Shown here: positions 1-17,641 of the stretch, piece after piece | How positions within the stretch are numbered: the first letter of the stretch is position 1 | How the letters are laid out: each line of letters opens with the position of its first letter | NCBI GenBank assembly: GCA_949747775.1 | Contig: CATKGX010000098.1 | Location: 1 to 17,641 of the forward strand | Origin: an uncultured Clostridia bacterium | GTDB lineage: Bacteria > Bacillota > Clostridia > TANB77 > CAG-508 | Direction: 5' to 3' | DNA length: 17,641 nucleotides | Position numbers and translations under genes: made by a program | The notes under the pieces: generated by a model | The model's database searches: none | What the model saw: only the letters and a program-made list of their open reading frames with translations | What the model was told of the DNA's origin: nothing

Positions 1-179
1 ATAAAAATTGTATTAATATTAAATTATTAAAAGAGATATTTGGTGAATTTAATATCATTGGGATATTAAAATATAATACGATATATAATCGATTAATTAA
101 TAAAAATATAAAAAATCATTTTTATGATAAAAAGATAAGAGAAGAATATTTGCAAATAAAACATGAATTAAATAAATAA
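1..179 (+). CDS. 3' end of an unidentified CDS (partial, runs off the window start)
   Basis: The frame starting at position 3 stays open for 58 codons up to TAA at 177-179, which is unusual in such AT-rich DNA. It ends 18 nt before the ATG of the next gene (operon-like spacing). No domain recognised. Confidence 0.35.
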   Translation, partial: KNCINIKLLKEIFGEFNIIGILKYNTIYNRLINKNIKNHFYDKKIREEYLQIKHELNK

Positions 180-197
180 AAAAGAAAGGAAAAAGAG

Positions 198-920
198 ATG
201 AATCTAGAAAAAGAAATAAATTCGAACCGCTCTATGCAAAATGAGATTGTAAGTCCAAATAGCCAAAATAATTTCTTAGAAACAACACTAGGAAAGACAA
301 TCAATACTGCAGTTGATATAGGATTAAGATGGATATTACCAGATTTTATAGAAAATGAAGTTATTAATATAAAAGACAGTTTAATAAAGGGAGGATTGAA
401 AGAGGGCATTAATACTGCAATTCAGACAGCAAGCAATTTAGGAAAAAGTTCACTTGGAATCATAACAGGAAAATTTGAAAATATATCTCAAGCACAAGCA
501 GCGATAAAAACAGGAGGGATTATAGATGGAGTATCAGACGTAATTGATAATGTATTAAGCAAAACAGTTAATACAGGATTAATAGATAAAAACACATCAT
601 TATTAATAAAAAAAGGAAAAAATGTCATATTAGATCATGTAAGCAAAAACATAGAAGACACATTTACAAGCCAATTAAACTATATTGAAAAATTAGGAAA
701 ATATGAAAATAATTGGAAGAGATATTATAAAGAAGAAAATTTTGAAGGGATGCAAAGAGAATATGAAAAAATAAAAGAAAAGATAAAACAACTAATTCCA
801 TTAGAAAATACATTAAAAGAAGCAAGAATCATTGAAAATTTTCATATGTTAGTTAAAAATAATGGGCAGAAATTTAATTTAAGCAAAGAACAAATAGAAC
901 TTGCCAATATACTAACTTAA
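198..920 (+). CDS. Conserved hypothetical soluble protein (Gly/Ile/Asn-rich helical N-half, K/E-rich C-half), function unknown
   Basis: 240-aa ORF with ATG preceded by AAAGGAAAAAGAG. No TM segment or signal peptide. No catalytic motif recognised. Confidence 0.75.
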   Translation: MNLEKEINSNRSMQNEIVSPNSQNNFLETTLGKTINTAVDIGLRWILPDFIENEVINIKDSLIKGGLKEGINTAIQTASNLGKSSLGIITGKFENISQAQAAIKTGGIIDGVSDVIDNVLSKTVNTGLIDKNTSLLIKKGKNVILDHVSKNIEDTFTSQLNYIEKLGKYENNWKRYYKEENFEGMQREYEKIKEKIKQLIPLENTLKEARIIENFHMLVKNNGQKFNLSKEQIELANILT

Positions 921-995
921 AATATAGCCAAAAGTAGAGCTGTGTTATAAAATGCTTAAAACATTATCTATAACAAAGTTTTGTGCTGTTTTTGC

Positions 996-1024
996 TTGCA
1001 TAATTGTTTCAAGTTTAGTATAAT
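996..1024 (+). promoter_or_regulatory. Putative sigma-A promoter of gyrA
   Basis: TTGCAT (996-1001), 17-nt spacer, TATAAT (1019-1024), about 38 nt upstream of the gyrA ATG. Confidence 0.5.
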
Positions 1025-1061
1025 ACAATGGTAGAAAATAGACTAGAAAAGAGGGAAAAAG

Positions 1062-3503
1062 ATGGAAGAAAATGAGGGAAAAATAATCGAACGAAGTATT
1101 GATACAGAGATGAAAACATCATACATAGATTATGCCATGAGTGTTATCGTTTCTCGTGCCCTTCCAGATGTAAGAGATGGTCTAAAACCAGTACATAGAA
1201 GAATTCTATACTCTATGTATGAAGATGGAATTACATCAGACAAGCCATACAGAAAATGTGCCAATACAGTAGGTTCTGTTTTAGGAAGGTATCATCCACA
1301 TGGTGATGCATCTGTATATGACGCAATGGTAAGGCTAGCACAAGACTTTACAATGAGATATCCATTAGTAGATGGACACGGTAACTTTGGATCTATAGAC
1401 GGTGATCCAGCAGCAGCTATGAGATATACAGAAGCAAGAATGGCCAAAATTGCAGAAACTATGCTTGCAGATATTGAAAAAAATACCGTATCATTTATGC
1501 CAAACTATGACGATAGATTACAAGAGCCAACAGTATTACCAGCGAAAATACCAGCATTATTAATTAATGGTTCTTCAGGAATTGCGGTAGGTATGGCAAC
1601 GAATATACCACCACATAATTTAACAGAAGTTATTAATGGAATTATAAAAATTATTGAAGATGACAATGTAACAGACGAAGAATTGATGGGAATTATAAAA
1701 GGACCAGATTTCCCTACAGGAGCAACAATTTTAGGTAGAGAAGCAATTAAACAGGCATATACAACAGGTAGAGGAAAAGTTACAATGAGAGCAGAAGCAG
1801 AGATAGAAGAAATGAGTGGAAATAAACAACGTATCATTGTAAGATCATTACCATACCAAGTAAATAAAGCTAGATTAATTGAACACATGGCAGCTTTAGT
1901 AAAAGAAAAAAGATTAGAGGGAATCTCAGAAATAAGAGACGAGTCAGATAGAGAAGAAAAAGTAAGAATCGTTATTGAATTAAAAAGAGATGTAAATGCA
2001 CAAGTATTACTAAATCAATTATATAAAAATACACAAATGCAAGATACATTTGGTATTATTATGCTTGCTTTAGTAAATGGAGAACCAAAAATTCTAACAT
2101 TAAGACAATGTTTGGAATATTACATTGAGCATAGAAAAGATGTTATTTTACGAAGAACACAATTTGACTTAGATAAAGCACTAGCAAGAGCACATATTTT
2201 AGAAGGGTTAAGAATTGCTTTAGAAAACATAGATGAAGTTATTAATATTATTCGTACATCATATGATAATGCTAAAGAAAGATTAATGGAAAGATTTGGA
2301 CTTTCTGAAATACAAGCACAATCTATCTTAGATATGAGACTAAGAACATTACAAGGATTGCAAAGAGAGAAAATAGAAGAAGAATATGAAGCATTAATGA
2401 AATTGATTGCGCATTTAAGAGAGGTTCTAGCAAGTGAACAATTGGTGTTTGATATTATCAAAGAAGAATTGTTAGAAATTAAAGAAAAATACGGAGATGA
2501 AAGACAAACAAAAATTATTGCTGCAGAAGGGGAAATTGACGTAGAAGACTTAATTAAAGAAGAGCAATGTGTTATTACCTTGACACACTTCGGATATGTA
2601 AAAAGAATGCCAATTGATACATATAAAAGCCAAAAAAGAGGCGGTAAGGGAATTATTGGAATTGCAACAAGAGAAGAAGACTTTGTAAAACAAATATTTA
2701 CCGCATCTACTCATGATACAGTATTGTTCTTTAGTAACCAAGGAAAAGTATACAGATTAAGAGGATATGAAGTACCAGAAGCTGGTAGAACAGCAAAAGG
2801 AACAGCAATTGTAAACTTATTAAGTTTAAATGCAGGAGAAAAAATTTCTGCGGTTATCCCAATTTCAAATTATGCTGAAGGTAAATACTTGTTAATGGCA
2901 ACAAAAAATGGAACAATTAAGAAAACCGCATTAAATGAATTTAGTTCTGTTAGAAAAAGTGGATTAATTGCAATTAATTTAAAAGAAGAAGATACACTAA
3001 TTGATGTAAAATTGACAGATGGGGAAGATAATGTTGTTTTAGTAACAAGCAAAGGTATGAGCATCACTTTTGATGAAAAGGATGTAAGACCAATGGGAAG
3101 AGGAGCAACAGGAGTAATTGGAATTAAACTTGCAGAAGATGATAATGTAATTGGAATGGAGTCTATTATTAATGGAAGTAATGCAACTCTACTTTCTATT
3201 ACAGAAAATGGATTTGGAAAAAGAACAGAATTAGATGAATATAGAGTTCAAACAAGAGGAGGAAGAGGTGTTATGACATATAAAGTAACACCAAAAACAG
3301 GAAACATTGTAGGAATTCGAATTGCAAGTGACAATGAAGATGTAATGTTAATTACAGATACAGGAACAATTATTAGATTAAAAGTTTCAGATATCAGCAT
3401 TTTAGGAAGAGTAACGCAAGGTGTAACTTTAATGAGAACAAATGAGGGAAAAGTAGTAAGCATTGAAACAATTCAAAGTGAAGAAGAAAAGACAGAAGAA
3501 TAA
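1062..3503 (+). CDS. gyrA: DNA gyrase subunit A
   Basis: 813 aa. Motifs seen: DVRDGLKPVHRRIL, QRDR HPHGDASVYDAMVRLAQ, catalytic Tyr122 in AAMRYTE, and a GyrA-box QKRGGKG at the start of the C-terminal beta-pinwheel domain, which argues for GyrA rather than ParC. GAGGG RBS lies 6 nt before the ATG. Confidence 0.98.
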   Translation: MEENEGKIIERSIDTEMKTSYIDYAMSVIVSRALPDVRDGLKPVHRRILYSMYEDGITSDKPYRKCANTVGSVLGRYHPHGDASVYDAMVRLAQDFTMRYPLVDGHGNFGSIDGDPAAAMRYTEARMAKIAETMLADIEKNTVSFMPNYDDRLQEPTVLPAKIPALLINGSSGIAVGMATNIPPHNLTEVINGIIKIIEDDNVTDEELMGIIKGPDFPTGATILGREAIKQAYTTGRGKVTMRAEAEIEEMSGNKQRIIVRSLPYQVNKARLIEHMAALVKEKRLEGISEIRDESDREEKVRIVIELKRDVNAQVLLNQLYKNTQMQDTFGIIMLALVNGEPKILTLRQCLEYYIEHRKDVILRRTQFDLDKALARAHILEGLRIALENIDEVINIIRTSYDNAKERLMERFGLSEIQAQSILDMRLRTLQGLQREKIEEEYEALMKLIAHLREVLASEQLVFDIIKEELLEIKEKYGDERQTKIIAAEGEIDVEDLIKEEQCVITLTHFGYVKRMPIDTYKSQKRGGKGIIGIATREEDFVKQIFTASTHDTVLFFSNQGKVYRLRGYEVPEAGRTAKGTAIVNLLSLNAGEKISAVIPISNYAEGKYLLMATKNGTIKKTALNEFSSVRKSGLIAINLKEEDTLIDVKLTDGEDNVVLVTSKGMSITFDEKDVRPMGRGATGVIGIKLAEDDNVIGMESIINGSNATLLSITENGFGKRTELDEYRVQTRGGRGVMTYKVTPKTGNIVGIRIASDNEDVMLITDTGTIIRLKVSDISILGRVTQGVTLMRTNEGKVVSIETIQSEEEKTEE

Positions 3504-3520
3504 ACAATACAGACAGACTA

Positions 3521-3560
3521 AAAAAGATAAGAAGGGATAAAACCTTCTTATCTTTTTTTG
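3521..3560. terminator. Bidirectional Rho-independent terminator shared by convergent gyrA and the dnaI-like gene
   Basis: 12-bp stem AAGATAAGAAGG (3524-3535) / CCTTCTTATCTT (3543-3554) with a 7-nt loop, an A-run upstream and a T-run downstream. The 3' arm overlaps the last codons and stop of the minus-strand gene. Confidence 0.7.
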
Positions 3561-4549
3561 AATCGTATATCATCTCCAAAAAAATAACAAATATTATAAT
3601 TTCCAACAATACGCGAAACAATTCTTTCATCATATGTATCATATATATTTTTTAAACTTAAGTTTGTAGAAATAATTGTCTTTGTAATGTGGTTTTGATT
3701 TAGTAATCTAGTGTTAATTATATTAAATAATTCTGTAAATTTCATGTTATTCATACATTCTGTACCCAAGTCATCAATAATTAATAAATCAACATTTAAT
3801 AAATTATTGTAAATATCCTGATTCGTATTGGACTTACCAAAGCGGTAATCAATAATGGTATCTAACATGACTGGAGCAGTTTGATATAATACATTTTTTC
3901 TTTGTTTTAATAATTCATTTGCAATGCAACTAGACAAAAATGTTTTACCAAGTCCAGTATTTCCGGTAAACAACAAATTTTTCTCGTTTGGAGAATCAAA
4001 ATTGTTGATAAAATGTTCACACAAATTTTTGATTTTAGCAATATTTTCTCTAGGAGAAATATTGGCATGATATTTTTCAGAATTCGTTTCATTTGAATAT
4101 AATGAATCAGAGAAATTTTCAAAGTTTTGCAATTTTAAATTACAAATATTAGATTTATTATATTCAATATCAAAAATTTTTTGCTTTAAACAGCTACACA
4201 TAGAAGAAGTATAATCTTCATTTGTAATATAGCCAGTATCTTTGCAAATAGAACACTCATAATAAGGTAATAAATAATTATGAGGCAAATGCATTTTTTC
4301 TAAAATACTTTCTTTTTTTTGTTTTAAAACTTCAATTTGCTTTTGCAAGTTTTCAAGTAATGTGTCATCATGATTTTGGATTAATAATTTAGTAGTTGAT
4401 ATTGCCAAAGAGCTAAGCTGATCTTCAATTTCTTGTAAAATGGGCTGCTTATTAAATAACTCTTTTTTTCTAGCATTAGCTTGATACTCAGCATAAGATT
4501 TTTTTTGTTCATATTCAATTAAAAGTGGTTTTAAAGTAGACGAATTCAT
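3548..4549 (-). CDS. Replicative helicase loader, DnaI/DnaC-type AAA+ ATPase
   Basis: 333 aa. Walker A GNTGLGKT and Walker B LLIIDDLG (DnaC/DnaI/IstB-like AAA+). N-terminal Cys cluster CSICKDTGY...CSC resembles the DnaI zinc module. Sits 22 nt downstream of the DnaD-like gene. Confidence 0.85.
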   Translation of the reverse strand: MNSSTLKPLLIEYEQKKSYAEYQANARKKELFNKQPILQEIEDQLSSLAISTTKLLIQNHDDTLLENLQKQIEVLKQKKESILEKMHLPHNYLLPYYECSICKDTGYITNEDYTSSMCSCLKQKIFDIEYNKSNICNLKLQNFENFSDSLYSNETNSEKYHANISPRENIAKIKNLCEHFINNFDSPNEKNLLFTGNTGLGKTFLSSCIANELLKQRKNVLYQTAPVMLDTIIDYRFGKSNTNQDIYNNLLNVDLLIIDDLGTECMNNMKFTELFNIINTRLLNQNHITKTIISTNLSLKNIYDTYDERIVSRIVGNYNICYFFGDDIRFKKR

Positions 4550-4571
4550 TTGAACAACTCACTTTCTATGA

Positions 4572-5540
4572 TTAATAATTTAAATTAGCATACAAACTAT
4601 TTAAATTGTCATATTCTCTTTGATCATATTTACTATAACCAGTAGATTTTTCTAGTTTTTGTACATTTCTATTTTTTTGTTTCATTTCAGTTAAGAAATT
4701 TTGAATTTCTGTAGGTGTTTTGAAACCTCTGTCATGCCAATCAGAAAGAAGTTTATTTAAATAGTCAAAATTAGGATTAGCTTTTGAAGTAGTTTTTTTC
4801 AAGGCAATTTCAATTACATCAAAAGAATAAGCAAAATCAATTGTCCATTTTTCCACATATCCATACTCGTATTCAGAAAGAGCACGATGTAACCCTAATT
4901 TTTTTGAGATTGTATTAGCAATCATTTTAACTTTTTCTTGTTTTTCGTAGTAATTATCTAAGTCATTAAATGTTTTTATATTATTTTTAAACCATGCCTC
5001 TGCAACCCTTTGTATATAAGCCTTATGAAGAGCAGAGCGATCAAAACAATAACCAAATAAAGCGATCATAACCTCTTCATCGAAATTGTATTTTTTAAAC
5101 CATAATTCAATATCAGGATACCAAGTAGTTGGCATCAAACCAGAGAAATATTTATTATTAATATGCTCAATTGCTTTTGCACGTTGTTGATTTTCCTGAG
5201 ACTTTTGTAATTGTTCAACAGATAAGGCTGTTTTAGGTTTATATAGCTTGTGAAGTTCTATTTCTTGCAAACTATTTATAATATATCCTGTATTTTTTTT
5301 TGTAATAACACCTTGTTCTTCCCAATATTTTACTGCATCTTGAATTGTCTTAAGAGGTAATACTAATTTTTTAGATAAATCGTTTACCTTAATGTCTTTA
5401 TCATATTTTGATAAAAACAACATATATAAATATACTTTTACAAAATCACCATTAGCACCAGATAAATATTCAGAAAAGAAAATATCTGGTATTTGTGTAT
5501 TTGAAAATAGTGATGAAATGTCTGCTTGTTCAAGTCTCAT
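4572..5540 (-). CDS. DnaD/DnaB-domain replication initiation (primosome/helicase-loading) protein
   Basis: N-terminal winged-helix-like region (GDFVKVYLYMLFLSKY...) and C-terminal DnaD-type repeats (...FDYLNKLLSDWHDRGFKTPTEI). I start it at ATG 5540 (MRLEQ...), which has AGGGGG about 7 nt upstream. The ORF-track start at 5570 has no RBS and overlaps promoter-like sequence. Confidence 0.85.
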   Translation of the reverse strand: MRLEQADISSLFSNTQIPDIFFSEYLSGANGDFVKVYLYMLFLSKYDKDIKVNDLSKKLVLPLKTIQDAVKYWEEQGVITKKNTGYIINSLQEIELHKLYKPKTALSVEQLQKSQENQQRAKAIEHINNKYFSGLMPTTWYPDIELWFKKYNFDEEVMIALFGYCFDRSALHKAYIQRVAEAWFKNNIKTFNDLDNYYEKQEKVKMIANTISKKLGLHRALSEYEYGYVEKWTIDFAYSFDVIEIALKKTTSKANPNFDYLNKLLSDWHDRGFKTPTEIQNFLTEMKQKNRNVQKLEKSTGYSKYDQREYDNLNSLYANLNY

Positions 5541-5570
5541 TATAATTCCCCCTAAAAGTATATTTGTCAA

Positions 5571-5599
5571 ATTATATCATTTTATAAGACTTTTTACAA
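5571..5599 (-). promoter_or_regulatory. Putative extended -10 promoter of the dnaD-like/dnaI-like operon
   Basis: On the minus strand: TTGTAA (5599-5594), 17-nt spacer, TGaTATAAT (5579-5571). It lies between the PrgI-like stop (5630) and the dnaD-like start (5540). Confidence 0.55.
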
Positions 5600-5629
5600 T
5601 AAACAAAGGAGAAATATATACAAGAAAGT

Positions 5630-5917
5630 TTAATTATTTTTTTGATAGATATAATATTTGGGTGACTTTATAAAATGATATATATATTGAATAATATATA
5701 TCATTTTTTCATGGTTAAATCCAATAACACTAAATAAGAAGAATGGAAAAAAGAAACTAACCCAAAATGCAATTTGTAAAGTTATATTTTTAGAAAAAAT
5801 AAGAGAAATAAGATAGACCAATAATCCCCATAAAATATTTAAAAATACAGTTGTATATTCAATGAAGCCAAGTAATTTATGGGTAAAATTATAATTTTGG
5901 GGAAAAATAAATTTCAT
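5630..5917 (-). CDS. PrgI/TcpE-family (VirB3-like) small two-TM membrane protein
   Basis: 95 aa with AAAGGAG RBS 9 nt before the ATG. Two TM helices are followed by a C-terminal GFNHEKMIYIIQYIYHFIKSPKYYIY tail, which resembles the G..E......F...P....Y ending of PrgI-family proteins. Confidence 0.6.
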   Translation of the reverse strand: MKFIFPQNYNFTHKLLGFIEYTTVFLNILWGLLVYLISLIFSKNITLQIAFWVSFFFPFFLFSVIGFNHEKMIYIIQYIYHFIKSPKYYIYQKNN

Positions 5918-5939
5918 TTTTTAATACTCCTTTTATAAA

Positions 5940-6830
5940 CTATTTCATCATACTTTTCATAAGAGCTAAATTAGTAGACACATCTGTTGAAATACCTCCA
6001 AATAGATGCTGAATATATGAATTAGCCTTTATTAAAGAATAAATAGATCCAATGCATAAAAGTTTAGACAAAACATTAGTAAAATTTAAATTTAATGAAA
6101 AAATAATTAGTAAAACAATGGCAATAAATGCTTGCATAATTAATAAAGCAAAAAAAGTTTTAAGCCATATTTTAAAAAACCAAGAAGTAGAATCATTAAT
6201 TAAAGTTAAAAAAGCAAAAGGCGCTAATAAAACAAATACTTTAATCATAATATAGCGTAAAGCATAAGAAAAGAGCAAATTGAACAACGATAATGATATG
6301 AAACTTTTTAATAATCCATCAAAAGAAAATAAATTAAAACTTTCTTCTTCAACAGAAATAATAGAATTAATATTCTGGATAAAAGATGAAAAAGAAACAT
6401 CTTGATGAAAAATTCCATTTCCTACTTCTTGAATAGCAGAGGAGATAAGAGAGTTAATATCAATTAATTTTTCACAAATAAAGTAAGAGCAATTAATAGA
6501 AACTGCAAAGATTAACAATTTAAAAATAAATTGATAAGGACTTTCTATTTGAACAGATGCAAAATTAGCATATAGTAATTTAAAGCAGTAATATAAAGCG
6601 AAAGCGACTAACAAAGAGTTAGCAATTACTAATAAACCATTGTTAGAATTTGTTCCAAATATTCTTTCAAAAAAATTATCATGTAATACATTAGTATTAA
6701 CAAAAGCTAAATTGTCTAGTGTTTCATAAATATTATTATCTAAGGATGAAAATAAATTATGAAAAATATAATTAATCGTATCTAATATTGTTTTAGCCAT
6801 ATTTTCTGTGGTTGTTACAGTATCTTCCAA
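5940..6830 (-). CDS. VirB6/TrbL-like polytopic membrane protein
   Basis: 296 aa with a TTG start 5 nt after AGGAGG. Soluble helical N-terminus followed by about 5-6 TM helices. Positioned between a VirB2-like and a VirB3-like gene, as in Firmicutes transfer operons. Confidence 0.55.
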   Translation of the reverse strand: MEDTVTTTENMAKTILDTINYIFHNLFSSLDNNIYETLDNLAFVNTNVLHDNFFERIFGTNSNNGLLVIANSLLVAFALYYCFKLLYANFASVQIESPYQFIFKLLIFAVSINCSYFICEKLIDINSLISSAIQEVGNGIFHQDVSFSSFIQNINSIISVEEESFNLFSFDGLLKSFISLSLFNLLFSYALRYIMIKVFVLLAPFAFLTLINDSTSWFFKIWLKTFFALLIMQAFIAIVLLIIFSLNLNFTNVLSKLLCIGSIYSLIKANSYIQHLFGGISTDVSTNLALMKSMMK

Positions 6831-6850
6831 AAATACCTCCTAAAATAAAA

Positions 6851-7207
6851 TTAACTAATTAAAGAACTAATTGCAGACAAAATTAAATCAATTGCGAGAA
6901 TAAAGGCATAGGAAAAAAGCGAGCCTCTAATCAGTTTTTTGGCAGTACGAATTCTTTCCTCATCTCCAAAACTAAACTTTTTCATAAACACTCCGACCCC
7001 AACGGCTACTGCGGCAGCAGGGGTAGATAGTGTCATAAGCCATTTTTCAATAGATTTAAATGCATCATTCAATTTAGAGACTAATTTAGGAGTATTGTCA
7101 AACAGTCCAGCAAAGGATATTTGAGGAAAAGTAAATAGTAAAACGAGTAATAAAATAATGAGATGTCGAAAAAGAAAAATATACTTTTTATTTTTAAACA
7201 AATTCAT
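6851..7207 (-). CDS. TrbC/VirB2-like pilin-type protein (signal peptide plus two hydrophobic helices)
   Basis: 118 aa with AAAGGAGG 5 nt before the ATG. Basic N-terminus and a hydrophobic core ending ISFA|G (predicted signal peptidase site near aa 33). Then helix STPAAAVAVGVGVFM, a charged loop KKFSFGDEERIRTAKKLIRG, and helix SLFSYAFILAIDLILSAISSLIS, which is VirB2-like topology. Confidence 0.55.
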   Translation of the reverse strand: MNLFKNKKYIFLFRHLIILLLVLLFTFPQISFAGLFDNTPKLVSKLNDAFKSIEKWLMTLSTPAAAVAVGVGVFMKKFSFGDEERIRTAKKLIRGSLFSYAFILAIDLILSAISSLIS

Positions 7208-7223
7208 AAAAACCTCCTTTGAA

Positions 7224-8915
7224 TCATTTATTTTTAAAATAAGGAATTAATTTAATTTTTTGAGGAGAAATAATCTTTTCACCATCTGATAAAAAAGCAA
7301 GACAAGAAAAATTTTCTAGTTCTTGTGTGAAAAATTTTGTATCGTAAATATAATCAGTTTGGAGGTGGGTGTTTAAAGTCTCAGAAATGCTAGAATTATT
7401 AGAGTGAAAAGTTTTTAATAAATAATTATAATTTGTTTCTTTTGCATTTTCAGAAATTGATTTTGAAACTTTTTTCTTGTCTTCTTTTCCAATTTGCTTT
7501 TGTGCACTTTCTATTGTATAAATGTCATCTGTACGAAACCAAAATTTATTGACTAGATTTTGAATAATCACTTGTACAGCATATTGTTGATTAAGTGTAT
7601 TCAAAAGAGAAGTATAACTTTGCGTTGCAACAATATTAATACATTTAGCTTCACGGCTTTGTGAAAAAAATTGACTATCAGAAACAGTACAATATTCACT
7701 ATATTCGTCAGAAATAAATACAGCTGGTTTAAATTGCAAATTGGTATTATTAGCTAAACGACACATAACTTCTGTTTGAAAATCTAACTTTAAATAGGCA
7801 GCAATAATCTTAGATAAATTCTTATATTCCGCAATATTAAGATTTAAAACAACGATTTTCCCTGAAGCGAGAGCATCTTCAAAACCAGGAAAATTAAGTT
7901 CTTGAGGTTTGGGGCAAAATGTACGAAATATAGAATAGTCAGATATAAAACAACTAGTAATTCTTGTAATTTCAGATTTCAAAATGGAAAAAGTTCGGGA
8001 ATCCAAAGCAAAGAATTCTTTTTCAAAAAAATTTAAAGCAGATAAAAGGTCGTATGTATCAGAATGGCTAAAAAATCCGTTTATAAAATATTCTCTTAAT
8101 ATAGAAAATTTTTCTTTATAGTAAAGCTCTTGTGTTATAATCTTATGAATCTCTTCAAAAGTCACGTAACCATTATTATATAGCCTACATAGTTTAATAG
8201 CTTCTGTTAAGGCTGTTTCGGCTTTGTCAATCCAATAGGACTCAGAATTGTTGGGCGAAAGAAGCAGTAAAATATCTTTAAGCCTATTTGCAAGTACAGA
8301 AGCCTTTAAGTGGGGCTTATGAAGAGGATTGTAACGGAATGCACCATCTAATTCAATAACAATTAAGTCATTTAATCGGTGATATTTTTCACAAAACTCC
8401 CTTACCTTTAAGTAATAATTTCCCTTCACATCCAAAACGAGCATAGGAAGTCTTTGACAGTTAGCAATAAATTGCTCAGTAAAAGGATACATAGCACTAC
8501 TCGTTTTACCAGTACCAATTGTTCCAGTAATTAAAATGTTTTGAAATAAGCTTTTTTCTGGTAAATAGATAGATGTTGATAAAAGAGAATTACCTACGTA
8601 TAAGCAAAGAGAAGAATTATAGTCGCTAAAATTATGGATACGAACAGTTAAAGAATTATGATGATTTTTTAATTTATTTATAAAATCCATTAAATTATAA
8701 AATTTGTTTGGTAAAAAAATAGTGAAAAATGAAAAAACAAAACGATATAATAAATTGGAAATTAAAATGCTAGAAAAAAGATAGGTAATCAAAAATGATA
8801 ACTTAATGTAATGCCATAATTCAGGATTTTTAAGGCAAATATCAAAAGGATGTATTCCATAGGTAATAATAACAGATGTAGCAGTAAAAATAGGGGAAAA
8901 ATAGGAATAACCCAA
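7224..8915 (-). CDS. Type IV coupling protein-like ATPase (TraG/TraD/VirD4 family)
   Basis: 563 aa from TTG 8915. N-terminal TM helices, Walker A GTIGTGKTS (8499-8525), DVKGNYY, an all-helical insert, and Walker B VFISDEYSEY. Then SREAKCINIVATQSYTSL and FWFRTDDIYTIESAQKQIGK, which follow the T4CP C-terminal pattern (DEf..R..gI...QS..QL....d.eTa..iS..lG). The true start may lie upstream (up to 8963); see findings. Confidence 0.75.
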   Translation of the reverse strand: MGYSYFSPIFTATSVIITYGIHPFDICLKNPELWHYIKLSFLITYLFSSILISNLLYRFVFSFFTIFLPNKFYNLMDFINKLKNHHNSLTVRIHNFSDYNSSLCLYVGNSLLSTSIYLPEKSLFQNILITGTIGTGKTSSAMYPFTEQFIANCQRLPMLVLDVKGNYYLKVREFCEKYHRLNDLIVIELDGAFRYNPLHKPHLKASVLANRLKDILLLLSPNNSESYWIDKAETALTEAIKLCRLYNNGYVTFEEIHKIITQELYYKEKFSILREYFINGFFSHSDTYDLLSALNFFEKEFFALDSRTFSILKSEITRITSCFISDYSIFRTFCPKPQELNFPGFEDALASGKIVVLNLNIAEYKNLSKIIAAYLKLDFQTEVMCRLANNTNLQFKPAVFISDEYSEYCTVSDSQFFSQSREAKCINIVATQSYTSLLNTLNQQYAVQVIIQNLVNKFWFRTDDIYTIESAQKQIGKEDKKKVSKSISENAKETNYNYLLKTFHSNNSSISETLNTHLQTDYIYDTKFFTQELENFSCLAFLSDGEKIISPQKIKLIPYFKNK

Positions 8916-8959
8916 AGAAATAAAAATGCCAAAAAATAAAATAATAAAAATAAAGCGTT

Positions 8960-9118
8960 TTATAAACTCACCTTCTTAGATTGGATATTTAATTTTGAAC
9001 CTTGTTTGTTGTGGAAAACTTTTATATCAAAGAATAAATAAATCGAATAAAAAGTAATAAAAAGATTCATAATAAAAACAATAAAAAATAAATCAATTGG
9101 CTTTATAAAAAACACCAC
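8960..9118 (-). CDS. Possible small single-pass membrane protein, first cistron of the T4SS-like operon
   Basis: GGAGG (9123-9119) is followed immediately by in-frame GTG GTG, then a hydrophobic stretch FFIKPIDLFFIVFIMNLFITFYSIYLFF and a basic tail. Its TAA overlaps the upstream extension of the ATPase frame. Start codon spacing is poor, so this is uncertain. Confidence 0.3.
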   Translation of the reverse strand: MVFFIKPIDLFFIVFIMNLFITFYSIYLFFDIKVFHNKQGSKLNIQSKKVSL

Positions 9119-9133
9119 CCTCCAATGCAGACA

Positions 9134-9189
9134 ATCATACAACAAAATTTACCATTTGTCTATACTTTTTTTTAAAAATGTGATAAAAT
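9134..9189. promoter_or_regulatory. Divergent promoter region (T4SS-like operon leftward, DUF1858 gene rightward)
   Basis: Minus strand: TAGACA (9162-9157), 17 nt, TATGAT (9139-9134), or alternatively the extended -10 TGgTAAATT (9154-9146). Plus strand: extended -10 TGaTAAAAT (9181-9189). None is verified. Confidence 0.35.
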
Positions 9190-9231
9190 AATTTAGAAAG
9201 TGAAAAAATTGGAGAAAAAGGAGGAATGAAA

Positions 9232-9420
9232 ATGAAATTTAGTAAAGAAACAAAAATAGGAGAGTTATTACAAGAAGCACCAGAAAAAGCAGAAATATTA
9301 CAAGAAGCAGGAATGCACTGTTTAGGATGCCCAGCATCACAAGCAGAGACATTAGAAGAAGCATGTGAAGTACATGGAATAGATGTAGAAGAACTATTAG
9401 AAAAAATAAATGCTGAATAA
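9232..9420 (+). CDS. DUF1858-type small redox-disulfide protein (hybrid-cluster-protein-associated CxxC family)
   Basis: About 62 aa with ...IGELLQEAPEKAEILQEAGMHCLGCPASQAETLEEAC.VHGID...LL..IN, characteristic of DUF1858. ATG 9232 is 7 nt after AAGGAGG, whereas ATG 9226 is only 1 nt after it. Confidence 0.8.
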   Translation: MKFSKETKIGELLQEAPEKAEILQEAGMHCLGCPASQAETLEEACEVHGIDVEELLEKINAE

Positions 9421-9455
9421 AAATACAAAAAAATATAAAATTTTCAAAATAAGTA

Positions 9456-9484
9456 TTGACAAATACAAAAAAATGGAGTAAAAT
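9456..9484 (+). promoter_or_regulatory. Promoter of the tRNA-Lys/Glu/Thr operon
   Basis: Consensus TTGACA (9456-9461), 17-nt spacer, TAAAAT (9479-9484), about 50 nt upstream of the first tRNA. Confidence 0.7.
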
Positions 9485-9535
9485 TAAACTTGCGTTTAGC
9501 TAGTTAACAAAAACATAAACGCAAGCTTAAAATCT

Positions 9536-9611
9536 GGGTCATTAGCTCAGGTGGTAGAGCACTTGACTTTTAATCAAGTTGTCCGCGGTTCGAATCCGCG
9601 ATGGCTCACCA
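9536..9611 (+). tRNA. tRNA-Lys (anticodon UUU)
   Basis: Hand-folded cloverleaf: acceptor GGGTCAT/ATGGCTC, D arm GCTC..GAGC, anticodon arm CTTGA-CTTTTAA-TCAAG, T arm CGCGG-TTCGAAT-CCGCG, encoded CCA. 76 nt. Confidence 0.95.
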
Positions 9612-9652
9612 ACCTAGGATTTAAGTTAAGCTTAAATCCTAGCCAGATTTTT

Positions 9653-9727
9653 GGCCCCTTGGTCAAGCGGTTAAGACATCGCCCTTTCACGGCGGAGACA
9701 TGGGTTCGATTCCCGTAGGGGTCACCA
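9653..9727 (+). tRNA. tRNA-Glu (anticodon UUC)
   Basis: Acceptor GGCCCCT/AGGGGTC, anticodon arm TCGCC-CTTTCAC-GGCGG, T arm ATGGG-TTCGATT-CCCGT, encoded CCA. 75 nt. Confidence 0.95.
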
Positions 9728-9741
9728 ATTAATTTAATATT

Positions 9742-9818
9742 GCCACTTTAGCTCAGCTGGCCAGAGCACCGCACTTGTAATGCGGGGGTCCCCAGTTCGA
9801 ATCTGGGAAGTGGCTCCA
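9742..9818 (+). tRNA. tRNA-Thr (anticodon UGU)
   Basis: Acceptor GCCACTT/AAGTGGC, anticodon arm CCGCA-CTTGTAA-TGCGG, T arm CCCAG-TTCGAAT-CTGGG, encoded CCA. 77 nt. Confidence 0.95.
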
Positions 9819-9824
9819 AATAAG

Positions 9825-9863
9825 GTCAGTAGTCTTGAATTATTCTTGATTACTGACTTTTTT
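9825..9863 (+). terminator. Rho-independent terminator of the tRNA operon
   Basis: Stem GTCAGTA (9825-9831) / TACTGAC (9851-9857), with extra inner pairs, followed by TTTTTT (9858-9863). Confidence 0.75.
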
Positions 9864-9979
9864 GTAGTAGAATGTCAATAACGGAGATAGAACCTCTGAG
9901 GTTCAAAGTCAGGGCTATATCAATAGATTCGGTTCTGTGTCAATAGTTGGGATAAAACATCTGAAAAGTGTTTTATCCC

Positions 9980-10023
9980 AAAATGAAAAGGCAAAAGCCT
10001 TTCGGCTCATAGCTGAAAGGCTT
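9980..10023 (-). terminator. Terminator of the 239-aa gene (hairpin overlaps its stop codon)
   Basis: 9-bp stem AAGCCTTTC (9995-10003) / GAAAGGCTT (10015-10023). On the minus strand it is followed by the T-rich TTGCCTTTTCATTTT. The stop codon TGA sits in the loop. A second 11-bp hairpin, GGGATAAAACA/TGTTTTATCCC, lies at 9949-9979. Confidence 0.6.
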
Positions 10024-10726
10024 GTTTGTGCATTTTTATTGCTTGAGAGAGTTTATCATTCAAAAATTCTAAAGTAGGTTTGTCAATCGAATTTCTAAAA
10101 TATAACTTATAGTACTTAATTTGCATTTTCAAAAAATCAATTTCCTTTTCAATGCAGACTAATAAAGCAGTTTTGTTTGCTTTGCGAATTTCCAAAAGGT
10201 GATTTAAACGATCTCCAAGAAGCCGACGCATTTGGCTGATAATATTGGCATCTAAAATAAGCATAATAACACCTTTTTTGAGTAGCCATCTAATTGCAAA
10301 ACTTCCTGTATCATATGCAATGGCAATATTATCTACAGAAACACCTTCTACATATTTATTAGCAATATCTTGGATTTCTTCTGCAGAAAAATCATCCAGA
10401 TATTCCTGACGCATTTTGAGAAGGTCCTTAAAGTGTGCAATAGACGCAGTAGAACTATTTTGCACGTTATTGCTACTATAGTTAGCAGCAGCTTTGGATT
10501 GTAATCTTTGACAAGTCTTAGTATCAACAAGGCAACAGATTACTGCAAAATCCCGTACTTTGTAAAAAGTACTCTCAGAAATACCATATTTCTGTTTAAA
10601 AAAGCTACGAGCAAAATTTAGGTCAGAGTCGGCGTATTCAGTGACTATTTTGGCAATATTTTCATTAGATAGACTATGCCGATGTTTAAAATCTATGAAC
10701 TTTTGATAAAGACTCTTTTTTGCCAC
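10007..10726 (-). CDS. Hypothetical protein, possibly DNA-binding (HTH-like segments), function unknown
   Basis: 239-aa ORF that is GC-elevated relative to its neighbours (hand counts of 23-24 G+C per 60 nt at 10381-10500). Helix-turn-helix-like stretches (ISESTFYKVRDFAV; VSVDNIAIAYDTGSFAIRWLLKKG). No family recognised. Confidence 0.6.
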   Translation of the reverse strand: MAKKSLYQKFIDFKHRHSLSNENIAKIVTEYADSDLNFARSFFKQKYGISESTFYKVRDFAVICCLVDTKTCQRLQSKAAANYSSNNVQNSSTASIAHFKDLLKMRQEYLDDFSAEEIQDIANKYVEGVSVDNIAIAYDTGSFAIRWLLKKGVIMLILDANIISQMRRLLGDRLNHLLEIRKANKTALLVCIEKEIDFLKMQIKYYKLYFRNSIDKPTLEFLNDKLSQAIKMHKQAFQL

Positions 10727-10826
10727 GGTTATCTCTCCCTTTAATTAAAGTAAGTAGAGAAAAGAATGTCTTACTTAATGATTATACATAAAATTATGTA
10801 AATAGTCAAGAGAATCAAGTAAAAGA

Positions 10827-10855
10827 TTGAAATGTTAAGGTAAATTTTGTATAAT
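10827..10855 (+). promoter_or_regulatory. Putative promoter of the SDR gene
   Basis: TTGAAA (10827-10832), 17-nt spacer, TATAAT (10850-10855). Confidence 0.55.
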
Positions 10856-10894
10856 AGAAAATAGTTAAGTAAAAACATATGGAGGAAATGAAAT

Positions 10895-11632
10895 ATGATA
10901 CCCAAAAAAACAGTAATTGTAACAGGGGGCTCTAGAGGAATTGGAGCAGAGATTGTAAAAAAGTTAGCAAATGAAGATTACCAAGTAGTATTAAATTATT
11001 ATCAGTCAAAAGAAAAAGCAGAAGAAATTCAAAGAGAACTAAAAATAGAAGGAAAAAATATAGAAATCTTTAAAGCAGATGTATCTAGAAGAGAAGAAGT
11101 AAAAAGACTAGTAGAGTTTACATTGGAGAAATATAAAAATATAGATGTTTTAATTAACAATGCAGGCATATCACAGACAAAGTTATTCACAGATATCACA
11201 GATGAAGATTGGAATAATATGATTCAGAACAACCTGACATCAGCATTTTATTGTTCACAAGAAGTAATACCAACAATGATTTTTAATAAAAAAGGATGCA
11301 TCATTAATATTTCTTCTATATGGGGAATGGTAGGAGGTTCATGTGAAGTACATTATAGTGTTTCAAAAGCTGGCTTAGATGGAATGACAAAAGCACTTGC
11401 TAAAGAATTAGGACCTTCGAATATAAGAGTAAATAGTATTGCACCAGGAGCAACAGATACAGATATGAATAAAGAAGTTACATCAGAAGAATGGGAAGAA
11501 ATAAAAGAGGAAATTCCTTTGGGAAAAATAGGAAGAACGATTGATATTGCAAAATGTGTCAAATGGTTAATTGAAGACGAGTATACAACAGGTCAAGTGA
11601 TTTCTCCAAATGGAGGATGGGTAATTGTATAA
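10895..11632 (+). CDS. Short-chain dehydrogenase/reductase, FabG-like 3-oxoacyl-ACP reductase family
   Basis: 245 aa. Cofactor motif TGGSRGIG, NNAG, and catalytic YSVSKAG (Y-x3-K). GGAGG RBS 9 nt upstream. Confidence 0.9.
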   Translation: MIPKKTVIVTGGSRGIGAEIVKKLANEDYQVVLNYYQSKEKAEEIQRELKIEGKNIEIFKADVSRREEVKRLVEFTLEKYKNIDVLINNAGISQTKLFTDITDEDWNNMIQNNLTSAFYCSQEVIPTMIFNKKGCIINISSIWGMVGGSCEVHYSVSKAGLDGMTKALAKELGPSNIRVNSIAPGATDTDMNKEVTSEEWEEIKEEIPLGKIGRTIDIAKCVKWLIEDEYTTGQVISPNGGWVIV

Positions 11633-11640
11633 AACAAAAG

Positions 11641-11671
11641 AGCATTGAGATAGAATCTCAATGCTTTTTTA
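11641..11671. terminator. Bidirectional Rho-independent terminator (SDR gene / CBM-like gene)
   Basis: Stem AGCATTGAGA (11641-11650) / TCTCAATGCT (11656-11665), 5-nt loop, TTTTTT downstream and an A-rich run upstream. Confidence 0.8.
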
Positions 11672-12136
11672 CTAATCTATATTTTTAATTTTTCTTTTAT
11701 AATTACCAGAAATAATCTTTGGTAAATATGTAATTATTTTATAAACAGCAAGTCTTACTTTTTTACTCCAAAGGTAAGTTTTTCTTAATCTTCTAGGACC
11801 AGAGATAGAAGTATCTTCTTTTATAACTAAAGCAAGTTCAACTTTCTCAATAGGAAAAATATAATTTTCTGCATCATTATTGTCCCATACTTGATTACCA
11901 TCTCTAAAACAGAAATTTAAAGTATCTGAAGAAATAAGGTTAATTTCTGCCTGAAAACCTAATTCAGTTCTAACCATTTTTACTTCATTTAAACTTTCCC
12001 AATTTAATCCAAATCCATAATGAAGATAAACTTCTTCACTATTTTCTTGAAAAAGCTTTCCTGTATATGAAATTTTAACACAAGTATTTTCTACAAGTTT
12101 ATCTGTGTTAAAAAAAATATTTTTCACCAATTCCAT
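11672..12136 (-). CDS. Small protein with a CBM25/CBM53-like (starch-binding-type) module and a basic C-terminal tail
   Basis: 154 aa with AAGGAG RBS 7 nt upstream. Pattern YLHYGFG..W........G.......L.FCF.....WDNN...NY resembles the L(D/N)F.F....WDNN.G.(D/N)(F/Y) signature of CBM25/53 modules. No signal peptide. Confidence 0.5.
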   Translation of the reverse strand: MELVKNIFFNTDKLVENTCVKISYTGKLFQENSEEVYLHYGFGLNWESLNEVKMVRTELGFQAEINLISSDTLNFCFRDGNQVWDNNDAENYIFPIEKVELALVIKEDTSISGPRRLRKTYLWSKKVRLAVYKIITYLPKIISGNYKRKIKNID

Positions 12137-12180
12137 TTTAATTCTCCTTATTTATCTCTTGTTTAATCTTAATACAACTA

Positions 12181-12209
12181 ATTATATTATTAAAGAACAA
12201 AATATTCAA
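12181..12209 (-). promoter_or_regulatory. Putative promoter of the CBM-like gene
   Basis: Minus strand: TTGAAT (12209-12204), 17-nt spacer, TATAAT (12186-12181). Confidence 0.5.
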
Positions 12210-12243
12210 TAGTTTTTTGAAAAAATCATCATAAAATGTAAAA

Positions 12244-12831
12244 TTAAAATATAATACCAGTATTTGTTCCAATAACTTTACCAATAATATTAAAAGAATC
12301 ATCTTCATAAATCGAGATTTCTTCTACTTCTTTATTATCAGCTCTTAATACTAATTTATCCCTTCGAACAATAAAACGTCTAATAACAACTTTACCATCG
12401 TATTCAAAAACACCAATTTCTCTATTATTAAGTGGTGAATTTAACTCTACAAAAGCATATACGTCTTTAGGAAGTTTTGGTTCCATACTATTGTCAGGAA
12501 CTTTAATAGCAAGTGCAGCACTAGGCAAGCTTGCTGGACACTCCATAAAAGAGTGAATAGAATCTACTGCTAAAACTTTGTTATAAGCAATACGATTAGG
12601 AGCTTTATAAAATTCCTGATCATCTGATAAATATTTGTCATATGTATACATTAAAGGTTGATAAGGAACTTCTAATGCTTTGCAAATAGTACGTAAAGCT
12701 TTATGGCTAGGATTTCTCTCACCTTTTTCAATATGGGTAAGATGTCCTATATTGATACCCGTTTCCTTAGCAAGGTCTGTTTTTGAAACTTTTTTTTCTT
12801 TACGAATTCTTGCTATTATATCACCTATCAT
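12244..12831 (-). CDS. XRE-family HTH repressor with C-terminal S24 (LexA/CI-like) peptidase domain
   Basis: 195 aa. N-terminal HTH_3-type VSKTDLAKETGINIGHLTHIEKGERNPS. C-terminal S24 fold with DNSMEP (Ser115) and ...GKVVIRRF... AAGAGG RBS upstream. Confidence 0.85.
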   Translation of the reverse strand: MIGDIIARIRKEKKVSKTDLAKETGINIGHLTHIEKGERNPSHKALRTICKALEVPYQPLMYTYDKYLSDDQEFYKAPNRIAYNKVLAVDSIHSFMECPASLPSAALAIKVPDNSMEPKLPKDVYAFVELNSPLNNREIGVFEYDGKVVIRRFIVRRDKLVLRADNKEVEEISIYEDDSFNIIGKVIGTNTGIIF

Positions 12832-12938
12832 GAGTACTCAACCTCTTTCTTTAGAAATTTAATTAAATTATACATAAAAAACAAAGAAATGTCTAGTAGA
12901 ATTTGGAGGTTTTTGTAAAAAACTGCCTAAAAAGAATA

Positions 12939-12967
12939 TTGTAAAAAAATATAAACTATGGTAATAT
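12939..12967 (+). promoter_or_regulatory. Possible promoter of the VanW-family gene
   Basis: TTGTAA (12939-12944), 17-nt spacer, TAATAT (12962-12967). This is a weak call in AT-rich DNA. Confidence 0.3.
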
Positions 12968-13009
12968 TATTTCAAATTGTATGATACAATAAATAGAGGG
13001 AGAAAAGAT

Positions 13010-14968
13010 ATGAAAGAAGAGAAAAACAGCATTGAAGAAAAAGAGAAAAAATTAGGAAAAAAGAAGCCAGAGACAGCCAAAAAAGAAACAAAATCAAAAA
13101 CAGAAAAAAAGCGAAACGAACAAAAGTCAAAAAGAATAGAAGAAAAGAAAGATATATCGAAAGTAGAAAAAGAAGAGGAAAAAGAAGTTAAAGAAAATAT
13201 CGCTTGCAAAACAGAACAAGTGCAAATAGAAAATACAGAGGAAGAAACAGCAGAAAAGTCAGAGATAAGTGAGATAAAGCAAGAAGAGAAGACACAAAAG
13301 GTAGAGCCAGAATTAACTCAGGAGGGACCAGTAAAAAAAGAACCGCAAACCGTAAAAAACAAAAAAGCAATGATACCAATTATTGTAACAACAACTATTG
13401 CAATACTAATACTCTTGTTCTCAGTTATATTTGCCCTTATTCATATTAACGATGAAAAGATACTATCTGGTATTAGTATTATAGGAATAGATGTATCAAA
13501 TTTGACACTAGAAGAGGCAAATAAAAAAATAGAAGAGTTAACGAATCAAAATTTGCAAAAAGATATAACATTAAAATATGAAGATTATGAAACAACAATT
13601 AGTGGTAAGCAATTTAGTGCAAAATTTGATGTAGAAGCAGCAGTAAAGGAAGCTTATAATATAGGAAAAGATGGAAATATTGTTGTAAATAACTATAAAA
13701 TATTATTCACACAATTGTTTAAAAAAGATATTCATATGGAGTTTTATTACGATGATGAAGCATTAAACAATAAATTACAAGCAATATCATCAAAACTACC
13801 AGGAACAGTAAAACAAAGTAGTTATTATATAGAAGATGAAAAACTAATTATTGTAAAAGGAACAGCAGGAATAAGAATAAAAGAAAACGAATCAAAAGAA
13901 AAGATATCTCAAAAAATACAGCAATTAGAAACAAGAGACAATATTATTTCTATTCCAGTGGAGCAAGTAGAGCCAGATAAAATTAATTTAGCTAAAATAA
14001 GAGAAGAAATTTATAAAGAACCAAAGGATGCCTATGTTTCTAAAAATCCGACAACCGTACACCCACATGTAAATGGAGTAGATTTTAAAGTTTCTATTGA
14101 AGAAGCAGAAAAACAATTAAAAGAAGAGAAAAAGGAGTATACAATTCCTTTAAAAATCACAGTAGCATCAAAAACAATAAAAGATTTAGGAGAAGAAGCT
14201 TTTCCAGATCAACTTGCTACTTTCTCTACAAGATATGACTCTAGTAACTATAATAGAAGCAATAACTTAAGCTTAGCAGCAAAAAAAATTAATGGAACAA
14301 TATTAATGCCAGGTGAAATATTTTCATATAATACAGTAGTAGGAGAAAGAACAATAGCAGCAGGGTATAAAGAAGCAGGAGCGTATGCAGGAGGAAAAGT
14401 CGTGCAAGATGTAGGAGGAGGAATTTGCCAAATATCATCTACGATTTATAATACAGCACTTCTTGCAAATCTAGAAATAGTAGATAGAAGCAACCATCAA
14501 TTTCAGACTTCATATGTACAACAAAGTAGAGACGCAACAGTTAGTTGGGGAGGACTAGACTTTAAATTTAAGAATAATAGAAAATATCCTATTAAAATAG
14601 TATCATCTGCTCAAAATGGAGTAGCGAAAGTAAGCTTTTATGGAATTAAAGAAGAAACAGAATATGAAGTGTTTATCCAATCAAAGGTATTATCATATTT
14701 ACCATATAGCGTAAAATATATAGAAGATAGTTCCTTAGCAGAAGGAAAAGAAATAGTGGAGCAATCAGGATATAATGGATGTAAAAGTGAAGCTTATAGA
14801 ATATTGAAGTTAAATGGTAAAGTAGTTTCGAAAACATTATTATCAAAAGATACATACGACCCAATGCAAAAAATTGTAAGAAAAGGAACAAAAAAAGTAG
14901 AACCTAAAAAAGAAACAGCAAAAAAAGATAATACAGCTAAACAAGAAAATAAGAAAAAAACTGAATAA
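13010..14968 (+). CDS. VanW-family membrane protein with C-terminal G5 domain and a K/E-rich N-terminal tail
   Basis: VanW core ...INGTILMPGEIFSYN..VGERT...GY..A.......VGGGICQ.SST.YN..L...L.I..R..H.. G5-like ...EGKEIVEQSGYNGCKSEAYR....NGKVVSK.L.S.D.Y.P. Single TM at about aa 130-155. I start at ATG 13010 (GAGGGAG 7 nt upstream), because the track start at 12977 overlaps -10-like sequence and has no RBS. Confidence 0.9.
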   Translation: MKEEKNSIEEKEKKLGKKKPETAKKETKSKTEKKRNEQKSKRIEEKKDISKVEKEEEKEVKENIACKTEQVQIENTEEETAEKSEISEIKQEEKTQKVEPELTQEGPVKKEPQTVKNKKAMIPIIVTTTIAILILLFSVIFALIHINDEKILSGISIIGIDVSNLTLEEANKKIEELTNQNLQKDITLKYEDYETTISGKQFSAKFDVEAAVKEAYNIGKDGNIVVNNYKILFTQLFKKDIHMEFYYDDEALNNKLQAISSKLPGTVKQSSYYIEDEKLIIVKGTAGIRIKENESKEKISQKIQQLETRDNIISIPVEQVEPDKINLAKIREEIYKEPKDAYVSKNPTTVHPHVNGVDFKVSIEEAEKQLKEEKKEYTIPLKITVASKTIKDLGEEAFPDQLATFSTRYDSSNYNRSNNLSLAAKKINGTILMPGEIFSYNTVVGERTIAAGYKEAGAYAGGKVVQDVGGGICQISSTIYNTALLANLEIVDRSNHQFQTSYVQQSRDATVSWGGLDFKFKNNRKYPIKIVSSAQNGVAKVSFYGIKEETEYEVFIQSKVLSYLPYSVKYIEDSSLAEGKEIVEQSGYNGCKSEAYRILKLNGKVVSKTLLSKDTYDPMQKIVRKGTKKVEPKKETAKKDNTAKQENKKKTE

Positions 14969-14978
14969 AAATATACCA

Positions 14979-15005
14979 AAAGAGCTGCCAAACTGGCAGC
15001 TCTTT
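14979..15005. terminator. Bidirectional terminator between the VanW gene and the 103-aa gene
   Basis: 12-bp stem AAAGAGCTGCCA (14979-14990) / TGGCAGCTCTTT (14994-15005) with a 3-nt loop. Confidence 0.6.
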
Positions 15006-15011
15006 CAAAGA

Positions 15012-15323
15012 TTAAAACATATTACGCATTTTTATTTCAGCATCAATCAATTCGGATTCATGTGCCAAAGCACATGAAGATAAAAAGTAAAGAATAAGGA
15101 AAACGATCATGCCGAAACAGTACAAAAGTTCATGTTCGTAAAAGATTCCGCTTGAAGTCAGATAGCAGAAACCTGCGATTACTGCCCAAAGCAACAAGAG
15201 CAACAAAATACGAGCCAAGAGATTTACGTTAGAAAGAACAAGCAATTGAGAATTGCTTTTTTTCCGATACTTTCGAGCCTCTTGTGTGGAACGATTGAAC
15301 AGCGTGTTAAAACCTTTTTTCAT
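15012..15323 (-). CDS. Small two-TM membrane protein, function unknown
   Basis: 103 aa from ATG 15323 (MKKGFNTLF...) with AAGGAGG 7 nt upstream. Basic N-terminus, then two hydrophobic helices. The longer ORF-track version (to 15506) would run through its own promoter and the tRNA terminator. Confidence 0.7.
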   Translation of the reverse strand: MKKGFNTLFNRSTQEARKYRKKSNSQLLVLSNVNLLARILLLLLLWAVIAGFCYLTSSGIFYEHELLYCFGMIVFLILYFLSSCALAHESELIDAEIKMRNMF

Positions 15324-15375
15324 GAAATAGCCTCCTTGCATTTGCATATAGGTAATATAAGTAAAGTATAACAAT

Positions 15376-15404
15376 ATTATAACATGTTTACATAAAAATA
15401 TCAA
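15376..15404 (-). promoter_or_regulatory. Putative extended -10 promoter of the 103-aa gene
   Basis: Minus strand: TTGATA (15404-15399), 17-nt spacer, TGtTATAAT (-10 at 15381-15376). Confidence 0.55.
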
Positions 15405-15495
15405 GTCTAATGTATGGATGCATGTAAGAAAGAGAAAATGTATTCTTTGATTTTTATGTAATATATATTGAGAAATAGTCGGGAAACATAGAACT

Positions 15496-15536
15496 AAAAG
15501 AGACAAGCGATAATCTAAAACTCGCTTGTCTCTTTT
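15496..15536. terminator. Rho-independent terminator downstream of tRNA-Lys(CUU)
   Basis: 15-bp stem AAAAGAGACAAGCGA (15496-15510) / TCGCTTGTCTCTTTT (15522-15536). A/T runs are built into the stem ends, and it lies 3 nt from the tRNA 3' end. Confidence 0.8.
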
Positions 15537-15539
15537 AGT

Positions 15540-15615
15540 TGGTGCGCCATAGAGGATTCGAACCTCCGACCATTTGATTAAGAGTCAACTGCTCTACCAA
15601 CTGAGCTAATGGCGC
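15540..15615 (-). tRNA. tRNA-Lys (anticodon CUU)
   Basis: The reverse complement folds as acceptor GCGCCAT/ATGGCGC, D arm GCTC..GAGC, anticodon arm GTTGA-CTCTTAA-TCAAA (one terminal mismatch), T arm GGAGG-TTCGAAT-CCTCT, encoded CCA. 76 nt. Confidence 0.93.
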
Positions 15616-15698
15616 AAAATTAAAATATGAAATTGTGTGCCATTAACTCAGATAAGAGCACAAATGATAAAATGAAATCATTTGAACATGACATCAAT

Positions 15699-15727
15699 AT
15701 TATAAAACCATTCTTTTAATTTGTCAA
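15699..15727 (-). promoter_or_regulatory. Promoter of tRNA-Lys(CUU)
   Basis: Minus strand: perfect TTGACA (15727-15722), 17-nt spacer, TATAAT (15704-15699). Confidence 0.7.
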
Positions 15728-15746
15728 CAATTTTTGGAATGTAACA

Positions 15747-15775
15747 TTGTAAAAATTGCGAAAATATGTTATGAT
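15747..15775 (+). promoter_or_regulatory. Putative extended -10 promoter of corA
   Basis: TTGTAA (15747-15752), 17-nt spacer containing TG at 15767-15768, TATGAT (15770-15775). Confidence 0.55.
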
Positions 15776-15796
15776 ATAAAACCAAGGGGTGATATT

Positions 15797-16741
15797 ATGT
15801 TAAAAATGTATAATACAGATGTGAAAACAAATGTAACAACAGAAACAAAAGAATTTATTAAAGGAAATTGGATTAATATGGTATCGCCGACAGAAGAGGA
15901 AATCAAAAAAGTATGTAAAAGTATTAACATAAAAGAAGATTTTATTAGGTATGCATTAGACTATGAAGAAAAGGTCAGAATTGATATAGAAGAAGACGAT
16001 AACACAATACTATTTATTATAGATATACCAGTAATAGAAAAAGAAAATGGAAATAAAGTTTACAGTACAATGCCAATTGGTATTATTTTTGTAAGAGATG
16101 ACTATTTTATTACAGTTTCCATCACTAAAAATCATATTATCGATAATTTAGAAAGAAATAGAAGCACGATTACCTATAAAAAAAGTAGATTACTTTTACA
16201 AATATTTTATGCAAATGCAGAAAGATTTCTAGTATTGTTAAAAAGGTTAAACAAGGAAACTGAAGTAGCAGAAAGTGTATTAAAGAATTCTATGAAAAAT
16301 AAGGAATTATTAAAATTACTTAGTTTAAAAAAAGGATTGGTATACTTTACAACGTCATTAAAGTCAAATGAGGTTGTTATGGAAAAAACACTTCGAGGAA
16401 ATTTAATAAAATTATATGAAGAGGATGAAGACATTTTAGAAGATGCGATTATAGAAAACAAACAAGCAATTGAAATGAGTAGAATATATAGTGATATTTT
16501 AACAGGAACACTAGATGCATATGCTTCCATTATTTCAAACAACTTAAATGGAGTAATGCAATTTTTAACATCGATTACTATTATATTAGCGATACCAACT
16601 ATGATTTCAAGTTACTGGGGGATGAACGTGCAAGTACCACTGCAAAACAACCCATTTGGATTTATTATTATGGTACTATTTTCAATTTTAGTAGGAATTA
16701 TAGCGACACTATGGCTAAAAAGAAAAGGAATGTTAAATTAA
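15797..16741 (+). CDS. corA: CorA-family Mg2+/Co2+ transporter
   Basis: About 314 aa from ATG 15797 (AAGGGGTGA RBS). YWGMNV (GMN signature) sits between two C-terminal TM helices, preceded by a large cytoplasmic N-domain. The track start at 15734 (TTG) overlaps the promoter. Confidence 0.9.
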   Translation: MLKMYNTDVKTNVTTETKEFIKGNWINMVSPTEEEIKKVCKSINIKEDFIRYALDYEEKVRIDIEEDDNTILFIIDIPVIEKENGNKVYSTMPIGIIFVRDDYFITVSITKNHIIDNLERNRSTITYKKSRLLLQIFYANAERFLVLLKRLNKETEVAESVLKNSMKNKELLKLLSLKKGLVYFTTSLKSNEVVMEKTLRGNLIKLYEEDEDILEDAIIENKQAIEMSRIYSDILTGTLDAYASIISNNLNGVMQFLTSITIILAIPTMISSYWGMNVQVPLQNNPFGFIIMVLFSILVGIIATLWLKRKGMLN

Positions 16742-16747
16742 AAATAG

Positions 16748-17641
<894 letters not shown>

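Follow-up and report, generated by a model that had tools for sequence, protein, structure and literature searches.

A probable complete, chromosomally fixed type IV secretion system beside the replication origin of small-genome gut Clostridia

Relaxase-DNA substrates are the normal cargo recruited by the coupling proteins of conjugation systems, and most Gram-positive type IV secretion systems (T4SSs) also possess a VirB1-type peptidoglycan hydrolase and a VirB8-like protein. All T4SSs have VirB4 as their signature subunit (PMC4027160, PMC12857230), and the core of MPF-FATA systems, such as CTn2 of Clostridium difficile and the prg/pcf system of pCF10, consists of VirB4, VirD4, PrgF, PrgH and PrgI (PMC4027160). 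Patescibacteria (Candidate Phyla Radiation) have a relaxase-less T4SS, chromosomal and vertically inherited in reduced genomes, which is located beside dnaA, dnaN, rnpA and rpmH and for which contact-dependent macromolecule transfer has been proposed (PMC12102498). Such transfer has been shown for the archaeal Ced system; Ced and Ted are domesticated chromosomal derivatives of conjugation with a host function, made of a VirB2-like pilin, a VirB6-like membrane protein and one superfamily ATPase, and they import DNA (PMC9905601). In Helicobacter pylori, the relaxase-less ComB system is a T4SS that has come to serve DNA uptake (PMC12857230).

We analysed a window of 17,641 nucleotides, the whole stretch of contig CATKGX010000098.1 taken from an uncultured Clostridia bacterium, in which four genes had originally been predicted to form an orphan T4SS-like operon. 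With a probability of about 80%, this region holds one of two convergent operons that, at the replication origin, together make up a complete monoderm-type (MPF-FATA-like) T4SS fixed in the chromosome. The features are collected in Table 1. On the origin side the order is dnaA-dnaN-recF-gyrB, then the TrsD-like VirB4 N-domain gene, the VirB4 ATPase, the ParA/CpaE-like ATPase and orf240, then gyrA. On the opposite side, converging on gyrA, are dnaI and dnaD, followed by the genes for the PrgI/VirB3-like, VirB6-like and VirB2-like pilin proteins, the VirD4-type coupling ATPase and O0. The two arms flank gyrA and dnaI-dnaD, the location being between gyrB and gyrA at ~8 kb from dnaA, a distance to VirB4 that was read from long contigs of other species. 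The hosts, gut Clostridia with small genomes, form a large group, and in them the T4SS stands beside the replication origin.

Table 1. Features of the two arms; positions are those of the window, negative values lying to the left of its first nucleotide.
Feature	Position	Strand	Remarks
TrsD-like VirB4 N-domain gene	~-3578 to -3006 (outside window)		precedes VirB4 ATPase
VirB4 ATPase, 622 aa	~-2993 to -1125 (outside window)		identical contigs; NCBIfam and Pfam matches
ParA/MinD/CpaE-like ATPase, 3' end (last 58 codons)	1..179	+	translation matches 211-aa ORF of locus L084
orf240, last gene of VirB4 arm, soluble helical protein	198..920	+	between ParA-like gene and gyrA
PrgI/TcpE/VirB3-like two-TM protein (ORF4), 95 aa	5630..5917	-	weak profile signal and position
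VirB6/TrbL-like polytopic membrane protein (ORF3), 296 aa	5940..6830	-	~five TM helices; PrgH/CD415 position
VirB2/TrbC-like pilin (ORF2), 118 aa	6851..7207	-	signal peptide and two hydrophobic helices; PrgF/CD414 position
VirD4-type coupling ATPase (T4CP), 579 aa	7224..8963	-	most likely from ATA 8963-8961; ORF listing: 7224-8915, 563 aa from TTG 8915
O0, ~48 aa	8960..9106	-	conserved fifth gene; one TM helix; tail FHNxQGSKLxLK
Predicted arm promoter	9134..9162	-	TAGACA, 17 nt, TATGAT; A-tract ahead; consensus scan 10/12

For the coupling-protein arm, coordinates and sequence agreed with the original prediction: four intact ORFs lie on the minus strand with intergenic gaps of 16, 20 and 22 nt, AGGAGG-type ribosome-binding sites stand ahead of ORF2, ORF3 and ORF4, and the array lies between gyrA, dnaI and dnaD at one end and a DUF1858 gene and a tRNA Lys-Glu-Thr cluster at the other end. 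The G+C content was low, as had also been claimed (22-32% across the four-gene region, compared to 28-36% in gyrA). The four predicted genes are real, but the operon has a fifth, O0, ahead of the ATPase gene. It was found with a strict motif in 56 of 81 sequences, has 11 invariant columns, and gave no family match in Pfam or PADLOC. Candidate starts for O0 are ATA 9106, GTG 9118 or 9115, and TTG 9145, the last being the choice of the ORF listing; in locus L032 an in-frame stop lies immediately 5' of the ATA. The promoter pattern TAGACA, exactly 17 nt, TATNAT was present in all 56 loci tested. The first two genes, O0 and the ATPase, probably have weak ATT/ATA starts, in contrast to the strong ribosome-binding sites of ORF2-4, which begin with ATG (pilin and ORF4) or TTG (ORF3).

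The ATPase had been described as a 563-aa coupling protein. Its type stands, its length most likely does not. Orthologues in at least 32 loci start with ATT or ATA, with stop codons directly 5' in some of them. The protein carries a membrane anchor of two N-terminal TM helices (hydropathy scan), a Walker A motif GTIGTGKT, an invariant Walker B D403-E404 and the TrwB/TraG-D_C signatures of coupling proteins: it matched TrwB_AAD_bind (PF10412, 2.3e-10, 40.4 bits for a cut-off of 20.5), TraG-D_C (PF12696, 2.3e-5, 24.7 bits for a cut-off of 22) and NCBIfam TraD. Both Pfam families are also in the precomputed annotation of the 120 closest relatives. The dN/dS of the ATPase was 0.11-0.23. No PDB sequence matched with E<0.01, and identity to plasmid coupling proteins was at most 29%. 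In the AF2 model (pLDDT 72), a helical insertion, as expected for the inserted all-alpha domain of coupling proteins, was found at residues ~205-333. Foldseek matches of this model did include DotL (8.5e-7) and TrwB (~1e-4), but the best was the DptH/DndH C-domain (4.7e-7), VirB4 (6.2e-5) scored alike, and HerA-Sir2 complexes were also listed. The fold search does not cleanly tell the coupling ATPase apart from VirB4 or DptH-type ATPases.

The hydropathy scan agreed with the topologies predicted for all four proteins, and the T4SS family calls hold at the level of remote homology. The pilin of the window alone reached 21.3 bits, under the cut-off of 26.6; its orthologues matched PF18895 (T4SS_pilin) in 59 cases out of 59 (best 3e-6) and PF04956 (TrbC/VirB2) in 23. 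Its mature part is nearly invariant in the orthologue alignment, and its dN/dS was 0.05-0.16. ORF3 of the window gave no profile match by itself, and its AF2 model (pLDDT 53) was unusable; 15 of 59 orthologues matched PF04610 (TrbL/VirB6, best 2.9e-5), and the sole match of the ORF3 profile among PDB sequences was TrwI, the VirB6 of R388 (E=0.2). For ORF4, whose alignment has 9 invariant columns, PrgI was the top family (10 of 54 orthologues, best E=0.0046, all below the gathering score), followed by TcpE (4) and VirB3 (1). Its place after the VirB6-like gene is the same as in CTn2 and pCF10 (PMC4027160). The assignments of ORF3 and ORF4 are drawn from such weak profile matches together with gene order.

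The claim that no VirB4 lies nearby was correct within the window and failed just beyond it. On contigs identical to the window, a VirB4 gene ends ~1.1 kb left of position 1, ~6.8 kb from ORF4; its apparent absence came about because the window edge cuts the VirB4 arm, window bases 3-179 being the tail of the ParA-like gene of that arm. VirB4 is split over two genes, a TrsD-like N-domain and an ATPase. The latter matched NCBIfam conju_CD1110 (3.5e-88, 296.7 bits, slightly below the equivalog cut-off of 325) and VirB4_plasma (1.9e-71), as well as Pfam P-loop_TraG (5e-20), AAA_10 (1.2e-13) and DUF87 (1.5e-5), all over their cut-offs. The VirB4 arm was present in 37 of the 37 related loci long enough to show it, with 68-92% identity. 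Among the remaining genes of this arm, orf240 was detected by tblastn in 41 of 80 related genomes, and in 51 loci in total with contigs fetched later; wherever a locus reaches that far, it stands between the ParA-like gene and gyrA, and it has no match in Pfam or NCBIfam. In the lineage of the window itself, a break at the Walker A disrupts the ParA-like gene, so that not every part is kept everywhere. The VirB4, VirB6/PrgH-like and VirB2/PrgF-like components of an MPF-FATA-like T4SS are present, the VirB6-like signal being weak but consistent. We assume that the two arms work together, a premise drawn from their shared conservation. Among representative sequences, one labelled as Clostridia was a PrgI-VirB4 fusion.

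As predicted, no relaxase, integrase or hydrolase was found anywhere in the window. A VirB8-like gene was not found there either, and none of the four turned up within ~10 kb of either arm (loci L084 and L091-L094). One might propose a working conjugation system for chromosomal or other DNA, with genes for its relaxase and accessory proteins at other sites of the genome, as a VirD4-type coupling protein, which would normally recruit relaxase-DNA, is retained and strongly conserved, and the flanks examined cover ~10 kb per side. We consider this unlikely: for several species, the ~20 kb that surround each arm contain no relaxase, the fixed site between core genes speaks against a self-transmissible element, and the T4SS of Patescibacteria is equally relaxase-less (PMC12102498).

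The original prediction favoured testing a minimal membrane module powered solely by the coupling-type ATPase, and the window itself, without VirB4, is compatible with it. In divergent relatives, moreover, the arm stops at ORF4 and envelope genes come next, with no adjacent VirB4 (loci L049, L051, L055, L069, L073 and L080, VirB4 arm unseen in their flanks). Such a module is nevertheless highly improbable, as identical contigs place VirB4 and the TrsD-like gene 1.1-3.6 kb beyond the left edge of the window, and VirB4 is found across gyrA in every relative reaching that far and, with 81-87% identity, exceeds the coupling protein in conservation. Moreover, VirB4 is usually anchored to the membrane by a VirB3-like protein (PMC12102498), such as is probably encoded here.

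All 80 of the 80 species-level genomes compared had the same gene order in the coupling-protein arm and the same chromosomal site for it, with DUF1858 upstream in 71 and dnaD, dnaI and gyrA downstream in ~60; conservation of the gene set extends over more than 200 genomes at species level, from gut Clostridia whose genomes are small. The dN/dS of the arm genes was 0.05-0.48, a range as for dnaI, and their divergence tracked that of gyrA (Spearman rho 0.59-0.87). Synteny and dN/dS spoke for conservation and not decay. Because of this conservation, purifying selection and co-divergence with gyrA, the prediction's other option, a sharply truncated or decaying ICE remnant, is very improbable, despite the missing relaxase, integrase, hydrolase and VirB8-like genes and the broken ParA-like gene of the window lineage; the five genes are intact, the promoter is invariant, and the base composition of the locus is not different from that of host genes. 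Neither a relaxase, an integrase or excisionase, nor a variable site, as expected of an ICE or conjugative plasmid, was seen in the window and flanks. The comparison points to vertical inheritance, and to a domesticated rather than mobile locus, the alternative that the prediction had also raised. Least probable is an anti-phage defence module of a HerA/DptH-like ATPase and membrane partners, which would suit the best Foldseek match and the HerA-Sir2 complexes, as PADLOC gave weak generic P-loop matches (E=0.005-0.009) and none for the four partners, and the partners are relatives of T4SS pilin, VirB6 and probably PrgI, with VirB4 alongside.

Among known systems, the relaxase-less, origin-proximal T4SS of Patescibacteria resembles this one most, and the statement that domestication lacks a described precedent is outdated by it (PMC12102498) and by archaeal Ced (PMC9905601). 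Both systems have VirB4, a TrsD-like protein, VirB6, a PF18895 VirB2-like pilin and PrgI/VirB3, of which the one here is a candidate, and both are relaxase-less, near the origin and apparently vertically inherited in reduced genomes (PMC12102498). The Patescibacteria type is further defined by a monophyletic clade of VirB4 and by being essential for host-dependent growth. The hosts differ, being here animal-gut Clostridia (Bacillota), and the coupling-protein gene is integral and co-conserved, whereas it lies mostly far from virB4 in Patescibacteria (PMC12102498). Only here is the system divided into two convergent arms, with gyrA and dnaI-dnaD between them and a ParA/CpaE-like ATPase and orf240 added. 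With CTn2 and pCF10 the locus shares VirD4, PrgF/CD414-like, PrgH/CD415 (VirB6) and VirB4 proteins, a candidate PrgI/CD417 (VirB3) (PMC4027160) and the order pilin-like, VirB6-like, PrgI-like, its VirB4 best matching the CD1110 family. In contrast to these elements, it has no relaxase, VirB1-type hydrolase, VirB8-like protein or integrase within ~10 kb, is not on a mobile element, and has housekeeping genes between its two-part VirB4 and the PrgI-like gene. The likeness to Ced and Ted is functional only; Ced is archaeal and UV-induced, and has a VirB4-like ATPase only, without coupling protein (PMC9905601). ComB, likewise, is without VirD4, and its host is a diderm, with core components in the outer membrane (PMC12857230), whereas the system here retains VirD4 and its parts are inner-membrane and pilin only. 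New here are O0, the fifth small membrane gene, the invariant promoter, and the kept ATT/ATA starts on the coupling protein.

In the mechanism that we propose, VirB4, anchored by the VirB3-like protein, would form a cytoplasmic-membrane translocon with the VirB6-like channel, and the pilin would build a short pilus or stalk across the wall. The coupling ATPase, anchored in the membrane and produced in low amounts, would feed substrate into the channel, so as to import or export DNA, or some other macromolecule, in a contact-dependent manner, by analogy with Patescibacteria and archaeal Ced. A host function rather than self-transfer is most likely, because of the chromosomal inheritance and the lack of DNA-processing genes nearby. 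More speculatively, and in our judgment doubtfully, this widespread clade may have fixed a relaxase-less T4SS, coupling protein included, at the site between gyrB and gyrA as an apparatus indispensable for taking DNA or other macromolecules from neighbour cells, a use that Patescibacteria may also make of theirs. If true, this would point to genuine Firmicutes in the human gut that depend on partner cells, and to a second such domestication, possibly ancestral or donor-related.

Contigs encoding exactly the ORF3 of the window were looked up, and those obtained run past its left edge; a look-up with orf240 gave nothing but 5-kb contigs. Leftwards of orf240, on the gyrA strand, the ORF3 contigs carry, in turn, genes for a ParA/MinD/CpaE-like ATPase, whose tail occupies bases 3-179 of the window, for a 622-aa VirB4-like ATPase (NCBIfam conju_CD1110, 3.5e-88, and VirB4_plasma, 1.9e-71; Pfam P-loop_TraG, 5e-20, and AAA_10, 1.2e-13), and for a 190-aa TrsD-like protein, whose matches are the TrsD family and the N-terminal region of VirB4. 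The original prediction was that of an orphan T4SS-like operon with no VirB4 nearby. As VirB4 lies just past the edge, its apparent absence was an edge artefact, and the adjoining VirB4 arm refutes the orphan, VirB4-less module; a practical lesson is that a false "orphan" can arise from a window edge. The region in the window makes up one half of a monoderm T4SS that is complete, has no relaxase and is inherited vertically, and in which a coupling-protein arm (O0, the coupling ATPase, ORF2, ORF3 and ORF4) is accompanied by a VirB4 arm (the TrsD-like gene, VirB4, the ParA-like gene and orf240). Coordinates are collected in the table.

Positions of the features discussed. Plain numbers are window coordinates, negative ones lying left of position 1; L followed by a number designates a related locus or contig retrieved for comparison, L084 being a contig from the window's lineage that runs past the left edge.
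Feature	Position	Strand	Remarks
VirB4	~-2993 to -1125	gyrA strand	From identical-ORF3 contigs
VirB4 as two genes	L084:11108-13561; L091:9057-11839; L093:8886-11857		190-aa TrsD-like N-domain and 612-622-aa ATPase
DUF4160/DUF2442 gene pair	L091:8529-9042; L092:1022-1535		Between gyrB and the TrsD-like gene
ParA/MinD/CpaE-like gene	1-179; L084:9804-11094	+ (window)	VirB4 arm
orf240	198-920	+	Last VirB4-arm gene, directly upstream of gyrA; soluble helical protein
gyrA, dnaI, DnaD/DnaB_2 protein	One side of the coupling-protein arm		Housekeeping; dnaI, NCBIfam PRK06835, 1.5e-101
AT-rich stretch, 1.7-2.3 kb	L061:12036-14311; L064:13372-15577; L068:13324-15567; L025:13475-15180		Between ORF4 and dnaD; no credible ORFs
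ORF4 (PrgI/VirB3-like)	5630-5917	-	Intact ORF
ORF3 (VirB6-like)	5940-6830	-	Intact ORF
ORF2 (VirB2-like pilin)	6851-7207	-	Intact ORF
Coupling ATPase ORF	7224-8915	-	Intact ORF, as first listed
O0, fifth gene	~8960-9106	-	One TM helix and tail FHNxQGSKLxLK
Promoter and upstream AAAAAAGTA	9134-9175	-	Invariant in 56/56 species
DUF1858 gene, tRNA-Lys, -Glu, -Thr	Other side of the arm		Housekeeping neighbours
239-aa ORF	10007-10726	-	Adjoins the tRNA Lys-Glu-Thr cluster
XRE-HTH and peptidase S24 (LexA/CI-like) repressor	12244-12831	-	Kept at this place relative to the locus in ~30 relatives

In other species with long contigs, the order jag-yidC-yidD-rnpA-rpmH, dnaA-dnaN-recF-(RemA-like)-gyrB is followed by the TrsD-like gene, VirB4, the ParA-like gene, orf240 and gyrA, and then by converging dnaI, dnaD, ORF4, ORF3, ORF2 and coupling protein genes. 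This places the T4SS within the classic origin region, where it is inserted between gyrB and gyrA. As predicted for the relaxase, hydrolase and integrase, no relaxase, integrase, peptidoglycan hydrolase or VirB8-like gene was found in the window or within ~10 kb of either arm. In the closest long-contig relative, a DUF4160/DUF2442 gene pair lies ahead of the TrsD-like gene.

Wherever a related locus was long enough to tell (37/37), the order orf240, ParA-like gene, VirB4 was the same, and VirB4, 81-87% identical among the closest relatives, is more conserved than the coupling protein. Outgroup VirB4s (identity of 45% at most) are 800 to 980 aa long with the N-domain fused, and one cluster, from Clostridia, is a PrgI-VirB4 fusion; separate genes for the TrsD-like protein and the ATPase, which lie ~500 nt apart in L093, are therefore a feature of this lineage. 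The ParA-like ATPase has 421 aa in relatives, and 207 + 211 aa in the window's lineage (three independent assemblies), with the break falling precisely at Walker A (GPSGVR followed by a stop, versus GPSGVGKS). It also looks shortened in three other loci (L024, L034 and L042). No family matched orf240, which is apparently split (93 + 157 aa) in L091 and L092.

For the four genes of the coupling-protein arm lying within an AT-rich window (~28% GC), the descriptive part of the original prediction was correct: ORF listing and family searches gave the four packed minus-strand ORFs, their intergenic gaps (16, 20 and 22 nt), the GGAGG-type ribosome-binding sites ahead of ORF2-4 and the housekeeping flanks, and a hydropathy scan reproduced the topology. 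A Rfam search returned nothing except the four tRNAs, and no intrinsic terminator was found 3′ of ORF4. The 239-aa ORF near the tRNAs belongs to no Pfam family, and tblastn did not match it to any of the 80 related loci; it looks like an insertion specific to this lineage.

The other option put forward was an ICE remnant, truncated to these genes. A scan of species-representative genomes with the ATPase gave 209 relatives, and 80 loci were retrieved for comparison, all of uncultured Clostridia from the gut (Clostridium sp. CAG:273, CAG:567 and a closed 1.57-Mb chromosome are among them). The order of the four genes was kept in 80/80, with DUF1858 upstream in 71/80 and dnaD, dnaI and gyrA downstream in ~60/80. 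Pairwise dN/dS ranged from 0.05 to 0.48, as for dnaI, these values being rough because synonymous sites are near saturation, and the identity of each protein followed that of gyrA and dnaD (Spearman rho 0.59-0.87). On these sequence comparisons, conserved order, low dN/dS and co-divergence exclude a remnant that is recent or decaying. Some relatives have inserts between ORF4 and dnaD, in which no T4SS genes were found: four contain AT-rich stretches, and L063 and L071 have envelope glycosyltransferase-like genes there.

The ATPase exceeded the gathering scores of Pfam TrwB_AAD_bind (2.3e-10) and TraG-D_C (2.3e-5), and NCBIfam TraD models also matched. Its AlphaFold2 model (pLDDT 72, core near 90, with a helical insert spanning roughly residues 205-333) was matched in Foldseek by the DptH C-domain (4.7e-7), DotL (8.5e-7), a VirB4 (6.2e-5) and TrwB (~1e-4). 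Such a modelled fold alone cannot tell it apart from sister ATPases; the fold matches, the Pfam signatures and a pair of N-terminal TM helices together make it a divergent VirD4-type coupling protein. No PDB sequence matched the ATPase profile at E below 0.01, and the plasmid tblastn relatives of the ATPase were all at most 29% identical, in uninformative contexts. For ORF2, T4SS_pilin (PF18895) was matched by 59/59 orthologues (best 3e-6) and TrbC/VirB2 by 23. TrbL/VirB6 was matched by 15 of 59 ORF3 orthologues (best 2.9e-5); the window copy alone had no family match in profile searches, plasmid tblastn gave none either, and the sole PDB sequence match of the profile was TrwI, the VirB6 of R388 (E=0.2). 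An AlphaFold2 model of ORF3 (44-sequence alignment, pLDDT 53) was unusable, its Foldseek matches being GPCR-type noise (best E=1.3). PrgI was the top family for ORF4, weakly (10/54 orthologues, best E=0.0046), with TcpE and VirB3 next. PDB profile searches with ORF4 and ORF2 gave nothing meaningful, a PHROGs search no credible match, and PADLOC no defence family. The order ORF2-ORF3-ORF4 is that of the MPF-FATA core, which besides VirB4 and VirD4 comprises PrgF/CD414, PrgH/CD415 (VirB6) and PrgI/CD417 (VirB3), in that order (PMC4027160).

O0 lies upstream of the ATPase gene in at least 56 loci, with the FHNxQGSKL part of its tail invariant; family searches, Pfam included, gave no known family. 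In many relatives its own start also looks non-canonical, often of the ATT/ATA kind. The ATPase start codon is ATT in 23 loci and ATA in 9, 6-9 nt past a GGAGGTG-type site; an in-frame ATG, GTG or TTG is often absent there, and the start directly follows a stop codon in L024, L029 and L042. In the window it is ATA at 8963-8961 (-), overlapping the O0 stop (ATAA). The conserved N-terminus, IKRF..., provides the first TM helix. Decay of the ATPase, as read from apparent short ORFs in 23 loci, was rejected, these being due to the missing canonical start codon and not to frameshifts. A second practical lesson is that, because of the ATT or ATA start, automated and database gene calls shorten the coupling protein to 488 aa, with loss of both TM helices. 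Starts are weak on O0 and the ATPase, compared to strong ribosome-binding sites on ORF2-4 (ATG for the pilin and ORF4, TTG for ORF3), which suggests a low motor-to-pilin ratio. The promoter (TAGACA, exactly 17 nt, TATNAT, and an upstream A-tract) was kept in 56/56 loci, and the stretch is invariant although the proteins are only 55-75% identical; with AAAAAAGTA, it may at the same time serve as a binding site for a regulator. A LexA/CI-like repressor gene lies in the window, and inspection of the T4SS promoter by eye showed no Cheo-type LexA box.

By homology, VirB4, VirB3 and VirB6 would form the translocon, the pilin would make a stalk and the coupling ATPase would feed substrate into the system. 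The domesticated module, originally proposed as one driven by the coupling ATPase alone and without described precedent, survives in another form, and precedents exist. Among known cases, the T4SS of Patescibacteria comes closest: it has VirB4, TrsD, PrgI/VirB3, VirB6 and PF18895 pilins without relaxase, often adjoins dnaA, dnaN, rnpA and rpmH, is a proposed importer of DNA or other macromolecules, and is required by one species for epibiotic growth (PMC12102498). Unlike it, the present system has a Clostridia host and an integrated, co-conserved coupling protein; its two arms are split around gyrA and dnaI-dnaD, and ParA/CpaE-like and orf240 genes are added. Archaeal Ced, a domesticated conjugation machinery serving DNA import (PMC9905601), is a functional precedent. 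A limited literature search found no paper on this system in these Clostridia.

Known functions of Gram-positive T4SSs are so far nearly all limited to DNA transfer, and Patescibacteria have been called unique among monoderms for their reliance on a chromosomal T4SS (2025 review, PMC12857230). The Clostridia described here, found in gut metagenomes of human, mouse, rabbit and chicken (closest proteins on hundreds of contigs), seem to have a system of that kind, in a comparable chromosomal position. Through them, the role of a monoderm T4SS that lacks a relaxase and is inherited vertically could be studied in a second lineage, and the finding suggests that these little-known organisms may depend on exchange between cells.
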